A stretch of 64,000 nt of DNA from Candidatus Onthoplasma sp. (GTDB lineage: Bacteria > Bacillota > Clostridia > Christensenellales > UBA1242). The notes beneath the pieces were generated by a model that ran no database searches, was not told where the DNA came from, and saw only the letters and a program-made list of their open reading frames with translations. Position 1 is the first letter of the stretch, and every line of letters begins with the position of its first letter. The DNA lies in contig JBJETW010000009.1 in assembly GCA_051883515.1 (NCBI GenBank), positions 421-64,420 on the forward strand, given 5' to 3'. Both the position numbers and the translations under genes were made by a program. Below, piece after piece: positions 1-64,000 of the stretch.

Positions 1-1269
1 CCAACAAAAACTGGATATACATTCTCTGGTTGGGACACAACAGGAAACGATGTGGCTGATTGGACAAGTGGGACAAAAACATTCTCAACATCAACGACAA
101 TCACTGCATGTTGGAAAATCAAAACTTACACTGTGATTTGGCTTAATGCAGATGGAACAACTTTGAAGTCTGAAACTTTGGACTATGGCACAATGCCAAG
201 TTATACTGGTTCAACTCCAACAAAGGCAGGAGACGGAAATGGTGAATATGAATTCACTGGCTGGTCACCTGAAATTGTCGTGGTGACTGAAGATGCTACA
301 TACACTGCACAATTCACTTATTATGAATATTTAACAGTAAATGTTTCATCAACAGGTGCTATAACAACGAGTGATAGTTCTTGGTCTGGAACTAACTCAT
401 TTGGAGTAAATATTAAAGTTGATGGCGTGGTTTCTGAAACAATTTCAGGAAATGGTTCTAAGAAAGTTCTTAATAAAGGAACAGTTTCTTACGAATTGTT
501 CGCAAATGTCCTTACTGGAACAGTATCGGGACAATCGGTTTATCAACTTTTGGATATTGCTGATGAAAATGGAGATTCTGTTCTTGGATATACATTTGTG
601 GATTCTGCAAACGCATTAAGTTATAAAATGCCAACATCTTCAAATAACTCAAATCTTGAATTGACATTCAATTATACACAAGGTTATGGATTGACTGTTT
701 CAATTGAAGATAAAACGACTTCAGGAAGCATTGGTCAAAACAATATTTCCGTTATACAAAATGAAAACATTGTTGAATCAACTGATGGTTATATTGTTAA
801 AGAAAGTTCAAGTGCTCAAATAAAACTTGACATGACAGAATTAACAGGTTATTTCTTCCCTGGATTCTTGATGACTTTGAATGATGGAACTGAGACTTCA
901 GCAGAAATAACACCAATTTCTAATGATAATATCACGAGAGAAGATGATGTTGTTGAAGATGGAAGAACATATTATGTTTACACAATCACAAATGTATCAG
1001 AATTAAAACCAGTGTTCGCAGAAATTGTGACAGTCACATTGGGAGATAAACCAGCAGGATTGGAATACTTGACATTCACTCAAAGTGAAGGTGGATTCAC
1101 AGTTGCTTGCGATTTAAATAGTGATTCTGTTAAATTGTATTGCGGAACATGGAAGATTGACACAAATCTCGAAGATGCATCTGCATTGGCAGGATATATG
1201 ATTCTTAATGAATCAGCAGTTGAAATTTTCCAAGGTGAAGATGGCAATTACTATATCACGATAGCATAA
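1..1269 (+). CDS. Cell-surface protein, 5' end cut by the window edge, with Listeria-Bacteroides-type (Flg_new-like) repeats
   Basis: Frame 1 is open from nt 1 (PTKTGYTFSGWDT...) into the listed 52..1269 ORF. The GY.F.GW ... T..A.W / EYEFTGW ... ATYTAQF repeat signature is present. A hairpin terminator follows. Confidence 0.75.
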   Translation, partial: PTKTGYTFSGWDTTGNDVADWTSGTKTFSTSTTITACWKIKTYTVIWLNADGTTLKSETLDYGTMPSYTGSTPTKAGDGNGEYEFTGWSPEIVVVTEDATYTAQFTYYEYLTVNVSSTGAITTSDSSWSGTNSFGVNIKVDGVVSETISGNGSKKVLNKGTVSYELFANVLTGTVSGQSVYQLLDIADENGDSVLGYTFVDSANALSYKMPTSSNNSNLELTFNYTQGYGLTVSIEDKTTSGSIGQNNISVIQNENIVESTDGYIVKESSSAQIKLDMTELTGYFFPGFLMTLNDGTETSAEITPISNDNITREDDVVEDGRTYYVYTITNVSELKPVFAEIVTVTLGDKPAGLEYLTFTQSEGGFTVACDLNSDSVKLYCGTWKIDTNLEDASALAGYMILNESAVEIFQGEDGNYYITIA

Positions 1270-1302
1270 AAAAAGAATTCCTAATTTAGGAATTCTTTTT
1301 TC
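1270..1302. terminator. Bidirectional rho-independent terminator between convergent genes
   Basis: About 11-bp stem aagaattccta / taggaattctt with a 3-nt loop, flanked by an A-run and a T-run. It overlaps the last tadA codons. Confidence 0.7.
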
Positions 1303-1732
1303 TTCGTTCTTTAAAAAACGATTGAATTAAATTTTTGTTAACTTGTTCATATGTTGGGTCAAAAATGACTTGTGTTGAATGATTCATTGATTTATTTATC
1401 ATATCAAATCTTGAAAATGCTCCATTCGTTTCATCTTTTACTGCGTATGTGACAGAGCGTATGCGTGCATTCATAATAGCGCCAGCGCACATGGGGCAAG
1501 GTTCAAGCGTGACATATAAATCACAGTCTTCCAAACGCCAAGATTTCAATTTTTTGCACGCTTTTTCAATTGCTAAAATTTCTGCATGATGTGTGGCAAT
1601 TTGGTCTTTTTCACGAGTGTTGTGTGCACTGGAAATAATTTTGCCTTCTTTAACTATTACTGCTCCTATTGGAATTTCTTCTTTCGATTCTGCTTTGTAG
1701 CCTTGCATTGTAGCCCTTTTCATCGCGTCCAT
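1286..1732 (-). CDS. tadA: tRNA-specific adenosine deaminase
   Basis: CMP/dCMP deaminase zinc motifs HAEILAI and PCPMCAGA. N-terminus EIPIGAVIV. About 148 aa. Confidence 0.9.
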   Translation of the reverse strand: MDAMKRATMQGYKAESKEEIPIGAVIVKEGKIISSAHNTREKDQIATHHAEILAIEKACKKLKSWRLEDCDLYVTLEPCPMCAGAIMNARIRSVTYAVKDETNGAFSRFDMINKSMNHSTQVIFDPTYEQVNKNLIQSFFKERRKKNS

Positions 1733-2648
1733 AATCTATTAATCCTACCTTGTTGATAATATTTTGCACGTTTGGGGTGACAAAGTCAATGTTTTTTGAA
1801 TATTCTTTTGCTTTTTCAAGTGCGAGCACAGGGACATCTTTATTCCTCAAATAAATTTCTGGCAAGTTTTCAATGCCGATAGGGTGACTTAAACTTTCGT
1901 CGCCGACTTCAATCGTATACGCTGGTATTGTTAGTTTTTGTATGCACCAATCTTTATATCCTCCTGTTGAGTTTTCTGTTTTGATGAGAGGATATCCTGT
2001 CAACTCGCTGAGAGATTCTCCAATCATTTGGTCTCTTGAAAGATTTTGTTCACTTTCTCCTTCAAATCCATAATAAATGACATTTCCTTTTGTGTGATAA
2101 GAAATTGTTAAAAGTGGTTTTGTTTTTAGAGTAAAATTAATGAGATTATTCACTTCTCGTTCGCTGTTTGGATAAAATCCTACGAAATCTTCCGTGGCTG
2201 GACAAAACACATTTTGAGCACCTTTTCCCCAATTTGCATCAAAATTGGTGTTAAGGTCAACAAGATTTATGTTTGCTTTATATTGTGAAAAATCAGTTGA
2301 ACCATTGTTTGCGAGTGTTAGATATTGCCTTGTGATTTCACAATTTACGCTGTCAATTCCATCGAGTACAATTTCTGCGCCGTCTGGATTGGTTAAAAAA
2401 ATGAAATAAATTCCGCCTGATTCAACCAGATTGTTGTTGAAAATGTTTCTTGCTTGCTCCACCAAAAGGAGACTTGTTATGTATTCACGAGCATGAATTC
2501 CCGCTTGAATTAAAATTTGAGTTCCTGTGTAATCTCCGACATGTGTTGCCCAAATTTCTTTTCCTAAAGTCGATTTACCAATTGAAAAAACGTCCAATCC
2601 TTCTTCTTGAAGTTGGAGAATCTGATTTATAAGTTCTTGATATGTCAT
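1650..2648 (-). CDS. M14-family zinc carboxypeptidase (gamma-D-glutamyl-meso-diaminopimelate peptidase-like)
   Basis: HAREYIT (HxxE) zinc motif and overall M14 layout. ATG at 2648 lies 5 nt after AAGAGG. The listed GTG at 2654 sits inside that SD. The 3' end overlaps tadA by 83 nt. Confidence 0.8.
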   Translation of the reverse strand: MTYQELINQILQLQEEGLDVFSIGKSTLGKEIWATHVGDYTGTQILIQAGIHAREYITSLLLVEQARNIFNNNLVESGGIYFIFLTNPDGAEIVLDGIDSVNCEITRQYLTLANNGSTDFSQYKANINLVDLNTNFDANWGKGAQNVFCPATEDFVGFYPNSEREVNNLINFTLKTKPLLTISYHTKGNVIYYGFEGESEQNLSRDQMIGESLSELTGYPLIKTENSTGGYKDWCIQKLTIPAYTIEVGDESLSHPIGIENLPEIYLRNKDVPVLALEKAKEYSKNIDFVTPNVQNIINKVGLIDYGRDEKGYNARLQSRIERRNSNRSSNS

Positions 2649-2657
2649 AATCACCTC

Positions 2658-3128
2658 TTATTTGTGATATGATACATTGTTAAGAATTGTGAATGAACGA
2701 TACAATTGTTCCAAAAAAATCACGCGCATGAGTTGATGCGGAAAAGTCAAACGAGAAAACGACCATCGTTGTTTGCAAATGCTTTTAATTTCTTGATGTA
2801 ATCCGTTTGACGCACCAATAATAAATGAAATTTCGCTTGTGGATAGTGACAAGCTTTTTATTTTTTCCGCGATTTCCATGCTGGACAACTGTTGACCATC
2901 AATATCTAAACAAATTGGATAACCTTTGATTTGTTTTTTGATTTCCTCAGCATCTTTCAGAAGTGCATTTTGTATGTCAGAAGGGTGGTTGGACTTGCAA
3001 ACATTTTCTTTAAGTTCAATTATTTCAATATTTGCAAATCGTGAGATACGTTTTTTGTATTCAGCGATTGCGTCTTTAAGATAATTTTCTTTTATGTCCC
3101 CTAAAACAATAAGACGAATTTTTATCAT
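2658..3128 (-). CDS. rlmH: 23S rRNA (pseudouridine1915-N3)-methyltransferase RlmH
   Basis: MIKIRLIVLGDIKENYLKDAIAEYKKRI... is the typical SPOUT RlmH N-terminus. GGGGGA SD lies upstream. The ATG overlaps the upstream TGA (ATGA coupling). Confidence 0.9.
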   Translation of the reverse strand: MIKIRLIVLGDIKENYLKDAIAEYKKRISRFANIEIIELKENVCKSNHPSDIQNALLKDAEEIKKQIKGYPICLDIDGQQLSSMEIAEKIKSLSLSTSEISFIIGASNGLHQEIKSICKQRWSFSRLTFPHQLMRVIFLEQLYRSFTILNNVSYHK

Positions 3129-4144
3129 AAAATCCCCCAAATAAATGTCATAATTGTGATTGTGCTTCCTAAAACCACGCTACAAATCATAAATACAGAG
3201 TCAACAAATGATATTTTTGTGTTGGCCGTTAAAATTTTTGGAGATTGTTTGTCTTTTAAAATTTTTGTAAGTTGTGCTAAGTACAATTCCGCTTGCTCTG
3301 GTGGAAGATTTTTCAAGTTTAAGTGTTTTGCTGTGGAGTGGACATTCATTTTTATCCGTTCCCTATAAATCTTTCGAGTGATTAAAATGTATAGATAAAT
3401 TAACAATAAAATTGAAATTGAACTTATGAATATGAAAATTAAAGTGTTAGAAAAGATTATATTTACAATTTTCATAATCCCTGGCAACAATTTGTCCACT
3501 GGCAAACAGTTAAAGAAGTTGTTCATGAAATGGATTATCATTGAAGGAATGATGCTGTCGGCGACCAATGTTGTGTATCCCATAAGTCCGCCCAAAATTG
3601 CAGTGTAGAAAAATTTGTTGATATTCATGTGTGTGAAGCCAAACAGAATTGAAGAAATCAATAAAGCGTATCTTGGATTTGTGAGTTTTTTGTTAGCATG
3701 CAACATAATTCCTCTAAACAAAAATTCTTCACATATTCCAGGCAAAATTGCAGAAAAGAAAAATTCAAACATCAAATCAGAACCGACATTTGCTTGTATT
3801 GAACTTAGACTTTCAAATCCAAACAATGAGATAACTGTTTGAGATGCTACCGCCACAAAAAAGTTTAAAATTGTTAAAATAACGCCGAGAATTAAAGTTA
3901 ATATAAGGATTTTCCCATTTATTTTTTTAAAACCGCAATCCACAAAAGTTTGTTTGATATTTTTCGAGATAAAAAGTGTATATAATAACAAAGGGATTGC
4001 AAACATTGTCATTATTTGCACCAAGAACGACGCCAATGCATCATTTGTTATGATTTGCATATATTCAAGCAAAAAAATAACGGCAATGGAAGTCATTGCA
4101 ATAAAGAATATTAAATTTAACTTGAATAATTTGCTGTTTTTCAT
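3125..4144 (-). CDS. CPBP-family intramembrane glutamic endopeptidase (CAAX protease-like)
   Basis: Polytopic membrane protein with EEFLFRG, FGFTH and HFMNN motifs. Confidence 0.8.
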   Translation of the reverse strand: MKNSKLFKLNLIFFIAMTSIAVIFLLEYMQIITNDALASFLVQIMTMFAIPLLLYTLFISKNIKQTFVDCGFKKINGKILILTLILGVILTILNFFVAVASQTVISLFGFESLSSIQANVGSDLMFEFFFSAILPGICEEFLFRGIMLHANKKLTNPRYALLISSILFGFTHMNINKFFYTAILGGLMGYTTLVADSIIPSMIIHFMNNFFNCLPVDKLLPGIMKIVNIIFSNTLIFIFISSISILLLIYLYILITRKIYRERIKMNVHSTAKHLNLKNLPPEQAELYLAQLTKILKDKQSPKILTANTKISFVDSVFMICSVVLGSTITIMTFIWGIL

Positions 4145-4145
4145 A

Positions 4146-4898
4146 TCACATAAAGAAATTTATATAAATCCAAATTCCACTTAGAATCAAAAATGCCAAA
4201 ACTGTCCCAATAATAACAGGAAGGGTGAATTTTTGCTTTTTGCTTTTTTTGTTTTGTTTTATTATAACAGAAATGATGAAAATTAAGTAAGCAATTGCTA
4301 AGATAATTCCAAAAATCTTGTATATTAAACTCGAAGAATATAAACTTACATTGAAATAATTTAATGTTAAAGCAAGCAGGTTATTGCACGCGTGAAGGGT
4401 GATACAATATATTATGTTGTCTGTCAATGACATTATGACCCCAAGCAACAAAGCGAACAAGAAAGGATAAATTGTTTGATGAATTGAGAAGTGAAAAAGT
4501 GAAAAGAAAATGCTTGTCACAAAAATTGCAAATGCTTGTCCATATTTTGACAATTTTCTTTGAATTAAACCTCTAAACATCAACTCTTCGCAAACAGCAG
4601 GGAGTAAAACAAACGAAATGAGAGATATTGCAAATGTTGTTGGATTTAGTTCATATGGGAAAGGGGTTGGATTAAAACCAATCTCAGTGAACCAAACTTG
4701 TGTTATTGCTTGAATTGGATATAAACTAAAAAAAGTTGCTATTCCAATAATCAAAGTTAAACCGACAAAAGATAATTTTGGTTTTTTAAAAACTTTATCT
4801 TTATTTAAAATTTGGAAAAATATGAAAATCAGCAACAAAAAAACATCAAGAATTGCAGTTGATAACAAATATTTTAAAGCTTGATTAATACTTTCCAT
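4146..4898 (-). CDS. CPBP-family intramembrane glutamic endopeptidase, tandem paralog
   Basis: EELMFRGL, FSLFH and HACNN motifs. Polytopic. Confidence 0.8.
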   Translation of the reverse strand: MESINQALKYLLSTAILDVFLLLIFIFFQILNKDKVFKKPKLSFVGLTLIIGIATFFSLYPIQAITQVWFTEIGFNPTPFPYELNPTTFAISLISFVLLPAVCEELMFRGLIQRKLSKYGQAFAIFVTSIFFSLFHFSIHQTIYPFLFALLLGVIMSLTDNIIYCITLHACNNLLALTLNYFNVSLYSSSLIYKIFGIILAIAYLIFIISVIIKQNKKSKKQKFTLPVIIGTVLAFLILSGIWIYINFFM

Positions 4899-4932
4899 AA
4901 ATTTATTATACTATAACAAATTTAATTTTCAA
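4899..4932 (-). promoter_or_regulatory. Sigma70-type promoter placed for a leaderless transcript of the 4898 CDS
   Basis: On the minus strand: TTGAAA (4927-4932), 16 nt, TATAAT (4905-4910), 6 nt, ATG (4896-4898). No SD. Confidence 0.5.
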
Positions 4933-4960
4933 ACAAAAAATTCCGATTTTTTAAATTTCG

Positions 4961-5662
4961 CTATTTTTCAGACTCGTTCTGAGATTTTGTTTTTTCTTGT
5001 TTTTTTGTTAGTTTTTTTTCAAGTTTAAACAAAAAAATCAAATCCAATATCACAACATTTATTAAAATTATCCAATCAACTGCCGTGAGTGCTGACCAGT
5101 CCACAAGTTCACTTCCAAGGAAACAAAACATTCCGATTTCCACAATATGATAAACGATTGTGACAAGCATAAGGTACCAATATTTCATTTTTGTCATACC
5201 CGCTACCAAACATAATGCTTCGTCGGGGAATCCAGGAAGAATGTAAAAGAAGGGGAGAAGAATTTTGCTCTTTGTGTCGACAGCGATTTGCGCTAATTCA
5301 AAATCTTTTTTGCCAACTAATTTTTTTGCTAATTTTTCTCCAAATTTGTCGCCAATGACAAATAATATTGTTGAAGCAAAAACAATATCCAACATAGAGA
5401 CAACAAATGTCCAAATTGGTCCGAAAATTGCTATTCCAAGTAGAATTAAAGAGGTGTTTAAAAGAGGGACAAAACACAACAAGACCAAACAAATTAGTTG
5501 AATTAAAAAATAAGTTAAAAGTCCCCATTGTTTTGTGCTTAGTATAACAGATTTTAAGTTTTCAAAATTTGTTATGCCAAGACCTTTCAAAACAAAGAAT
5601 ATACACACAGAAATAACGGCGAACAATAGAATCACCGCACAGATTTTTAGCCATTTTTTCAT
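4961..5662 (-). CDS. TVP38/TMEM64 (DedA-related) family membrane protein
   Basis: Multi-TM protein with an LPGFPDEALCLVAGMTKM segment typical of the family. Confidence 0.65.
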   Translation of the reverse strand: MKKWLKICAVILLFAVISVCIFFVLKGLGITNFENLKSVILSTKQWGLLTYFLIQLICLVLLCFVPLLNTSLILLGIAIFGPIWTFVVSMLDIVFASTILFVIGDKFGEKLAKKLVGKKDFELAQIAVDTKSKILLPFFYILPGFPDEALCLVAGMTKMKYWYLMLVTIVYHIVEIGMFCFLGSELVDWSALTAVDWIILINVVILDLIFLFKLEKKLTKKQEKTKSQNESEK

Positions 5663-5697
5663 AGTGCATTATATGTTTAGATATAAAAATTTGTAAG
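5663..5697 (-). promoter_or_regulatory. Candidate promoter for a leaderless transcript of the 5662 CDS
   Basis: On the minus strand: CTTACA (5692-5697), 18 nt, TATAAT (5668-5673), 5 nt, ATG. No SD. The -35 is weak. Confidence 0.4.
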
Positions 5698-5705
5698 AAA
5701 AAACT

Positions 5706-6257
5706 TTATGCGTTTTGCACAAAGTCGATGTATGCTTCCATGATTGCGTCGGCAACTTGATTTGGTGTTAAATTTTTGCTTGAAATAATAAAATCATAAT
5801 TTTTTGAATTTAAGTTGTCGATTTTATATATTTTTTTATATCTTTTATTTTCCGTTTTCCATCTGTTTTTTAGTGTGTGGATTGCATGACGTAGGTTTTT
5901 TGCCTGTTCTGTTTCTCTTTTTGAATTTAAAAGTCTTTCGCCTGCCGTTTTCCAATCGATGTCAATAAACACTTTGAACGATTTTGGAACAAAATGCCAT
6001 GCAAGACGAGAGTCAATTAAAATGTCTTCGTTTGCTTTTTTTCGCCCAAGTTCAGCAATTTGATTGTCAATTTCATAATCAATTTTTGTGACATCTTCAT
6101 TTTGCTGAAATTCTAAAATGCTATCATATCCATTCTTTTTTGCGAGCGAACGGAACATGTCCCCTGTGCAAACATATTCGAAATTATGTTCACTGCAAAT
6201 AAGTTTTGAAACAGTTCCTTTTCCACTGCATGGTTTTCCGGTTATTGTTATAATCAT
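5706..6257 (-). CDS. Cytidylate kinase-like (archaeal-type (d)CMP kinase family) P-loop kinase
   Basis: N-terminal P-loop MIITITGKPCSGKGT. About 183 aa. GGGAGA SD. Confidence 0.7.
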   Translation of the reverse strand: MIITITGKPCSGKGTVSKLICSEHNFEYVCTGDMFRSLAKKNGYDSILEFQQNEDVTKIDYEIDNQIAELGRKKANEDILIDSRLAWHFVPKSFKVFIDIDWKTAGERLLNSKRETEQAKNLRHAIHTLKNRWKTENKRYKKIYKIDNLNSKNYDFIISSKNLTPNQVADAIMEAYIDFVQNA

Positions 6258-6275
6258 AAATTCTCCCGTCGAGTG

Positions 6276-6464
6276 TTATGTTTCTTCAAGACTTTCATAA
6301 TAATCGATTTGATTTTGAAGATTTGTGATTTCAGTTTGTTGTTGTTGAATTGTCTTGTTGTTTTTGTTGATTTGAACAAGTTGAAAGCCAAGGACAACAA
6401 CCAGCAAAATCAGCACAGCAAAAGCAATAAAGAAAATAAACTTAAGTTGTTTTGAGATTTGCAT
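6276..6464 (-). CDS. Small bitopic coiled-coil protein, DivIC/FtsB-like septum formation initiator candidate
   Basis: One TM followed by a Q/N-rich coiled coil. It sits after yabP-yabQ, as in the Bacillus yabP-yabQ-divIC order. GAGGAAA SD. Confidence 0.5.
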   Translation of the reverse strand: MQISKQLKFIFFIAFAVLILLVVVLGFQLVQINKNNKTIQQQQTEITNLQNQIDYYESLEET

Positions 6465-6801
6465 TTTCTTTTCCTCTCTTCTTTTTGTTTTTGTTATTGT
6501 AGCACAGATTCATAAAAAATACAACTGATTTTTTAAAGGAAAGTTTTGACCAAAAAATGCCAATTAACACTGCCAAAACGAGAGTTAACGAAAAACAGCC
6601 AAAGTTAAATAAAATCAAAAAAATTATAAAAATAATTGCAAAAAAAGCGTAAAAAACAGTGTCAAAAATTATTTTTTTTATAATTTTTCCAAAATTTATT
6701 GAAAAAATAACTGCAAAAAACGAATAAATTAAATAAAAATTTATTCCGAGAAAAATAAATATTAAAAAACAATTTATTTGATTTTGTGTGGAAAAAATCA
6801 T
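6442..6801 (-). CDS. yabQ: YabQ-like spore cortex biosynthesis membrane protein
   Basis: Small polytopic protein whose start overlaps the yabP stop. The call rests mainly on synteny. Confidence 0.55.
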   Translation of the reverse strand: MIFSTQNQINCFLIFIFLGINFYLIYSFFAVIFSINFGKIIKKIIFDTVFYAFFAIIFIIFLILFNFGCFSLTLVLAVLIGIFWSKLSFKKSVVFFMNLCYNNKNKKKRGKENANLKTT

Positions 6802-7073
6802 TTAAAAATCTTCCTAAAAATATTTTCCTTTTTATTTCCTTCAACAAACTTAATTGAATTTATGTTCCCTGAAATTTGCGCACATGTGGTTTCTTGATTC
6901 AATGTTTGCAATTCCAAGTTTGAACCAATCACCATAACACCGCCAAAATTTGTGTCTAGTTGAATTAAGTCGCTTTTTAAACTGATTAATTTGTTTGTGC
7001 CAGAAATGGTCAATTCACTTCTATTTTTCAAAATAATTGTTTGTTCTTTTTTTTCACTTAAATTATTTTCCAT
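6798..7073 (-). CDS. yabP: Sporulation protein YabP
   Basis: 91 aa. LTISGTNKLISL ... LELQTLN ... GNINSIKF ... IFRKIFK matches the YabP pattern, including the C-terminal F.K(L/I)FK. Confidence 0.8.
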   Translation of the reverse strand: MENNLSEKKEQTIILKNRSELTISGTNKLISLKSDLIQLDTNFGGVMVIGSNLELQTLNQETTCAQISGNINSIKFVEGNKKENIFRKIFK

Positions 7074-7126
7074 TTTAATCCCTTTTTTTTATTTATATTT
7101 ATTTTCAATTTTTTTTATGTTTACAT

Positions 7127-7156
7127 TTGACAAATTATTGCATTTTCTTTTATAAT
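7127..7156 (+). promoter_or_regulatory. Sigma70-type promoter of the giant lipoprotein gene
   Basis: TTGACA (7127-7132), 18 nt, TATAAT (7151-7156). A leader of about 60 nt ends in AGGGGAA SD before ATG 7223. Confidence 0.6.
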
Positions 7157-7222
7157 GGTTTTAATAAAAATAGTGCATTAAATATTTTATTTCATTTAGG
7201 TTAAATTAATTAGGGGAAAACG

Positions 7223-10200
7223 ATGAAAAAAATATGTTCTTCAATTTTGATAGTTTTGTCTATGCTATGTTGCATGATTTTTTCTGCGTGCAAACCAAAC
7301 TATTCAAAGTTGGAAATGAGTTTTTTTTGTGATGGGAAACAAGTTTCTGAAATCGAACTCATAAAAGAAACAGATGACACCAAACAAATTTCAATTCGTT
7401 TTTCCGGAATAAAAGAAAAAGACATCGGTCAAGTTGTTGTTTATGCAACTGACAATCTTGCGAGCGTGACAGATTATGTTTATAGTGGCGACATTTTATA
7501 TGTCACGGTTGTTGCAAATCAAGCAAGTTCAAAAGTTGGGAAACTTGTTGCAACCCACATCGCGTCAAACAAATCATTTTCAGTTGATTTAAAAGTTCAA
7601 CAAAAAGCGTCTGACGTAAGAGTTTTGGAAACTGACTGTTTTGTTGCAATTCCAGATTCTGGAGAGAATGACACAAAATTGGATTTGTTGAAACTTTATC
7701 AACCAGTTCATGGAACGGACGCAATGTATTTTGGTGTCGTAAAAAATGAAGGAGTGACAAATGTTTCAACAATTTCTGACACAACCGAAATTGGAGCGAG
7801 TGGTTTTAAAGTAAATTCAAAAGTGACAGATGGTGCAACATTAAAAATTTATCCAATAGCGTATCTTGAAAATTACGACGGAATTTTCTCTGACGATTGG
7901 AAAACAAAATACGCAAACGACGAAAGCAAGTATGTGACAATCCATTTTGTTAAAAACTTAAGTGATGAAAACATTGTGCTTTCAACTGACCCTGCTCATG
8001 AAGGGACATTAAATACATATACTGATGCAACAAAAAAAGCGGAAACTTTTTATCTTCTTGCAAATAATACAAGCACAATAACGGAAGGCACTGGCGCAGA
8101 TGAATACACATATTCATTGAATGGTTTAAACATAACTGCAGGGGCAAAACTTTCTAATACAGATTATGGGTGGGAAGACAATTATAATCTTGAAGTGGAA
8201 ATTGTTCCAAATGTGGCAAGTCCAAGCGACAAAGACGCGTTTGAGGTGATAATAACTGGAAATAGCATTTCAATTGTTGCAATAACAAAAACACAAAATC
8301 CAGTTGAGATAAAAATTTGTTATGTTCCAAAATATGTGGGTGAACTTGAAACGATTTCAACAAGCATAAAGGTCAAAGGTGAAGAGCACCCTTCGAATGT
8401 GCAAGTGACAATGGAAGGCAAAGTGCTTGACGTGAATGCAAATGTTCATAACGAAGACATATTCAGTTTGTATAACGGAACAAGAACTAATGCCATATTT
8501 AAATTTGAACCTTATTCAGCAAATGGTCTTGATGTGTTTAGTGAATTCAAGACTATGCAAATTGTGTTAGATGCTGATGTGTTGAACAAATCAAACTTGA
8601 TTTATACAAAAGATGGGACGGAACTTACAGACACTGACAAATCTAATATTGGAACTGCAAGGTCAACTTTAAATTTCTTAAATTTGAAGTTTTATTATAA
8701 TGACGAAACAAAAAAATGCATATCTGAACGCTTCACTAGTGAAAAAATCTTTGATAATGTTTCAGTTTTCAAACAAATTTACGTGTCTTATTCTGTTGAT
8801 TATGACGTAGTCACACAAAATGCAATGAGTTTTGAAATTCAAAGTGTGTACAATGGAACTGCAAAGTATTTGCAAAATTCAATTCTCACTCGCTCGGTCA
8901 CAATGAATTTGACCGGACAAATTGGAATAAGAAGTTCAGAAATTCATTTTTACACATATGTTGACTCAAAAACAGAGGAACAATCAAACTTTAATGGGAC
9001 TGCATATTTAGATAAGAATAAGGAATCTCAAACTCTCTTGTTTAGGCCAGAAGATTTAAAAAATGGAACAACAATAATTAATTCAGCAAAATTTAATGTC
9101 GAAGTAAAACCAAAATTCACTCCAACAACAGGAAATTTGCTAAAACTTTCATTATGGTCTATAACTGGGACGAGTTCTAACGATAAAGATTCGTTGGAAT
9201 TTGACTATAACGCAACAGAATATGGCGAATCTATTAAATACATAAAGTTGATTTATAATGGGGATACGGAAGTCGGTGAGTATGAAATCACACTCACTCA
9301 AACTGGCTCAAATTACACAACCAGCGTGACCGTTTTTGTGTATAAAAATTTAGATGCAAGCGATTTTACTCCGAATCTAGCAAAAAATGATTTGTTGTTT
9401 GAAAATAAAAACGATGATGAATACATTTATTCTGATTATGAAACAGACTATATCATTCCAGAAGGAAGTCAAATTGAATGCGAATTTAAAATTAATGAAG
9501 AATTGATAAAATCAGGAATCGTTTTATCTGAAACTCCGCTGTCAATCAGTGTGACGCATTCGAATGGGGAAAGTGCCATTTCTTATGCTAGTTGGAGTTT
9601 AAGTGGACAAACATTTAATGTCAACTTCAATAAAAGTCTTGTTAACGAGTCTGATTATATAACAGTGCAAATTAAAGCAAATTACAAAAAATATTCACTA
9701 ACAGGGCAAGACTCAGATAGTGAACAACTAGAAATTTATAGCAAAACATTTTTTGTGTATAATCGCATCACAAGTGCAGACTTAAAAATTGCCGTGCAAA
9801 AAGGGTTGAGTGCTGGCGCAGAAAAAGTTGTTGCTCCTTCAATTGATGTTTATGCTTACAATCAAGTTGGAGCATACGAAAAAGACAACGCAAATTTAAA
9901 CTTTTCACTTTCTGTAAATAACCAAAGCATCGACAATTGGTTGTATTTCCAAGAATTTGAAGACGGCGGATATATTAAATGGGAAATTGTTGGAGATGAT
10001 AGTTTACCAACATACACTGACACAAACAAATTGACTAAAAACTTTGAGTTGATAAATGGGCAAGTAAAAACAATTGTTGTTTATGCAACCGTGAAACAAT
10101 TTGGTGTGGAAATTTCAACATTTATGACAGTGTATGTAAAAAAACCTGTAATCACAAATTCCGTTTCGGTGTCATTTGACGAAGGTGTTGTGAATTATGA

Positions 10201-13200
10201 TGACGAGAATGAAGCATACATCAACTTAAAAATTGGACAAGAAATTTCATTTAGCGTGGAAAATAGCGCTGGAACGAATATTGTTTCAAATCCAAACTAT
10301 ATTGCAAAAGTTGTTTCTGAAAATGGAGAAATTTTAAACGGCAATTTTGATTTAACTGATGGGAAAATAAAACTTAATGAAATTCCAAGCGTAAACTCAT
10401 ATTTGTTAGTGTTTGCAAAAGATGCACTTAGAGAAAAAATTGACGCAACGACCTATGGTTTTGATTATCCAGAAAACTTTTTGATGAACGGCTATAAAAA
10501 CGCATATGCAAATATTAAAATTGTTTGTTCAAGTGGAACAGAAGAAAATCCTTTCTTAATCAAAAATGCGGACGATTTTTGGGAAATTGCAGAGAATGAA
10601 AACCTTCAAAAAGAAGGAGTGTATTTCAAACTAACAAAAGATGTAGACCTTTCAAGGACAACGAAAGGAATCAATACAATTTCAAATTTTGCTGGCACAA
10701 TTTATGCAGAGTCTTCTCAATTAAGGTTGACAGGAATTCAATTGACAAACAACATGCCAAACTTGTTTGGAAAATTGTCTGGAACAATTAAAAACGTCAC
10801 TTTTGAAGTGAATTATAGCGTTAAAGATAAAAATAATGTTGGACTGATTGCGGAAAACTATGGGAATCTAGAAGATGTCAGCGTGGTGGTTTCAGGTTCG
10901 GTTGAAAATGCGGTGGTGTTCGGTGGTTTGGTGGCAAAAAACTATGGTGAGATTAAATATACAACGAACACTTTAATCGGAGTTAGTGGAACGATAACAT
11001 TCAGTGGGACAAATGAAATCATTGCCGGTGGCTTGGTTGGAATAAACGGAACAACAACGGTGGCCGATTCAGAAACGGAATTAGAAACAACATATAATGG
11101 AACAATTTTCGGTCAACCAATTCCACAAACAACATTGGGCGCAACAAGTGGAGATGTCACATTCGCAGTGACAATCCAAGACCAAGGTTATACTTCAACC
11201 ATTTCAATAATATGTACAAACACTAATTCTACTATCGGTGGCATAGTTGGACAAAATAATGTTAAATTAATCAAAGATGATGAAAACAATGATATTTATG
11301 CGGTTCATGATTTAATTTCGCACGCAACGATAAGTGGCGGAAACAATGTCGGCGGAGTGATTGGCAAAAATACAGGCAGTGTGTCAAATCTTGTTTCAAG
11401 TGCAGAGATAAAAGCGAATGATAATGTCGGTGGAATTGTTGGTGTTAACAGCGGAAAAATTTACAATGCTAGATATCAAATTCTTGAAGCAGAACAAATC
11501 CAAGGAAACACAAACGTTGGTGGAATTGTAGGGCTTTCAACTGAGGGAGAAATATCTTTCTGCTCAGTTATGAGTTATCGCTTTAAATATGATACAGATA
11601 GCACAGATTTTAATTCTCAATTCACAACTCCTGACATTGTCGGTAAAGATCCTGACATTGTCGGTAAAGATTATGTTGCGGGAATTGTGGGTAAAATTGA
11701 GATTAATAATCAAGAAACTCAACAAACAGAACAGGTTTCTGTTGATTGTATAGTTTCATATTGCAGTGTCAATGCGTATATATCCGCAACAAGCAATATT
11801 TCAGCAATTGCAAACACAACTGAAGCCATCGTCAATAATGTTTATTTCATAGGTAAATTGTCAGATGAGAATGCATATTACACATTAAGTGAAACATATA
11901 GTGGAACAGGATATTTTATTACACCAACGAAACCTGCAAGTGGTTCAATAACTGGTAATAATTGGGGTCAAGATGATGACATAAATGGTGGAAACAGTTT
12001 CATAACATTAGATACTGGGAAAACAAAACCGATTTTTGATGTTCAGCCAACGAGTTTGACTGCCACAGTGAAAGAAGATTCAACTCATAAATTAAGTACG
12101 ACTACACTATGGTTTGATTATTATGATTTCCATAATGCATCAACACCTTCAGATGTTGTTTCAAAATTAAATGAAAATAATAATGAATTTGAAATTCTTG
12201 ATTTGTTATCATTTACTTACGAACCAAGTGGAATTTCAAGTTTGAACGTTAGAGTTTCGTCAAACAATGAAAGTGTTGTGTCTGTTTCAAATGACGGAAA
12301 ATTGCACATAAATGGCGTGGGGCACGCAACTTTAACATTCTCTGCCGTTTTGGACGAAAGTGTAAAGTGTTCAGTCGATGTTTATGTTAAACTTCCAGTT
12401 GGAACAATATCTGTTGCGAATTCAATTCAAATTGCAAAAGATATGTCAAAACAACTCGTCGTTGAGTCTTCTGGGAAAATGCAATCTGATGATGGAAAAT
12501 ATTATTCATATGCAACCACTCAAGATTTCGGTTTGACATTAACCATTCCTGCCAAAGCGGGTGATTTTATAAAAATCAATGGAAAATCTATCAGTGAAGG
12601 AACAATCACAATAAACGAAGGTGAAAAAGTCGTTATAACAGCAATCAAATCTGGTTTTGATGGGAAAATTACGCTCACTCCTTTCCAAACTTTGAATGGT
12701 GTATCATTGTCAAGCAGTGAAAATAAAAGAGAAGTTCAAGTAAAAACTTCAGTGGGCGCAACAAAAATTGAATTCAACTCGAACGGCGGAATTGTTTATC
12801 CAACAACTTCAATTCCTATTTCAGCAACAATTTACACAGACACTCAATTGATTAAAACAGACGATGCTGACGAATCAAAAAATTATAATCATATCAATGT
12901 CAATGTTTCATTGATTGGTGAAGATGTGGAATCTCAAGAATTAACAAAAAACACAGATTATCAATTGATAATGTTGAGTCATTCATATTCAAACGAAAAA
13001 CAATATGTATCATTTGAATTTAAATTTTTGGACGATACAATTGCAAATCTTAAAAAAGCAGACAGCAAAATCACGTTAAAGTTTGAAATTATTGTTGATT
13101 CAAACAATGATGGCAAGGCAGACATAAATTTAGAAGGAAATTATGTTGAATATACTCTTCTTCCAGCTCAAATTCAAAAACTTGAAATGAAAAACTACAT

Positions 13201-16200
13201 TAAAGTTGGTGAAAATTGGGAAAATAAAAATGTTTTGGAACAAGCAACAGCAACAAACGCAAACACTGGAAGAATTGTTTTGGACATTGTGCCAAACATT
13301 GGATACTATGACTACATTGAAATTGAAGATATAACAGGTGGAGACACAATTTATTTCGAACAATATAAGGCGTTTGATGGACACACGGTTGAAAACAAAA
13401 TTGAACTTGAGAACGGAAATGGAATTCGACTAAAAAAACTCGAAAGTTCAATTTCAAGAATTTATGTTGCAACAGCAATAGACCGAGACAGCGACAGCAG
13501 GTCACACATTGTTCAAGCAAGGGCATATGTTTTGGTAAACGGTGTTGCTCAAGAAATCACGTCAGCACGAAGCGAAATTGAGATATTGACGAAAATGCTT
13601 CCAAATGTGACGGTTGCTCTTCTAAAACCAGACAACACAAATGCCGTGGTGGTCAGTGCAAATAATTCGACAACCGAAAGTTCAGCATATGTCGCAAAAG
13701 ATTCTGTATTAACATTTAAGGTGTCAACTGAATTCACCACAGAACTCACTCAATCTGCGACGGCTGGAAAATTTAGTGACATTGTAAACGGTTATCAAAC
13801 TCTTGATTTGTCAGGAATTGATTCTGGAACAAAAATTACGGCAGAATGGACTGCAAAAAATCAAGTTGCAGGTTTGGAAGTTGAACAATCAGTAAGGTTA
13901 GATTTGACGGTTATTGATTTCATGGTTTATGGAATCACAATGTCTCCAACAGTGGACGGCAAGTCAATTTATGGAAATATTGGCAAAGATACTGAGATTA
14001 AAGCAATCTTTGGTGACAACGATGTTGTTGATAAGACAAGCAATAATGATTCAGACACTTTATTAACAAGCATTAATAGTGAATTACTCAATTATATCAC
14101 TTTTGTAGATGGCAATGGCAATGATGTTGGTATCAAAACTCCTAAAACAATAGATGACAAAGAAATCGTCATCAAAATTCAAGCCAACGATAATAAGATC
14201 ATTTTAAGTTTTGATGATGACGGAAAGGCAACAATCAAAGTTGAAAACGGATATGACAAAAACATAAAACTTAAAGTTGCATTTAATTTAAAACTCAACG
14301 GCAACAAATTAGAATTGACAACAGATGAAACAGATATAACAGTCGAAAAAACATTCAATCTTGACTTTAACCTTGTCACATCTGCTGTTGAACCAACAGT
14401 TATCACAAGCGAAGAAGATTTCTTACAAATGGAATCAAATGATTATGGCTATTACATTTTGGGAACTGATTTAACATTTAACAATTATGTTCCAATTGAT
14501 GTGAAAGTTGCAGAATTTGATGGAAACGGACGAAAAATCACAATAAATAGTTTTGATACAACAAAATTTGAAGAAGAGAATATCGTTGCAGGACTATTCA
14601 AACAAGTGTACGAAGGGATGATTGTTAAAAACTTGGAAATTGTTTATATCCTTGGTGGCGGTGCTAATTATATTGACTTAACAAGTGGCGCGCTTGCAAA
14701 TTATTCATCTTTGACATTTGCAGGATTGACGCCAACAAATAGTGGAATTATCACAAATTGTTATGTAAGCGGAAATGTAAGTTTAACAGCAAGTGCAATT
14801 TACAAAAATTTAACATCAAGAGACATAGATTTTGTTGTGGCAGGATTGGTTGGCACAAACGAAACAACAGGATATATCACAAATTGTGAATCTGAATTGG
14901 ATATCTATGCACAAGCGAACATCGCTGGATTTGTATATTCAAATTTGGGAACAATTGCAAGTTGTGATGTATATGACGTGAGAATTGACGCGTATAACTA
15001 CAGCGGTTATGATGTGGAAGTTAAGGTGGCAGGTTTTGTTGTCAACAATAGTGGTTCAATACGCATGTCTTATATGGAAAGCGGGAAAACAGACAAATCA
15101 ACAACAAATTCAGTCAATGAGTCAGCAGGATTTGTTTTCTCAAATACAGGGACAATTGAAAATTGCTATTCTTATATTGACAAAGTGGGAAATAACAACA
15201 GCAAGTATTCAGGTTTTGTGTTTGAAAATTCTGGAACAATTACGACATCTTATTCATATGTAAACAATTCTCAACTGAAGACAGTCGACGCAAGATTTGC
15301 GTTCGCAACAACAGGACTTAGGCATTGCTTGTCTTTTGTGTCAAACAAACTTGACGCAACAAGCACATATCCTGATAAACTCACATACGAGTTAGACATC
15401 TATCGTGGGGATAAGGCAGTATACGAAAAACTAGGATTTACTTTTGGAGACAATGAAACAGCAGTGTGGATAAAAACAAGTGGAAACACATATCCACAAC
15501 TTGTGTCAACAATGACAAAAGTGAGATACTTTGAAAACAAAGTACCTGATGGCGGACTCATTTCAGACAATAAGTATAAAAACTATTATGGACTGAATGA
15601 CATTTATGCAGTGGAACTTGACAAGCCAGACCCAATCACAGGATACACATATAAATATGTTGTGAACTATTCAACTCTTGGAACAAAAGAAAATCCTTTC
15701 TTGTTGCATAATTATATGCGAACATCACTAGACGGCGAGGACATCACAAGCGTGTCGACATGGGAAGAATATTTCTCAAATGATAAATTGCAATACACGG
15801 CAGGATATTATCGAGTGATTTCAGACATTGATAATATTGGTACAAATCCTTCGTCAAGCAAGTTGGAGTTCAGAGGAAATATTCAAGGAAATGGAATGAC
15901 AATTGAAGACTTCTTGCTAACTTCAAAGGCAGAACAAAATTCGATGGGATTATTCGCAAAACTCAGTGGAATTAATGCAAGTAGTGTGGAAAACACAATC
16001 AGCAATTTAATTCTAAAACCTGCGGCAATCAATGCAACACAAACGCAAGCGGTTGGTGCTTTGGCAGGAATTAGTGAGAATTTCAATTTATATAACATCA
16101 AAGTTGAAATGACAACGACTTTAACAGGAAGAAATGCTGTTGGTGGATTGGTTGGATTGGTTATTGGAGACTTCAACATTGACAACATTAGCAGTAATGT

Positions 16201-17410
16201 TAGTGTAAACAATTCATTTATCGTAAGTTTGTATCAGTATGATATTTACAATTCAAAGGCAGTAAGGAAGACTGTAAACGACAATTTGGATAGTGTCTAC
16301 TACGCGGGTTCAGTGTTTGGAATTGTGGACGGATATGATAGTGTTGAATTTGGTTTAGCTGAAAGAAACATTAATTCAGGATACTTCAAAATTAACAATG
16401 TTAAAGTGGAAGGAGCAATCACAGTTTACGCAACAACAAGCGGTGGAGCGTTTGGATTTGTTGGCGAACGTGTTCATGCAACAAATGTGAATGTCAACTT
16501 GCAAGGAGCAAATATTGCGGGAATTCAATATTCTGGTGCAGTTGTCGGAGAAAATCGAGGAGTTATTGATGGCGTTAGTGCCAAATTTGATAGCACATCA
16601 TTTGCCGATTCATACTATGTTTCAGCAGGAATTGTTGGATTTAACCTTGGAGGATTGATTAACAATGCAACAAGCGACGGCACAATTAAATTTAACTCTT
16701 CAAAGTCTGTTGTGGCAGGAATTGTCGGAAGAAATGTCGCAGGAGTTATAAACAATTCAACATTTAATGGTGACTTGTTGGGGTATGTTGTTGGTGGAAT
16801 TATCGCGCAAGATTATTCTATCGACACTCTAATAAATGCAAGTGCTGGTTCAGGTTGTTTGACAGAAAGTTCAAAAAATATTGTCACTATTTTAGGACAA
16901 GTGACTTATGTAGATTTTGAAAATTATTCAGGACTTTCAATTTCAGGTAGCACTCTAACAAATTTGATGACAAACAGAACAGAATTCTACACTTATTCAA
17001 GCGAAGAAAAGGAAGGCGAAGCACCAAAACTCAAAGTGAACGGCAAGAAATTGCTTGGACTTATGGTTGGACTTTGCGACGATTCAAGTTGTGCACGAAT
17101 CGACGGTAATTTCAGCATCGCAATTGAAGGTGCTATTGAAAAAGGAATTGTTAAATTTGAAAAAGTCGGAAGTAAATCTACATACTACTTCCATGGAAAA
17201 GGTGACGCGTCAACGACAACATCCGATTTAACAAGTGCAATGTTTAACACAGACGAAGTTGAAAATGGAGAGAGCTATGAACTATATGAGATTACTGGTT
17301 CAGGAATAGCGTTTGACCTTGCGTTCATTGTGGGAAATAATTCAAGTGTTAACTTCGGCGTTTGGGGCGGAAACTACACCTTTAATAATCTGTTATTATT
17401 AACTGAATAA
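7223..17410 (+). CDS. Giant (3395 aa) surface lipoprotein with Ig-like regions, a Big_2-like domain and three GLUG-motif beta-helix-like modules
   Basis: Uninterrupted 10.2-kb ORF. Signal peptide plus lipobox-like MIFSAC. Many NVGG(I/V)(I/V)G (GLUG-like) repeats at about 10541-11900, 14400-15300 and 15680-16830. Big_2-like SVVSVSNDGKLHINGVGHATLTFSA at about 12245-12390. Confidence 0.85.
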   Translation: MKKICSSILIVLSMLCCMIFSACKPNYSKLEMSFFCDGKQVSEIELIKETDDTKQISIRFSGIKEKDIGQVVVYATDNLASVTDYVYSGDILYVTVVANQASSKVGKLVATHIASNKSFSVDLKVQQKASDVRVLETDCFVAIPDSGENDTKLDLLKLYQPVHGTDAMYFGVVKNEGVTNVSTISDTTEIGASGFKVNSKVTDGATLKIYPIAYLENYDGIFSDDWKTKYANDESKYVTIHFVKNLSDENIVLSTDPAHEGTLNTYTDATKKAETFYLLANNTSTITEGTGADEYTYSLNGLNITAGAKLSNTDYGWEDNYNLEVEIVPNVASPSDKDAFEVIITGNSISIVAITKTQNPVEIKICYVPKYVGELETISTSIKVKGEEHPSNVQVTMEGKVLDVNANVHNEDIFSLYNGTRTNAIFKFEPYSANGLDVFSEFKTMQIVLDADVLNKSNLIYTKDGTELTDTDKSNIGTARSTLNFLNLKFYYNDETKKCISERFTSEKIFDNVSVFKQIYVSYSVDYDVVTQNAMSFEIQSVYNGTAKYLQNSILTRSVTMNLTGQIGIRSSEIHFYTYVDSKTEEQSNFNGTAYLDKNKESQTLLFRPEDLKNGTTIINSAKFNVEVKPKFTPTTGNLLKLSLWSITGTSSNDKDSLEFDYNATEYGESIKYIKLIYNGDTEVGEYEITLTQTGSNYTTSVTVFVYKNLDASDFTPNLAKNDLLFENKNDDEYIYSDYETDYIIPEGSQIECEFKINEELIKSGIVLSETPLSISVTHSNGESAISYASWSLSGQTFNVNFNKSLVNESDYITVQIKANYKKYSLTGQDSDSEQLEIYSKTFFVYNRITSADLKIAVQKGLSAGAEKVVAPSIDVYAYNQVGAYEKDNANLNFSLSVNNQSIDNWLYFQEFEDGGYIKWEIVGDDSLPTYTDTNKLTKNFELINGQVKTIVVYATVKQFGVEISTFMTVYVKKPVITNSVSVSFDEGVVNYDDENEAYINLKIGQEISFSVENSAGTNIVSNPNYIAKVVSENGEILNGNFDLTDGKIKLNEIPSVNSYLLVFAKDALREKIDATTYGFDYPENFLMNGYKNAYANIKIVCSSGTEENPFLIKNADDFWEIAENENLQKEGVYFKLTKDVDLSRTTKGINTISNFAGTIYAESSQLRLTGIQLTNNMPNLFGKLSGTIKNVTFEVNYSVKDKNNVGLIAENYGNLEDVSVVVSGSVENAVVFGGLVAKNYGEIKYTTNTLIGVSGTITFSGTNEIIAGGLVGINGTTTVADSETELETTYNGTIFGQPIPQTTLGATSGDVTFAVTIQDQGYTSTISIICTNTNSTIGGIVGQNNVKLIKDDENNDIYAVHDLISHATISGGNNVGGVIGKNTGSVSNLVSSAEIKANDNVGGIVGVNSGKIYNARYQILEAEQIQGNTNVGGIVGLSTEGEISFCSVMSYRFKYDTDSTDFNSQFTTPDIVGKDPDIVGKDYVAGIVGKIEINNQETQQTEQVSVDCIVSYCSVNAYISATSNISAIANTTEAIVNNVYFIGKLSDENAYYTLSETYSGTGYFITPTKPASGSITGNNWGQDDDINGGNSFITLDTGKTKPIFDVQPTSLTATVKEDSTHKLSTTTLWFDYYDFHNASTPSDVVSKLNENNNEFEILDLLSFTYEPSGISSLNVRVSSNNESVVSVSNDGKLHINGVGHATLTFSAVLDESVKCSVDVYVKLPVGTISVANSIQIAKDMSKQLVVESSGKMQSDDGKYYSYATTQDFGLTLTIPAKAGDFIKINGKSISEGTITINEGEKVVITAIKSGFDGKITLTPFQTLNGVSLSSSENKREVQVKTSVGATKIEFNSNGGIVYPTTSIPISATIYTDTQLIKTDDADESKNYNHINVNVSLIGEDVESQELTKNTDYQLIMLSHSYSNEKQYVSFEFKFLDDTIANLKKADSKITLKFEIIVDSNNDGKADINLEGNYVEYTLLPAQIQKLEMKNYIKVGENWENKNVLEQATATNANTGRIVLDIVPNIGYYDYIEIEDITGGDTIYFEQYKAFDGHTVENKIELENGNGIRLKKLESSISRIYVATAIDRDSDSRSHIVQARAYVLVNGVAQEITSARSEIEILTKMLPNVTVALLKPDNTNAVVVSANNSTTESSAYVAKDSVLTFKVSTEFTTELTQSATAGKFSDIVNGYQTLDLSGIDSGTKITAEWTAKNQVAGLEVEQSVRLDLTVIDFMVYGITMSPTVDGKSIYGNIGKDTEIKAIFGDNDVVDKTSNNDSDTLLTSINSELLNYITFVDGNGNDVGIKTPKTIDDKEIVIKIQANDNKIILSFDDDGKATIKVENGYDKNIKLKVAFNLKLNGNKLELTTDETDITVEKTFNLDFNLVTSAVEPTVITSEEDFLQMESNDYGYYILGTDLTFNNYVPIDVKVAEFDGNGRKITINSFDTTKFEEENIVAGLFKQVYEGMIVKNLEIVYILGGGANYIDLTSGALANYSSLTFAGLTPTNSGIITNCYVSGNVSLTASAIYKNLTSRDIDFVVAGLVGTNETTGYITNCESELDIYAQANIAGFVYSNLGTIASCDVYDVRIDAYNYSGYDVEVKVAGFVVNNSGSIRMSYMESGKTDKSTTNSVNESAGFVFSNTGTIENCYSYIDKVGNNNSKYSGFVFENSGTITTSYSYVNNSQLKTVDARFAFATTGLRHCLSFVSNKLDATSTYPDKLTYELDIYRGDKAVYEKLGFTFGDNETAVWIKTSGNTYPQLVSTMTKVRYFENKVPDGGLISDNKYKNYYGLNDIYAVELDKPDPITGYTYKYVVNYSTLGTKENPFLLHNYMRTSLDGEDITSVSTWEEYFSNDKLQYTAGYYRVISDIDNIGTNPSSSKLEFRGNIQGNGMTIEDFLLTSKAEQNSMGLFAKLSGINASSVENTISNLILKPAAINATQTQAVGALAGISENFNLYNIKVEMTTTLTGRNAVGGLVGLVIGDFNIDNISSNVSVNNSFIVSLYQYDIYNSKAVRKTVNDNLDSVYYAGSVFGIVDGYDSVEFGLAERNINSGYFKINNVKVEGAITVYATTSGGAFGFVGERVHATNVNVNLQGANIAGIQYSGAVVGENRGVIDGVSAKFDSTSFADSYYVSAGIVGFNLGGLINNATSDGTIKFNSSKSVVAGIVGRNVAGVINNSTFNGDLLGYVVGGIIAQDYSIDTLINASAGSGCLTESSKNIVTILGQVTYVDFENYSGLSISGSTLTNLMTNRTEFYTYSSEEKEGEAPKLKVNGKKLLGLMVGLCDDSSCARIDGNFSIAIEGAIEKGIVKFEKVGSKSTYYFHGKGDASTTTSDLTSAMFNTDEVENGESYELYEITGSGIAFDLAFIVGNNSSVNFGVWGGNYTFNNLLLLTE
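11630..11671 (+). repeat. Perfect 21-bp in-frame tandem duplication (PDIVGKD x2) inside the giant gene
   Basis: cctgacattgtcggtaaagat occurs at 11630-11650 and again at 11651-11671. Confidence 0.95.
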
Positions 17411-17414
17411 TCAC

Positions 17415-17442
17415 TTGACAATTGACGTGAATGTGATAAAAT
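17415..17442 (+). promoter_or_regulatory. Promoter placed for leaderless queH mRNA
   Basis: TTGACA (17415-17420), 16 nt, TGaTAAAAT extended -10 (hexamer 17437-17442), 7 nt, ATG 17450. No SD. Confidence 0.6.
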
Positions 17443-17449
17443 TTAGTCA

Positions 17450-18043
17450 ATGAAAATAGATTACAACAAGATTATGCATGAAGAAATAAGCAGTTTTGGC
17501 GAAAAACCAAGACTGCTTTTGCATTGTTGTTGTGCGCCATGTTCAAGTGCAGTTATTGAGCGTATAAAAGAATTTTTTGATATAACATATTTATATTATA
17601 ATCCAAATATTTATCCGCTTGAAGAGTATAATCACAGGCAGAAAGAGTTTGAAAAATTGGGCATAAAAGTTGTTGCCATTCCATACGACCACCAAAGATT
17701 TTTGTCGGTCACGAAAGGGCATGAAACAGACGCGGAAGGTGGGGCGAGATGTCAAATTTGCATTGCAGAAAGATTGAATTTTGCTTTTTCTTATGCGGTT
17801 GAAAATAATTTTGATGTGGTGACGACCACATTGTCAATAAGTCCGCACAAAGATGCCGAATTCATAAATCAACTTGGCGAACAACTTGAAAAAAAGTTTG
17901 GCATAAAATATTTGCATGCAGATTTCAAAAAAGAGAATGGGTATTTGCGTTCAATTCAAATTTGCAAGGAAAAGGGAATTTATCGACAAGAATATTGCGG
18001 TTGTGAATTCGCAATGAAACAAGAAAATAAAAAAGAAAGTTGA
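17450..18043 (+). CDS. queH: Epoxyqueuosine reductase QueH (DUF208)
   Basis: LLLHCCCAPCSS, YNPNIYP..EY, GGARCQIC, TTTLSISPHK and YRQEYCGC motifs. Confidence 0.9.
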   Translation: MKIDYNKIMHEEISSFGEKPRLLLHCCCAPCSSAVIERIKEFFDITYLYYNPNIYPLEEYNHRQKEFEKLGIKVVAIPYDHQRFLSVTKGHETDAEGGARCQICIAERLNFAFSYAVENNFDVVTTTLSISPHKDAEFINQLGEQLEKKFGIKYLHADFKKENGYLRSIQICKEKGIYRQEYCGCEFAMKQENKKES

Positions 18044-18081
18044 GTTTAAACAACTCACTTTTTTTATTCATATATATTGTT

Positions 18082-19098
18082 ATGTTTAACAAGTTTATAA
18101 TTTCCAAAAAAAATTTAATAGATAATTTAAATTTGATAAAATCTCACACAAACAACAAAAAAATTTGTGCAATGGTCAAAGCAAATGCCTATGGAGTTGG
18201 TGATATTGAAGTTGTCAAAATATTAAATGGTCATGTGGATTTTTTTGGTGTTTCAAACTTATATGAAGCAAAAAGAATTTCAAAATACACAACTTCAAAA
18301 ATTCTGATTGTTGGAGCACTTGAAAAACGGGAAATAGACACAAGGTTTTCATACACTTGTTCGAATCTTGACGACGTTATTTTTTTAAAAAATAAAAAAA
18401 AGAAAATAAATATCCACTTAAAAGTCAACTCTGGAATGAACAGATTTGGGTTTTCAGAAGAATTTGAATTTATAAAAGCGCTTGAAGAAATAAAAGACAG
18501 CGAATTAAATTTGGAAGGTATTTTTACTCACTTTGCAACAAATGATAGTTTTGTTGACTCACAAAACAAAAAATTTATTCAATTTGTAAATTTAGTTAAA
18601 AAATATAATTTTTCACCAATTATTCATGCGGATAATAGCGTGACAAGTGAAAGGAAACTCCATGACTACGACATGGTTAGAATTGGGTTTAATTTATATA
18701 ATAATTCGAAAAAAGGTTTTAAACAAGTTGTGGAAATAAAAAGTCAGATTGTGGAAATTCAGCATGTGAAAAAGGGCGATTTGGTTGGTTATGCAAAACG
18801 ATTTATTGCAAATAAAGACATGGAAATCGGGATTGTCCCAATTGGATATGCTGACGGATTTGACATGAGAAACATAAATTTCAACTTAATTTTAAATGGA
18901 AAAGTTTGCAAAGTCTTAAACATTTGTATGGATTGTTTCATGATTGATATAACAAACAAAGGAATAAAAAAAGGAAGTGAATTGTCCATTTGCAACAAAT
19001 TCAATTCCTTAAAACGCTATGCTGATTATTCTCACACGCACGAGTATGAAGTTATGACAAAATTTTCACAACTGAGAGCAAAACGAATTGTATACTAA
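18082..19098 (+). CDS. alr: Alanine racemase
   Basis: PLP-lysine motif AMVKANAYGVG. THFA and PIGYADG motifs. The start is taken at MFNKFIISKK. The listed TTG at 18040 would add a non-conserved hydrophobic extension. Confidence 0.85.
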   Translation: MFNKFIISKKNLIDNLNLIKSHTNNKKICAMVKANAYGVGDIEVVKILNGHVDFFGVSNLYEAKRISKYTTSKILIVGALEKREIDTRFSYTCSNLDDVIFLKNKKKKINIHLKVNSGMNRFGFSEEFEFIKALEEIKDSELNLEGIFTHFATNDSFVDSQNKKFIQFVNLVKKYNFSPIIHADNSVTSERKLHDYDMVRIGFNLYNNSKKGFKQVVEIKSQIVEIQHVKKGDLVGYAKRFIANKDMEIGIVPIGYADGFDMRNINFNLILNGKVCKVLNICMDCFMIDITNKGIKKGSELSICNKFNSLKRYADYSHTHEYEVMTKFSQLRAKRIVY

Positions 19099-19817
19099 TC
19101 TTTTCCTTTGATGGCAAAGATAAATAAAACGAGTCTCAATAATGACAAAACTGAAGTTATAAGGGCGGCCACATAAGTCCATGCAGCAGCATTTAGAACC
19201 TCTTTCATTTTGTTCGCTTCTTCCAAATCCATTTCACCCGTTGAGGTGAGCATTTTGTATGCTCGCTTGCTTGCGTTTAATTCAATTGGAAGAGTTATCA
19301 AACAAAACACAGTATCAAGGGCGTAGAAACCAAGTGCAATATATATAAGGATATCTGCGCCGGTCACTGAAAATGCAATTTCAAGAATTAAGCCAATGAT
19401 AATCAATGGCCAAACAAACCAACCTAAGACATTCATAACAGGCACAAGGAAATTTCTAAGTTTAATTGGACCATATCCTTGTTTATGCTGGAAAACATGT
19501 CCAATTTCGTGAGCAGTCACGCCGACAGCAGAAATTGTTGCTTGGTCGTACACGCTTTGAGAAAGTGAAATTGTGTCTGTTTTTGGATTATAATTATCAG
19601 TCAACTCGCCAGCGATTGGTTGAATTTTTGTGTTCATGCAACCACCAGCGTCAAGCATATATCTTGCAACTTTTTGTGCGGGCATGCCATGTTTGGTTTG
19701 CTCATTTTTATATTTATCAAAAGTTGTTTTAACTCTCGTTTGTGCCCAAATTCCTAAAATTATTCCAGGAATCATAACAAAGCCGAGAATATAATAAAGG
19801 TAATATAAAGAAAACAT
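19095..19817 (-). CDS. Membrane zinc metallopeptidase (YugP-like, Zn_peptidase_2 family)
   Basis: LTDNYNPKTDTISLSQSVY ... AHEIGHVFQH motif with flanking TM segments. AAGGAGAA SD. Confidence 0.8.
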   Translation of the reverse strand: MFSLYYLYYILGFVMIPGIILGIWAQTRVKTTFDKYKNEQTKHGMPAQKVARYMLDAGGCMNTKIQPIAGELTDNYNPKTDTISLSQSVYDQATISAVGVTAHEIGHVFQHKQGYGPIKLRNFLVPVMNVLGWFVWPLIIIGLILEIAFSVTGADILIYIALGFYALDTVFCLITLPIELNASKRAYKMLTSTGEMDLEEANKMKEVLNAAAWTYVAALITSVLSLLRLVLFIFAIKGKD

Positions 19818-20097
19818 ATTTTCTCCTTATTTCAAATTTTATTATATTATAAATATTTTGTCAATTAAATATGATAGCGATAAATAATTTAATAATATTT
19901 TCAATTATTTATAAAATAATTTTTAAAAATAAAATTTAATTCAATAAAAAATAACAAAAATTAAAAAAATATTAAAAACATTATAAAAAATTTTTAAAAA
20001 TAAATTTAAAAAATATGAAAAAATATTAGTAATTAATTATTCTTTGTGTTATAATAACATTGTAAATTAATGTCGAAAATAATTCAAAGGGGAAATT

Positions 20098-22605
20098 ATG
20101 GATATAGTATTTGAAAAGATTTATGACTTCTTTATTTCACTTCAAAAGTTTAATTTAAATTATAGCAAAATATTTATTGCTGCTATAAGTGTATTTTTGT
20201 TTACAACAATTTGCATATTGATTTCAACATCTCGTGCTTATGAGTCTAGACTTATTAAAGCGATTGATTCATTAAACAATTATTTTATTGAAAATCCTCA
20301 AATCAATGAGGAAAATTTGGTTGCGTTCAATAAGAAAATGAAGTCTAAAAAGATTCCAGCAAAACTCAGAAAACATTGGCAACAATTTGTTTTATATAGA
20401 GAAGACAAAGCAAGTCACTACATGTCTTTTGAAAATTGTGTTTCAAGTCCACTTAGAAACAGCACATTTAAACGTGATATAACAATTTTAAATATAATTA
20501 CATATATCATTTTCTTTGCTTCAGTTTTGTTGAACATTTTCTATACATATGAATCGAGCGATTTGAATATTATTCTTCAAAATGTTTTATTAGGGCCAAT
20601 TTTAATTTTAATTTTGAATTATATAATAACAATTTTCCTAACATTTAGACACAATGCAATTGTGAGTGATTTATATCAAAATTATCAATACTTTGAAATT
20701 AATATCGACAAGGCAACTGAAACTTTACCTGAATATGTAGACTACGAAATTTTATTCAGCAAACAAGAAATCAAAAGAGGAATTCCAATTCTTTACACAT
20801 ATCTTCAAAAAAGAGCTGAAGAAGAAAAACGCGAACTCGAAAGAGCAAGACTCAAAAATGTTGAACACGAGAGATACAATTTTGACGAAGCGGGAATTGA
20901 TGGCTCATTAGTTTTGGAAAGAGCTATGCAAGAAGCGGAAAACTACATTGCTGAAAGAAAGAAATTCAATCAAGACACTGAGCAAATCAACTCTGACATA
21001 AACGCTGAAGACCAGCAATATAGAGAAATCACAAAAGAATATAACAGACAGATGCAAGTCAGCCGTGAAACATTTGCAAATTTCAAACAACAACTTGAAG
21101 AATCTGAATCAACAATTGAAATTAACTACTTAAAGAAACAACAACAACAAGAACTTGACAGACAAAGAAATTTGGAAAAAGAATTTGACACGGCAACCGA
21201 GCGTCATAAAAAGATTATTGAAGGGTTCCATAATGAACTTGACGAAATTGACAAATTCCGTGAACAAAGCAGACAAGCTTTGGAAAGTGCTATGATGAGC
21301 GAATTTGCAACATATAGCGAAAAAGTTTTGGAACAAGTTAAAAAAGCGGTTGAAGAAAGAGAAAAATCAAAAATTGATGCAATTAATGCTGACATGAAAA
21401 AGTTGGAAGAAAAACTTGCATCAAAAGATGAAGAATTGTCAAAAGCGTATTCAAAAGCAGAACAACTCTCAACTCAGTTAGAGCAAGAGAAACAAAACAA
21501 TCAAATTCAAAATCAAGAATTTGTTGATTCTCAAATTGAAAACCCAGTTGAAGACATGGAGCAATACGAAAATTTTAATCAACCAACAAATGAAATACAA
21601 AATCAATTTGAAGAAGTAAATGATTACAACGAAGAGCCATATTATTCTGAACAACCTGAGGAAAATTTTGCGGTTCAAGACGAAGAGAATAAACAAAGCG
21701 AAGTTCAAGATTTAACTGATGAAAATCAAATTGAAGAACGCTACATTGATTCAGCAATTGAAGCATCAAATGAATTAGACGCTCCAATTATAGAACAAGA
21801 TAGTCAACAAGAAAGCCAAGTTGGTGAAACAGGGGAATCGCCAATTGACTCCATCATTCAAGAAGAAAGCGTTGCGGTTGCAGAAAAACCTAAGAAAAAA
21901 GCAGGAAGACCACGAAAAAATGTTTCAGGCGAAGTGAAAACAGCAAAGAAACGTGGCAGACCTAAAAAGGTTAAAGAAGAAATAGAAACTCCATCAAAAA
22001 AGAAACGCGGAAGACCTAAAAAAGAGCAAAAAGAGATAGTTGCAGAAAAGAAACATCCAGGTCGTCCAAGAAAAGTGGATTCAACGAAAGTTCAAGTTGT
22101 TGAACCAAAGAAAAAACGTGGTCGTCCAAGAAAAGTAGATATAAGCAAAGAAGAAGTCGTTGAGTCAAAGAAAAAGCGTGGCAGACCAAAGAAAAATCAA
22201 GACACATTAAACAATAATGTGACAGTAAAAACTGAAAAATCTGCCAAAATAAGCTCAACAGGCAAAAAGAAACGTGGCAGACCGGCGAAAAATAAACCAG
22301 TTGAAGAAAAAGTGGAAACAGCCAAACCAAAGAAACGCGGAAGACCTAAAAAAGTTAAAACCCAAGAAAACGAAAGTGTAGAGAACGTAAAGACACCATC
22401 AAAGAAAAGAGGTCGTCCAAGAAAATCAACTGGCGAATCTGAAAACCCACAGCAACCAGGTCAATCAACAGAAGAAATTGATTCATACTTAAAGAAAATT
22501 GACGAAGAGATTGCAAAAGAAAATGTCAAGTTCGAAAAAGCTAAAAAAGCTCTTGAAAAAAAGACAAAAATAAGGAATAAAAAAACAAAAAAGTCATCTA
22601 AATAG
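20098..22605 (+). CDS. Membrane-anchored coiled-coil protein with an acidic linker and nine C-terminal AT-hook (RGRP) motifs
   Basis: Three N-terminal TM segments. Long E/K/Q-rich heptad-like region. The GRP core appears nine times within K/R-rich context (nt about 21890-22430). AGGGGAA SD. A terminator hairpin lies at the stop. Confidence 0.85.
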   Translation: MDIVFEKIYDFFISLQKFNLNYSKIFIAAISVFLFTTICILISTSRAYESRLIKAIDSLNNYFIENPQINEENLVAFNKKMKSKKIPAKLRKHWQQFVLYREDKASHYMSFENCVSSPLRNSTFKRDITILNIITYIIFFASVLLNIFYTYESSDLNIILQNVLLGPILILILNYIITIFLTFRHNAIVSDLYQNYQYFEINIDKATETLPEYVDYEILFSKQEIKRGIPILYTYLQKRAEEEKRELERARLKNVEHERYNFDEAGIDGSLVLERAMQEAENYIAERKKFNQDTEQINSDINAEDQQYREITKEYNRQMQVSRETFANFKQQLEESESTIEINYLKKQQQQELDRQRNLEKEFDTATERHKKIIEGFHNELDEIDKFREQSRQALESAMMSEFATYSEKVLEQVKKAVEEREKSKIDAINADMKKLEEKLASKDEELSKAYSKAEQLSTQLEQEKQNNQIQNQEFVDSQIENPVEDMEQYENFNQPTNEIQNQFEEVNDYNEEPYYSEQPEENFAVQDEENKQSEVQDLTDENQIEERYIDSAIEASNELDAPIIEQDSQQESQVGETGESPIDSIIQEESVAVAEKPKKKAGRPRKNVSGEVKTAKKRGRPKKVKEEIETPSKKKRGRPKKEQKEIVAEKKHPGRPRKVDSTKVQVVEPKKKRGRPRKVDISKEEVVESKKKRGRPKKNQDTLNNNVTVKTEKSAKISSTGKKKRGRPAKNKPVEEKVETAKPKKRGRPKKVKTQENESVENVKTPSKKRGRPRKSTGESENPQQPGQSTEEIDSYLKKIDEEIAKENVKFEKAKKALEKKTKIRNKKTKKSSK

Positions 22606-22616
22606 ATGACTTTTTG
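22590..22616 (+). terminator. Rho-independent terminator
   Basis: aagtcatcta / tagatgactt stem spanning the stop codon, followed by a T-run. Confidence 0.7.
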
Positions 22617-22652
22617 TTGTTATTTAGTGTTAACATCAATGAATTTCATAAA

Positions 22653-22847
22653 CTATGCATTTAATGCTTTTAAAACTTCATCAATATCTATTTCATGCAC
22701 TTGACATGCTTCTTCAAGCGTTTCCATTTGAGAACATGGACAATATAAGCAATGCATGCCGAATGACATTAAAATTTCTTCAGCATTTTCATGATTTTCT
22801 AAGATATAACCGAGTGTGTCAGTTTTTTTGAATTTTAATTTTTTCAT
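22653..22847 (-). CDS. DUF1858 (hybrid-cluster-protein-associated redox disulfide) domain protein
   Basis: FGMHCLYCPCSQMETLEEACQVHEIDIDEVL matches the DUF1858 core. AAAGGAGAA SD before ATG 22847. Confidence 0.8.
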   Translation of the reverse strand: MKKLKFKKTDTLGYILENHENAEEILMSFGMHCLYCPCSQMETLEEACQVHEIDIDEVLKALNA

Positions 22848-22984
22848 ATTTTCTCCTTTCAAATTTTTTGACATATGCTACATTTAATATTATACCCCAA
22901 AAAAGATATTAATGCAAGAGATTTTGTATTTTAGAGCAATCTGCACAAACTAAAACAACTGCTTTTCACGAATAATTTTTATTG

Positions 22985-23013
22985 TTGACATATAAAAATG
23001 AAAATAGTATAAT
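22985..23013 (+). promoter_or_regulatory. Perfect consensus sigma70 promoter placed for a leaderless transcript
   Basis: TTGACA (22985-22990), 17 nt, TATAAT (23008-23013), 7 nt, ATG 23021. No SD. The listed ORF start 22982 lies inside the promoter. Confidence 0.65.
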
Positions 23014-23020
23014 CAAAACA

Positions 23021-25312
23021 ATGATAAAAGCCCTTTTAAATAAACTTTTTATGGTCTTATATTATATCGTTGGTGCAATGATTCTGGAATTGGTCACATT
23101 CCACATTCTTGGGTTAGGAGTTGCACCTGATTATTTCTTTATGAATTTTGCTATATTGTTTTTTGGAGCAATTTTAGTTTTTGCCATTCCAAATTATACT
23201 GCGCAATATGTGGTTTATTCTGTTTTATTGGTTATTCAAGCAATTTTTATGTATGTAAATTATTCGTTGATAACAATATATGGAGACTTGTTTTCGATTG
23301 AGATGTTGCATCTTGTTGGAGAGGCAAATGCGGCAATAACAGCAAATTTTGTGTATTTTTCAGTAATTTTACAGTTAATTTCGGTGGTTTTATCAATTCT
23401 TATTATTGGCGGAATAATGCTACGACACTGTAAAAAAGAAAAAATAAATATAAAACAACATTTTTCAGTTTTTAATGTGATAATATTAATTGCGTGTGAA
23501 AGTTTTTCTTTGGGTTATGTGGTCGACAAAAGGCATGAAATCAGTGACTATAAGTCAATGTATGTGACAAGTGATGCATTTTTAATGAACACATCAATAA
23601 TGAAAACATCAAGTTATAAAAAATTTGGTACATTTGGATATTTTACCAATCTAGTATTTAATAAGTTTAGCGATTTTAACGCTTCTCAAATTGATGCGAC
23701 ACTTTCATATTTTAATTCAGGAAAGATAATAAACGAAACAAATCTTGCAAAAGTTTCAGATGGAGAAACTGAAAAAGAAATCAATATGTTTGGAGCTGCC
23801 AACAGAACTTCTGGAGATGTTGAGACGAAACAAGAAAATGTTATTGTCGTAATGATGGAATCGCTTGAATGGTTTTGCTTTGGAGATGGGACTTATGACC
23901 CAACCTTAGAAAACTTATCTAGCTCAACGGCACAGGTTTTGATGCCAAATATGTTCTCTTTAATAAGTTCTGACAGGACAATGAGTGCACAAAACTTTTT
24001 TGCAAAATCAAAGACAAATTATTCTGAAGCATTTGGAATTTTGGGATATTATCCGATTGGCGGAGCACTTGCAGAAACTGCAGGTGAGAACTATGATAAA
24101 TCAAGCAATGCGTTTGGATATTCTATGCCAAATATTTTAGATGAAAAAGGATATAACACAACATACATTCATTCGCACAATTCTTCGTTTTATGATAGAA
24201 ATTTAACTCATAATAACATTGGTTTTGCAAATTTTTATTCACGTGAAAACTTAACTGATGCTGATGGAAATCGAATTTATTCTGGTGGTGAAATTGAATG
24301 GGCTCATTGGGACGGAGAAGGTGAATTTGCAAAAAAATCAATTGACAAAATAATTCCTTATGATGAAACGAGCACAGAAAATCAACCATTTTATACATTC
24401 TATTTGACGGTGTCAACGCATGGTGGGTATGAATATAGCGAAACCGAACTAGACAGCATGAGATATCGTGACTTTGTTATGTTTGGGCCAGACCTTTGCG
24501 AAAAGGTAAATATTACATTTGATGGAAAAACAACATGGGTTTATAAACTTAAAGGTGAAGTCAAAGCTGAATGTAATTTTGACGAAGACAATTCAAAATA
24601 TGTTTTAAAAAATGATTCAACCTATTCTTATTCTGATTGGTACAAAAATGTATTAAAAAATTATAGTAGTGATGACGAATTAATCAATATGCTAATATAC
24701 TATCAAAGCGCCGCATGTGGACTTGATGAGGCAATTGGTGTGATTGTTGACACATTAAAAACGAAAGGGATTTATGACAACACAACTTTGATGCTATATT
24801 CCGACCATTATAGTTATTATAATTTGTTGTCCAACAGAATAAAGAATAAGCCACTCACTGAAATTGGTGATATTGAATTGAACACAATTCCAATGATTAT
24901 TTCTAGTAAATGTTTGGAAGAATATTATAATCTTGAATTCAATGTAAAGAGAAATGGAATTTACTATTATGATAGATTCTGTTCGGCTTATGATGTTATT
25001 CCAACCTTGTTGGATATGTTGGGAATTCCTTTTAACGAAAATTTATATGTTGGACATTCACTTTTCAGGGCAACTGACTACACCTATCAAATTGGAACGC
25101 AAACAAAGGAAATGGTCATATATTATTCGAATACTGGCGGATTATTCTCAAAAGATTTGTATACGTATGATTTCTCTAAATTTATAAAACAAAATTATAT
25201 GGCAGACGAAAATACGATTGAAGTTTTCAAATCTGAAGCAATAAATATCCTTCAAAAGATAAATTATCTTCAAATTTTAAATACTTATAAATTGTATAGT
25301 AGACTGAAATAA
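23021..25312 (+). CDS. LTA synthase / sulfatase-family membrane protein (phosphoglycerol-transferase-like)
   Basis: Five or so N-terminal TM segments, then an extracytoplasmic sulfatase-like domain (VIVVMMESLEWF, YSDHYSYY). Confidence 0.8.
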   Translation: MIKALLNKLFMVLYYIVGAMILELVTFHILGLGVAPDYFFMNFAILFFGAILVFAIPNYTAQYVVYSVLLVIQAIFMYVNYSLITIYGDLFSIEMLHLVGEANAAITANFVYFSVILQLISVVLSILIIGGIMLRHCKKEKINIKQHFSVFNVIILIACESFSLGYVVDKRHEISDYKSMYVTSDAFLMNTSIMKTSSYKKFGTFGYFTNLVFNKFSDFNASQIDATLSYFNSGKIINETNLAKVSDGETEKEINMFGAANRTSGDVETKQENVIVVMMESLEWFCFGDGTYDPTLENLSSSTAQVLMPNMFSLISSDRTMSAQNFFAKSKTNYSEAFGILGYYPIGGALAETAGENYDKSSNAFGYSMPNILDEKGYNTTYIHSHNSSFYDRNLTHNNIGFANFYSRENLTDADGNRIYSGGEIEWAHWDGEGEFAKKSIDKIIPYDETSTENQPFYTFYLTVSTHGGYEYSETELDSMRYRDFVMFGPDLCEKVNITFDGKTTWVYKLKGEVKAECNFDEDNSKYVLKNDSTYSYSDWYKNVLKNYSSDDELINMLIYYQSAACGLDEAIGVIVDTLKTKGIYDNTTLMLYSDHYSYYNLLSNRIKNKPLTEIGDIELNTIPMIISSKCLEEYYNLEFNVKRNGIYYYDRFCSAYDVIPTLLDMLGIPFNENLYVGHSLFRATDYTYQIGTQTKEMVIYYSNTGGLFSKDLYTYDFSKFIKQNYMADENTIEVFKSEAINILQKINYLQILNTYKLYSRLK

Positions 25313-25337
25313 ATTTTTGGAAATTAACAAAAAAGTG

Positions 25338-25366
25338 TTGACAATGAGTAAATTATTTTATATAAT
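25338..25366 (+). promoter_or_regulatory. Consensus promoter of tRNA-Asn
   Basis: TTGACA (25338-25343), 17 nt, TATAAT (25361-25366). Confidence 0.7.
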
Positions 25367-25385
25367 AAACTTGTTTTCAACATAA

Positions 25386-25460
25386 GCCTTGATAGCTCAA
25401 TGGTGGAGCAACCGGCTGTTAACCGGTAGGTTGTAGGTTCGAGCCCTACTCGGGGCGCCA
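25386..25460 (+). tRNA. tRNA-Asn (anticodon GTT), CCA encoded
   Basis: The cloverleaf was folded by hand. Acceptor GCCTTGA/TCGGGGC (two G.U pairs). D stem GCTC/GAGC. Anticodon stem ACCGG/CCGGT with loop CTGTTAA. T arm GTAGG-TTCGAGC-CCTAC. Confidence 0.9.
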
Positions 25461-25487
25461 GCGAAATCCCTAGCATAGGGATTTTTT
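25440..25487 (+). repeat. Direct repeat copy 1 (tRNA-Asn 3' end plus terminator)
   Basis: cgagccctactcggggcgccagcgaaatccctagCatagggatttttt recurs at 25627-25675 with one loop substitution (C to T) and one extra T. Confidence 0.95.
25464..25487 (+). terminator. Rho-independent terminator after tRNA-Asn
   Basis: aaatcccta-gca-tagggattt hairpin plus T6. Confidence 0.75.
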
Positions 25488-25626
25488 GTTATGCTTTTGA
25501 AGGGCGAGAACCTAGAGATGGGGACCCCACAAACCGAAGGGTTTGAAGGGGGAAAGGAGAAACCGAGCGTCAAGCGAAAGTGCAAGCGTAAGCGAGCACA
25601 AGCAAGACGAGCGAGCGTTTGGACGC

Positions 25627-25675
25627 CGAGCCCTACTCGGGGCGCCAGCGAAATCCCTAGTATAGGGATTTTTTT
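25627..25675 (+). repeat. Direct repeat copy 2 (orphan tRNA-Asn 3' fragment plus terminator)
   Basis: Same 48-49-bp sequence as 25440-25487. It has no 5' tRNA half upstream of it. Confidence 0.95.
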
Positions 25676-25799
25676 AATCGTGTAAATTTGAAAAAGAAAA
25701 AAAATATCAAAGTCAAATTTAACAAATGAAAATTTTGCTTTGTTATTGATTTTTTATTGTGTTTATGATATAATTACAAATGAAAAACATGAGGTGTTT

Positions 25800-28700
25800 A
25801 TGGTTAAGGTCATTTCACAAGAAAAATTGTACAACAAAAATGAGTCAATTGGAATCGGTTTTGAAAATTTTTATATTAAAGATGTGCATTTGAATGATGC
25901 AAACAAAACGTATATTGATAAAGTGTTTTTAAAGGATTTAAATTATTTAGTTGACAATGATATTCACAAAGTCACATCTCTTGATGACTTTGAAAACAAC
26001 AAAAACAACATCTATTATAAAAGTGATAAGTTTACTACAAACATAAGAGTAAATTTGAATTTTCCTGTGGAAATTTTTTATAATGAGAATCAAAAATCAG
26101 ACACGATATCATTTGAGATTCAAGATGGCAAGGCGGGTTATATAAATGGAAGTATGCTTGCAACGGGGAAAGAGACTCACAACTATGCCATAAATGATTT
26201 TTCCGAAAAAAATAATTATTTGACGTTAATTTTGGAAGGTGACAATAACCTTGTTTCGTATATAAAAAAGAGTGACATTTTGGTGTCTGACCCAACAAAT
26301 CCTGCGTTTGGGTCAATAAGTTTGGAAAAATTTATTGAGAAAAATGGCATTAGGAATATCCAAGATAAAATCCAAAATTTAAATTTAACTGTTAATGGCA
26401 GAAAAGTTGAATCAATTGATGTTTCTTCAGAAATTGAAGAAAAAGGAATAGCAACGAAAGAATACATTGATTTTGCAACTCAACAAAAAGTTTTGAGAGC
26501 AGAAATTGACCAAACGATAGACGGAAAAGAATTTAAGTGTGGCGAAAATATCACTGCTGAAGATGTCAACAAAAGATTTGTGACATTAAATTACTCGCAA
26601 GATAGAGTTGAAGTTCAAGATGAAAGACCATTTAGAGCTGGCAAGACTAGACAAGCAAAATTCAACACAGCAACAGCATATCAGTCAAATTTAAATGGCG
26701 AGAAATTGAAAGTTAGAACTATCCTTGCAGGCGGATATGAACAAGTTAGTTTCATCGACAAAAACAAAGTTAACATTGAAGGTTTTGATAGACTCAATGA
26801 AGAAGAAAAGAGAAAAGCGTTGCTAAATTGCGTTGGAAAAGAAATTGAAATTAAAGAAGGCGACTTTACATTAAAAACTCTTCCTTTGACATTTGAAGAA
26901 GCTACAACTTTTTATGATGTTGTGGAAAGAATGATTCCATTGGACAACAAAACCGATAAAGTGATGGAAGACAATTCTTATTTAAAACTTGAAAACGGGA
27001 AATATGTTAGCGAAAAAAATGTGGAACCAAATTGTTTTAATTTGGCAAAAGATAATGACAAGGCTGACGCATATTTAATTTGCGTTGATAACAAAATTCA
27101 AATTGTTGACCTTGATTTTAAAAAGAAGTACGCATTTGGTGAAAACAAAATAAAATTCGGTGGAAAAGTGTTTGAGTGCGTTCCACTTGTGAGAGTTGCT
27201 TCGTCAAATTGCCAAATAATTCAAACAAAAAATGAAACTACAAAAGAAATGCACGATTGCAAATTGTTGATAAATTCAAAATTTGTTAATGGAGTTTTTG
27301 AAAAAGACGAAACACTAGTTGACAATTTTTCAGAACAAAAACAATCAGCGATTGACGAATTTACAGAAAACTATAAAAATGGAAGTTATACTCCAGATGG
27401 AATATTTGTTGATGGGGAATTCAAAAAATTTGACAATCGTCATGCAAGATATTCGCGTTCAAGCTCATTCAAAGTTGAAGATATTGCTGAAAAAGATTTG
27501 GGTTATCAATCTCTTGATTGCCACCCTTTAACATTAGAAGTTAAAGATGGGAAACTAAAACAAATTAAAGGTGGACCAAAAGTTAAATACTTAAAGCAGA
27601 CAAAAGAAATTGTCGGTGGTATTGCAAAACTTATGTTGTTTGGATATGTGGGACTTTTAACAACTCCACCAGGTTGGTTGATAGCAGTTGCTTTCCCAGC
27701 AGCAATAGGAGTTATTGGAGTGGCAGGTGTTGCCGGCATGGTTGCAACACCAATTGTTAATTCTGTTCGTTGGTTGACATCGAAAATTTCAAGAAAATTA
27801 AAAGATAAAAATGAAATTGAACATAAAGAATTTAAAAAGTCAATCGACAAAAAACTAAAGCGACTATATGCTCAAGGTTTGGAAGCGGAAGTTAGCAAAG
27901 AACAAATTTTAAATGAGTATGAAAACATCATTAAAGATGCAGACATGTTAGCGGATAGGTCAACAAACATTTCATTTAAGGTTGACGAAAATGGAAATGT
28001 TAAAGAAGTCAATTCTGACAATGCAACGCTCGTCTTGAAATATAAACAAGCAGTAAAAAGTGATTATAAAAAGCTTTCAACTCTAACAAATAAAAAGAAC
28101 AGGTTGGAAAAACTGCTTTCTGATACAAATTCATCAACCAAAAAAGAAAAAATACAAAAAGAACTTGATAGTCTCAACACTGAAATTTCAGTTGTTCAAA
28201 AAGGAATCAAAGAAATTTCAGACTCATTCCAACAAAATGCTGTCACTTATGCTCAAGACGAAGAGTATAAAGATTATGTTCAAAGAATAAATGAGACAAA
28301 AGATGTTTTGATTTTCAAACACGACATGAGAGAAACGGACAATCAAGTGGAATTTTTGAAAGATGTGTTTAGTGAACTTGCGTCAGAAAATTCATTAGGA
28401 TTAGAGAAATTAAACTCATTCTTAGGGACTGATTTTGTCAATTCTGAAGAACTCTTAAACAACATTCCTGCAAATTATGAGATTTTGGCAGGATTAAATA
28501 GTCCTGAAAAGAAGGTTATTGCGGAATCAATTTTAAAATCTGAAAATTCAGAAAATTCTTCAAACAAAAAAGACGAAATAAATTCAATTCATTTTGCAGA
28601 AGTTTGTGGACAAATTATTAATTATGTAAATAGTGTTTCTTATGACGTAAAATCAGGCAAGACCCAGTTTGACAAAGAAGGTAAATTTGGAATTTTGTCA

Positions 28701-29423
28701 GACTTTATCAAACAAGATGACAAAGTTTTAAAAGTTGTTGTTGAACAAGCAATAAACAAAATCAAAAATAATGAAAAAGTTGTTTTAAATATTGCCGAAG
28801 GAATTGTGGAATTGAATGAAGAACATGATGAAGAAATGACTGAAATTAAGAAAGATGATGTATCTAAAGATAATAAACAAGAAATTAATTCGAAATATTT
28901 GAAACAAACGGAAGAAAAAATTTCTTCAAATGAAATAGAGAAAGCTTCAAAACTTGAAGAGAGTAGTGTAAATGCTACACCTTATATTGAAACTGATAAT
29001 GTAAATTCAGAAAAAGAAAACAAAAAGCACAAATTAAGTTTAGAAGAAAGAATTAATAAATCAATTATAAATTCTAAAAAAGCTTTGGCAAATTTTAAAT
29101 CAAAGAAAAATAAAAACACAAAAGCATATTATTCATCACTTGTTCGTTTATACAAAGCATATGTTGCATATAATGAAGTATATGAGCCAAATGGTGAACT
29201 CAATGATGATTGGAAAGAAAAGAAAACTCTTCTTGAAGACATGAGAAATATTGTAATAGACACTCATAAACTTATGAAAAAAGCGGTTTCAGATTGGAGC
29301 AAACATAAATCACCAGACTATGTTGATGAAAAACTTGCAAAAAGTATCAGGAAAGCGGTAAATGACTGCGATGCACAAGCTTTTGATTTTGGCGCAATTG
29401 ATGGCGAAGAATTTCAAAAATAA
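25800..29423 (+). CDS. Large (1207 aa) orphan protein with a central pair of TM helices and a long K/E-rich helical C-terminal half
   Basis: GAGGTG SD before ATG 25800. The upstream promoter is TTGATT-N17-TGATATAAT-like. Hydrophobic block IVGGIAKLMLFGYVGLLTTPPGWLIAVAFPAAIGVIGVAGVAGMVATPIV. No catalytic motif recognised. Confidence 0.75.
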   Translation: MVKVISQEKLYNKNESIGIGFENFYIKDVHLNDANKTYIDKVFLKDLNYLVDNDIHKVTSLDDFENNKNNIYYKSDKFTTNIRVNLNFPVEIFYNENQKSDTISFEIQDGKAGYINGSMLATGKETHNYAINDFSEKNNYLTLILEGDNNLVSYIKKSDILVSDPTNPAFGSISLEKFIEKNGIRNIQDKIQNLNLTVNGRKVESIDVSSEIEEKGIATKEYIDFATQQKVLRAEIDQTIDGKEFKCGENITAEDVNKRFVTLNYSQDRVEVQDERPFRAGKTRQAKFNTATAYQSNLNGEKLKVRTILAGGYEQVSFIDKNKVNIEGFDRLNEEEKRKALLNCVGKEIEIKEGDFTLKTLPLTFEEATTFYDVVERMIPLDNKTDKVMEDNSYLKLENGKYVSEKNVEPNCFNLAKDNDKADAYLICVDNKIQIVDLDFKKKYAFGENKIKFGGKVFECVPLVRVASSNCQIIQTKNETTKEMHDCKLLINSKFVNGVFEKDETLVDNFSEQKQSAIDEFTENYKNGSYTPDGIFVDGEFKKFDNRHARYSRSSSFKVEDIAEKDLGYQSLDCHPLTLEVKDGKLKQIKGGPKVKYLKQTKEIVGGIAKLMLFGYVGLLTTPPGWLIAVAFPAAIGVIGVAGVAGMVATPIVNSVRWLTSKISRKLKDKNEIEHKEFKKSIDKKLKRLYAQGLEAEVSKEQILNEYENIIKDADMLADRSTNISFKVDENGNVKEVNSDNATLVLKYKQAVKSDYKKLSTLTNKKNRLEKLLSDTNSSTKKEKIQKELDSLNTEISVVQKGIKEISDSFQQNAVTYAQDEEYKDYVQRINETKDVLIFKHDMRETDNQVEFLKDVFSELASENSLGLEKLNSFLGTDFVNSEELLNNIPANYEILAGLNSPEKKVIAESILKSENSENSSNKKDEINSIHFAEVCGQIINYVNSVSYDVKSGKTQFDKEGKFGILSDFIKQDDKVLKVVVEQAINKIKNNEKVVLNIAEGIVELNEEHDEEMTEIKKDDVSKDNKQEINSKYLKQTEEKISSNEIEKASKLEESSVNATPYIETDNVNSEKENKKHKLSLEERINKSIINSKKALANFKSKKNKNTKAYYSSLVRLYKAYVAYNEVYEPNGELNDDWKEKKTLLEDMRNIVIDTHKLMKKAVSDWSKHKSPDYVDEKLAKSIRKAVNDCDAQAFDFGAIDGEEFQK

Positions 29424-29452
29424 TTGACAAAGAATTTATAAAATGATAAAAT
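29424..29452 (+). promoter_or_regulatory. Promoter of the glyQS T-box leader
   Basis: TTGACA (29424-29429), 17 nt, TGaTAAAAT (hexamer 29447-29452). It starts directly after the upstream stop codon. Confidence 0.6.
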
Positions 29453-29459
29453 CATAATA

Positions 29460-29617
29460 TCCTATAAGCAAAGTGGCGATTTGCTTGGAAGTGTTAAAAT
29501 GACACTCGCTTAAACTTGGCGAAATAAGTAATTAAGGTGGGATTTATCCAATTAGGGTGGAACCGCGGTTGATTGTCAATCGTCCCTTGTCCATGATTTT
29601 TTTGGGCAAGGGTTTTT
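29460..29617 (+). promoter_or_regulatory. T-box riboswitch leader (glycine specifier, probably GGC at 29518-29520)
   Basis: Conserved T-box sequence AATTAGGGTGGAACCGCGG (about 29560-29578). Terminator cccttgtcc/gggcaaggg plus T-run (29584-29617). It lies upstream of glyQS. Confidence 0.85.
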
Positions 29618-29747
29618 CTTTTGAGTTTTAAAATTTTTTGAGTATTATTAAAAAATTTCCAACAAAATAAAAAAATAAGCACAAAAAATCAAAAAAATTG
29701 CAAAAATTTATTAAAAATCATAAAAATATAAGCAAAAAGGAGAAAGT

Positions 29748-31142
29748 ATGGATAAAAATTTAACAATGGACAAATTAATTGCACTTTGCAAAAACAGAGG
29801 ATTTATTTTTGCGGGAAGTGAAATTTATGACGGATTGGCAAACACATGGGATTATGGTCCGCTTGGAGTTGAACTTAAAAATAATATAAAAAAATCTTGG
29901 TGGCAAAAATTCGTCACTGAAAACAAATATAATGTTGGTCTTGACAGTGCCATTTTAATGAATCCAAGAGTGTGGAAAGCTAGCGGGCATTTGGGTGGAT
30001 TTTCTGACCCTTTGATGGATTGCAAATCTTGCAAATCACGACACAGAGCAGACAAATTGATTGAAGATTATGTGAAGGACAACAATCTTGATATCAATAT
30101 TCAAGGTTGGGAAACCGACAATGACAAAATGGAAAAGTTTATTTTTGACAACAAAGTTCCATGTCCAATTTGTGGAAAACACGACTTTACACCAATCAGA
30201 AAATTTAACCTTATGTTCAAAACATTCCAAGGAGTCACAGAAGAAACAGCTTCAACAATTTATTTACGACCTGAAACAGCACAAGGAATTTTTGTCAATT
30301 TCAAAAATATTCTTCGAACAACAAGAAGCAAAATGCCAATGGGAGTTGGGCAAATTGGAAAATCATTTAGAAATGAAATCACCCCAGGAAATTTTATTTT
30401 CAGAATGCGTGAATTTGAGCAAATGGAACTTGAATTTTTCTGTGAACCTGGTTCGGATTTAGAGTGGTTTAACTATTGGAGAAATTTCTGCAAAAACTGG
30501 TTGCTTTCAATGGGAATAAAAGAAGAAAATTTGCGTTTGCGTGACCACTCAAAAGAAGAATTATGTTTCTATTCAAAAGCAACAACAGACTTTGAATATT
30601 TGTTTCCATTCGGTTGGGGCGAACTTTGGGGAGTTGCAGACAGAACAGATTATGATTTAAATCAACACGCAAAAGAATCAAAAGAGAGTTTGGAATATCT
30701 TGACCCAATCACAAATCAAAAATATGTCCCATATGTTATTGAACCTTCTCTTGGGGTTGACAGAATGTTTTTGGCTACCATGTGCGATGCATACAATGAA
30801 GAAGATTTGGGAGATGGTGACATAAGAGTCGTTTTGAAACTTGCTCCACATCTTGCTCCTTATAAGGTTGCAGTTTTGCCTTTATCAAAAAAGTTGAGCG
30901 ATAAAGCAGACGAAATTTATAGTAAATTATTAAAGAAATTCCCTTGCACATATGATGAGTCGGGCTCAATCGGAAAGAGATATAGAAGACAAGATGAAAT
31001 CGGAACACCATTCTGCGTGACAATTGATTTTGACACATTGGAAGACGAATCTGTGACAATCAGAGATAGAGACACTATGGAACAAATTCGTTTGCCAATC
31101 AGCGAATTGGAAAACTATATTGCTGAAAAAATTAAATTTTAA
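29748..31142 (+). CDS. glyQS: Glycine--tRNA ligase (homodimeric GlyQS type)
   Basis: N-terminus [40 protein letters not shown]. Class II motifs. 464 aa. AAAGGAGAA SD. Confidence 0.95.
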
Positions 31143-31189
31143 TTTAAAAAAATGATAATGGTTTATTTTCAAGAAAATATACAAAAAAT

Positions 31190-31219
31190 AAAAAACACTA
31201 ATTAATTAGTGTTTTTTTT
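31190..31219. terminator. Bidirectional terminator between glyQS and the convergent 160-aa gene
   Basis: acactaa / ttagtgt stem with flanking A-run and T8. Confidence 0.75.
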
Positions 31220-31249
31220 GATAAAATCGATATGAATGTGAACAATTAT

Positions 31250-31732
31250 TTATAATGTTCTTGTTTTTGAGTTTTTGATTTCGTCCAATATTGAATTATA
31301 GTAGTTTTCTTTTTGTGTAAACTCATCATTTATTTTTTCTTGCTCATGTTCAAGTGAACGACATTTATTGTAATATACACGTCTTGCTGCAGATTTTTTG
31401 TTATTACAAATTTGTTGCGCAATTGAATCATAATCTGGATATAACTCTCTCAAAAACTCACGCCATTCTGTAGAATAATTTATTGTATTTTTGTTCATAA
31501 ACATTCTTTCATCTATAAGAAATTCTAAGTTTGACACAAAAACTGGCAAATAATCTTTGTATGATTGATTTTTAACAACCAAAATTGTTTTTTCATTAAA
31601 ATCATTTATTGTGGCAGGTTCTTCATTCTCCATGGAGATAGAATATTTACTTCCTGTCCAATAATATCCCTTAGTTTTCAAAAATTCACTTATGTTTTTT
31701 AATGTAAAGATATTGTTGATTTGTTTTTTCAT
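31250..31732 (-). CDS. Hypothetical protein (160 aa), own promoter and SD
   Basis: On the minus strand: TTGACA, 16 nt, TGATATAAT, then AAGGAAAAAC ATG. No recognisable motif. Confidence 0.6.
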   Translation of the reverse strand: MKKQINNIFTLKNISEFLKTKGYYWTGSKYSISMENEEPATINDFNEKTILVVKNQSYKDYLPVFVSNLEFLIDERMFMNKNTINYSTEWREFLRELYPDYDSIAQQICNNKKSAARRVYYNKCRSLEHEQEKINDEFTQKENYYNSILDEIKNSKTRTL

Positions 31733-31860
31733 GTTTTTCCTTCGCTTTTTTTAATTATATCACCAATTTTTTTCTTGTCAAGATGTGAAAATGTAATAAA
31801 CAAAAAACCACTCATTGTGAGTGTTTTTTATATTTTTTTATTGAAATTTTGCAATTTTTT

Positions 31861-32304
31861 TTATTTTACGTTTACGCATGCAATGATGTTGACAGAGACT
31901 TCCTTTATGAGTTGCAATGTGATAACATAATCTCCGACGCTTTTTATTGTTTCAAAATCTTTGATTTGATTTTTTTCAATTTTTATGCCATCAGCGTTTA
32001 AAGCATTCAAAATTTCCTGCTTTGTGATTGAACCAAAAGCTTTTCCGTTTGCGCCAACACTTAATGAAAAATAATATTTTTTGTTTTTGATTTGGTCTGC
32101 AATTGCTTGATAATTTTTCACAAGTTCAGAGTGGTGGAATGCTTTTGCTTCCATTTGACCTTTGTGATCGTTTAATGTGCTGGCATTTGCTTGTTTTGCG
32201 ATGCTTTGTTTGATTAAGACATTGCTTGCATAATTTGGATTTACGTCAATAATGTCTCCAGTTTTACCTTTTCCTTTTAAATCTTTCAATAAAATTACTT
32301 TCAT
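31861..32304 (-). CDS. rplI: 50S ribosomal protein L9
   Basis: MKVILLKDLKGKGKTGDIIDV... is the canonical L9 N-terminus. 147 aa. Confidence 0.9.
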   Translation of the reverse strand: MKVILLKDLKGKGKTGDIIDVNPNYASNVLIKQSIAKQANASTLNDHKGQMEAKAFHHSELVKNYQAIADQIKNKKYYFSLSVGANGKAFGSITKQEILNALNADGIKIEKNQIKDFETIKSVGDYVITLQLIKEVSVNIIACVNVK

Positions 32305-32305
32305 T

Positions 32306-32620
32306 TTATACCTCTAAATTATTATCATTTTCGTTTTCAATTGATGCGTTGCATTCTTCAATAAATTTTTGAGACCATTTATTAAAGTGCTCAATAATGT
32401 GTCTTGAAATTGGAGTGTTAAATTGGCTTAGTGAGCAATTTATTGCCTGATTTGATAAATCTTTGAATGCTTCAATGGCATATTTTAAATCTTCCTTTTC
32501 CAAGTCGTCGTTTCTTAAAGTATTGATTAAATCAACCACATCACTTCTAAGTTCGCTTGGAACAATCATGGCATTAAAACTATTTATTACTTCAAAATAT
32601 GTTTTAGCACTAATTCTCAT
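32306..32620 (-). CDS. Hypothetical helical protein (104 aa), probably cotranscribed with rplI
   Basis: AGGAGG SD. Its stop lies 1 nt from the rplI start. Confidence 0.6.
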   Translation of the reverse strand: MRISAKTYFEVINSFNAMIVPSELRSDVVDLINTLRNDDLEKEDLKYAIEAFKDLSNQAINCSLSQFNTPISRHIIEHFNKWSQKFIEECNASIENENDNNLEV

Positions 32621-32714
32621 ACTTACTACCTCCTAAATTATGTTAGCATAATTTCAAAATGATGTCAATTTTATAAAAAGGTATAAAATTTTAACTTATG
32701 CGAAAAATAGAATT

Positions 32715-33029
32715 ATGGATACAGTATGTAGAAAATATAGTTGCATGTATAACGAAAACGCGAAATGTTCAAGGTCGCATCTTCAAGTTTCAAAAAATGC
32801 AGATTGCTTTGATATAAAAATTGACAAACAAAAGCAAGTTGAAGATGTTTCACGAGACATGTTTTGCCACGAACCGGAAATTGCTCCATATCATCATTGC
32901 AGAAGAATGGATATTGCATGTGATAGCAAAGAATGCATTTTTTGGGAAAATGGACAATGTTTTTCAAATGGAATTTTTGTTGGAAGTGAAAAAAAAGATG
33001 CCCCTTGCAATAGTTTTGTGCCAAGATAA
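32715..33029 (+). CDS. Cysteine-rich small protein, DUF1540-like (two C..C......C.....I.V......C..F repeats)
   Basis: CRKYSCMYNENAKCSRSHLQV...DCFD and CDSKECIFWENGQCFSNGIFVGSEKKDAPCNSF. No obvious SD, so the start is uncertain. Confidence 0.5.
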   Translation: MDTVCRKYSCMYNENAKCSRSHLQVSKNADCFDIKIDKQKQVEDVSRDMFCHEPEIAPYHHCRRMDIACDSKECIFWENGQCFSNGIFVGSEKKDAPCNSFVPR

Positions 33030-33045
33030 TAATAAGTGATTTTCG

Positions 33046-33074
33046 TTGACAAAAATACAAGTGCATGATAAAAT
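33046..33074 (+). promoter_or_regulatory. Promoter of the leuS leader
   Basis: TTGACA (33046-33051), 17 nt, TGaTAAAAT (hexamer 33069-33074). Confidence 0.6.
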
Positions 33075-33080
33075 AAAGAC

Positions 33081-33116
33081 ATGAATATTAAAGTTTTAGC
33101 ATTGCTATTATTGTGA
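33081..33116 (+). CDS. Candidate leaderless leucine-rich leader peptide MNIKVLALLLL*
   Basis: ATG lies 6 nt after the -10. Codons are atg aat att aaa gtt tta gca ttg cta tta ttg tga. Four consecutive Leu codons precede the stop. Confidence 0.45.
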   Translation: MNIKVLALLLL

Positions 33117-33166
33117 TTGTGCCAGAAATGGCACCCTGTTTGGTTGTGCTGAAATTGTTATAAAAT

Positions 33167-33194
33167 TTGACAGCATGACCACTGTCAATTTTTT
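33167..33194 (+). terminator. Attenuator terminator upstream of leuS
   Basis: ttgacag-catgacca-ctgtcaa plus T6. It lies inside the leuS 5' leader, about 40 nt before the leuS SD. Confidence 0.6.
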
Positions 33195-33235
33195 ATTATT
33201 AATTTGAGTTGTCTCAAAACATATAGGAGAAGTAT

Positions 33236-35641
33236 ATGAAAGAATATAATTTTAGCGAAATTGAAAAAAAATGGCAAAAATATTGGATTGATAACAATAG
33301 TTTTAAAGCGGAAAATGGTGGTGACAAAAAACCCTATTACATACTTGTTGAATTTCCATATCCATCTGGTGCAGGATTGCATGTTGGACATGTCAGAAGT
33401 TATACAGCTCAAGATGCACTTGCAAGAATGAAAAGAATGCAAGGTTATAATGTTCTTTATCCAATGGGTTGGGACGCGTTTGGTGCACCTGCTGAACAAT
33501 ACGCAATAAAGAACCATATTCACCCAAAACAAGCGGTAAAAGAGAATATTAAAACTTTTAAGTCGCAAATGATGAATTTGGGATTCTCGTTCGATTGGTC
33601 AAGAGAATTTTCAACAACCGACCCTGAATATTACAAATGGACTCAATGGCAGTTTTTGCAATTTTATAAACATGGAATGGCATATAAAGCTTCTGTTCCA
33701 GTAAACTGGTGTCCAAATTGCAAGACAGTTCTTTCAAATGAAGATGCTGCGGGCGGTGTGTGCGAAAGATGTGGAAAAAAAGTTATCCAAAAAGAAAAAT
33801 CTCAATGGATGCTCAGAATGAGCGACTATTCAGAAGATTTGTTGAAAGGTTTGAACGATACCAATTTTGCAGAAAAAGTGAAACTTGCTCAAATCAACTG
33901 GATTGGAAAATCCACCGGCGTTGAACTTGATGTTAATATTGAAGGTGGCGGACAATTTTCTATTTTTACAACGTGCATTGAGACGATTTATGGAATAACA
34001 TTTTTCGTTATTGCGCCAGATGGCAAACTAATTAAAGAACTCATGCCAAGAGTAAAAAACAAAGAAGAAGTTCAAAATTATATTGATGAGACCGCAAAAA
34101 AATCCAATTTGGATAGAACAATAAACACAAAGACAAAAACTGGTTGCAGACTGGAAGGACTTATGGCCATCAACCCTGTTAATGGCAAAAAAGTTCCAAT
34201 TTTCCTTGGAGATTTTGTGTTGGGAGACTATGGGACAGGTGCAGTTATGGCAGTTCCAAGTCATGACCAAAGAGACTTTGAGTATGCAAAAGAACATAAT
34301 CTAGAAATGATTCAAGTTATTTCTGGGGCAAGTGTTAGTGAACATGCTTTTGAAAAACAAGATTATCTTGGAAAAGGTTGCGTGCTCATAAACAGCGAAG
34401 AATTTAATGGCTTAACGGTTGAACAAGCAAAAGAAGCAATAACTGATAAACTTGAAAAGATGGGAATTGCAAGACGTGTAAACAACTATAAAATGAGAGA
34501 TTGGATTTTTTCAAGACAAAGATTTTGGGGTGAACCAATTCCAATGATATATTGCGATAAATGCGGATGGGTCCCAATGGACGAAAAAGATTTGCCATTA
34601 CTTCTTCCTGATATCGCAGAATATGAACCAACAGACAATGGAGAAAGTCCACTCGCCAAAATCACTGATTGGGTAAACACGACGTGTCCAAAATGTGGTG
34701 GAAAGGCGAAACGAGAAACAGACACAATGCCAAACTGGGCAGGTTCAAGTTGGTATTTCTTGCGCTTTATGGATGCACACAACGACAAAGAGTTTGCTTC
34801 AATGGAAGCAATGAAATATTGGAATAAGGTGGACTGGTATAACGGCGGAATGGAGCATGCGGCAAGACATTTGTTGTATGCAAGATTTTGGGTGCAATTC
34901 CTTTATAACATTGGACTTGTGCCAAATAAAGAGATGATTTGGACAAGAGTAAGCCATGGAATGGTGCTCGGTTCAAATAATGAAAAAATGTCAAAATCAC
35001 GCGGAAATGTTGTAAATCCAGACGATATTGTAAGAGAGTATGGTGCTGACACTTTACGTGTTTATGAAATGTTTATGGGAGACTATCAACAAGACGTTCC
35101 TTGGAGCACTGAGTCTCTTAAAGGTTGTAAGAGATTTTTGGATAGAATTGTAAAACTTTCAAACAAACTCAACCAAAATGACGGATATAGCAAAGACCTT
35201 GAAATTTTGCAAAACAAGACAATTAAAAAAGTTGAGAACGATTTGTCAACAATGGCATATAACACCGCTGTTTCCTCACTTATGATTTTAACAAACGCAA
35301 TGGACGAAAAAGAAAGCATAACAAAACAAGATTATAAATTGTTGTTGACATTGTTAAATCCAATTGCTCCGCACATAACCGAAGAGTTAAATGCGGAATT
35401 AAAAGAAAAACCAATTTGCGAATCAATGTGGCCAAAGTACGATGAATCTAAAACTGTGGAAGCAGAAATTGAAATTCCGATTCAGGTGAATGGAAAATTG
35501 AGAGGTAAGATTGTTGTGAACAAAGATGCCACTCAAGATGAAATCAAAGAGAGTGCAGTTGAAGAAGTAAAAGATTTTATCACTTCCGAAATCAAAAAAA
35601 TAATTTATGTTCCAGGAAGAATATTTAATATCGTAGTTTAA
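33236..35641 (+). CDS. leuS: Leucine--tRNA ligase
   Basis: Class I HIGH-region variant (PYPSGAGLHVGHV) and KMSKS. 801 aa. TAGGAGAAG SD. Confidence 0.95.
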   Translation: MKEYNFSEIEKKWQKYWIDNNSFKAENGGDKKPYYILVEFPYPSGAGLHVGHVRSYTAQDALARMKRMQGYNVLYPMGWDAFGAPAEQYAIKNHIHPKQAVKENIKTFKSQMMNLGFSFDWSREFSTTDPEYYKWTQWQFLQFYKHGMAYKASVPVNWCPNCKTVLSNEDAAGGVCERCGKKVIQKEKSQWMLRMSDYSEDLLKGLNDTNFAEKVKLAQINWIGKSTGVELDVNIEGGGQFSIFTTCIETIYGITFFVIAPDGKLIKELMPRVKNKEEVQNYIDETAKKSNLDRTINTKTKTGCRLEGLMAINPVNGKKVPIFLGDFVLGDYGTGAVMAVPSHDQRDFEYAKEHNLEMIQVISGASVSEHAFEKQDYLGKGCVLINSEEFNGLTVEQAKEAITDKLEKMGIARRVNNYKMRDWIFSRQRFWGEPIPMIYCDKCGWVPMDEKDLPLLLPDIAEYEPTDNGESPLAKITDWVNTTCPKCGGKAKRETDTMPNWAGSSWYFLRFMDAHNDKEFASMEAMKYWNKVDWYNGGMEHAARHLLYARFWVQFLYNIGLVPNKEMIWTRVSHGMVLGSNNEKMSKSRGNVVNPDDIVREYGADTLRVYEMFMGDYQQDVPWSTESLKGCKRFLDRIVKLSNKLNQNDGYSKDLEILQNKTIKKVENDLSTMAYNTAVSSLMILTNAMDEKESITKQDYKLLLTLLNPIAPHITEELNAELKEKPICESMWPKYDESKTVEAEIEIPIQVNGKLRGKIVVNKDATQDEIKESAVEEVKDFITSEIKKIIYVPGRIFNIVV

Positions 35642-35644
35642 ACA

Positions 35645-35670
35645 AAAGACCTTTAATTAAGGTTTTTTTG
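35645..35670 (+). terminator. Rho-independent terminator after leuS
   Basis: agacctt-taatt-aaggttt hairpin plus T-run. Confidence 0.6.
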
Positions 35671-35764
35671 TTTTTTAAGTTTTTTAAGTAAAATATTTGA
35701 AAAATGCATCAAATTTTTTTTAAAAAATAAATTTTTTCATTTTAATGTAAAACAAAATTGCGTA

Positions 35765-35793
35765 TTGACAAATCTTAGATTCTAGATTAGAAT
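35765..35793 (+). promoter_or_regulatory. Promoter placed for a leaderless transcript of the 35801 CDS
   Basis: TTGACA (35765-35770), 17 nt, TAGAAT (35788-35793), 7 nt, ATG 35801. No SD. Confidence 0.6.
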
Positions 35794-35800
35794 TAAATTA

Positions 35801-37450
35801 ATGAATTTTTCTTATGAGAAAGCGTTGTTGGGGTATATGGGGAAAATCACACAAAACAAAGTGATAAATTTTTTGTGTCGAAAGCATGTCCACAACAAAA
35901 ATGATATTAAACAAAAAAATCAAATTTGTTATAGGGCGAGCAATATTCATGGGAAAATTGATGAGTTTGTGAAAGAAAATTTCACAATTTCAAAAAGCAA
36001 AAAAATTTACTTTAATGTTGATTTGTTGTCAAAAATTAATCTTCAAGAATTTGAAAACATTTTAAAATTTTTGACAAATACCGATATTGTTTTTGAAGTT
36101 GAATATGGGATTAAATTAAAAAACGCGGATATTGAAAAATTAAAACAATTTGAAACTTTGGCAAATCAGTATGGATTAAGTTTTTATTTTGACGAAGATG
36201 GCGTGAATTATAATCTTGACGATGTGATTAAAGTAAACGACCTTTTAAATTCAATGCAAGATGAAATTGAAAATTCAAAAATCTTTTGTTTACAGCAAAG
36301 AAAAGAAAGGAAATTATCAAACGCAGAAAAATATATTTACGCTTATAAATTCGTCACACAATTTCATTATCATGAAGAAGAGAATACTGAACCTTCACAT
36401 TTATCAAGAAATTTGACATCAATTGTTAAAAATGATTTTAAATATTTTGTGTGTCTTGGTCAGGCGAAAATGTTAAAAGCATTGTTGGATAGGTTAAACA
36501 TTCCTTGCATTTTGGCAAACGAAAAAGTTATTGATGAGACAACAAAAAATTTTCCAAATGAAATCAATCACACAAATTGCAGGGTATATATAAAAGATAA
36601 AATCCACGAAATTGATGGAATATACAAAAGTGACCCATCATGGGATTCAAAAGATAAAAAGTTAATAAATCATAAAACAGCAGAAACAAAAGACATTTCT
36701 TCTCTATTATACGCATTTATAACACTTTCTCAAGATAGACTAATTCCAGAATCAAATGCAATAGACACAAAAGAATATGGGAAAAACTTTTATCCAGACA
36801 TAAAAGAATTGATGATTAAAATAAACAAAAACTTTATCTATTCACACGAAAATATAACGACAAACGAATTGATTGAAAAATATAAGTATTATGCAAAGAA
36901 ATATGTTAACATTTTAAGAAATGTAAATAGAGAAAACAATGCGGTTGAACAAGCATATACATTTTGTGGGTTTTTAAATTTGTTGGTTAGACATGGTGAA
37001 GACAAGGCGACAGAAATGATTACATCAAATTTGCGACTCAGTCTTCCAGTGGATTATAAAGTTTTGGTAAAAGAAATAAAAACTTCTTTTAATGAAGTGG
37101 AAATGAAAAAAATCCTTTTACGTGAATTTAAATTGAAATGTGAAAATCAATATCATGAAATGATGGACCACTCAATCAAATTGCTAACAATGAAAAGGGT
37201 TTGTCGAAATGTTATCTCTGCCATGAAACAAAATAATAATGAAATGGCAAATGATTTTCACGATGAATTTAAAGCGTCAAAATATATGGCGGGAATGCAA
37301 TGGAATAATGAAATGACATTGTTCGCGTGTGACAATATGTTTGCACAAAGTTTTTTCAAGATGGAAGAGAATGAACAAAAACAATTTTTGAAAAAATTAA
37401 ATCATGAACATGTTGTAAATGTTTTGCAAAATAATCCAGTTTATTTCTAA
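35801..37450 (+). CDS. Orphan 549-aa protein with a possible transglutaminase-like cysteine protease core
   Basis: FVCLGQAKMLKALLDRLNIPC ... NHTNCRVYI ... SDPSWD resembles the Cys...His...Asp spacing of the transglutaminase-like superfamily. This is a weak, by-eye call. Confidence 0.55.
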   Translation: MNFSYEKALLGYMGKITQNKVINFLCRKHVHNKNDIKQKNQICYRASNIHGKIDEFVKENFTISKSKKIYFNVDLLSKINLQEFENILKFLTNTDIVFEVEYGIKLKNADIEKLKQFETLANQYGLSFYFDEDGVNYNLDDVIKVNDLLNSMQDEIENSKIFCLQQRKERKLSNAEKYIYAYKFVTQFHYHEEENTEPSHLSRNLTSIVKNDFKYFVCLGQAKMLKALLDRLNIPCILANEKVIDETTKNFPNEINHTNCRVYIKDKIHEIDGIYKSDPSWDSKDKKLINHKTAETKDISSLLYAFITLSQDRLIPESNAIDTKEYGKNFYPDIKELMIKINKNFIYSHENITTNELIEKYKYYAKKYVNILRNVNRENNAVEQAYTFCGFLNLLVRHGEDKATEMITSNLRLSLPVDYKVLVKEIKTSFNEVEMKKILLREFKLKCENQYHEMMDHSIKLLTMKRVCRNVISAMKQNNNEMANDFHDEFKASKYMAGMQWNNEMTLFACDNMFAQSFFKMEENEQKQFLKKLNHEHVVNVLQNNPVYF

Positions 37451-37480
37451 AAAAAGACTAATTTAATAGTCTTTTTTTAT
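37451..37480. terminator. Terminator hairpin (between convergent genes)
   Basis: agacta-atttaa-tagtct stem flanked by an A-run and a T-run. Confidence 0.6.
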
Positions 37481-37530
37481 ATTTTTTAATAAATTTTTTT
37501 AAATTTTTATTTAAATTAAACATTTTTAAA

Positions 37531-39888
37531 TTAATTATTCCATGACCAATTTTCAATTTCTGGCATGTCAACTCCATACTGACGGATATAATCTTTGTGG
37601 AATTTTAATTTTTTCTCCATCTCTTTTGTGATTTCTTTTACTTTTTCTTTTGGTAAGTCTAAATATTTTATTGCTTTCAAAACCTGATGGAAGCGGTCTG
37701 TTTTATTTAAAACGCGCATGTCAAATGATGTCGTTATCGTACCTTCTTCAAAGTAGCCAGAAACGTGTAAATTTTGATTATGTCGTGAATATGTCAACAT
37801 GTGTATCAATTGTGGATAACCGTGGAAATTGAAAATGATTGGTTTGTCTTTCGTAAAAATTTTGTCATATTCAGCGTCGGTCAATCCGTGTGGGTGAGAT
37901 GTGTTAGGAACGAGTTTCATCAAGTCAACAACGTTTACAAATCTAACATTTAAATCTGGCAAATATTTTTTAAGTAAAGTTATCGTTGCAAGCGATTCAA
38001 CTGTTGCAGTGTCTCCGCAACAAGCGACAACAAGGTCGGGATTTTTTGTGTTATTCATTCCTGCCCACGTCCATTCGCCAACACCTTTCGCACAATGCTC
38101 TTTTGCTTCATCCATGTTTAACCATTGATAACTTGGGTGCTTTGATGCAATGATAACATTCACATAATTTTTGCTTTTTGCGCAATGGTCATAACAAGAC
38201 AACAAACAATTTGCGTCAGCCGGCAAATAAATTCGCACCACATCTGCTTTTTTGTTTGCCATGTGGTCCAAGAATCCTGGGTCTTGATGTGTGAAACCGT
38301 TATGGTCTTGTTGCCAAACATTGCTTGTCAAAATTAAATTTAGCGATGAAATTGGTTTTCTAAAAGGAACTTCGTTGCAAACTTTCAACCATTTAGCGTG
38401 TTGAGCAACCATGCTGTCCACAACGCGAATAAATGCTTCATAACTGTCAAACATTCCATGTCTACCTGTCAAAAGATATCCTTCAAGCATTCCTTCACAC
38501 ATGTGTTCAGAAAGGAAAGAATCCATAATTCTTCCATCGTGAGATAATTTATCGTCTGTTGGCAAAATATTTAGGTTAAAATCACGATTTTCAATGTCAA
38601 ACACTTTATATAATCTGTTGCTCATTGCTTCGTCTGGACTAAAAATGCGATAATTTTTATTTTTTGCGTTGAGTGAGTAAACACTCTTAATATAGTCGCT
38701 CAATACGAGCATGTCTTGTGCCTTTACTGTTCCATGACCTGAAAATTTAACTTTGAATTTGTCAATTGAAGGTGTTTTTAGTTCTTTTAAAAGTTTTCCA
38801 CCATTCGCATATGGGGAAGCAGACAAGCGCATGTCTCCAATTGGGGCAATTTTTGCAATTTCTTCTTTTAATTTATAATTTTCATCAAACAAATCGTCAG
38901 GATTATAACTTTTTAACCAATCTTCCAAAATTTGAATATGCTCAGGTTCGGTCATCGAAACAGGAACTTGATGCGCTCTGAATGAACCTTCAACATTTTT
39001 CCCATCAACTTGTTTTGGACCTGTCCAACCTTTTGGAGTTCGTAAAATTATCATTGGCCATCTTGGCAAAAAATCTTTTCCGCTTCTTGCTTCAGATTGA
39101 ATTTGTTTTATGCTTTCAATCGCTTTGTCCATTGCTTTTGCCATTTTCTTATGCATTTTCATTGGGTCGTCCCCTTCAACAAAAATAGGGGAATATCCAT
39201 AGCCTAAAAATAAATTTTCCAAATCTTTGTGTGGCATACGTGACAAAATTGTTGGATTGCTAATTTTGTAGCCATTTAAATGTAAAATTGGCAAAACTGC
39301 GCCATCATTTTTTGCGTTGATAAACTTAAATCCATGCCAAGAAGTTGCAAGTGGTCCAGTTTCAGCTTCGCCATCACCAACAATTGTTGTCACAATAAGG
39401 TTAGGGTTATCCAGCACGGCACCAAATGCGTGGGCGAGAGAATAGCCAAGTTCACCACCTTCATTGATTGAACCAGGAGTTTCAGGGACACAATGTGAAC
39501 CAATTCCACCAGGGAATGAGAATTGTTTGCAAAGTCTAGTCATTCCTTGTTTGTTTTGACCTATTTCTGGATAAATTTCGCTATATGTTCCTTCAAGATA
39601 TGAATTTGCAACCAAAAAATTTCCACCATGGCCTGGACCTGAAATCAAAATCATGTCAAGGTCATATTTATTAATTACTCGATTGCAGTGTGCATAGATA
39701 AAATTTTGTCCTGGGACAGTTCCCCAGTGCCCAACAAGTTTTTTCTTTATGTCGTCAGAGCATAGTTTGTGGTCTCTAAGCAATGGATTTTGCAATAGAT
39801 ATAATTGTGCAGCAGAAAGATAGTTTGCTGCGTTCCAATATTTGTTTAAATTTTCAAAATATTCGTTTGAAAAGAAATTATTTTTCAT
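37531..39888 (-). CDS. xfp: Xylulose-5-phosphate/fructose-6-phosphate phosphoketolase
   Basis: WNAANYLSAAQLYLLQNPLL, GHWGTVPGQNFIYAHCNRVI and EGGELGY motifs. 785 aa. Confidence 0.95.
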   Translation of the reverse strand: MKNNFFSNEYFENLNKYWNAANYLSAAQLYLLQNPLLRDHKLCSDDIKKKLVGHWGTVPGQNFIYAHCNRVINKYDLDMILISGPGHGGNFLVANSYLEGTYSEIYPEIGQNKQGMTRLCKQFSFPGGIGSHCVPETPGSINEGGELGYSLAHAFGAVLDNPNLIVTTIVGDGEAETGPLATSWHGFKFINAKNDGAVLPILHLNGYKISNPTILSRMPHKDLENLFLGYGYSPIFVEGDDPMKMHKKMAKAMDKAIESIKQIQSEARSGKDFLPRWPMIILRTPKGWTGPKQVDGKNVEGSFRAHQVPVSMTEPEHIQILEDWLKSYNPDDLFDENYKLKEEIAKIAPIGDMRLSASPYANGGKLLKELKTPSIDKFKVKFSGHGTVKAQDMLVLSDYIKSVYSLNAKNKNYRIFSPDEAMSNRLYKVFDIENRDFNLNILPTDDKLSHDGRIMDSFLSEHMCEGMLEGYLLTGRHGMFDSYEAFIRVVDSMVAQHAKWLKVCNEVPFRKPISSLNLILTSNVWQQDHNGFTHQDPGFLDHMANKKADVVRIYLPADANCLLSCYDHCAKSKNYVNVIIASKHPSYQWLNMDEAKEHCAKGVGEWTWAGMNNTKNPDLVVACCGDTATVESLATITLLKKYLPDLNVRFVNVVDLMKLVPNTSHPHGLTDAEYDKIFTKDKPIIFNFHGYPQLIHMLTYSRHNQNLHVSGYFEEGTITTSFDMRVLNKTDRFHQVLKAIKYLDLPKEKVKEITKEMEKKLKFHKDYIRQYGVDMPEIENWSWNN

Positions 39889-40033
39889 TTTAACCTCTTA
39901 TGTCTCTATTTATTATGATAATAAAAACCAAAAAAAAACACAAAAGAATTTGTACATTTTTGAAATTTAAAAAATAAAAAAGTTCCAAACAAATGTAATG
40001 TTTGAAACTAAAACTTATAAATTTTGTCAATTA

Positions 40034-40825
40034 TTATAAAGTGCTTTTTACCATTCCGCCATCAACATTGATTGCTACGCCAGTGATATAATGGGCAGGT
40101 TCACTAGACAAGAATACTATAGCATTCGCAATTTCTTCTGGCTTTGCATATCTTCCCATTGGGATATTTGTCTTTGCAAACCAATCAATTGCTTCATTTT
40201 TTTTCATTCCTGTTGCTCCTGCGAGTTGGTCGCCGAGTTGTCCTTTTTCATGCCATAATGGAGTGTCGACTGGGCCAGGGCAAACTGCGTTGACATTCAC
40301 ATTGAATGGAGCACAATAAGATGAATAGTCTTTTGTAATCATAATGTCTGCAGCTTTAATAGCGTCATAGCTTATTAGACCACCAGGTTGTTTTCCGAAA
40401 ATTGAAGCAGTGTTAACAACGCTTCCCCAACCATTCTTTTTAAAGTAAGGAATGCACAAATTGATGAGACGTACAGGAGCATACATCATAAGTTCAGAAT
40501 GTTGTCTGAAGACTTCTTCTGGGAAAGTTTCCATGTCTCCCATTTTTGCTGTTCCTGCATTGTTAACCAAAATGTCAATTTTCTTGAATTTTTTTGCAAC
40601 ATTTTTTATAAATGTGGCACATTCGTCTGCTTTTGTTATGTCAACTTTTTCAACATATACTTCTGCACCTTTCAATTCTTTTTTAAGTGCTTTTAATCCT
40701 TCCAAGTTGATGTCTGCCAAAGCGAGTTTTGCTCCTTCTTCAGCGTAGGCATAAGCAGTTGCTCTTCCAATTCCTGACGCAGCGCCAGTGATGATAACCA
40801 CGCGATTATTTAATCCTAATTTCAT
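40034..40825 (-). CDS. SDR-family oxidoreductase
   Basis: TGAASGIGRA Rossmann motif, NNAG, and Y..xK (YDAIK). GGGGG SD before ATG 40825. Confidence 0.85.
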   Translation of the reverse strand: MKLGLNNRVVIITGAASGIGRATAYAYAEEGAKLALADINLEGLKALKKELKGAEVYVEKVDITKADECATFIKNVAKKFKKIDILVNNAGTAKMGDMETFPEEVFRQHSELMMYAPVRLINLCIPYFKKNGWGSVVNTASIFGKQPGGLISYDAIKAADIMITKDYSSYCAPFNVNVNAVCPGPVDTPLWHEKGQLGDQLAGATGMKKNEAIDWFAKTNIPMGRYAKPEEIANAIVFLSSEPAHYITGVAINVDGGMVKSTL

Positions 40826-41013
40826 ATAACCCCCTAAAAAATTATTATGTAATAAATCTATCATTTTGACAAAATTTAGTCAAGCAAATATGAATCTAAT
40901 GTAGTATTTACAGGATAATTTATAACTTTACAGAAAGTCGTGACAATTAAAATTGGTATTTATAGAAAAGAACAAATTTTTACAAAATTAATCTTCAAAA
41001 CTTTCATTTAATG

Positions 41014-41042
41014 TTGACATTAAATATTTTTTTTGATATAAT
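41014..41042 (+). promoter_or_regulatory. Consensus promoter of tRNA-Ser (and probably of the downstream T-box/aspS)
   Basis: TTGACA (41014-41019), 17 nt, TATAAT (41037-41042). Confidence 0.7.
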
Positions 41043-41063
41043 TCACTTGTTCGATGTTTAAAT

Positions 41064-41154
41064 GGAGAGTTACTCAAGAGGTCGAAGAGGCGTCCCTGCT
41101 AAGGATGTAGGCGTAGAAATGCGCGCGAGGGTTCAAATCCCTCACTCTCCGCCA
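41064..41154 (+). tRNA. tRNA-Ser (anticodon GCT), class II with long variable arm, CCA encoded
   Basis: Acceptor GGAGAGT/ACTCTCC. Anticodon loop CTGCTAA. T arm GAGGG-TTCAAAT-CCCTC. Confidence 0.9.
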
Positions 41155-41159
41155 AAACA

Positions 41160-41361
41160 TCAAACTAGATGTTGATGAAGAGAGTAGGCATGAATGGCGT
41201 TGCTTTAGTGAGAAAAGGACAGTGTAAACTTTTCCAACACACATGTTGAAGGACACTTCTGAATCTGTAATTTAATAATAAGTGGTTGTTTTCAACAAAT
41301 TAGGTGGCACCGCGGTGGAGATATCTATCGTCCTAATGCATAATTGCATTGGGATTTTTTT
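41160..41361 (+). promoter_or_regulatory. T-box riboswitch leader with an aspartate (GAC) specifier
   Basis: TGATGAAGAGAG K-turn-like start. GAAG-GAC-A-CTTC specifier context (GAC at 41252-41254). T-box sequence AAATTAGGTGGCACCGCGG (41297-41315). Terminator cctaatgca/tgcattggg plus T7 (41331-41361). Confidence 0.85.
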
Positions 41362-41508
41362 ATTAAATTTTGTTTTGAATAAACAATTGGAAATCGGAAA
41401 ACACTTTTATACTTTTAATAAAAAAATTTAAAAAAATGTGCAAATTTATTGAAAAAAACTAAAAATTATGTTGTTTTATTAAAAAAAAATTGTAAAATTG
41501 GAGGAAAA

Positions 41509-42792
41509 ATGATTACAGAAATAAAAAATTTACAACCAGGAAGAGTTGAATTTCACGGAATGGTGGACACAATTCGAGACAAGAAAAACATGCAATTTGT
41601 TATTCTTAAAGATTTTTCAGGGAAAATTCAATTGTTCGTTGACAAGGTGAAATATCCTGAAATTGGTGAAAAATTTTCAAAAATGGTTCCAGGTTTCACA
41701 GTCAAAGTCAAGGGCGAATTGGTGTTGAGTGAATATGTGAAAATGGGCGGAAGAGAGGTTGTTGTTGACGATGTTGAAATCACAAGCAACGCAGAACCAA
41801 ATCCAATTGCAGAAGATTCAACTATTGATTACCGACTTGACTATCGTTGGCTTGACCTAAGAACAGACAAAAATTTATTGATGTTCAAAGTTCAAACGTG
41901 TTTTACAAACGCAATGAGAGAATTTTTGCTTGATAACGATTTTGTTGAAATTCATTCTCCAAAACTTATCGCAACGGCAAGCGAAAGTGGTGCAGAAGTT
42001 TTTCAAGTGAAATATTTTGACACATTTGCTTATCTTGCTCAATCTCCACAATTCTATAAACAAATGGCAATGGCTGGTGGTCTTGGAAGGATTTTTGAAT
42101 GCGGTCCAGTGTTTAGAGCTGAAAAATCACATTCAAGAAAGCACACAACTGAATTCACCGGATTTGATTTGGAATTTTCAAATATTGACGGCGTGGAAGA
42201 CGTAATGCATGTTGAAGAAGATTTGTTGACATATGCTTTGGAAAAAGTTAGCGAAAAATATGGAGAAGAAATTAAACAATTGTTTGGGATTGACGTTGTT
42301 GTTCCAAGTTTGCCGTTCCCAAGAATGAAACTTGCTGATGTGTATAAAGAATTGGAAGAAAGATATGGATACACTTGTCCAAAAGAAGAACAAGACGATT
42401 TGACCACGGAAGCGGAAAAATTATGCAAACAATTGTCTCATGATAAATTTAATCATGAGTTTATATTCATAACAGATTATGGCGCAAGAAAACGCGCTTT
42501 CTATCACATGAGAAAAGATGGAATCCCACAAGGATATGATTTAATTTGGAAAGGTGTTGAAGTCACAACAGGTGCGCAACGCGAACATAGATATGACGTT
42601 TTGTGTCAACAAGCAAAAGAAAAAGGGTTAGATGAAGACGTTAAGTTCTATCTCCAATTCTTCAAATATGGTTGTCCACCACATGGCGGATTTGGGCTCG
42701 GTCTTGACAGAATAACAATGAATTTGCTTGAACTTGAAAATTTGAAAGAAGCAATGTTCTTGTTTAGAGGGCCAGAGAGATTGACTCCATAA
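41509..42792 (+). CDS. aspS: Aspartate--tRNA ligase, archaeal/type-2 (class IIb, about 427 aa)
   Basis: FRAEKSHSRKHTTEFTGFDLE (motif 2) and GGFGLGLDRITM...FRGPERLTP C-terminus. The GAC specifier in the leader supports Asp. GGAGGA SD before ATG 41509. AsnRS is not fully excluded. Confidence 0.8.
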   Translation: MITEIKNLQPGRVEFHGMVDTIRDKKNMQFVILKDFSGKIQLFVDKVKYPEIGEKFSKMVPGFTVKVKGELVLSEYVKMGGREVVVDDVEITSNAEPNPIAEDSTIDYRLDYRWLDLRTDKNLLMFKVQTCFTNAMREFLLDNDFVEIHSPKLIATASESGAEVFQVKYFDTFAYLAQSPQFYKQMAMAGGLGRIFECGPVFRAEKSHSRKHTTEFTGFDLEFSNIDGVEDVMHVEEDLLTYALEKVSEKYGEEIKQLFGIDVVVPSLPFPRMKLADVYKELEERYGYTCPKEEQDDLTTEAEKLCKQLSHDKFNHEFIFITDYGARKRAFYHMRKDGIPQGYDLIWKGVEVTTGAQREHRYDVLCQQAKEKGLDEDVKFYLQFFKYGCPPHGGFGLGLDRITMNLLELENLKEAMFLFRGPERLTP

Positions 42793-42926
42793 ACGACACA
42801 ATACTTGACAATTTTATAGAAAATTGAATAATATTGGTGCTGATTTTATTAAATATTTAAATTTTTGAAAAATTTGTTGACTTGAAATTAATGAAAAGTT
42901 ATAATTAATAACAGAATGGAGAACTT

Positions 42927-43550
42927 ATGAAAGCATATATCATCGTGGTTGTTATTGCAAGTGTGCTTATAGTTCTCATAAACTCCATTTTTACAAGTTT
43001 CGGTTTTGGTTGGGTCCTGCTTTGGACGCTGGCTGGACTTGTGGGTTTGTATGTTTTAGATACAATACTTGCAGGAATTGTAATGATTGTTCCTCGCAAA
43101 ATATACAATCCTTTTTCGAAACGCGCGAAAGTGTTTAAGTTTGAAAAGAAATTTTATGAAAAGATTGGAATAAGAAAATGGAAAGATAAAATTCCAATTG
43201 GGAAAGGTCCGCTCGGGAATGGCAGAAGAAAAGATAAAGTGACAGAAATCAACAACATAAACTATCTAGCGATGTTCATGATGGATAGTTATAGAGCGGA
43301 AATCATGCACGCTGTTCAAGCGGTGGTTGCATTGGCGCTTTTGGTAGTTTATCCATTTAATTTATTGTCAATCTCTATTCCGATTGTGGTTGTTCACACT
43401 GTCTTGCAAGTGTTGCCAATTCTGGTTCAACGATACAATCGTCCACGTCTGATGGTTGCATTTGAAAGGGCAAAAAGAAGTGACAATCAGTACAGCAAAG
43501 AAATGGACAATTCAAAGATTTTCAAACAAATTATGAACGCGGTTAAATAA
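42927..43550 (+). CDS. CrtO-family membrane acyltransferase (glycosyl-4,4'-diaponeurosporenoate acyltransferase family)
   Basis: IGIRKWKDKIP, YRAEIMH and LVQRYNRPRL match the S. aureus CrtO signature segments as I recall them. Confidence 0.7.
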   Translation: MKAYIIVVVIASVLIVLINSIFTSFGFGWVLLWTLAGLVGLYVLDTILAGIVMIVPRKIYNPFSKRAKVFKFEKKFYEKIGIRKWKDKIPIGKGPLGNGRRKDKVTEINNINYLAMFMMDSYRAEIMHAVQAVVALALLVVYPFNLLSISIPIVVVHTVLQVLPILVQRYNRPRLMVAFERAKRSDNQYSKEMDNSKIFKQIMNAVK

Positions 43551-43614
43551 AATTTACAAAGTTATAAAAGACCGAAACAAGACATATAATGTAATAAAAA
43601 ATAAGGAGGGAAAT

Positions 43615-43839
43615 ATGGTTAAATTTATGGACAATCTCCCATTATGGGCAAAAATTATTCTTGCTCTTCCTGGTTTGGACCTTATTTGGGCAATATATCG
43701 TTTGGTTAAAGGTATCACAAAAAACAAGGTATCTGCAATCATCGGAGGTATTGTTTGGATATTGTTAGGCTGGGCAATTTTATGGTTGATTGATTTAATT
43801 TGCATTTTAATCTACAAAAAACCAGTTGTTTTAGCGTAG
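43615..43839 (+). CDS. Small two-TM membrane protein (74 aa)
   Basis: AAGGAGGG SD and two hydrophobic helices. Preferred over the antisense 43554..43805 ORF. Confidence 0.6.
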   Translation: MVKFMDNLPLWAKIILALPGLDLIWAIYRLVKGITKNKVSAIIGGIVWILLGWAILWLIDLICILIYKKPVVLA

Positions 43840-43858
43840 AAATAAAAAAAAGAAGAAA

Positions 43859-45682
43859 TTAATTTTTCTTCTTTTTTTCTTTTTCTTCAATGGGTTTCCA
43901 GGTCGCTTCAATCAATCTGCTTGCCCTAAAATAACTTACATTAGGGCATATTTTTCTGTGAATTATAATTCCTCTTCCTGCTGAAATAAATCCAATTATG
44001 TCATCTCCATACATTGGGTGACAACAATTTGCAAATTTCAAAAGAATGTTGTTCAATCCTTTTAAGGCAATTTGTTTTTCAGTTGGCGCCGCAAGAGAGA
44101 CATTTGGAGAACGAGGAATGTTTTCATTTTCTTGTTTGATTTGTTTTTGGAAAGACTGAGCCAATTTCCCGGCAATATAGTTGGCAGAAATTGCGTTTGT
44201 TCCAATGTTGGCATAAAGTTCGTCAACTTCTGTCATATTATAATTTTGCAAGATTTCGTTCATGTTTTTTGTGCTGGTCAACTTTGAAACAGAATAACCC
44301 TTGTCTTTTATCGCCGTTTCCAACATGGCTTTACCAAGTTTGATGTTTTCCTCTTTCATTGTTTTCTTGAAAAAGGTGTTAATTTTGCTCTTTGCTTCGT
44401 TCGTTTTGCAAAATTTAAGCCAATCTCGTGAAGGTCCCTTTGAATTTGGATTTGTGATTATTTCCACAACGTCACCATTATGTAGTTCGCTGTTTGTTTG
44501 AACCATTTTTCCGTTGACTTTTGCGCCCACACATTTGTTTCCGACTTCGCTGTGTATGCAATATGCAAAATCAATCGGAGTCGATCCGCTTGGGAGATAA
44601 ACGACTTTCCCTTTTGGTGATTGAACGAAAATTTCATTGTTGTAAATATCCTGACTTAGTGAAGAAGCCAAATCGTCAATTGAGATGTTTTCGTCTTCAA
44701 TCATTTGTCTAAGCCATGCCAATCGGATATCCAAGTTGTCTTGTTTAGAGCGCTTTTCTTTATAAATCCAATGTGCGGCAATTCCGTACTCTGCATATTG
44801 GTGCATTTCTTCTGTTCTAATTTGAACTTCAACAGGGAAACCTTCAAATTTTAGTGTGGTGTGTAATGATTGATAGCCGTTGGGTTTTGGTGTTGAAATA
44901 TAATCCTTAAATCTGTCTTTATATGGTTCAACAATAGAGTGAATTTTTCCAACAAGGGCGTAGCAATCTGAAACCGAGTGAACAATTGCACGCACAGCAA
45001 TCAAGTCATAGATGTTATCGAGTGTGTGGTCTTGGAGTTTTTTGTATATGCTGTAAATATGTTTTTTTCTGCCATAAACTTTACCCTTGATTGACAATTC
45101 TTCCATGCAGTTTTCCACGAGTTTTTTAAGTCTTTCAACAATTGGTTGACGTTTGTGATATCTATTGTCCACTTCTTGCTGAATTTTGTTGTAAGTTTCA
45201 GGGTCTGAAATTTTAAATGCACCATCTTCTAGTTCGGTTTTGATTCCAGAAAGACCAAGACGTGCAGAAAGTGGAGCAAACAGAGTGAAAATTGAGTTCG
45301 ACAGAGCGATTTGTTCATCTTTTGATTTGTTTTCTACATTCCTTAAATCAGCAACCACAACTGCAATTTTTAGCATAATCGTTCGAATGTCTTTTGTGAT
45401 TGCGAAAAACATTTTTCTAAGATTTTCCGCTTCAACTTGTTGTTGAGAGTAGTTAATATTATCCAGTTTTTTAAGCACTTCTAGAGTGGTTATTGTTTCA
45501 GGATATTTTTCCTTGATTTCTTCTGCTGAAATTAAATTATTTTTTAACGCGAGATAAATTAAACCTTCAAGTTTTTTATCATCACTCAAATTCATTTGGT
45601 CGATGACGTGCAAAAAATCATCAACTAATTTAGGTTGAGTTTGCTCCAAATTTTTTTTCATTTCAGAAATTTTCTTTTCCAT
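43859..45682 (-). CDS. rel: Long RelA/SpoT-homolog (p)ppGpp synthetase with a degenerate hydrolase domain and no ACT/RRM domain
   Basis: Synthetase motifs are intact (YGRKKHIYSIYKKL, DLIAVRAIV, KDYISTPKPNGYQSLHTT, EVQIRTEEMH, AAHWIYKE). TGS and CCHP zinc-finger regions are present. The HD-domain His/Asp signature is absent. The start at MEKKIS is supported by a leaderless promoter. Confidence 0.85.
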   Translation of the reverse strand: MEKKISEMKKNLEQTQPKLVDDFLHVIDQMNLSDDKKLEGLIYLALKNNLISAEEIKEKYPETITTLEVLKKLDNINYSQQQVEAENLRKMFFAITKDIRTIMLKIAVVVADLRNVENKSKDEQIALSNSIFTLFAPLSARLGLSGIKTELEDGAFKISDPETYNKIQQEVDNRYHKRQPIVERLKKLVENCMEELSIKGKVYGRKKHIYSIYKKLQDHTLDNIYDLIAVRAIVHSVSDCYALVGKIHSIVEPYKDRFKDYISTPKPNGYQSLHTTLKFEGFPVEVQIRTEEMHQYAEYGIAAHWIYKEKRSKQDNLDIRLAWLRQMIEDENISIDDLASSLSQDIYNNEIFVQSPKGKVVYLPSGSTPIDFAYCIHSEVGNKCVGAKVNGKMVQTNSELHNGDVVEIITNPNSKGPSRDWLKFCKTNEAKSKINTFFKKTMKEENIKLGKAMLETAIKDKGYSVSKLTSTKNMNEILQNYNMTEVDELYANIGTNAISANYIAGKLAQSFQKQIKQENENIPRSPNVSLAAPTEKQIALKGLNNILLKFANCCHPMYGDDIIGFISAGRGIIIHRKICPNVSYFRASRLIEATWKPIEEKEKKKKN

Positions 45683-45717
45683 GTAAGGATAATAACACAT
45701 TCTGAAAAAATTTTCAA
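45683..45717 (-). promoter_or_regulatory. Promoter placed for leaderless rel mRNA
   Basis: On the minus strand: TTGAAA (45712-45717), 17 nt, TGtTATTAT (hexamer 45689-45694), 6 nt, ATG (45680-45682). Confidence 0.55.
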
Positions 45718-45843
45718 CACTAAGAATAAAATTTGATTTGTTTTTCAATTTTTAAATCACAACAATGCAATATTTTGTCGAAGGGAAAAAATAATACGTT
45801 TTTGATATGTTCTATTCCGGACGGACAAGCAATAAATTATTGT

Positions 45844-48420
45844 ATGCATAGACTGAGTGTAGAAAAAGCAATTGAGGCGGTCAAATCTTCGCGCCAAGGA
45901 TTAAAAGTTGACCAAGCTTTTGAAAGATTAAAACAAAATGGGAAAAATGAGATTGAAAAACAGAAAAAACAAGGATTTTTTAAAGTATTTTTCAAACAAT
46001 TTTTAAATATAATGGTTGGAATTTTGCTTGTTTCAGCAGTTATTTCAATCAGTTTAGCAATAATCAAAAAAGAATATTCAGACCTTTTTGAAGGGTTTGT
46101 TATTTTATTTATTGTTATTATGAATGCTTTGATTGGTGTTTTTCAAGAAAACAAAGCGCAAGCATGTCTAGACGACTTGCAAAAATATAATAAAACAACG
46201 GTTAAAGTTTTAAGGTCAAACGCAGTTTTAAATGTCGACAGCACAGAACTTGTTGTTGGTGATATAGTGTTTTTGAAAGCGGGGAATATTGTTAGCGCGG
46301 ATTTAAGGCTTGTTGAATCAAACAATTTAACCTGCGACGAAAGTTCATTAACTGGAGAAAGTGTGCCAGTTGAAAAAAATGCAGACCTAATATTTAGTGA
46401 AAAGACACCGCTAGCAGATAGAAAAAACATGTTATATTCAGGAAGCATGATAACCACAGGAACAGCGGTGGGTCTGGTTGTTGCCACTGGCAGAAACACT
46501 GAAATTGGGAAAATTGCAAATATAATTTTCAATTCAAAAAAAGAGCAAACTCCTCTTCAAAAATCGATTTCAAAAATTGGGAAAATCATAACTTGGACAG
46601 TCCTTGCCGTTTGTGCTGCAATTCTTGTTATTGAACTTATATCCGGACATGGCGTATTTAATGCAATCATGATATCAGTTGCATTGGCGGTTGCTGCAAT
46701 TCCAGAAAGTTTGCCGGCGGTAATCACAATTATCATGGCATTGGGCGTCCAACAACTGGCGAAAAGGAAATGTATAATCAAACATTTACATGCGGTTGAG
46801 ACGTTGGGCAGTTGCCAAATAATATGCACTGACAAAACAGGGACATTAACAATGAACAAAATGGGCGTTGTTCGTGCTATTGATGGGTCCGGAAATAATG
46901 CGAGCGATGAAATGCTAAAATGTATGTTTGTTTGCAATAAAACTAAATGTGAAAACGGGAAATTGATTGGTGAACCGACCGAAACGGCACTGTTTGAATA
47001 TGCAAATAAAAAATGCCAATTCAAATCAAAGTTAATTCACGAAATACCTTTCAACAGCGAAAGAAAAATGATGACGGTAATTGTCAGCGAAAATGGCATA
47101 AAAAGTTATTCAAAGGGAGCGCCAGAAAGGATAATAGACAGGTGCGACAAAGTTTTGATTGATGGCAAAATTCAGCCAATGACCACTGAATTAAAAAATA
47201 AAATTAAGCAACAAAACGATCAAATGAGCGATTCCGCTTTGCGCGTTATTGGATTTGCAGAAAAGACATACACTTCTTTTAACATAAATGAAGATATGGA
47301 AAAAGGAATGACATTTTTGGGTCTTGCGGGAATGATTGATGGTCTTCGTCCAGAAGTAAAAGGTTCGATAAAAAAATGTTTCGAAGCAGGATTAAAACCG
47401 ATTATGATAACTGGTGACCACAAACGTACTGCGCTTGCAATTGCAAAAGAATTGGGCATTGCAAAAACTGAAAAAGAAGTGATAACAGGTGAAGAAATTG
47501 ACAAAATGACAGAAAAACAATTTCAGGAAAATTGCAACCATTATAGTGTGTTTGCTCGTGTCAGCCCAGAACATAAAGTTAAAATTGTTAAAGCGCTTAA
47601 AGGACTTAACAAAATTGTTGCAATGACAGGAGATGGTGTTAATGATGCTCCAAGTTTAAAAATTGCAGATATAGGTGTAGGTATGGGTAAAAATGGCACA
47701 GATGTTGTAAAAAATGTTGCGGACATGCTTATAACTGATGACAATTTTTCTTCTATTGTGGTTGCGGTTGAAGAAGGAAGAAAGGTTTATTCAAACATTC
47801 AAAAAGCACTTCAATTTTTGATTTCAACAAATTGTGTTGAAGTTTTTGGAATGCTGATATCTCTTTTGTTTTTTCCAAAATATACATTCCTTCTGCCTGC
47901 GCAAATGTTATTTATAAATTTGGTGACTGACAGTCTTCCTGCGTTTGCTCTGGGTTTGGAAAAAGTTGAAACGGAGACGATGAAATCACCGCCAAGAAAT
48001 CCGAAAGCGGGATTATTTTCAGGGAACACTGGGCGTGGAATTATTTATCAAGCAATTCTTCAAACGGTGTTAGTCATTAGTGTTTTTGCAATCGGTATAT
48101 TTTGTTATTCACCAGAAGTTGCAAGTACAATGGTGTTTTTCACAATCATATTTATGCAAACTTTACATAGCATAAATTGCAAAACAAATGGAAGTTTATT
48201 TGACAAAAATTTGTTTGACAACAAAACATTCAATTTGTGTTTTATTTTGACCATGGCAATCAATTTGATTGTGGCTTGCATTCCACCATTGTATAAATTA
48301 TTTGGATTGGAAATTCTTAATTTTTCACAGTGGTTAACTGTAATAATTTTCTCAATTTCAATTTTGCCACTTTGTGAAATATGTAAATTATTATTTAATA
48401 AAAAAACAAAAAAATTTTAA
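45844..48420 (+). CDS. Cation-transporting P-type ATPase (P2, Ca2+-ATPase-like)
   Basis: CTDKTGTLTMN phosphorylation motif. TGES, MITGDH and TGDGVNDAPSLK motifs. The start is taken at MHRLSVEKAIEAV. Confidence 0.9.
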   Translation: MHRLSVEKAIEAVKSSRQGLKVDQAFERLKQNGKNEIEKQKKQGFFKVFFKQFLNIMVGILLVSAVISISLAIIKKEYSDLFEGFVILFIVIMNALIGVFQENKAQACLDDLQKYNKTTVKVLRSNAVLNVDSTELVVGDIVFLKAGNIVSADLRLVESNNLTCDESSLTGESVPVEKNADLIFSEKTPLADRKNMLYSGSMITTGTAVGLVVATGRNTEIGKIANIIFNSKKEQTPLQKSISKIGKIITWTVLAVCAAILVIELISGHGVFNAIMISVALAVAAIPESLPAVITIIMALGVQQLAKRKCIIKHLHAVETLGSCQIICTDKTGTLTMNKMGVVRAIDGSGNNASDEMLKCMFVCNKTKCENGKLIGEPTETALFEYANKKCQFKSKLIHEIPFNSERKMMTVIVSENGIKSYSKGAPERIIDRCDKVLIDGKIQPMTTELKNKIKQQNDQMSDSALRVIGFAEKTYTSFNINEDMEKGMTFLGLAGMIDGLRPEVKGSIKKCFEAGLKPIMITGDHKRTALAIAKELGIAKTEKEVITGEEIDKMTEKQFQENCNHYSVFARVSPEHKVKIVKALKGLNKIVAMTGDGVNDAPSLKIADIGVGMGKNGTDVVKNVADMLITDDNFSSIVVAVEEGRKVYSNIQKALQFLISTNCVEVFGMLISLLFFPKYTFLLPAQMLFINLVTDSLPAFALGLEKVETETMKSPPRNPKAGLFSGNTGRGIIYQAILQTVLVISVFAIGIFCYSPEVASTMVFFTIIFMQTLHSINCKTNGSLFDKNLFDNKTFNLCFILTMAINLIVACIPPLYKLFGLEILNFSQWLTVIIFSISILPLCEICKLLFNKKTKKF

Positions 48421-48610
48421 AAATAATTAACAAATAAAGAAAAAATAATAAAAAAATCAATAAAATGCCGAAATTTTAAGAATTTTTTGTAAATTTTTAA
48501 TTTAATAAAAGTTGTAAAAAATCAATTAAATTAATCATTTTAAAAACAAATTTAGAAAAAATCCTGAATAAAATTTTTGATGTAGACAATAATACAAACA
48601 AGGAGGGCAT

Positions 48611-49063
48611 ATGAGCGTTAACAACAAGAAAATTTTGTCCATAATTGTCTACTACACATTGGCTGGTTTAACATTGCTATTTTCAGGATTCTTTATATTC
48701 TGCTTAATCGCAAAAGACGTGGCACTTTGGGCAAAAATTGTATATTTTGTTTGGATAGGTTTTGTTATTGGAGAAATCATATTCGACATCATATGCACAA
48801 GTGCGGGGGAAGCGAAACAAATTTCAGGACTCATCGCATATGTGTTAAGTTTGTTGGCTGTTGCTATGGCGGTGGTTCTTTATATCATAAACGCCGGAAA
48901 AACAGGTCTTGCAACTGACTACTTTAACTTGTTCATTTCAATCTCATTGGTATCCCTTTTCACAACAGGTTTCATGATTGGTACATGGGTTGTTGGGGAA
49001 GGGTTGGTTGAACACACAAGCGCTGAAAAGAAAATTCAACAAAGAAAACCAAACAACACATAA
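48611..49063 (+). CDS. Hypothetical four-TM membrane protein (150 aa)
   Basis: AAGGAGGG SD and a terminator immediately downstream. Confidence 0.65.
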   Translation: MSVNNKKILSIIVYYTLAGLTLLFSGFFIFCLIAKDVALWAKIVYFVWIGFVIGEIIFDIICTSAGEAKQISGLIAYVLSLLAVAMAVVLYIINAGKTGLATDYFNLFISISLVSLFTTGFMIGTWVVGEGLVEHTSAEKKIQQRKPNNT

Positions 49064-49065
49064 AG

Positions 49066-49097
49066 TAAAAAATTTCCCCCAAACGGGGATTTTTTTA
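49066..49097 (+). terminator. Rho-independent terminator
   Basis: tcccc-caaac-gggga hairpin plus T7. Confidence 0.7.
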
Positions 49098-49350
49098 TGC
49101 GTCAAATTTTTATGTTTAAGAAGCAAATAATATGTTATACATATTAATTTAACCAAAAACCATCAAAAAGTTTACAAATTATCCGAAAATCGTTTGTTTT
49201 AGACAAAACTTTTTGATATTATAATACTAACAGCAAAGTACGCTCATTGATAAAATTCTCTATCAAGTAGATTATATATGTAGAAAAGCAAAGCATTTTA
49301 TTAATATCAAATTTCTCAAATATATAAAAGAATTTGTCTAGGGGTAAAAA

Positions 49351-51948
49351 ATGACAAAGAATTCAACAATCAAGAGAATATTAATTATGGTGACGACAAT
49401 TCTTTCAATCACCATGTTTTCTTTGCTTGCAGTTGTTGCAGTGAGTTCAACAGTGCTAGACTCTCATCGAGAAAATAACATTTCTCGCGCCGCAACCACC
49501 ACCTACGACTTTGCAAACGGAGCACTTACATCTACGTCCACCAACTACACAAGCAACACAAATTTTACTATAAGCGGTGTGGCTGGATTAAAAAATTTTG
49601 CTTTTTCAGTATCTAATGGATGTTCATTTGAAGGCAAGACTGTGAGTCTTTCAAACGATATTGATTGCACTGGTGAAAATATACCTGTAATTGGAGCATG
49701 TAAAGAGAATGAAACTTATTATGAAAGGTATAAGGTCACTAATGGTCCTTATGGTTGGTTTAACGGAACATTTAATGGACAAAATTATTCATTATCAAAC
49801 ATTACTTCTAAAATTTGGTGTGCTAATATTTTAGCGGTAGCGCCTTTGGGATTTTTTAGTGAAGTATGTGACGGAATCGTAAAAAATTTGAGATTCTATA
49901 AATACACTTTAGATTATGATGGTAATATACAGGATGCAGATTATGTCGCTCCATTAATTGGGAAAGTACGTGGCGATATCATAATAGATAATATTTGGAT
50001 AGATGGTTTTACATTTCAAGGGAAAGGTGTTGATTCAATTTCAAGTTTAATATGCGATTCATATGTTGAGTACGATAAACCTAATTTATTGTTATCAATA
50101 AGTAATGTTTTAATCAATGATATAACAATATCAACGGGATATGATCGGTACTATATCATAGGGCCATCTTCAATTGGATCAGAAGACGCTGATTTAAAGT
50201 GGACAGCAGAAGCGAAGTTTTCAAATTGTGTTATTTTAGCTGACGGAGAAATTTCAGTTTTAACTGATTCAGGGAATGATAGTATATCTTATTCAGCAAT
50301 TAATATTTTTCAAAATTCTTATGATTTAAGTAAACTTGGAGAAGAATATTGGTGGCAAAATGATAATTATAATAACGGCAGACCATGTTTGAAAAAATTT
50401 ATTGAATTTAACACGATATATTTTAAAGTAAACGATTCGAATCTTGGCAGTGTTTCTATTTCACAAATTGAATTGCCAAAATATAGTGATATGAGCAAAT
50501 CAGAAAATCTTTCTATTTCTGCAAATAATTCCAATGGATGTGTCTATGCATTTACTTCTACAAATGTCATAGCAAAAGCGATATCCAAATCTGGCGGAGA
50601 ATTTAAAGAATGGACATATAATGCGAACACAAACACTTACACCGCGACATTTACAAGAAAACCGGTCAATGTTGTATTTAACCCAGTGCAGGTGACAGAG
50701 TCAGGAAATAATGCTCCGGGAATTTCAAATCCTTCATCGATACCTTTGGTCATTCAAATTCAATATGGCACAACTCTTTCAATTGAATATAGTCCGAATC
50801 TTAAGGAAATATCATTTAGATATTTAACAGGTGGTGTTGGATCATCAGAAACCTACACTATATATGGATATGGTTGGTATTTTTCTGGTTTAGGATACAG
50901 TGGAACTGAATCAAATGTTAAAAATCTTACTTCAGGTTCAACAACTTTAACACTAACAACAGACATAAGTTTTGAACCAACATATTCATACAAACTTTAT
51001 GAAGTGACATTCCAAACATCTGGCTTTGCAAACAGCAATTATGTTAAACCTAAGTCTAGCAATAGTGCATACACCTTTAATCTTGAATATGGCACAACAA
51101 TTAAGCAAACAATCACAGGAGATGTACAAGCTAATTTGGAATTTAACGATGGCACAGAAGATAGAACGATAACTTATACAATCACAGATGGACAATATTA
51201 TATTTCAGGAGTAAATTATTCTGTAGGTTCAGCAAGTGGAGATAAATATACAGTAAAAAGCGATGTGACGATATCTCCGAATGTAAACAAAAGAACGACC
51301 ACAATGCCACAAATAACTTTTAAAGTTTTGCCAAACTCTACATTAAAAAATGTAAATACTGGTCAAAATATATCGTCAGATTACTCATATTCGTTTATAT
51401 CAGGTTCAACATTAAGATATAATAACAACACGTCAAACAAAAAAATAACATTAAAGTTCATTAATTCAGGTGTGGTTTATGCGACATTTGAATATGATTT
51501 AAGTGGAAGTTTGTCTAATCCAAAATTCACATTAGGTTCAACCGAATACGCTGTTCAAAATACTGATACTGATATTGTTATTACGACTTCGGCGACATTA
51601 ACACCAAAGTACACGTATGAAGTGACGATTAAGAAGAATACGTTGGTTGGAATGACTGCCGATGAAAAAATCGGAATTGACTATGGCTCAGCAGTGACAA
51701 TAACATTCAGCACAACTGATATTGATTCAAAAAGTTATGATGTTGTGACAATAACTTATTATAACAACGGGCAAGCAAACACAAAGACTTACACGATAAA
51801 TAACAATGTGTATTTCATCAAAACAGTGACAGTTGATGGCACAATTTGCAAGAGAGAGAACAAGAAAACCACAATAAATTTTGGTGCAAAAAATTTATCA
51901 ATTTACATAACAACAGCACAAAAAACCTATAATGCTGTGTTTAATTAA
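49351..51948 (+). CDS. Secreted or membrane-anchored surface protein (865 aa) with an adhesin-like head and beta-rich repeats
   Basis: N-terminal TM/signal anchor ILIMVTTILSITMFSLLAVVAVSS. T/S/N-rich. The FNGTFNGQNYSLSNI segment resembles the module heads of the giant protein. AGGGG SD. Confidence 0.75.
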   Translation: MTKNSTIKRILIMVTTILSITMFSLLAVVAVSSTVLDSHRENNISRAATTTYDFANGALTSTSTNYTSNTNFTISGVAGLKNFAFSVSNGCSFEGKTVSLSNDIDCTGENIPVIGACKENETYYERYKVTNGPYGWFNGTFNGQNYSLSNITSKIWCANILAVAPLGFFSEVCDGIVKNLRFYKYTLDYDGNIQDADYVAPLIGKVRGDIIIDNIWIDGFTFQGKGVDSISSLICDSYVEYDKPNLLLSISNVLINDITISTGYDRYYIIGPSSIGSEDADLKWTAEAKFSNCVILADGEISVLTDSGNDSISYSAINIFQNSYDLSKLGEEYWWQNDNYNNGRPCLKKFIEFNTIYFKVNDSNLGSVSISQIELPKYSDMSKSENLSISANNSNGCVYAFTSTNVIAKAISKSGGEFKEWTYNANTNTYTATFTRKPVNVVFNPVQVTESGNNAPGISNPSSIPLVIQIQYGTTLSIEYSPNLKEISFRYLTGGVGSSETYTIYGYGWYFSGLGYSGTESNVKNLTSGSTTLTLTTDISFEPTYSYKLYEVTFQTSGFANSNYVKPKSSNSAYTFNLEYGTTIKQTITGDVQANLEFNDGTEDRTITYTITDGQYYISGVNYSVGSASGDKYTVKSDVTISPNVNKRTTTMPQITFKVLPNSTLKNVNTGQNISSDYSYSFISGSTLRYNNNTSNKKITLKFINSGVVYATFEYDLSGSLSNPKFTLGSTEYAVQNTDTDIVITTSATLTPKYTYEVTIKKNTLVGMTADEKIGIDYGSAVTITFSTTDIDSKSYDVVTITYYNNGQANTKTYTINNNVYFIKTVTVDGTICKRENKKTTINFGAKNLSIYITTAQKTYNAVFN

Positions 51949-52147
51949 AGGTTAAAATCGGTTGGGAAGATTAAACTTCTTTGTTGAAAAAAATTTGCGG
52001 TTGTGAATAAATTTGGCACTCAATTCAATTTAAATATGTAAAATTTTGAATTCAGTCGAAAAAAAGAGCATTATCATTTGATATTGTTCTTTTTTGTTGT
52101 TTCAAAAGCGGATTAAATAATTTTGCTATGGGAAAATCTTGAAATTT

Positions 52148-52876
52148 TTATAGTGAATAACCGCCGTCAATTGTGATAATTTGTCCGGTTATGAAATTGG
52201 CGTCTTCGCTTGAAAGAAATTTAACCAAGCTTGCAACATCTTCAGGTTTTCCGATTCTTGAAATAGGAGTGTTTTTTACGATTTCTTCAATTGTGGATTT
52301 GTCTAAATTTTTGTTCATTTTTGTGTCAATGAGTCCGGGGCAAATTGCATTAACTGTGATGTTTGATGGCCCAAGTTCTTTTGCTAGCGACAAAGTCAAA
52401 TTGTTGATTGCTCCTTTTGTTAGGGAATATAAACTTTCCATGCTTGCGCCCACATTTCCCCACATTGAAGAAATGTTGATGATTTTTCCATTTTGTTCGT
52501 GAATCATGTGTTTTGATACGATGGCGGAGGTTAAGACATATGATTTCAAATTGTTGTCAATAACCTTGTAAAAGTCTTTTTCAGTTGTGTCTTGAATTTG
52601 TTGAAAATGAGAAATTCCGCAAGCATTAATCAAAACATCAATCTTTTTTTGTGTTTTTATTGCATTGTCAACCATATTTTTTATTTCTTTTTCTTTTGTT
52701 AAATCACATTGAAAAATTTGAACTGGGCAGATTTTTTCCAATTCTTGTTTAAGTTTTTTTATATTTCTTTCACTTTTGTTATATATTAAAATTAAATTTG
52801 TTTCAGAATTGGCAAGTTTTTTTGCAATTGCAGAACCGATTCCGCCACTTGCGCCAGTAATTAATATTGTTTTCAT
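52148..52876 (-). CDS. SDR-family oxidoreductase (3-oxoacyl-ACP reductase FabG-like)
   Basis: TGASGGIGSAIA, NACG and Y..xK (YSLTK) motifs. 242 aa. Confidence 0.85.
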   Translation of the reverse strand: MKTILITGASGGIGSAIAKKLANSETNLILIYNKSERNIKKLKQELEKICPVQIFQCDLTKEKEIKNMVDNAIKTQKKIDVLINACGISHFQQIQDTTEKDFYKVIDNNLKSYVLTSAIVSKHMIHEQNGKIINISSMWGNVGASMESLYSLTKGAINNLTLSLAKELGPSNITVNAICPGLIDTKMNKNLDKSTIEEIVKNTPISRIGKPEDVASLVKFLSSEDANFITGQIITIDGGYSL

Positions 52877-53004
52877 GTTTTTATTATAATTGACATAAAA
52901 TTTTTTTGCAAGTTTTTATGTTTGATACTTAAATTTTTTATTGAGTATGTTCGAGAATTTTAAATATTTTATATTTAATGGAGCGTTGTTGTTTTAAAAT
53001 TGCA

Positions 53005-53033
53005 TTGACTTTGTTTGTGTTTTGATTTATAAT
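53005..53033 (+). promoter_or_regulatory. Promoter placed for a leaderless transcript of the 53040 CDS
   Basis: TTGACT (53005-53010), 17 nt, TATAAT (53028-53033), 6 nt, ATG 53040. The listed TTG start at 53022 lies inside the promoter. Confidence 0.6.
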
Positions 53034-53039
53034 ATTAGC

Positions 53040-53897
53040 ATGAAAAAAGCAATCAAGTGGATATTAATTATTATTTTGGTGGCTGGTGCAGTTGCAGGAA
53101 CAGCATTCTTATTTTTTAAGAACATCAAAAAATGGACAACAAAAACTGCGTCAATTGAAAATTTTGTTTACGCGGAAAGCAAAGAAAATTTTGACACAAA
53201 TTTAGAAGATTTTTCTTCTGCATTGGAAACGGACGTGTCTGACAGTCGCTTTGAGCGTCTTGTTTCAACGAACGAAAAATTGAACGAAATGATGGAAACT
53301 CTTGGAGAATATTTTATCGTTTCTGATGGAAAAATTTCAAGCAACGAAATTGCTGGTCAAATTTCAAATGTGGAAAGTGCTCGCGCTTACGCTCAAAGCA
53401 CAATTAGTCAATTCAACACAAAAAAGCAAGAAAAGGGTGACCTTTTCCCACAAAAATTGGGAGCAAATGACGTTTATGTCGCTGTGTCGAGATATTTAGC
53501 TCAATACGCATTGTTAATAAAGCAAGTTGATTTTAAAATTGCTGATTTTGGAGTGGACACTAAAATTGATGCGAAATTTGCTGTTATTGAAGTTTATGCA
53601 AATGTAGTTATAAATTCATTTTCTAGTTTCAAAGAAACGCAATACACTGAAATTTTAAATAGCGAAACAATTGATGCTTTGACGTTGGTTAAAATTGAAA
53701 ATGGAAATTTTGTCACAAGCGGTGGTGAAATGTTCACGACAGATTGCATAAGTTTTGTGGAGTTTTATTCAAAGTGTGACAAGCAAGAATTTGCAAAATC
53801 ATTCTTAACACTCAAAACAACTTGTTCTAATCTTTCTGATTGTGACACGGATTTAAAAAAAGCTGTGCATTATTTTGTTTTGATTTGTGGGGTGTAG
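53040..53897 (+). CDS. Hypothetical N-terminally membrane-anchored protein (285 aa)
   Basis: MKKAIKWILIIILVAGAVAGTAFLFF anchor followed by a helical ectodomain. Confidence 0.7.
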   Translation: MKKAIKWILIIILVAGAVAGTAFLFFKNIKKWTTKTASIENFVYAESKENFDTNLEDFSSALETDVSDSRFERLVSTNEKLNEMMETLGEYFIVSDGKISSNEIAGQISNVESARAYAQSTISQFNTKKQEKGDLFPQKLGANDVYVAVSRYLAQYALLIKQVDFKIADFGVDTKIDAKFAVIEVYANVVINSFSSFKETQYTEILNSETIDALTLVKIENGNFVTSGGEMFTTDCISFVEFYSKCDKQEFAKSFLTLKTTCSNLSDCDTDLKKAVHYFVLICGV

Positions 53898-53898
53898 C

Positions 53899-54936
53899 AT
53901 GAAAAAATTTATTTCAAGTTTAGTTTTGTTGATTCTCATATTTTCTGGAATGGGGGTTATGCAAGCGTGCAAAAAAGAGCAACATTATAGCATGGCAAAT
54001 TTTCAAACCGATTTTGAAAAATTGGCAGAAGACAGAATGAATGTTGACATTGAAGACGGAAAGTTGACAATCAACTATTCAAACAGTATCGGTTCAGGAC
54101 AAACGTTGCAAAATCTTGTTGACTCAGCAACAGGAAAGTATAAAAATTTGAAATCTTATCAATATGTTTTGGACAACTCTTTGAGTTTTGTTTATGAGCA
54201 CATTGAATTGGCTTCAACAGATTCAGTGACAGACGATGGCACGAAAAAAGACAAAATAAAATCAGACATTAATGAAATTGCGTCTGTGCTTAACTCTTTG
54301 ACTGAAAATGTTGGCATGTTGTCTGATATGATATCTCTTGATAGCGAAGAATCATTGACAAGTGCTAGATACAACGCGTTGTTGAACAGTTTTTCTAGAC
54401 TTTGTGTTGCTACCACAAATCTTTCAATGGATTTGTCTAATATCTTGTTAATCAATCCAAATCCATATGCAAAATCAACTCTTGATGTTGATCTTCTTGT
54501 CGGAAATTTAAATTCAAGAATTAGTTATCAAAAATCTATATTAACTCAAAATTATATTGAGATGTATTTAAACGATGCGGAACTATCAAAGTCTGTTGCA
54601 AATGGAGAAAAATCTGTTGATTTGACAAAATATGATTATAAATCAAATTTAGAAGCGATAAATTATCATGTTGATGTGCAAAATGGGATTATAAAGGCAA
54701 ATTCAAGCACGGATTTTGAAAGCAAAATCAAGTCCGCGTATGCAATGCAAGTTGCTCTTGTTAATGACTTGAACAAATATTTAAATGCTTGTAATTCCAT
54801 AAATTATTCAAACGTAAAGTCGAGTGAGCAAAATTCAAATAGAGAAGAACAATGCTTGACAATAATTGAAAATCAACAAGCGTTGTTAAGTGAATACAAT
54901 GCAATTTTGGTGGATATTTTGGGCATTGTAATGTAA
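53899..54936 (+). CDS. Hypothetical lipoprotein (345 aa)
   Basis: MKKFISSLVLLILIFSGMGVMQAC signal with a lipobox-like Cys. GGGGTG SD. The start lies 1 nt after the upstream stop. Confidence 0.7.
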   Translation: MKKFISSLVLLILIFSGMGVMQACKKEQHYSMANFQTDFEKLAEDRMNVDIEDGKLTINYSNSIGSGQTLQNLVDSATGKYKNLKSYQYVLDNSLSFVYEHIELASTDSVTDDGTKKDKIKSDINEIASVLNSLTENVGMLSDMISLDSEESLTSARYNALLNSFSRLCVATTNLSMDLSNILLINPNPYAKSTLDVDLLVGNLNSRISYQKSILTQNYIEMYLNDAELSKSVANGEKSVDLTKYDYKSNLEAINYHVDVQNGIIKANSSTDFESKIKSAYAMQVALVNDLNKYLNACNSINYSNVKSSEQNSNREEQCLTIIENQQALLSEYNAILVDILGIVM

Positions 54937-54953
54937 AAGGGGAAAAATTTTTT

Positions 54954-56615
54954 ATGACACAACAAGAATTAACTGAATTGGCAGATTTGTTGTATCCAAA
55001 TGTGGTGGATACAACTTTCTATTTTAATAAATATAAACCACGAAATGTAAATGGTGAAGTGACAAGACTTGCGCCAAGTCCAACAGGATATCTTCACATC
55101 GGACAACTTTATCAAGCGTTAATTCACAAAATGCTTGCAAAAATCACAAACGGCATTTTTTACTTGCGTCTTGAAGATACCGATGCAAAAAGAGAAGTGG
55201 AGAATGCGGGGCAAATCGCGTATGATATGCTTGTTAGATTTGGCTTAAAACCAGATGAAGGATATTGCGGAGAAGCGAAAGAAATTGGAGAATATGGTCC
55301 ATATGTCCAATCAAAAAGAACAGAAATTTACAACTCTTTTGCACACGAACTTGTAAAAAACGGAATGGCATTTCCATGCTTTTGTGAAGTGTCTAATGGG
55401 AAAGAAGACATTTTGAAAAAACGAGAAGAAGAACTTGAAGAAAGTTCAGATTTGGAAGTAAAAGACGCGTGCAGAGATTTAAGTTTTGAAGAAATCAAAG
55501 AGAAACTGAAAGAAGGGAAAAAATTCGCATTGAGATTGCGTTCAAATGGCGATTTTTCAAAAACACATTTGGTTGAAGATTTGATAAAAGGGAAAAAGGA
55601 AGTTAGAGAAAATGCAAAAGATGACGTGTTGATTAAATCTAATGGAATCCCTGTTTATTCGTTTGCTCACATTGTTGACGACACGTTGATGGGAACAACA
55701 ACTGTAATAAGGGGGCAGGAGTGGTACCAATCTTTGCCAGTACATTTGCAACTGAGTGAAGCGTTTAACCTAAAACCATTTAAGTATGCACATACGCCAA
55801 GCATATGCGTGAATGACGAAAATGGAAACAAACGAAAAATAAGCAAAAGAAAAGATAAATTTGCAGATGTCAGATTTTTCTTAAAAACTGGATATCCAAC
55901 TAACGCAGTGATTGAATATTTGTTGAATTTGATTAACAGCGATTTTGAGATATGGAGAAAAAACAATCCAAATCTAAGTTATTTTGATTTTCCGTTTGAC
56001 ATCAAAAAAATTGGGGTCACAAATCCACTTTTTGACTTTGCAAAATTGAATGATATTTCAAAAACAATAATTTCACGCATGAGTGCAGAAGAAGTTTTTG
56101 AAAATGCGTTAAACTGGGCAAAAGAATGGGACACAAACTCTGAAAGCATTTTTAACACAAACAAAAACAATCTTATTAAAATGTTCTCAATTGGACGCGG
56201 TGGAGACAGACCAAGAAAAGATATAACATTTTATTCTGAAATATTGAGTCTTTATGATTATATTTTACCTAATTTTAATTCTACTTTTGAACGAGTTGAT
56301 TTGGGGAATGTGGAGAAAAACAATTTGTTAGCATTCTTAAATGATTATATGACAACATATCATGAGATGGAAGATAATTCAATTTGGTTTAATGAATTGA
56401 AAGAAAAAGCCAGCAAATATGGTTTTGTGGACAATAAAACTTATAAAGCAAATCCAGAAAGCTATGCGGGGAGCATAAGCGATGTTGCGAAGTTTGTGCG
56501 TTTGGCAATAACAGGCAGGGAAGATAGTCCAGATTTATATTCAATAATGAAAATTTTGGGCGAAGAAGAATGTAAATTGAGACTCAAAAAATTCCTTAAC
56601 GCAATAAACAATTAA
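54954..56615 (+). CDS. gltX: Glutamate--tRNA ligase family (class I GlxRS)
   Basis: RLAPSPTGYLHIGQ (HIGH region), LRLEDTD, GPYVQSKR and KISKRK (KMSKS). 553 aa, longer than typical. Confidence 0.85.
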   Translation: MTQQELTELADLLYPNVVDTTFYFNKYKPRNVNGEVTRLAPSPTGYLHIGQLYQALIHKMLAKITNGIFYLRLEDTDAKREVENAGQIAYDMLVRFGLKPDEGYCGEAKEIGEYGPYVQSKRTEIYNSFAHELVKNGMAFPCFCEVSNGKEDILKKREEELEESSDLEVKDACRDLSFEEIKEKLKEGKKFALRLRSNGDFSKTHLVEDLIKGKKEVRENAKDDVLIKSNGIPVYSFAHIVDDTLMGTTTVIRGQEWYQSLPVHLQLSEAFNLKPFKYAHTPSICVNDENGNKRKISKRKDKFADVRFFLKTGYPTNAVIEYLLNLINSDFEIWRKNNPNLSYFDFPFDIKKIGVTNPLFDFAKLNDISKTIISRMSAEEVFENALNWAKEWDTNSESIFNTNKNNLIKMFSIGRGGDRPRKDITFYSEILSLYDYILPNFNSTFERVDLGNVEKNNLLAFLNDYMTTYHEMEDNSIWFNELKEKASKYGFVDNKTYKANPESYAGSISDVAKFVRLAITGREDSPDLYSIMKILGEEECKLRLKKFLNAINN

Positions 56616-56765
56616 ATTGAAATAAATTATAAAAAAATTAAAAATATTAAATTTTATTAATTTTCATTTAAAAAATTGGAATTTCTTGTGAGAAAAAACA
56701 AAATTTTTGTTGGACATAATCAACATAATTTGATAATATATAACTGATTTATAAAAGGATATAAT

Positions 56766-59462
56766 ATGGGATTGTTTTCATACTTGTTTGCATCAGACAA
56801 CAAAAGAAGTTTGATGAAAATTGAAAAAATTGTAAAATTGATAGAAGATAAAGCGGACTATTATGCAAAAATGAGCGATGATGAACTCAGTGGACAAACT
56901 CCGATTTTGAAAGATAGACTTAAAAATGGCGAAACATTAAATGATATTTTGCCAGACGCTTTTGCCGTGGTTAGAGAAGCATCAACACGTGTGCTTGGAC
57001 AACGTCATTTCCATGTTCAACTTATTGGTGGAGTTGTGCTTCACCAAGGTCGTATTGCCGAAATGAAAACAGGTGAAGGAAAAACTTTGACAGCAACAAC
57101 AGCAGTTTATTTGAACGCATTGACAGGAAAAAATGTTCATGTCATCACAGTAAACGAATACCTTGCAACATCTCAAGCAGAGATGATGGGAAAGTTGTAT
57201 AGATTCTTGGGACTTACAATTGGTGTCACTCTTTCAAATCAATCGCCAGAAGAAAAACACAAAGCGTACGAATGTGATATCACATACGGAACCAACAACG
57301 AATTTGGCTTTGATTATCTAAGAGATAACATGCAAGTTGAAAAGAAATACAAAGTTCAACGCGGACACAATTTCTGTATTGTGGACGAAGTTGACTCAAT
57401 TTTGATTGATGAAGCAAGAACTCCATTGATTATTTCAGGTGTCGGTGGGAAAATCAGCGAATTATATCAAGTTGCAGATAATTTTGCAAAGAGATTGGAA
57501 CAAACTGATGTTGACATTGACCAAAAAACTAAGCAAATTCGCTTGACTGAAACTGGTGTTGAAAAAGCGGAAAAATACTTCAAACTTGAAAACCTTTCAG
57601 ATATAGCAAATCTTGAAATTAACCATCATATCAACAATGCTTTGCGTGCAAATTTCATCATGAAAAGAGACATCAACTATATTATTAAGAATGATGAAGT
57701 TTTGATTGTTGATGAATTCACTGGACGTGTGATGGAAGGCAGAAGATATTCAGACGGATTGCACCAAGCAATTGAAGCAAAAGAGCATGTAAAAATCAAA
57801 GATGAAAACAAAACTCTTGCAACAATCACATTGCAAAATTATTTCAAATTGTATGACAAACTCAGCGGAATGACAGGAACAGCAAAAACAGAAGAGAGTG
57901 AATTTAACAAAATTTATAATCTTGATGTTGTGACAATTCCAACAAACAAACCAGTGCAAAGAGTTGACGAACAAGACATGATTTTCTTCACGGAAGATGC
58001 AAAATATAAGGCAATTGTTGAAGAAATTAAAGAAAAATATGAAAAAGGGCAACCAATTTTGGTGGGAACTGCGTCTGTTGAAAAATCAGAAAGAATCAGC
58101 AAAGATATCAAAAAACTTGGAATTCCTCACAATTTGTTGAATGCTAAAAATCACGAATTGGAAAGTCAAATCGTGGCGCAATCAGGAAGAGTAAAGAGTG
58201 TGACAATTGCAACAAACATGGCAGGACGTGGAACGGATATTTTGCTTGGCGGAAATCCTGAATTCCTCGCAAAACAAAAACTCCTTAATGAAAATGTTGA
58301 ACCTGCAGTGCTTGAAAAAATCACTTCATACAATGTAAATCTCACAGACGAAGAAAAGGTTTTAAAAGACAAATACGATAAATATTATGCAGATTTCAAA
58401 GCAATAACTGACGAAGAAAAGAAAAAGGTTATTGAACTTGGCGGACTTCATATTTTGGGAACAGAAAGACATGAATCAAGACGTATTGACAATCAGTTGC
58501 GTGGTCGTGCCGGACGTCAAGGCGACCCAGGTTCAAGCATATTCTTTATCTCACTTGAAGACGACCTTCCACAACGCTTTGGCGAAGATAGAATGAAAAA
58601 TTGGTTTTCACTTGCGTTTAGAGGGAACGAGGATATGCCTTTGCAATCTAAAATGCTCACTCATTTCTTTGAAACAGCACAAAAACGTGTTGAAGCAATG
58701 AACTTTAATGTTAGAAAGCACGTTGTTGAATATGACGATGTTCTTAACAAGCAAAGACAAATAATTTATTCAGAAAGAGATAAAGTTCTTGATGGAGTAG
58801 ACATTCACCCACAAATTCTTGAAATGTTGAAAGAGTATGTGTTTGAGTTGTGTTCAACATATCTTGACGAATCAAAACCAAGTTATGAATGGGATTTGGA
58901 ACCTTTAAACAAAGCACTTGAAGATAAAATTCTAGAAAAAGGAACAAATCTTGTGACGAAAGAACTTGTTGAAGATATGGATTTGAAGTCAGCAAGTCAA
59001 ACGATTTATGAAAAATTGCTAGAAATCTATGACGCAAAAGTCAACGAAGTCAAAAAGATTGGTTTGGATTTCTCAATCATTGAAAGAAACACACTTCTTA
59101 GAGTGGTTGATAAATTCTGGACAGACCACATTGACGCAATGAACACTTTAAGAAGTGAAATTGGAGTTTTGGGTTATGGACAAAAAGACCCTGTTGTGGC
59201 ATACAAAAACGAAGGTTTTGAGATGTTTGACAGAATGATAAGTGAAATCAGAGAATACACAGCATCATATTTGTTCAGAGCAAAGATAAAGATTAACGTT
59301 GTGCCATCTGCGCCAAAAGGTCCAGTTGCGATGGGAAATGTCAACAAAAGCGAAAACATGAGTGCAAGAAGCAATTCTTCACATATAGGAAGAAACGATT
59401 TGTGCCCATGTGGAAGCGGAAAGAAATACAAAAACTGTTGCATGCTTAAAGAAACAAAATAA
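56766..59462 (+). CDS. secA: Preprotein translocase ATPase SecA
   Basis: MKTGEGKTL Walker A, DEVDSILIDEARTPLIISG, and the C-terminal zinc finger CPCGSGKKYKNCC. Confidence 0.95.
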   Translation: MGLFSYLFASDNKRSLMKIEKIVKLIEDKADYYAKMSDDELSGQTPILKDRLKNGETLNDILPDAFAVVREASTRVLGQRHFHVQLIGGVVLHQGRIAEMKTGEGKTLTATTAVYLNALTGKNVHVITVNEYLATSQAEMMGKLYRFLGLTIGVTLSNQSPEEKHKAYECDITYGTNNEFGFDYLRDNMQVEKKYKVQRGHNFCIVDEVDSILIDEARTPLIISGVGGKISELYQVADNFAKRLEQTDVDIDQKTKQIRLTETGVEKAEKYFKLENLSDIANLEINHHINNALRANFIMKRDINYIIKNDEVLIVDEFTGRVMEGRRYSDGLHQAIEAKEHVKIKDENKTLATITLQNYFKLYDKLSGMTGTAKTEESEFNKIYNLDVVTIPTNKPVQRVDEQDMIFFTEDAKYKAIVEEIKEKYEKGQPILVGTASVEKSERISKDIKKLGIPHNLLNAKNHELESQIVAQSGRVKSVTIATNMAGRGTDILLGGNPEFLAKQKLLNENVEPAVLEKITSYNVNLTDEEKVLKDKYDKYYADFKAITDEEKKKVIELGGLHILGTERHESRRIDNQLRGRAGRQGDPGSSIFFISLEDDLPQRFGEDRMKNWFSLAFRGNEDMPLQSKMLTHFFETAQKRVEAMNFNVRKHVVEYDDVLNKQRQIIYSERDKVLDGVDIHPQILEMLKEYVFELCSTYLDESKPSYEWDLEPLNKALEDKILEKGTNLVTKELVEDMDLKSASQTIYEKLLEIYDAKVNEVKKIGLDFSIIERNTLLRVVDKFWTDHIDAMNTLRSEIGVLGYGQKDPVVAYKNEGFEMFDRMISEIREYTASYLFRAKIKINVVPSAPKGPVAMGNVNKSENMSARSNSSHIGRNDLCPCGSGKKYKNCCMLKETK

Positions 59463-59468
59463 AACAAT

Positions 59469-59495
59469 AGGAGTCACAAAGGTGATTCCTTTTTG
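59469..59495 (+). terminator. Rho-independent terminator after secA
   Basis: aggagtcac-aaag-gtgattcct hairpin (one G.U pair) plus T-run. Confidence 0.6.
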
Positions 59496-59550
59496 TTTTT
59501 ATCTACTTAAACTTAATGATAAAATTTTTAATATTGAGCATACTAAATGC

Positions 59551-60384
59551 ATGGAAAAATCTAAAAAAAAAGAAATTAAGAAAATAGAAAAATTTAAACG
59601 TAAAAATAAAATTGGTTTGTGTCTTAGCGGTGGTGGGACAAGAGGTTTTGCGTTTGTTGGAGCGTTCAAAGCGTTTGAAGAAAATGGGATTGAGTTTGAC
59701 GCTGTGTCTGGTTGCAGTGTTGGCAGTCTTTTTGCTGCACTATATGCATCAAAAATGAAAAGTGATGAAATTGTTGAAAAAACAAAAAATTTTAAAAATA
59801 AAGATTTCAGAAACTCAAAATTGGGTTTTTTGCCATCAAAAATGGATAATATGATAGAAAATTTAGAAAATCTTTTACCTATTAAACAAATTGGGGATTT
59901 AAAAATTCCATATTATGCAGTGGCGGTGGATTTAAGAACTGGCAGAGAAATTGATTTTTCTTCGGGGACATTATCTTCAATAATTGCCGGCAGTTGCTCG
60001 ATTCCGGGCGTGTTTTTCCCAGTTAAGTATAAGAAAATGGTTTTGATTGATGGTGGCGTTGCCAACAATGTCCCTGTTGATATTTTGAGAGATGAAGGTT
60101 GTGATTATGTTGTGACAATAGATTGCAATTCAACGCGTGGCGGAGGAACAAAAAGTGATAATTTGATTATTCAGTTTACAACCAGTGTGGGAATAATGAT
60201 GGCAAACAATTCAAAGAAAGGTTTGGAATTAAGTGATATTGTGATATCTCCAGACATGAAAGAATTTTCATCTTTAAAATTGGAAGGAAAAGAAAAAATG
60301 ATAAAAGAAGGATATAGGGCGACCACGGAAATGATGCCAGAGATAAAGAAATTATTTATGGGTAAATATAAGAAGAAAATGTGA
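59551..60384 (+). CDS. Patatin-like phospholipase
   Basis: GLCLSGGGTRGFAFVG oxyanion motif, GCSVGS (GxSxG) and DGG. The start is taken at MEKSKKK after the secA terminator. Confidence 0.85.
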   Translation: MEKSKKKEIKKIEKFKRKNKIGLCLSGGGTRGFAFVGAFKAFEENGIEFDAVSGCSVGSLFAALYASKMKSDEIVEKTKNFKNKDFRNSKLGFLPSKMDNMIENLENLLPIKQIGDLKIPYYAVAVDLRTGREIDFSSGTLSSIIAGSCSIPGVFFPVKYKKMVLIDGGVANNVPVDILRDEGCDYVVTIDCNSTRGGGTKSDNLIIQFTTSVGIMMANNSKKGLELSDIVISPDMKEFSSLKLEGKEKMIKEGYRATTEMMPEIKKLFMGKYKKKM

Positions 60385-60580
60385 AAATTTTACATAAAAA
60401 AACAAAATTCGCACAAAATAATAGTGCAAGATGAAAACTCACGAAAGTGACGATAGTCTTGCCAAAAGAGATAGCTCTATGCTCCAAAAAAGGTGTAATA
60501 TTCGATTTCACAAAAAGTTAATTGACGAAAAAAATCGTCCATAAAACCGGTGAATAATCCTAGATAATTTATGCCTTCGA

Positions 60581-60780
60581 GCGTAAAAAGCGTCTCTTTT
60601 TTTGGGGGTAGCGAGAAGGCAGATGGAGCGAAGCGGAATATGACGAGGGCGTAAAAAGCGTCTCTTTTTTTGTGAGCGAGAAGGCAGATGGAGCGAAGCG
60701 GAATATGACGAGGGCGTAAAAAGCGTCTCTTTTTTTGGGGTAGCGAGAAGGCAGATGGAGCGAAGCGGAATATGACGAGA
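60581..60780. repeat. Three tandem GC-rich direct repeats (68, 65 and 67 bp)
   Basis: Unit: gcgtaaaaagcgtctc-T7-g(g/t)g(gg)tagcgagaaggcagatggagcgaagcggaatatgacgag(g/a). Units start at 60581, 60649 and 60714. They differ only by small indels after the T7 tract. Confidence 0.9.
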
Positions 60781-60890
60781 GCAGAATGTTATTTTTAAAA
60801 TATGATGGAAAAATTTAAATTCTTGATTTTTCAATATTGACATTGAGAAATTTTTGTGATATTATCATCAAGAATAGAAGGTGAAAAGTT

Positions 60891-61220
60891 ATGGTGTATG
60901 AAGAGAAATTAAAAAAATTAAATGAAAGTCAAAAAGTTTTGGAAAGAATTAAAAGTTGGTCATCAAATAAAGATGTTTCTGAATGGACAGATGATGAAGT
61001 TGTGAAATTTTTAATCGAGAATAGAACTTTTATAGAAAATTTAGATTTGAGTTTGATTTCTGATGGAATTGCTAAAGAAACAATAAAAGATATCGGTAAA
61101 TTGCAAAAAGCTTTACAAAATGGCAGGTATAAGTTTTCTGCTTTGAAAAAATTGATTTGTGAAATCTTCCAAGGTATATTTTCTGAAAATTTGATAATAG
61201 AAAGATATAAAAAGTTTTAA
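60891..61220 (+). CDS. Hypothetical helical protein (109 aa)
   Basis: The upstream promoter is TTGACA-N17-TATTAT-like. AAGGTGA SD. A terminator hairpin follows. Confidence 0.55.
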   Translation: MVYEEKLKKLNESQKVLERIKSWSSNKDVSEWTDDEVVKFLIENRTFIENLDLSLISDGIAKETIKDIGKLQKALQNGRYKFSALKKLICEIFQGIFSENLIIERYKKF

Positions 61221-61247
61221 AACACAGAGAATCTGTGTTTTTTCTTT
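61220..61247 (+). terminator. Rho-independent terminator
   Basis: acacaga-gaa-tctgtgt hairpin plus T-run. Confidence 0.7.
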
Positions 61248-61320
61248 TCACTATAATCATTCAGTTTAAAATTATAACATCTATTTGTTTAAAAAATCTC
61301 AAATAACAATTTGATAACAA

Positions 61321-61351
61321 AAAAAACATTCCCAAACGGAAATGTTTTTTT
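61321..61351 (-). terminator. Terminator after rpsI
   Basis: cattccc-aaac-ggaaatg hairpin (one mismatch) flanked by A6 and T7. Confidence 0.6.
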
Positions 61352-61361
61352 GATATGCATA

Positions 61362-61805
61362 TTATCTCTTTGAGAATTGAGGAGCTTTACGAGCTTTGTG
61401 AAGACCGTATTTTTTACGTTCTTTCTTTCTTGCATCTCTTGTCACGAAACCTGCTTTTTTGAGTTCTTCTCTAAGTTCAGGTCTAAATTCAATCAATGCT
61501 CTTGTGATTCCGTGTCTCAAAGCACCTGCTTGGCCAGCTTTTCCGCCACCATAGATGTTTGCTTCAACATCAACACTTTCACCTGTTTCAGTGAGAACCA
61601 AAGGTTGTTTTGCAAGAGTGATAAGAGTGTCAAGGTCAAAATATTCATTAATATCTTGTCCATTTACTATGATTTTCCCTGTTCCTGTTGTTATGCGTAC
61701 GCGAGCAACTGAGCATTTTCTTTTTCCTGTTCCTTGAAATTGTTGAACTTTTGCAGTTTTCTTTGTTGCTTTTTTAACAACTTTCTTTTCTGTTGCTTCT
61801 GTCAT
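61362..61805 (-). CDS. rpsI: 30S ribosomal protein S9
   Basis: C-terminus [25 protein letters not shown], with a lysine-rich N-terminal extension. Confidence 0.95.
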
Positions 61806-62242
61806 TAGATTTTACCTCCGTTCCAAACTTCTGGTTTTTGTGCTTGATTGTTGTGTTCTGCACCTTTGTAGATGTGAACATGAGTTGCCATTTTTCTTCC
61901 AAGACTATTTTTTGGAAGCATACCTTTGATTGCTCTCAAAAGTGCAACATCGCTTTGTTCAGCCATCATTTTCTTATATTGAATTTCTTTAAGTCCAGAT
62001 TGATATCCTGAATAACGTTTGAAATATTTTTGTTCTTCTTTTTTACCTGTTAAAACAAGTTTGTCGCTATTTAAAATAATAACATTGTCTCCGCAGTCAA
62101 CGTTTGGAGTGAAAGTTGGTTTGTGTTTTCCGCGAAGGATTGAAGCAGCTTCAGCAGCAACACGACCAAGAACTTTTCCATCAGCGTCAATGATATACCA
62201 TTTCTTTTCAACTGTGGACTCTTTTGCCATAATAGTTTTCAT
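61805..62242 (-). CDS. rplM: 50S ribosomal protein L13
   Basis: [51 protein letters not shown] before ATG 62242. The stop overlaps the rpsI start. Confidence 0.95.
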
Positions 62243-62378
62243 TTTTTTCTCCTTAAAATTTTTTGTGACCTTATTTCGCGTTCGGTCAGATGTCAAAGCG
62301 AAATGTCCCGTGTGGCAGGAAAAATCGCTCCAACGAGCAATACGTGTTAATTATAAGAAAATCTTTAAGTTTTGTCAA
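62243..62378 (-). promoter_or_regulatory. rplM promoter plus a structured leader of about 100 nt (candidate ribosomal protein L13 leader)
   Basis: On the minus strand: TTGACA (62373-62378), 17 nt, TATAAT (62350-62355). The leader contains ATTTCGC...GCGAAAT and other GC-rich pairings. Family identity was not verified. Confidence 0.5.
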
Positions 62379-62404
62379 TAGATTTTCAAAACATTTAAAT
62401 AAAA

Positions 62405-63127
62405 TTAATCTTGGTATTCGACGTTTAATAAGTAAAGAAATTCAGGTTTTGCGGTTGATGTTGCTTTGAAAGTGTTAAATAAGGTTGATTTTAGTTCTTT
62501 CAAGTCAAATTTACCTTCGCCAACCTTGAGCATTGTGCCAACAATATTTCTGACCATTTTGTATAGAAATCCGTTGCCGGTCACTGAGAAAATCAAATAA
62601 TTTCCACTGTGATATAATTTTGCTGAATAAATTGTTCTAATGGTCGTTTCTGTCGGGCTTCCACTTGATTGAAAACCTTTGAAGTCGTGAGTTCCTTTTA
62701 AAAGTGAACAAAATTTTTTCATTTTTTTCAAATCCAAATTTGGACTAATTTGCAAAGCATCGTCAAAAAGGGGTAAAGACACATTTGACTGATACATTTT
62801 ATAGACGTAAGTTTTCTTTTTTGCTGAAAATCTTGCGTGAAGATTTGTTTCAAACACATTTAGAATTTTGATTTCATTTGGAAGAATTCCGTTCATTGAG
62901 CGAATGAAGCTTTGAGTGTCAATTGGTTTTTCAACATCAAAATGAGCAGGTTGCAAAAACGCAGAGACGCCAGCATCTGTTCGACCACTTGCAACACAAG
63001 AGGATTTCTGTTTTGTGACAATTTCAATTGCTTTTTCTAATTCTTCTTGTATTGTGCGACCATTTTTTTGTTTTTGAAAGCCCGAAAACTTTCTGCCATC
63101 ATACGTTGTTAACATTAAATATCTCAT
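62405..63127 (-). CDS. truA: tRNA pseudouridine(38-40) synthase TruA
   Basis: TYDGRKFSGFQKQ and the catalytic SGRTDAGVSA motif. Synteny truA-rplM-rpsI. Confidence 0.9.
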   Translation of the reverse strand: MRYLMLTTYDGRKFSGFQKQKNGRTIQEELEKAIEIVTKQKSSCVASGRTDAGVSAFLQPAHFDVEKPIDTQSFIRSMNGILPNEIKILNVFETNLHARFSAKKKTYVYKMYQSNVSLPLFDDALQISPNLDLKKMKKFCSLLKGTHDFKGFQSSGSPTETTIRTIYSAKLYHSGNYLIFSVTGNGFLYKMVRNIVGTMLKVGEGKFDLKELKSTLFNTFKATSTAKPEFLYLLNVEYQD

Positions 63128-63241
63128 GTGATTATAATATCATTTATAAACTAGAAATGCAATAAAATGATATTTGTTTAATTGTTTTTTGTTGCTTAAA
63201 AATTTTGTTCAGTGTATAATAATTTTAAACTTGGGGGCATT

Positions 63242-64000
63242 ATGAAAAAAGTGACAATTGATGGGAATTACGCAGCAGCGAACATTGCTTATATGTTTAA
63301 CGATGCTGCTTTTATATATCCTATAACACCAAGTAGTCCAATGGCAGAAAATTGTGACCAATTTGTGTTTGATGGAAGAAAAAATATTTTTGGGAACAAA
63401 CTTATGCTTTCCCAAATGCAAAGCGAAGCAGGAGTTGCAGGGGCGGTTCATGGCAGTTTGATGGCGGGAGAAAAAACAACAACCTTCACTTCAAGTCAAG
63501 GACTGCTGTTGATGATACCGAATATGTATAAAATTGCTGGAGAAGGTTTACCTTGCGTGTTTTATGTTGCCGCTAGAAGTGTTGCGACACATGCTTTGTC
63601 AATTTTTTGCGACTATAGTGACATTTATGCATGTTTAAAAACTGGTTTCAACATAGTCAATTGTTCAACTGTGCAAGAAGTCAATGACATAGCGATTGCG
63701 TGTGAGTTGGCGAGCGTGAAAACTGGACTTCCTTACATTTGTTTCTTTGATGGTTTTAGGACAAGTCACGAGTTGTCAACAATTTATCAGACAGAACTTG
63801 AAGATATTTTGAAAATTGTAAATCCTATTTATTTCCAAGAGTTTAGGAATAGGGCGATGAACAATTGTGAACCATTTGCAAGCGGGACAAATCAAAATCC
63901 TGATGTATTTATGCAAAACAGAGTTCGTTCACTTGAAAAATATTCGCACGTGCTTGAAGATTTTGATTGGGCATTAAAAAAGCAACAAGAAATCACTGGA
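63242..64000 (+). CDS. nifJ: Pyruvate:ferredoxin (flavodoxin) oxidoreductase, 3' end cut by the window edge
   Basis: Translated by hand with no stops to nt 64000. IDGNYAAANIAYMFNDAAFIYPITPSSPMAE, QSEAGVAGAVHG and SSQGLLLMIPNMYKIAGE motifs. GGGGG SD and a TGTATAAT -10 upstream. Confidence 0.9.
   Translation, partial: MKKVTIDGNYAAANIAYMFNDAAFIYPITPSSPMAENCDQFVFDGRKNIFGNKLMLSQMQSEAGVAGAVHGSLMAGEKTTTFTSSQGLLLMIPNMYKIAGEGLPCVFYVAARSVATHALSIFCDYSDIYACLKTGFNIVNCSTVQEVNDIAIACELASVKTGLPYICFFDGFRTSHELSTIYQTELEDILKIVNPIYFQEFRNRAMNNCEPFASGTNQNPDVFMQNRVRSLEKYSHVLEDFDWALKKQQEITG

Follow-up and report, generated by a model that had tools for sequence, protein, structure and literature searches.

The leuS gene of the window (the whole stretch of 64,000 nucleotides analysed here) is probably controlled by a ribosome-mediated transcription attenuator, with a leader peptide rich in Leu codons that would be translated from a leaderless mRNA. 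The region had been read in this way in the earlier note, and comparative and folding evidence supports the reading. The leader is unrelated in sequence to known leaders, and its mechanism is a known one that is unexpected in this bacterial group. It was compared among four diverged contigs of the same species complex (L162, L170, L171 and L172) and with a second species, L163, having a LeuS 82% identical to that of the window and a DUF1540 neighbour only about half identical. The features are listed in Table 1.

Table 1. Elements of the leuS leader and their positions in the window.
Feature	Position	Strand	Basis
-35 hexamer TTGACA	33046..33051	+	Promoter scan; invariant in same-species variants and L163
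Extended -10, TG-a-TAAAAT	33066..33074	+	Invariant in variants; TGATAATAT in L163, with equal spacing
Leader ORF, MNIKVLALLLL then stop	33081..33116	+	Sequence reading; ATG at predicted transcription start
Segment 1, within the ORF; pairs with 33141-33156 as anti-antiterminator in ribosome-free RNA	33092..33107	+	MFE fold
Hairpin 1, GTGCCA-GAAA-TGGCAC; proposed relay, possible pause hairpin	33119..33134	+	Folding, -8.7 kcal/mol
Segment 2, GGTTGTGCTG; antiterminator 5' arm	33142..33151	+	Folding, alignment
Segment 3, CAGCATGACC; antiterminator 3' arm, overlapping the terminator 5' arm and loop	33171..33180	+	Alignment
Intrinsic terminator TTGACAG-CATGACCA-CTGTCAA plus T6	33167..33194	+	Terminator scan
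leuS SD, AGGAG	33225..33229	+	Sequence reading
leuS, leucyl-tRNA synthetase, 801 aa; putative regulated gene	33236..35641	+	ORF list

The promoter of the leader scores 11 of 12 in the promoter scan, plus the TG extension, with 17 nt between the -35 and -10 elements and 6 nt (aaagac) from the -10 to the ATG at 33081 as read from the sequence; the layout described earlier was recovered unchanged, and the promoter scan agrees with it. The short ORF with its terminal Leu run is likewise present exactly as first read (atg aat att aaa gtt tta gca ttg cta tta ttg tga), having Leu codons at 33096-33098 and 33102-33113, that is, five in 11 codons, or 5/10 past the ATG. The 64-kb window has 486 ORFs that start with ATG and span 8-15 codons; 8 of them (1.6%) have at least five Leu, and 3 have LLLL. 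Two other Leu-rich short ORFs lie in the same leader (33128-33163 and 33175-33207); they are not kept in L163 and were set aside as chance ORFs.

A promoter of at least 10/12 ending 5-8 nt upstream was found for 11 of the 2331 ATGs in the window, eight of which are the starts of SD-less ORFs, 197-763 codons long, and another that of the leader ORF. Since eight long genes share this promoter-to-ATG geometry, leaderless starts are ordinary for this genome, not the unusual feature they had been taken for. Leaderless transcripts seem to be common among the genes of this uncultured gut lineage, a point to consider when genes are called and their starts annotated in such MAGs. The leader ATG keeps its distance of 6 nt from the -10 in L163 and every variant, though four of those six nucleotides vary; the start of the leader ORF is credible, and its mRNA is predicted to be leaderless.

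In homologues of leuS, Pfam domains of class I tRNA synthetases are found, and one homologue is annotated as leucyl-tRNA synthetase in one source. The upstream DUF1540 gene ends with its stop at 33029, and no separate terminator precedes the leader promoter; the DUF1540 gene of L164, a locus whose leuS promoter is homologous to that of the leader but which lacks the leader itself, has its own terminator. No further promoter was found between the leader terminator and leuS by sequence or promoter scan, so every leuS transcript must pass this terminator, up to which the leader transcript measures ~115 nt. The terminator scan gave three terminator-like sites against 0.3 expected. The stem of the leader terminator (33167-33188, followed by T6 at 33189-33194) is short and weak, with 7 bp and about -7 kcal/mol by folding. 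The terminator and T-run noted earlier are present; the distance of ~40 nt given to the SD was not right, as the gap after the T-run is ~31 nt to the SD and 41 nt to the ATG. According to the scan, the same hairpin could also work as a terminator on the minus strand. A further hairpin past the terminator (33205-33218), which appeared in a first fold, was left out of the model because it is disrupted in strain L162.

The antiterminator is a helix of 10 bp, including two G.U pairs, between segments 2 and 3, and it shares 33171-33173 with the terminator stem, so that the two are mutually exclusive; this exclusion, proposed earlier, is borne out by sequence and folding. Segment 2 has alternative partners in segment 1 and in the 3' arm of hairpin 1 (33129-33134), the latter being the TGGCAC/GTGCTG pairing that had also been foreseen. 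The segment 1 pairing belongs to the MFE fold of 33081-33195 (-31.1 kcal/mol). Hairpin 1, which sequence and folding confirm, starts 2 nt past the stop codon of the leader ORF; its stem is invariant within the species and its loop varies (33127 A>G).

Here it is proposed that transcription would start at or next to the A of the ATG at 33081, and that the 11-codon ORF would be translated from the leaderless mRNA. When charged tRNA-Leu is scarce, the ribosome would stall at the early Leu codons (Leu6, Leu8-10), with hairpin 1 still folded and segment 1 covered, so that segment 2 would be free for segment 3; the antiterminator would then block the terminator, and RNA polymerase would read into leuS. 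When Leu-tRNA is plentiful, the ribosome would reach the stop codon, open the 5' arm of hairpin 1 and depart, after which segment 2 would pair with the 3' arm released from hairpin 1 or, with the ribosome off the ORF, with segment 1, leaving segment 3 to the terminator and ending transcription before leuS. In this scheme the site of the transcription start, translation of the short ORF, the activity of the terminator in vivo, the leucine response and a pause role for hairpin 1 are inferred.

The sign of regulation had been considered impossible to derive by eye; folding with the ribosome footprint masked gives it, a stall at Leu codons favouring read-through in both species, and a shortage of charged leucine tRNA would most likely increase the output of the synthetase. 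For stalls at Leu6-Leu10 in the window, the antiterminator has an advantage of ~6 kcal/mol, which falls to 1.6-2.4 kcal/mol at Leu11 and the stop (1.6 at the stop). Because this equilibrium is still slightly in favour of the antiterminator at the stop, termination there would need kinetic control or ribosome release. In L163 the antiterminator is favoured by 1.4-1.8 kcal/mol for stalls at Leu4-Leu8 and the terminator by 4.4-4.9 kcal/mol at Cys10 and the stop. A ribosome that moves on past the early Leu codons and reaches the stop thus tips the balance towards the terminator by about 4 to 7 kcal/mol in both species, with no full equilibrium switch in the window. In ribosome-free RNA, the balance lies with the terminator in the window (1.6 kcal/mol) and with the antiterminator in L163 (5.1 kcal/mol), where UUGACA of the ORF pairs with the terminator 3' arm.

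The block of promoter, short ORF, hairpin and terminator was found in only two species among the ~165 leuS loci examined. LeuS scans of genomes and metagenomes gave relatives of at most 81% identity, none of them with the leader, and a regular expression and an nhmmer profile run over ~169 loci and the whole window gave no further copy, so the block is neither repeated nor mobile within the window. Loci of the DUF1540 homologues P0123, P0124 and P0125 have either spacers of 86-109 nt without a leader or a different neighbour; the contig of P0122 stops before leuS, P0276 and P0277 yielded no locus of use, and no closer relatives were found for P0002. In many relatives, short ORFs with Leu runs ~155 nt upstream of leuS gave a seeming conservation, which was rejected as an artefact: they come from reading a conserved membrane-protein gene (...NAFII..., aatgcttttattatt), which abuts leuS, out of frame.

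Aligning leuS upstream regions of relatives, a check that had been suggested with the original reading, showed a kept Leu-run ORF and compensated antiterminator pairs in L163, the only second species with the leader. The L163 leader has the geometry of the window (TTGACA, 17 nt, the extended -10, 6 nt, ATG) and the ORF MKNLTLALLC, of 10 codons with 4 Leu; being 3 nt shorter than that of the window, it keeps the frame. Leu6, Leu8 and Leu9 are kept between the window and L163 as TTA/CTA, TTG/CTG and CTA/TTA, with synonymous first-position changes only. Hairpin 1 reads GTGCC-AAAATC-GGCAC in L163 and can be extended to 9 pairs, and its distance from the stop stays at 2-3 nt across the two species. 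The segment 1 pairing can be formed in L163 by CUAGCAC/GUGCUGG, with U-A replaced by C-G; the MFE fold of L163 does not use it. In L163 the 3' arm of hairpin 1 begins with C in place of U, a change that weakens hairpin 1 and improves the pairing of this arm with segment 2, which fits a relay through this hairpin. The blocks conserved along the leader are GTGCCN(4-6)GGCAC, TTGTGCTG and TTTGACAGCN(5-8)CTGTCAATTTTTT.

The terminator of L163, detected by the scan at 1064-1085 plus T6, differs from that of the window in loop bases only, its stem and T-run being identical in all variants and L163, and these loop changes restore the antiterminator pairing. In an alignment of the window, L170 and L163, all ten antiterminator pairs are 100% paired, two of them through double substitutions (G-C>C-G and G-C>U.G) and two with a substitution in one arm only, at positions of the terminator loop where the terminator itself sets no constraint. 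With the leader in only two species, this covariation rests on one diverged sequence, and its shuffle control is weak, 54 of 500 shuffles reaching the observed value. MAFFT offset the ORF part by 6 nt between the species; the codons were therefore aligned by hand, and pairs were counted only in the well-aligned 3' part.

Identity between the leaders of the window and L163 is 72% (84% of aligned columns), compared with 57% (maximum 63%) for shuffled sequences, 60% for the rplI-DUF1540 spacer and 34% at fourfold-degenerate sites of leuS; conservation of the leader between the two species is far above neutral. Within the species complex, L162 differs from the window at 6.2% of leuS nucleotides, at none in 33030-33195 and at 9 in the 40 nt that follow the T-run up to the leuS ATG. 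Across the four contigs there are 12 variable sites in 33030-33194: three in the promoter spacer, four between the -10 and the ATG, one in codon 3 (non-synonymous), one in Leu8 (synonymous), one in the hairpin 1 loop and two in an inner loop. None of the 12 falls in the -35, -10, ATG, stop, any stem or the T-run, and 11 lie among the 73 positions, out of 165, on which the model sets no constraint (binomial p ~9e-4). In L170 and L172 the ORF reads MNNKVLALLLL, with Leu8 changed synonymously from TTG to TTA.

Conservation and covariation show that the RNA structures matter, without proving translation, and they would also be expected of an attenuator set by structure alone or by a factor, with a real switch, an untranslated ORF and Leu codons incidental to segment 1; candidate setters would be an RNA-binding protein (possibly LeuRS) on hairpin 1, NTP levels or the speed of the polymerase. 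Chance does produce Leu-rich short ORFs in this T-rich DNA, and the Leu-codon changes keep the pairing of segments 1 and 2; since the synonymous changes also suit RNA pairing (that pairing and a small UAGC/GCUA hairpin), they are no proof of translation. We nevertheless consider such an attenuator unlikely: the ATG stands exactly 6 nt past the -10 in every variant and in L163, a geometry otherwise almost exclusive to real genes in the window, and the ORF changes in length by exactly one codon, with its stop 2-3 nt before hairpin 1. In addition, the loop of hairpin 1 and the single-stranded linkers vary, leaving no obvious protein- or ligand-binding motif, and the gene downstream is the synthetase for the very amino acid enriched in the ORF. 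A functional hydrophobic micropeptide, with the hairpins as its terminator allowing partial read-through, would likewise explain an ORF that is kept in two species and probably translated. It is very improbable, as residues 2-5 (NIKV, NNKV, KNLT), the C-terminus and the length vary and only the Leu positions are kept; a function is unlikely to reside in 10-11 residues of which only Leu is conserved.

Two further explanations dispense with the leader peptide. The hairpins could merely terminate DUF1540 transcription or act as a constitutive insulator, the ORF and the alternative pairing being coincidental; the DUF1540 gene has no terminator of its own before the promoter, unlike that of L164, and the hairpin could terminate on the minus strand too. 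This is quite improbable in view of the near-consensus promoter upstream of the terminator, which all leuS transcripts must cross, of the antiterminator pairs, all kept by compensatory changes, and of the stretch from promoter to T-run, invariant between strains 6% apart in leuS. As for tRNA sensing, leuS is T-box controlled in many Bacillota and seven related leuS loci have the T-box core sequence, which would speak for a highly reduced or non-canonical T-box derivative. Such a derivative is barely credible here, because no T-box or other credible Rfam match was obtained in 32950-33300, nor a T-box match in L163 930-1110, even at E<=10, with a model that does find the T-boxes before glyQS (29455-29590) and the non-discriminating aspS (41163-41338). 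No GGTGGTACCGCG-type core was found in the leader by regular expression, and the short transcript has no Stem I or specifier loop and an antiterminator without a bulge. The 4227 Rfam families scanned in both species gave only chance-level matches to unrelated sRNA or miRNA models, and no leader-peptide family (e.g., Leu_leader, leu/phe leader) matched the leader at E<=10; T-box, riboswitch and sRNA readings were ruled out by these scans and by the lack of conserved unpaired sequence. The view that leuS lacks a T-box thus passed the Rfam check, and the T-boxes of glyQS and aspS exist, but they score below the gathering threshold of Rfam.

The preferred reading, a ribosome-mediated leader-peptide attenuator, may be joined with a narrower one on its origin. 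The leader would be a recent, independent gain in a narrow branch of uncultured, reduced-genome, Bacilli-like gut bacteria, in which ~115-155 nt would have been inserted between the ancestral leuS promoter and SD, L164-type relatives keeping the promoter without the leader; leuS would be the first aminoacyl-tRNA synthetase gene of Bacillota found under classical attenuation, which would do for it what a T-box does for leuS in other Bacillota, with a relay in which the terminating ribosome would melt hairpin 1 and the freed 3' arm would capture the antiterminator. This joint reading is tentative and falls a little short of an even call. If confirmed, classical leader-peptide attenuation of a synthetase gene would not be confined to Proteobacteria and Actinobacteria, and could arise de novo in a low-GC lineage with T-boxes on other synthetase genes. 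It would also provide a compact (~115 nt), evolutionarily young attenuator with a traceable gain, as relatives keep the promoter and gene order without the leader. The mechanism being textbook, the conceptual gain is moderate.

Compared with known systems, the leuS leader shares with T-box leaders (RF00230) the purpose of raising a synthetase at low charged tRNA and the terminator/antiterminator output, but the T-box senses uncharged tRNA via Stem I and the T-box bulge, neither of which is present here. The enterobacterial leuL (Rfam Leu_leader) and trpL leaders have a regulatory codon run right before the stop and alternative pairings 1:2, 2:3 and 3:4. The present leader resembles them in both respects, its ribosome-free RNA in the window preferring 1:2 plus terminator as in trp; unlike them, it is leaderless, precedes a synthetase gene and matches no Rfam leader family, and the ribosome at the stop codon would act via hairpin 1 instead of reaching segment 2 directly. 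The pheM-pheST attenuator of E. coli, in Proteobacteria, senses Phe, and its leader peptide is translated from a Shine-Dalgarno start instead of a leaderless one. Both are aminoacyl-tRNA synthetase leaders with a cognate-rich peptide and terminator/antiterminator alternatives, differing in the amino acid (Phe vs Leu) and the start (SD vs leaderless), with unrelated sequences. The pheM-pheST case has been cited as the gamma-proteobacterial example in a 2005 comparative study, in which classical attenuators were predicted for leuS and trpS and no Firmicutes aminoacyl-tRNA synthetase gene was then known under classical attenuation (PMC1262725). The claim that both features are unusual for a Bacillota-like genome needs refining: a leaderless start is common in this genome, and the design as a whole has a precedent in Streptomyces.

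In Corynebacterium glutamicum, ilvL-ilvBNC has a three-hairpin attenuator with a leaderless leader peptide, analysed by mutation (PMC11857589). It resembles the leuS leader in its anti-antiterminator, antiterminator and terminator hairpins, in control codons that include Leu and in a first hairpin proposed as a pause element; it differs in belonging to a biosynthetic operon and in its mutational analysis, the present case being a synthetase gene studied purely by computation. The closest precedent is leuL2-leuS of Streptomyces, an attenuator predicted by Seliverstov et al. 2005 (PMC1262725), where leuS is preceded by a leaderless leuL2 peptide, a hairpin and a U stretch, and the start site of leuL2 was mapped in S. 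lividans (PMC8079986). That system is found in a different phylum, the high-GC Actinobacteria, whereas the present leader is restricted to two species of a low-GC, Bacilli-like gut lineage and has an extra relay hairpin between the stop and the antiterminator. With no sequence relationship found between them, the two are presumably convergent: both place a leaderless Leu-run peptide (MRAVRLLLSEPR, of 12 aa, in leuL2), a hairpin and a U stretch directly before leuS, and their presumed logic is the same.

The leader upstream of leuS (33046-33194) is probably a leader-peptide attenuator, a reading that the earlier note had drawn from the sequence and that now finds support in comparative and thermodynamic evidence. 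Direct reading of 32700-33500 places the promoter, the short Leu-rich ORF, hairpin 1, the 10-bp pairing and the terminator exactly where that note had put them.

Features of the leuS leader and related elements in the window
Feature	Position	Strand	Basis or remark
-35 TTGACA	33046-33051	+	Direct reading of 32700-33500
Extended -10 TG-a-TAAAAT	End 33074	+	Direct reading; 17-nt spacer after -35; promoter 11/12 plus TG extension in consensus scan
Short ORF MNIKVLALLLL (atg aat att aaa gtt tta gca ttg cta tta ttg tga)	33081-33116	+	ATG 6 nt past -10
Hairpin 1 GTGCCA-GAAA-TGGCAC	33119-33134	+	Direct reading
Antiterminator, 10 bp, GGTTGTGCTG with CAGCATGACC	33142-33151 with 33171-33180	+	Direct reading
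Terminator TTGACAG/CTGTCAA plus T6	33167-33194	+	Direct reading; also in terminator scan
leuS, 801 aa	Start 33236	+	ORF list
Variable sites, promoter spacer	33056, 33061, 33062		
Variable sites, -10 to ATG interval	33075, 33077, 33078, 33080		Same length throughout
Variable site, codon 3	33088		Ile>Asn
Variable site, Leu8	33104		TTG>TTA, synonymous
Variable site, hairpin 1 loop	33127		
Variable sites, loop inside antiterminator	33159, 33162		
Leaderless-type long ORF starts	4898, 5662, 45682, 52876	-	
Leaderless-type long ORF starts	17450, 23021, 35801, 53040	+	
T-box upstream of glyQS (29748-31142)	29455-29590		Rfam, 43 bits vs gathering 93
T-box upstream of non-discriminating, archaeal-type aspS (41449-42792)	41163-41338		Rfam, 79 bits vs gathering 93

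The standard genetic code applies to this genome (TGA ends 4 of 34 genes, and table 11 leaves long ORFs uninterrupted), so the TGA of the short ORF is a stop; the corresponding ORF of the second species, L163, ends in TAG. Leu-rich short ORFs arise by chance at about 1.6%, including two non-conserved examples within the leader itself, MAPCLVVLKLL (33128-33163) and MTTVNFLLLI (33175-33207), which were discarded as chance products of T-rich sequence and whose ATGs are absent in L163. Among the ATG triplets of both window strands (n = 2331), 11 have a promoter of at least 10/12 ending 5-8 nt upstream; one is the short ORF at 33081 and eight open ORFs of 197-763 codons that lack a Shine-Dalgarno sequence. 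In this window, the start architecture of the short ORF is almost specific to genuine genes. The leaderless start had previously been regarded as unusual; the geometry is indeed present at the short ORF, but eight long window genes share it, and such a start is predicted to be normal in this genome. About one gene in five in the window looks leaderless, including the gene just 3' of leuS.

The Rfam scan of 32950-33300 (E<=10) gave no T-box and no credible family, in agreement with the earlier note, and both T-boxes that it had named, before glyQS and aspS, were detected, below the gathering score; T-boxes therefore occur in this organism, but leuS is not under one. With default settings, Rfam annotation would overlook these two because they fall below the threshold. 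A tRNA-Ser(GCT) gene (41064-41154) lies only ~10 nt 5' of the aspS T-box leader and may be co-transcribed with it or be the source of its promoter.

The comparative case is built on two species, since only the window's species and L163 carry the leader. The L163 promoter reads TTGACA, 17 nt, TGATAATAT, taaggc and ATG, which lies exactly 6 nt after the -10, as in the window. Its ORF (ATG AAA AAT TTG ACA CTA GCA CTG TTA TGT TAG, MKNLTLALLC) is one codon shorter, and hairpin 1 (GTGCC-AAAATC-GGCAC, which can be extended to 9 pairs) directly adjoins the stop, again as in the window. Residues 2-5 all differ; the aligned Leu codons (window/L163 TTA/CTA, TTG/CTG, CTA/TTA) show only synonymous first-position changes, which RNA pairing alone could also explain. 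The two species have the same terminator stem and T-run, and differences in the terminator loop (CATGACCA in the window, CACAAGGG in L163) and in the antiterminator 5' arm (GGTTGTGCTG versus CTTTGTGCTG) combine to keep 10/10 antiterminator pairs (window to L163: G-C>C-G, G-C>U.G, U.G>U-A, G.U>G-C); the shuffle control on this pairing (54/500) is weak because the sequences are so few. The alignment with a relative that had been suggested earlier thus shows Leu codons and pairs kept through synonymous and compensatory changes. Between the window and L163, leader identity is 72% over the longer sequence and 84% over aligned columns, against a mean of 57% and a maximum of 63% for shuffled leaders, 60% for the rplI-DUF1540 spacer and 34% for leuS fourfold-degenerate sites, a conservation estimated to be far above neutral.

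Within the window's species complex, L161 is identical to the window, and L162, whose leuS is 93.9% identical in nucleotides, has 148 differences in leuS (with 122 synonymous codon changes), none in the 166 nt of 33030-33195 and 9 in the 40 nt after the T-run; at the leuS rate, zero differences in 166 nt has a calculated probability of ~3e-5. Pooling L162 with L170, L171 and L172, of the same complex, gives 12 variable sites in 33030-33194, none of them in the -35, TG, -10, ATG, stop, stems or T-run. Eleven fall within the 73 of 165 positions free under the model (calculated binomial p ~9e-4), and the twelfth keeps Leu. The interval from the T-run to the leuS ATG (33196-33235) shows two haplotypes with 9 differing positions in the window, L162, L170 and L172; the variant leader is joined to the L162-type UTR in L170 but to the window-type UTR in L172, and these mixed combinations indicate recombination within the complex.

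In the ribosome-free fold of the presumed transcript (33081-33195), 33092-33107 pairs with 33141-33156, enclosing hairpin 1, and the terminator forms (total -31.1 kcal/mol, versus -29.5 for the best antiterminated fold). With a ribosome mask reaching 13 or 15 nt past the first P-site base, the antiterminator is favoured by ~6 kcal/mol for stalling at Leu6 to Leu10 in the window and by 1.4-1.8 kcal/mol at Leu4 to Leu8 in L163; with the ribosome at Leu11 or the stop it is favoured by only 1.6-2.4 kcal/mol in the window, and at Cys10 or the stop in L163 the terminator is favoured by 4.4-4.9 kcal/mol. Stalling at Leu codons would favour the antiterminator and hence read-through into leuS, and completion of the peptide would favour the terminator. 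The sign of regulation, which the earlier note had held not to be derivable by eye, is predicted by the masked folds to be the same in both species and physiologically sensible for a synthetase. The window equilibrium is not fully switched to the terminator; a complete switch would have to come from kinetics or from ribosome release. In the masked L163 fold, the 3' arm of hairpin 1, once freed, forms a 10-bp helix with segment 2 (the antiterminator 5' arm; AUCGGCACGG/UUGUGCUGGU), recovering the alternative pairing of that arm noticed earlier; through a U>C change, L163 has a weaker hairpin 1 and a stronger form of this pairing, which fits a hairpin 1 relay. The ribosome-free folds differ by species, the ORF UUGACA of L163 being able to pair with the terminator 3' arm, and the terminator stem is weak (~-7 kcal/mol). 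The consensus scan found 3 terminator-like sites versus 0.3 expected; hairpin 1, which leads into a U-rich stretch, is flagged as terminator-like in both species and may be a pause site coupling ribosome to polymerase.

Searches with LeuS, covering one genome for each species as well as metagenome contigs, gave 160 loci, all with LeuS <=81% identical to that of the window, from MAGs of uncultured gut organisms whose labels are Bacilli, Tenericutes or Clostridia (Clostridium sp. CAG:594 among them); none has a window-type leader by inspection, pattern and profile searches. Contigs of the window's species complex and L163 were retrieved by exact-protein look-up. Of 163 leuS loci, 106 have an upstream ORF whose end is <=30 nt from leuS, and 7 contain a T-box core. 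In most of the 160, a conserved gene for a multi-pass membrane protein lies directly before leuS or overlaps it slightly; Leu-run ORFs ~155 nt upstream of leuS in many relatives were discarded as out-of-frame readings of this gene, and such spurious 'MLLL...' ORFs are a trap for leader-peptide searches. In locus L118, whose LeuS is 74% identical, leuS has another leader of unrelated type (~2300-2500), which comprises a promoter, a short ORF preceded by an SD (MLRQYHTFGIYYDRCR, then a stop) and, ~40 nt before leuS, a strong terminator (AAAAACTAGTCAAATGACTAGTTTTTT). L116 and L117, both closely related to L118, carry the membrane-protein gene at this place.

L163 has a LeuS 82% identical to that of the window and a DUF1540 neighbour only about half identical, and shares the order rplI (opposite strand), DUF1540, leuS. 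Other relatives with this order have spacers of merely 86-109 nt. In one of them, L164, the spacer comprises the DUF1540-gene terminator, a homologue of the window promoter (TTGACAAAAAT...TGATAAT) and a Shine-Dalgarno sequence; judged by this arrangement, the leader appears to have been added between a pre-existing promoter and the SD, in a narrow branch only. The Cys-rich 104-aa DUF1540-like protein (window 32715-33029) adjoins rplI and leuS across the lineage and has >160 homologues at 60-74% identity, no NCBIfam match and only a faint Pfam DUF1540 match. Immediately 3' of leuS, L163 (3702-5645) has a large serine recombinase gene (Resolvase/Recombinase/Zn_ribbon_recom) and HTH genes, which suggests a mobile element inserted beside the locus.

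The textbook synthetase attenuator is pheM-pheST of E. coli. A 2005 paper predicted classical attenuators before leuS and trpS of Streptomyces and stated that Firmicutes synthetase genes use T-boxes, with none then known under classical attenuation (PMC1262725). The ilvBNC attenuator of C. glutamicum is leaderless, and its three hairpins are an anti-antiterminator, an antiterminator and a terminator (PMC11857589). The leuS leader, whose sequence is shared with no curated family in Rfam scans of the window and L163, is apparently of recent origin and in an unexpected lineage, and by analogy it would work like the Streptomyces leuS and trpS, C. glutamicum ilvBNC and E. coli pheM-pheST systems.
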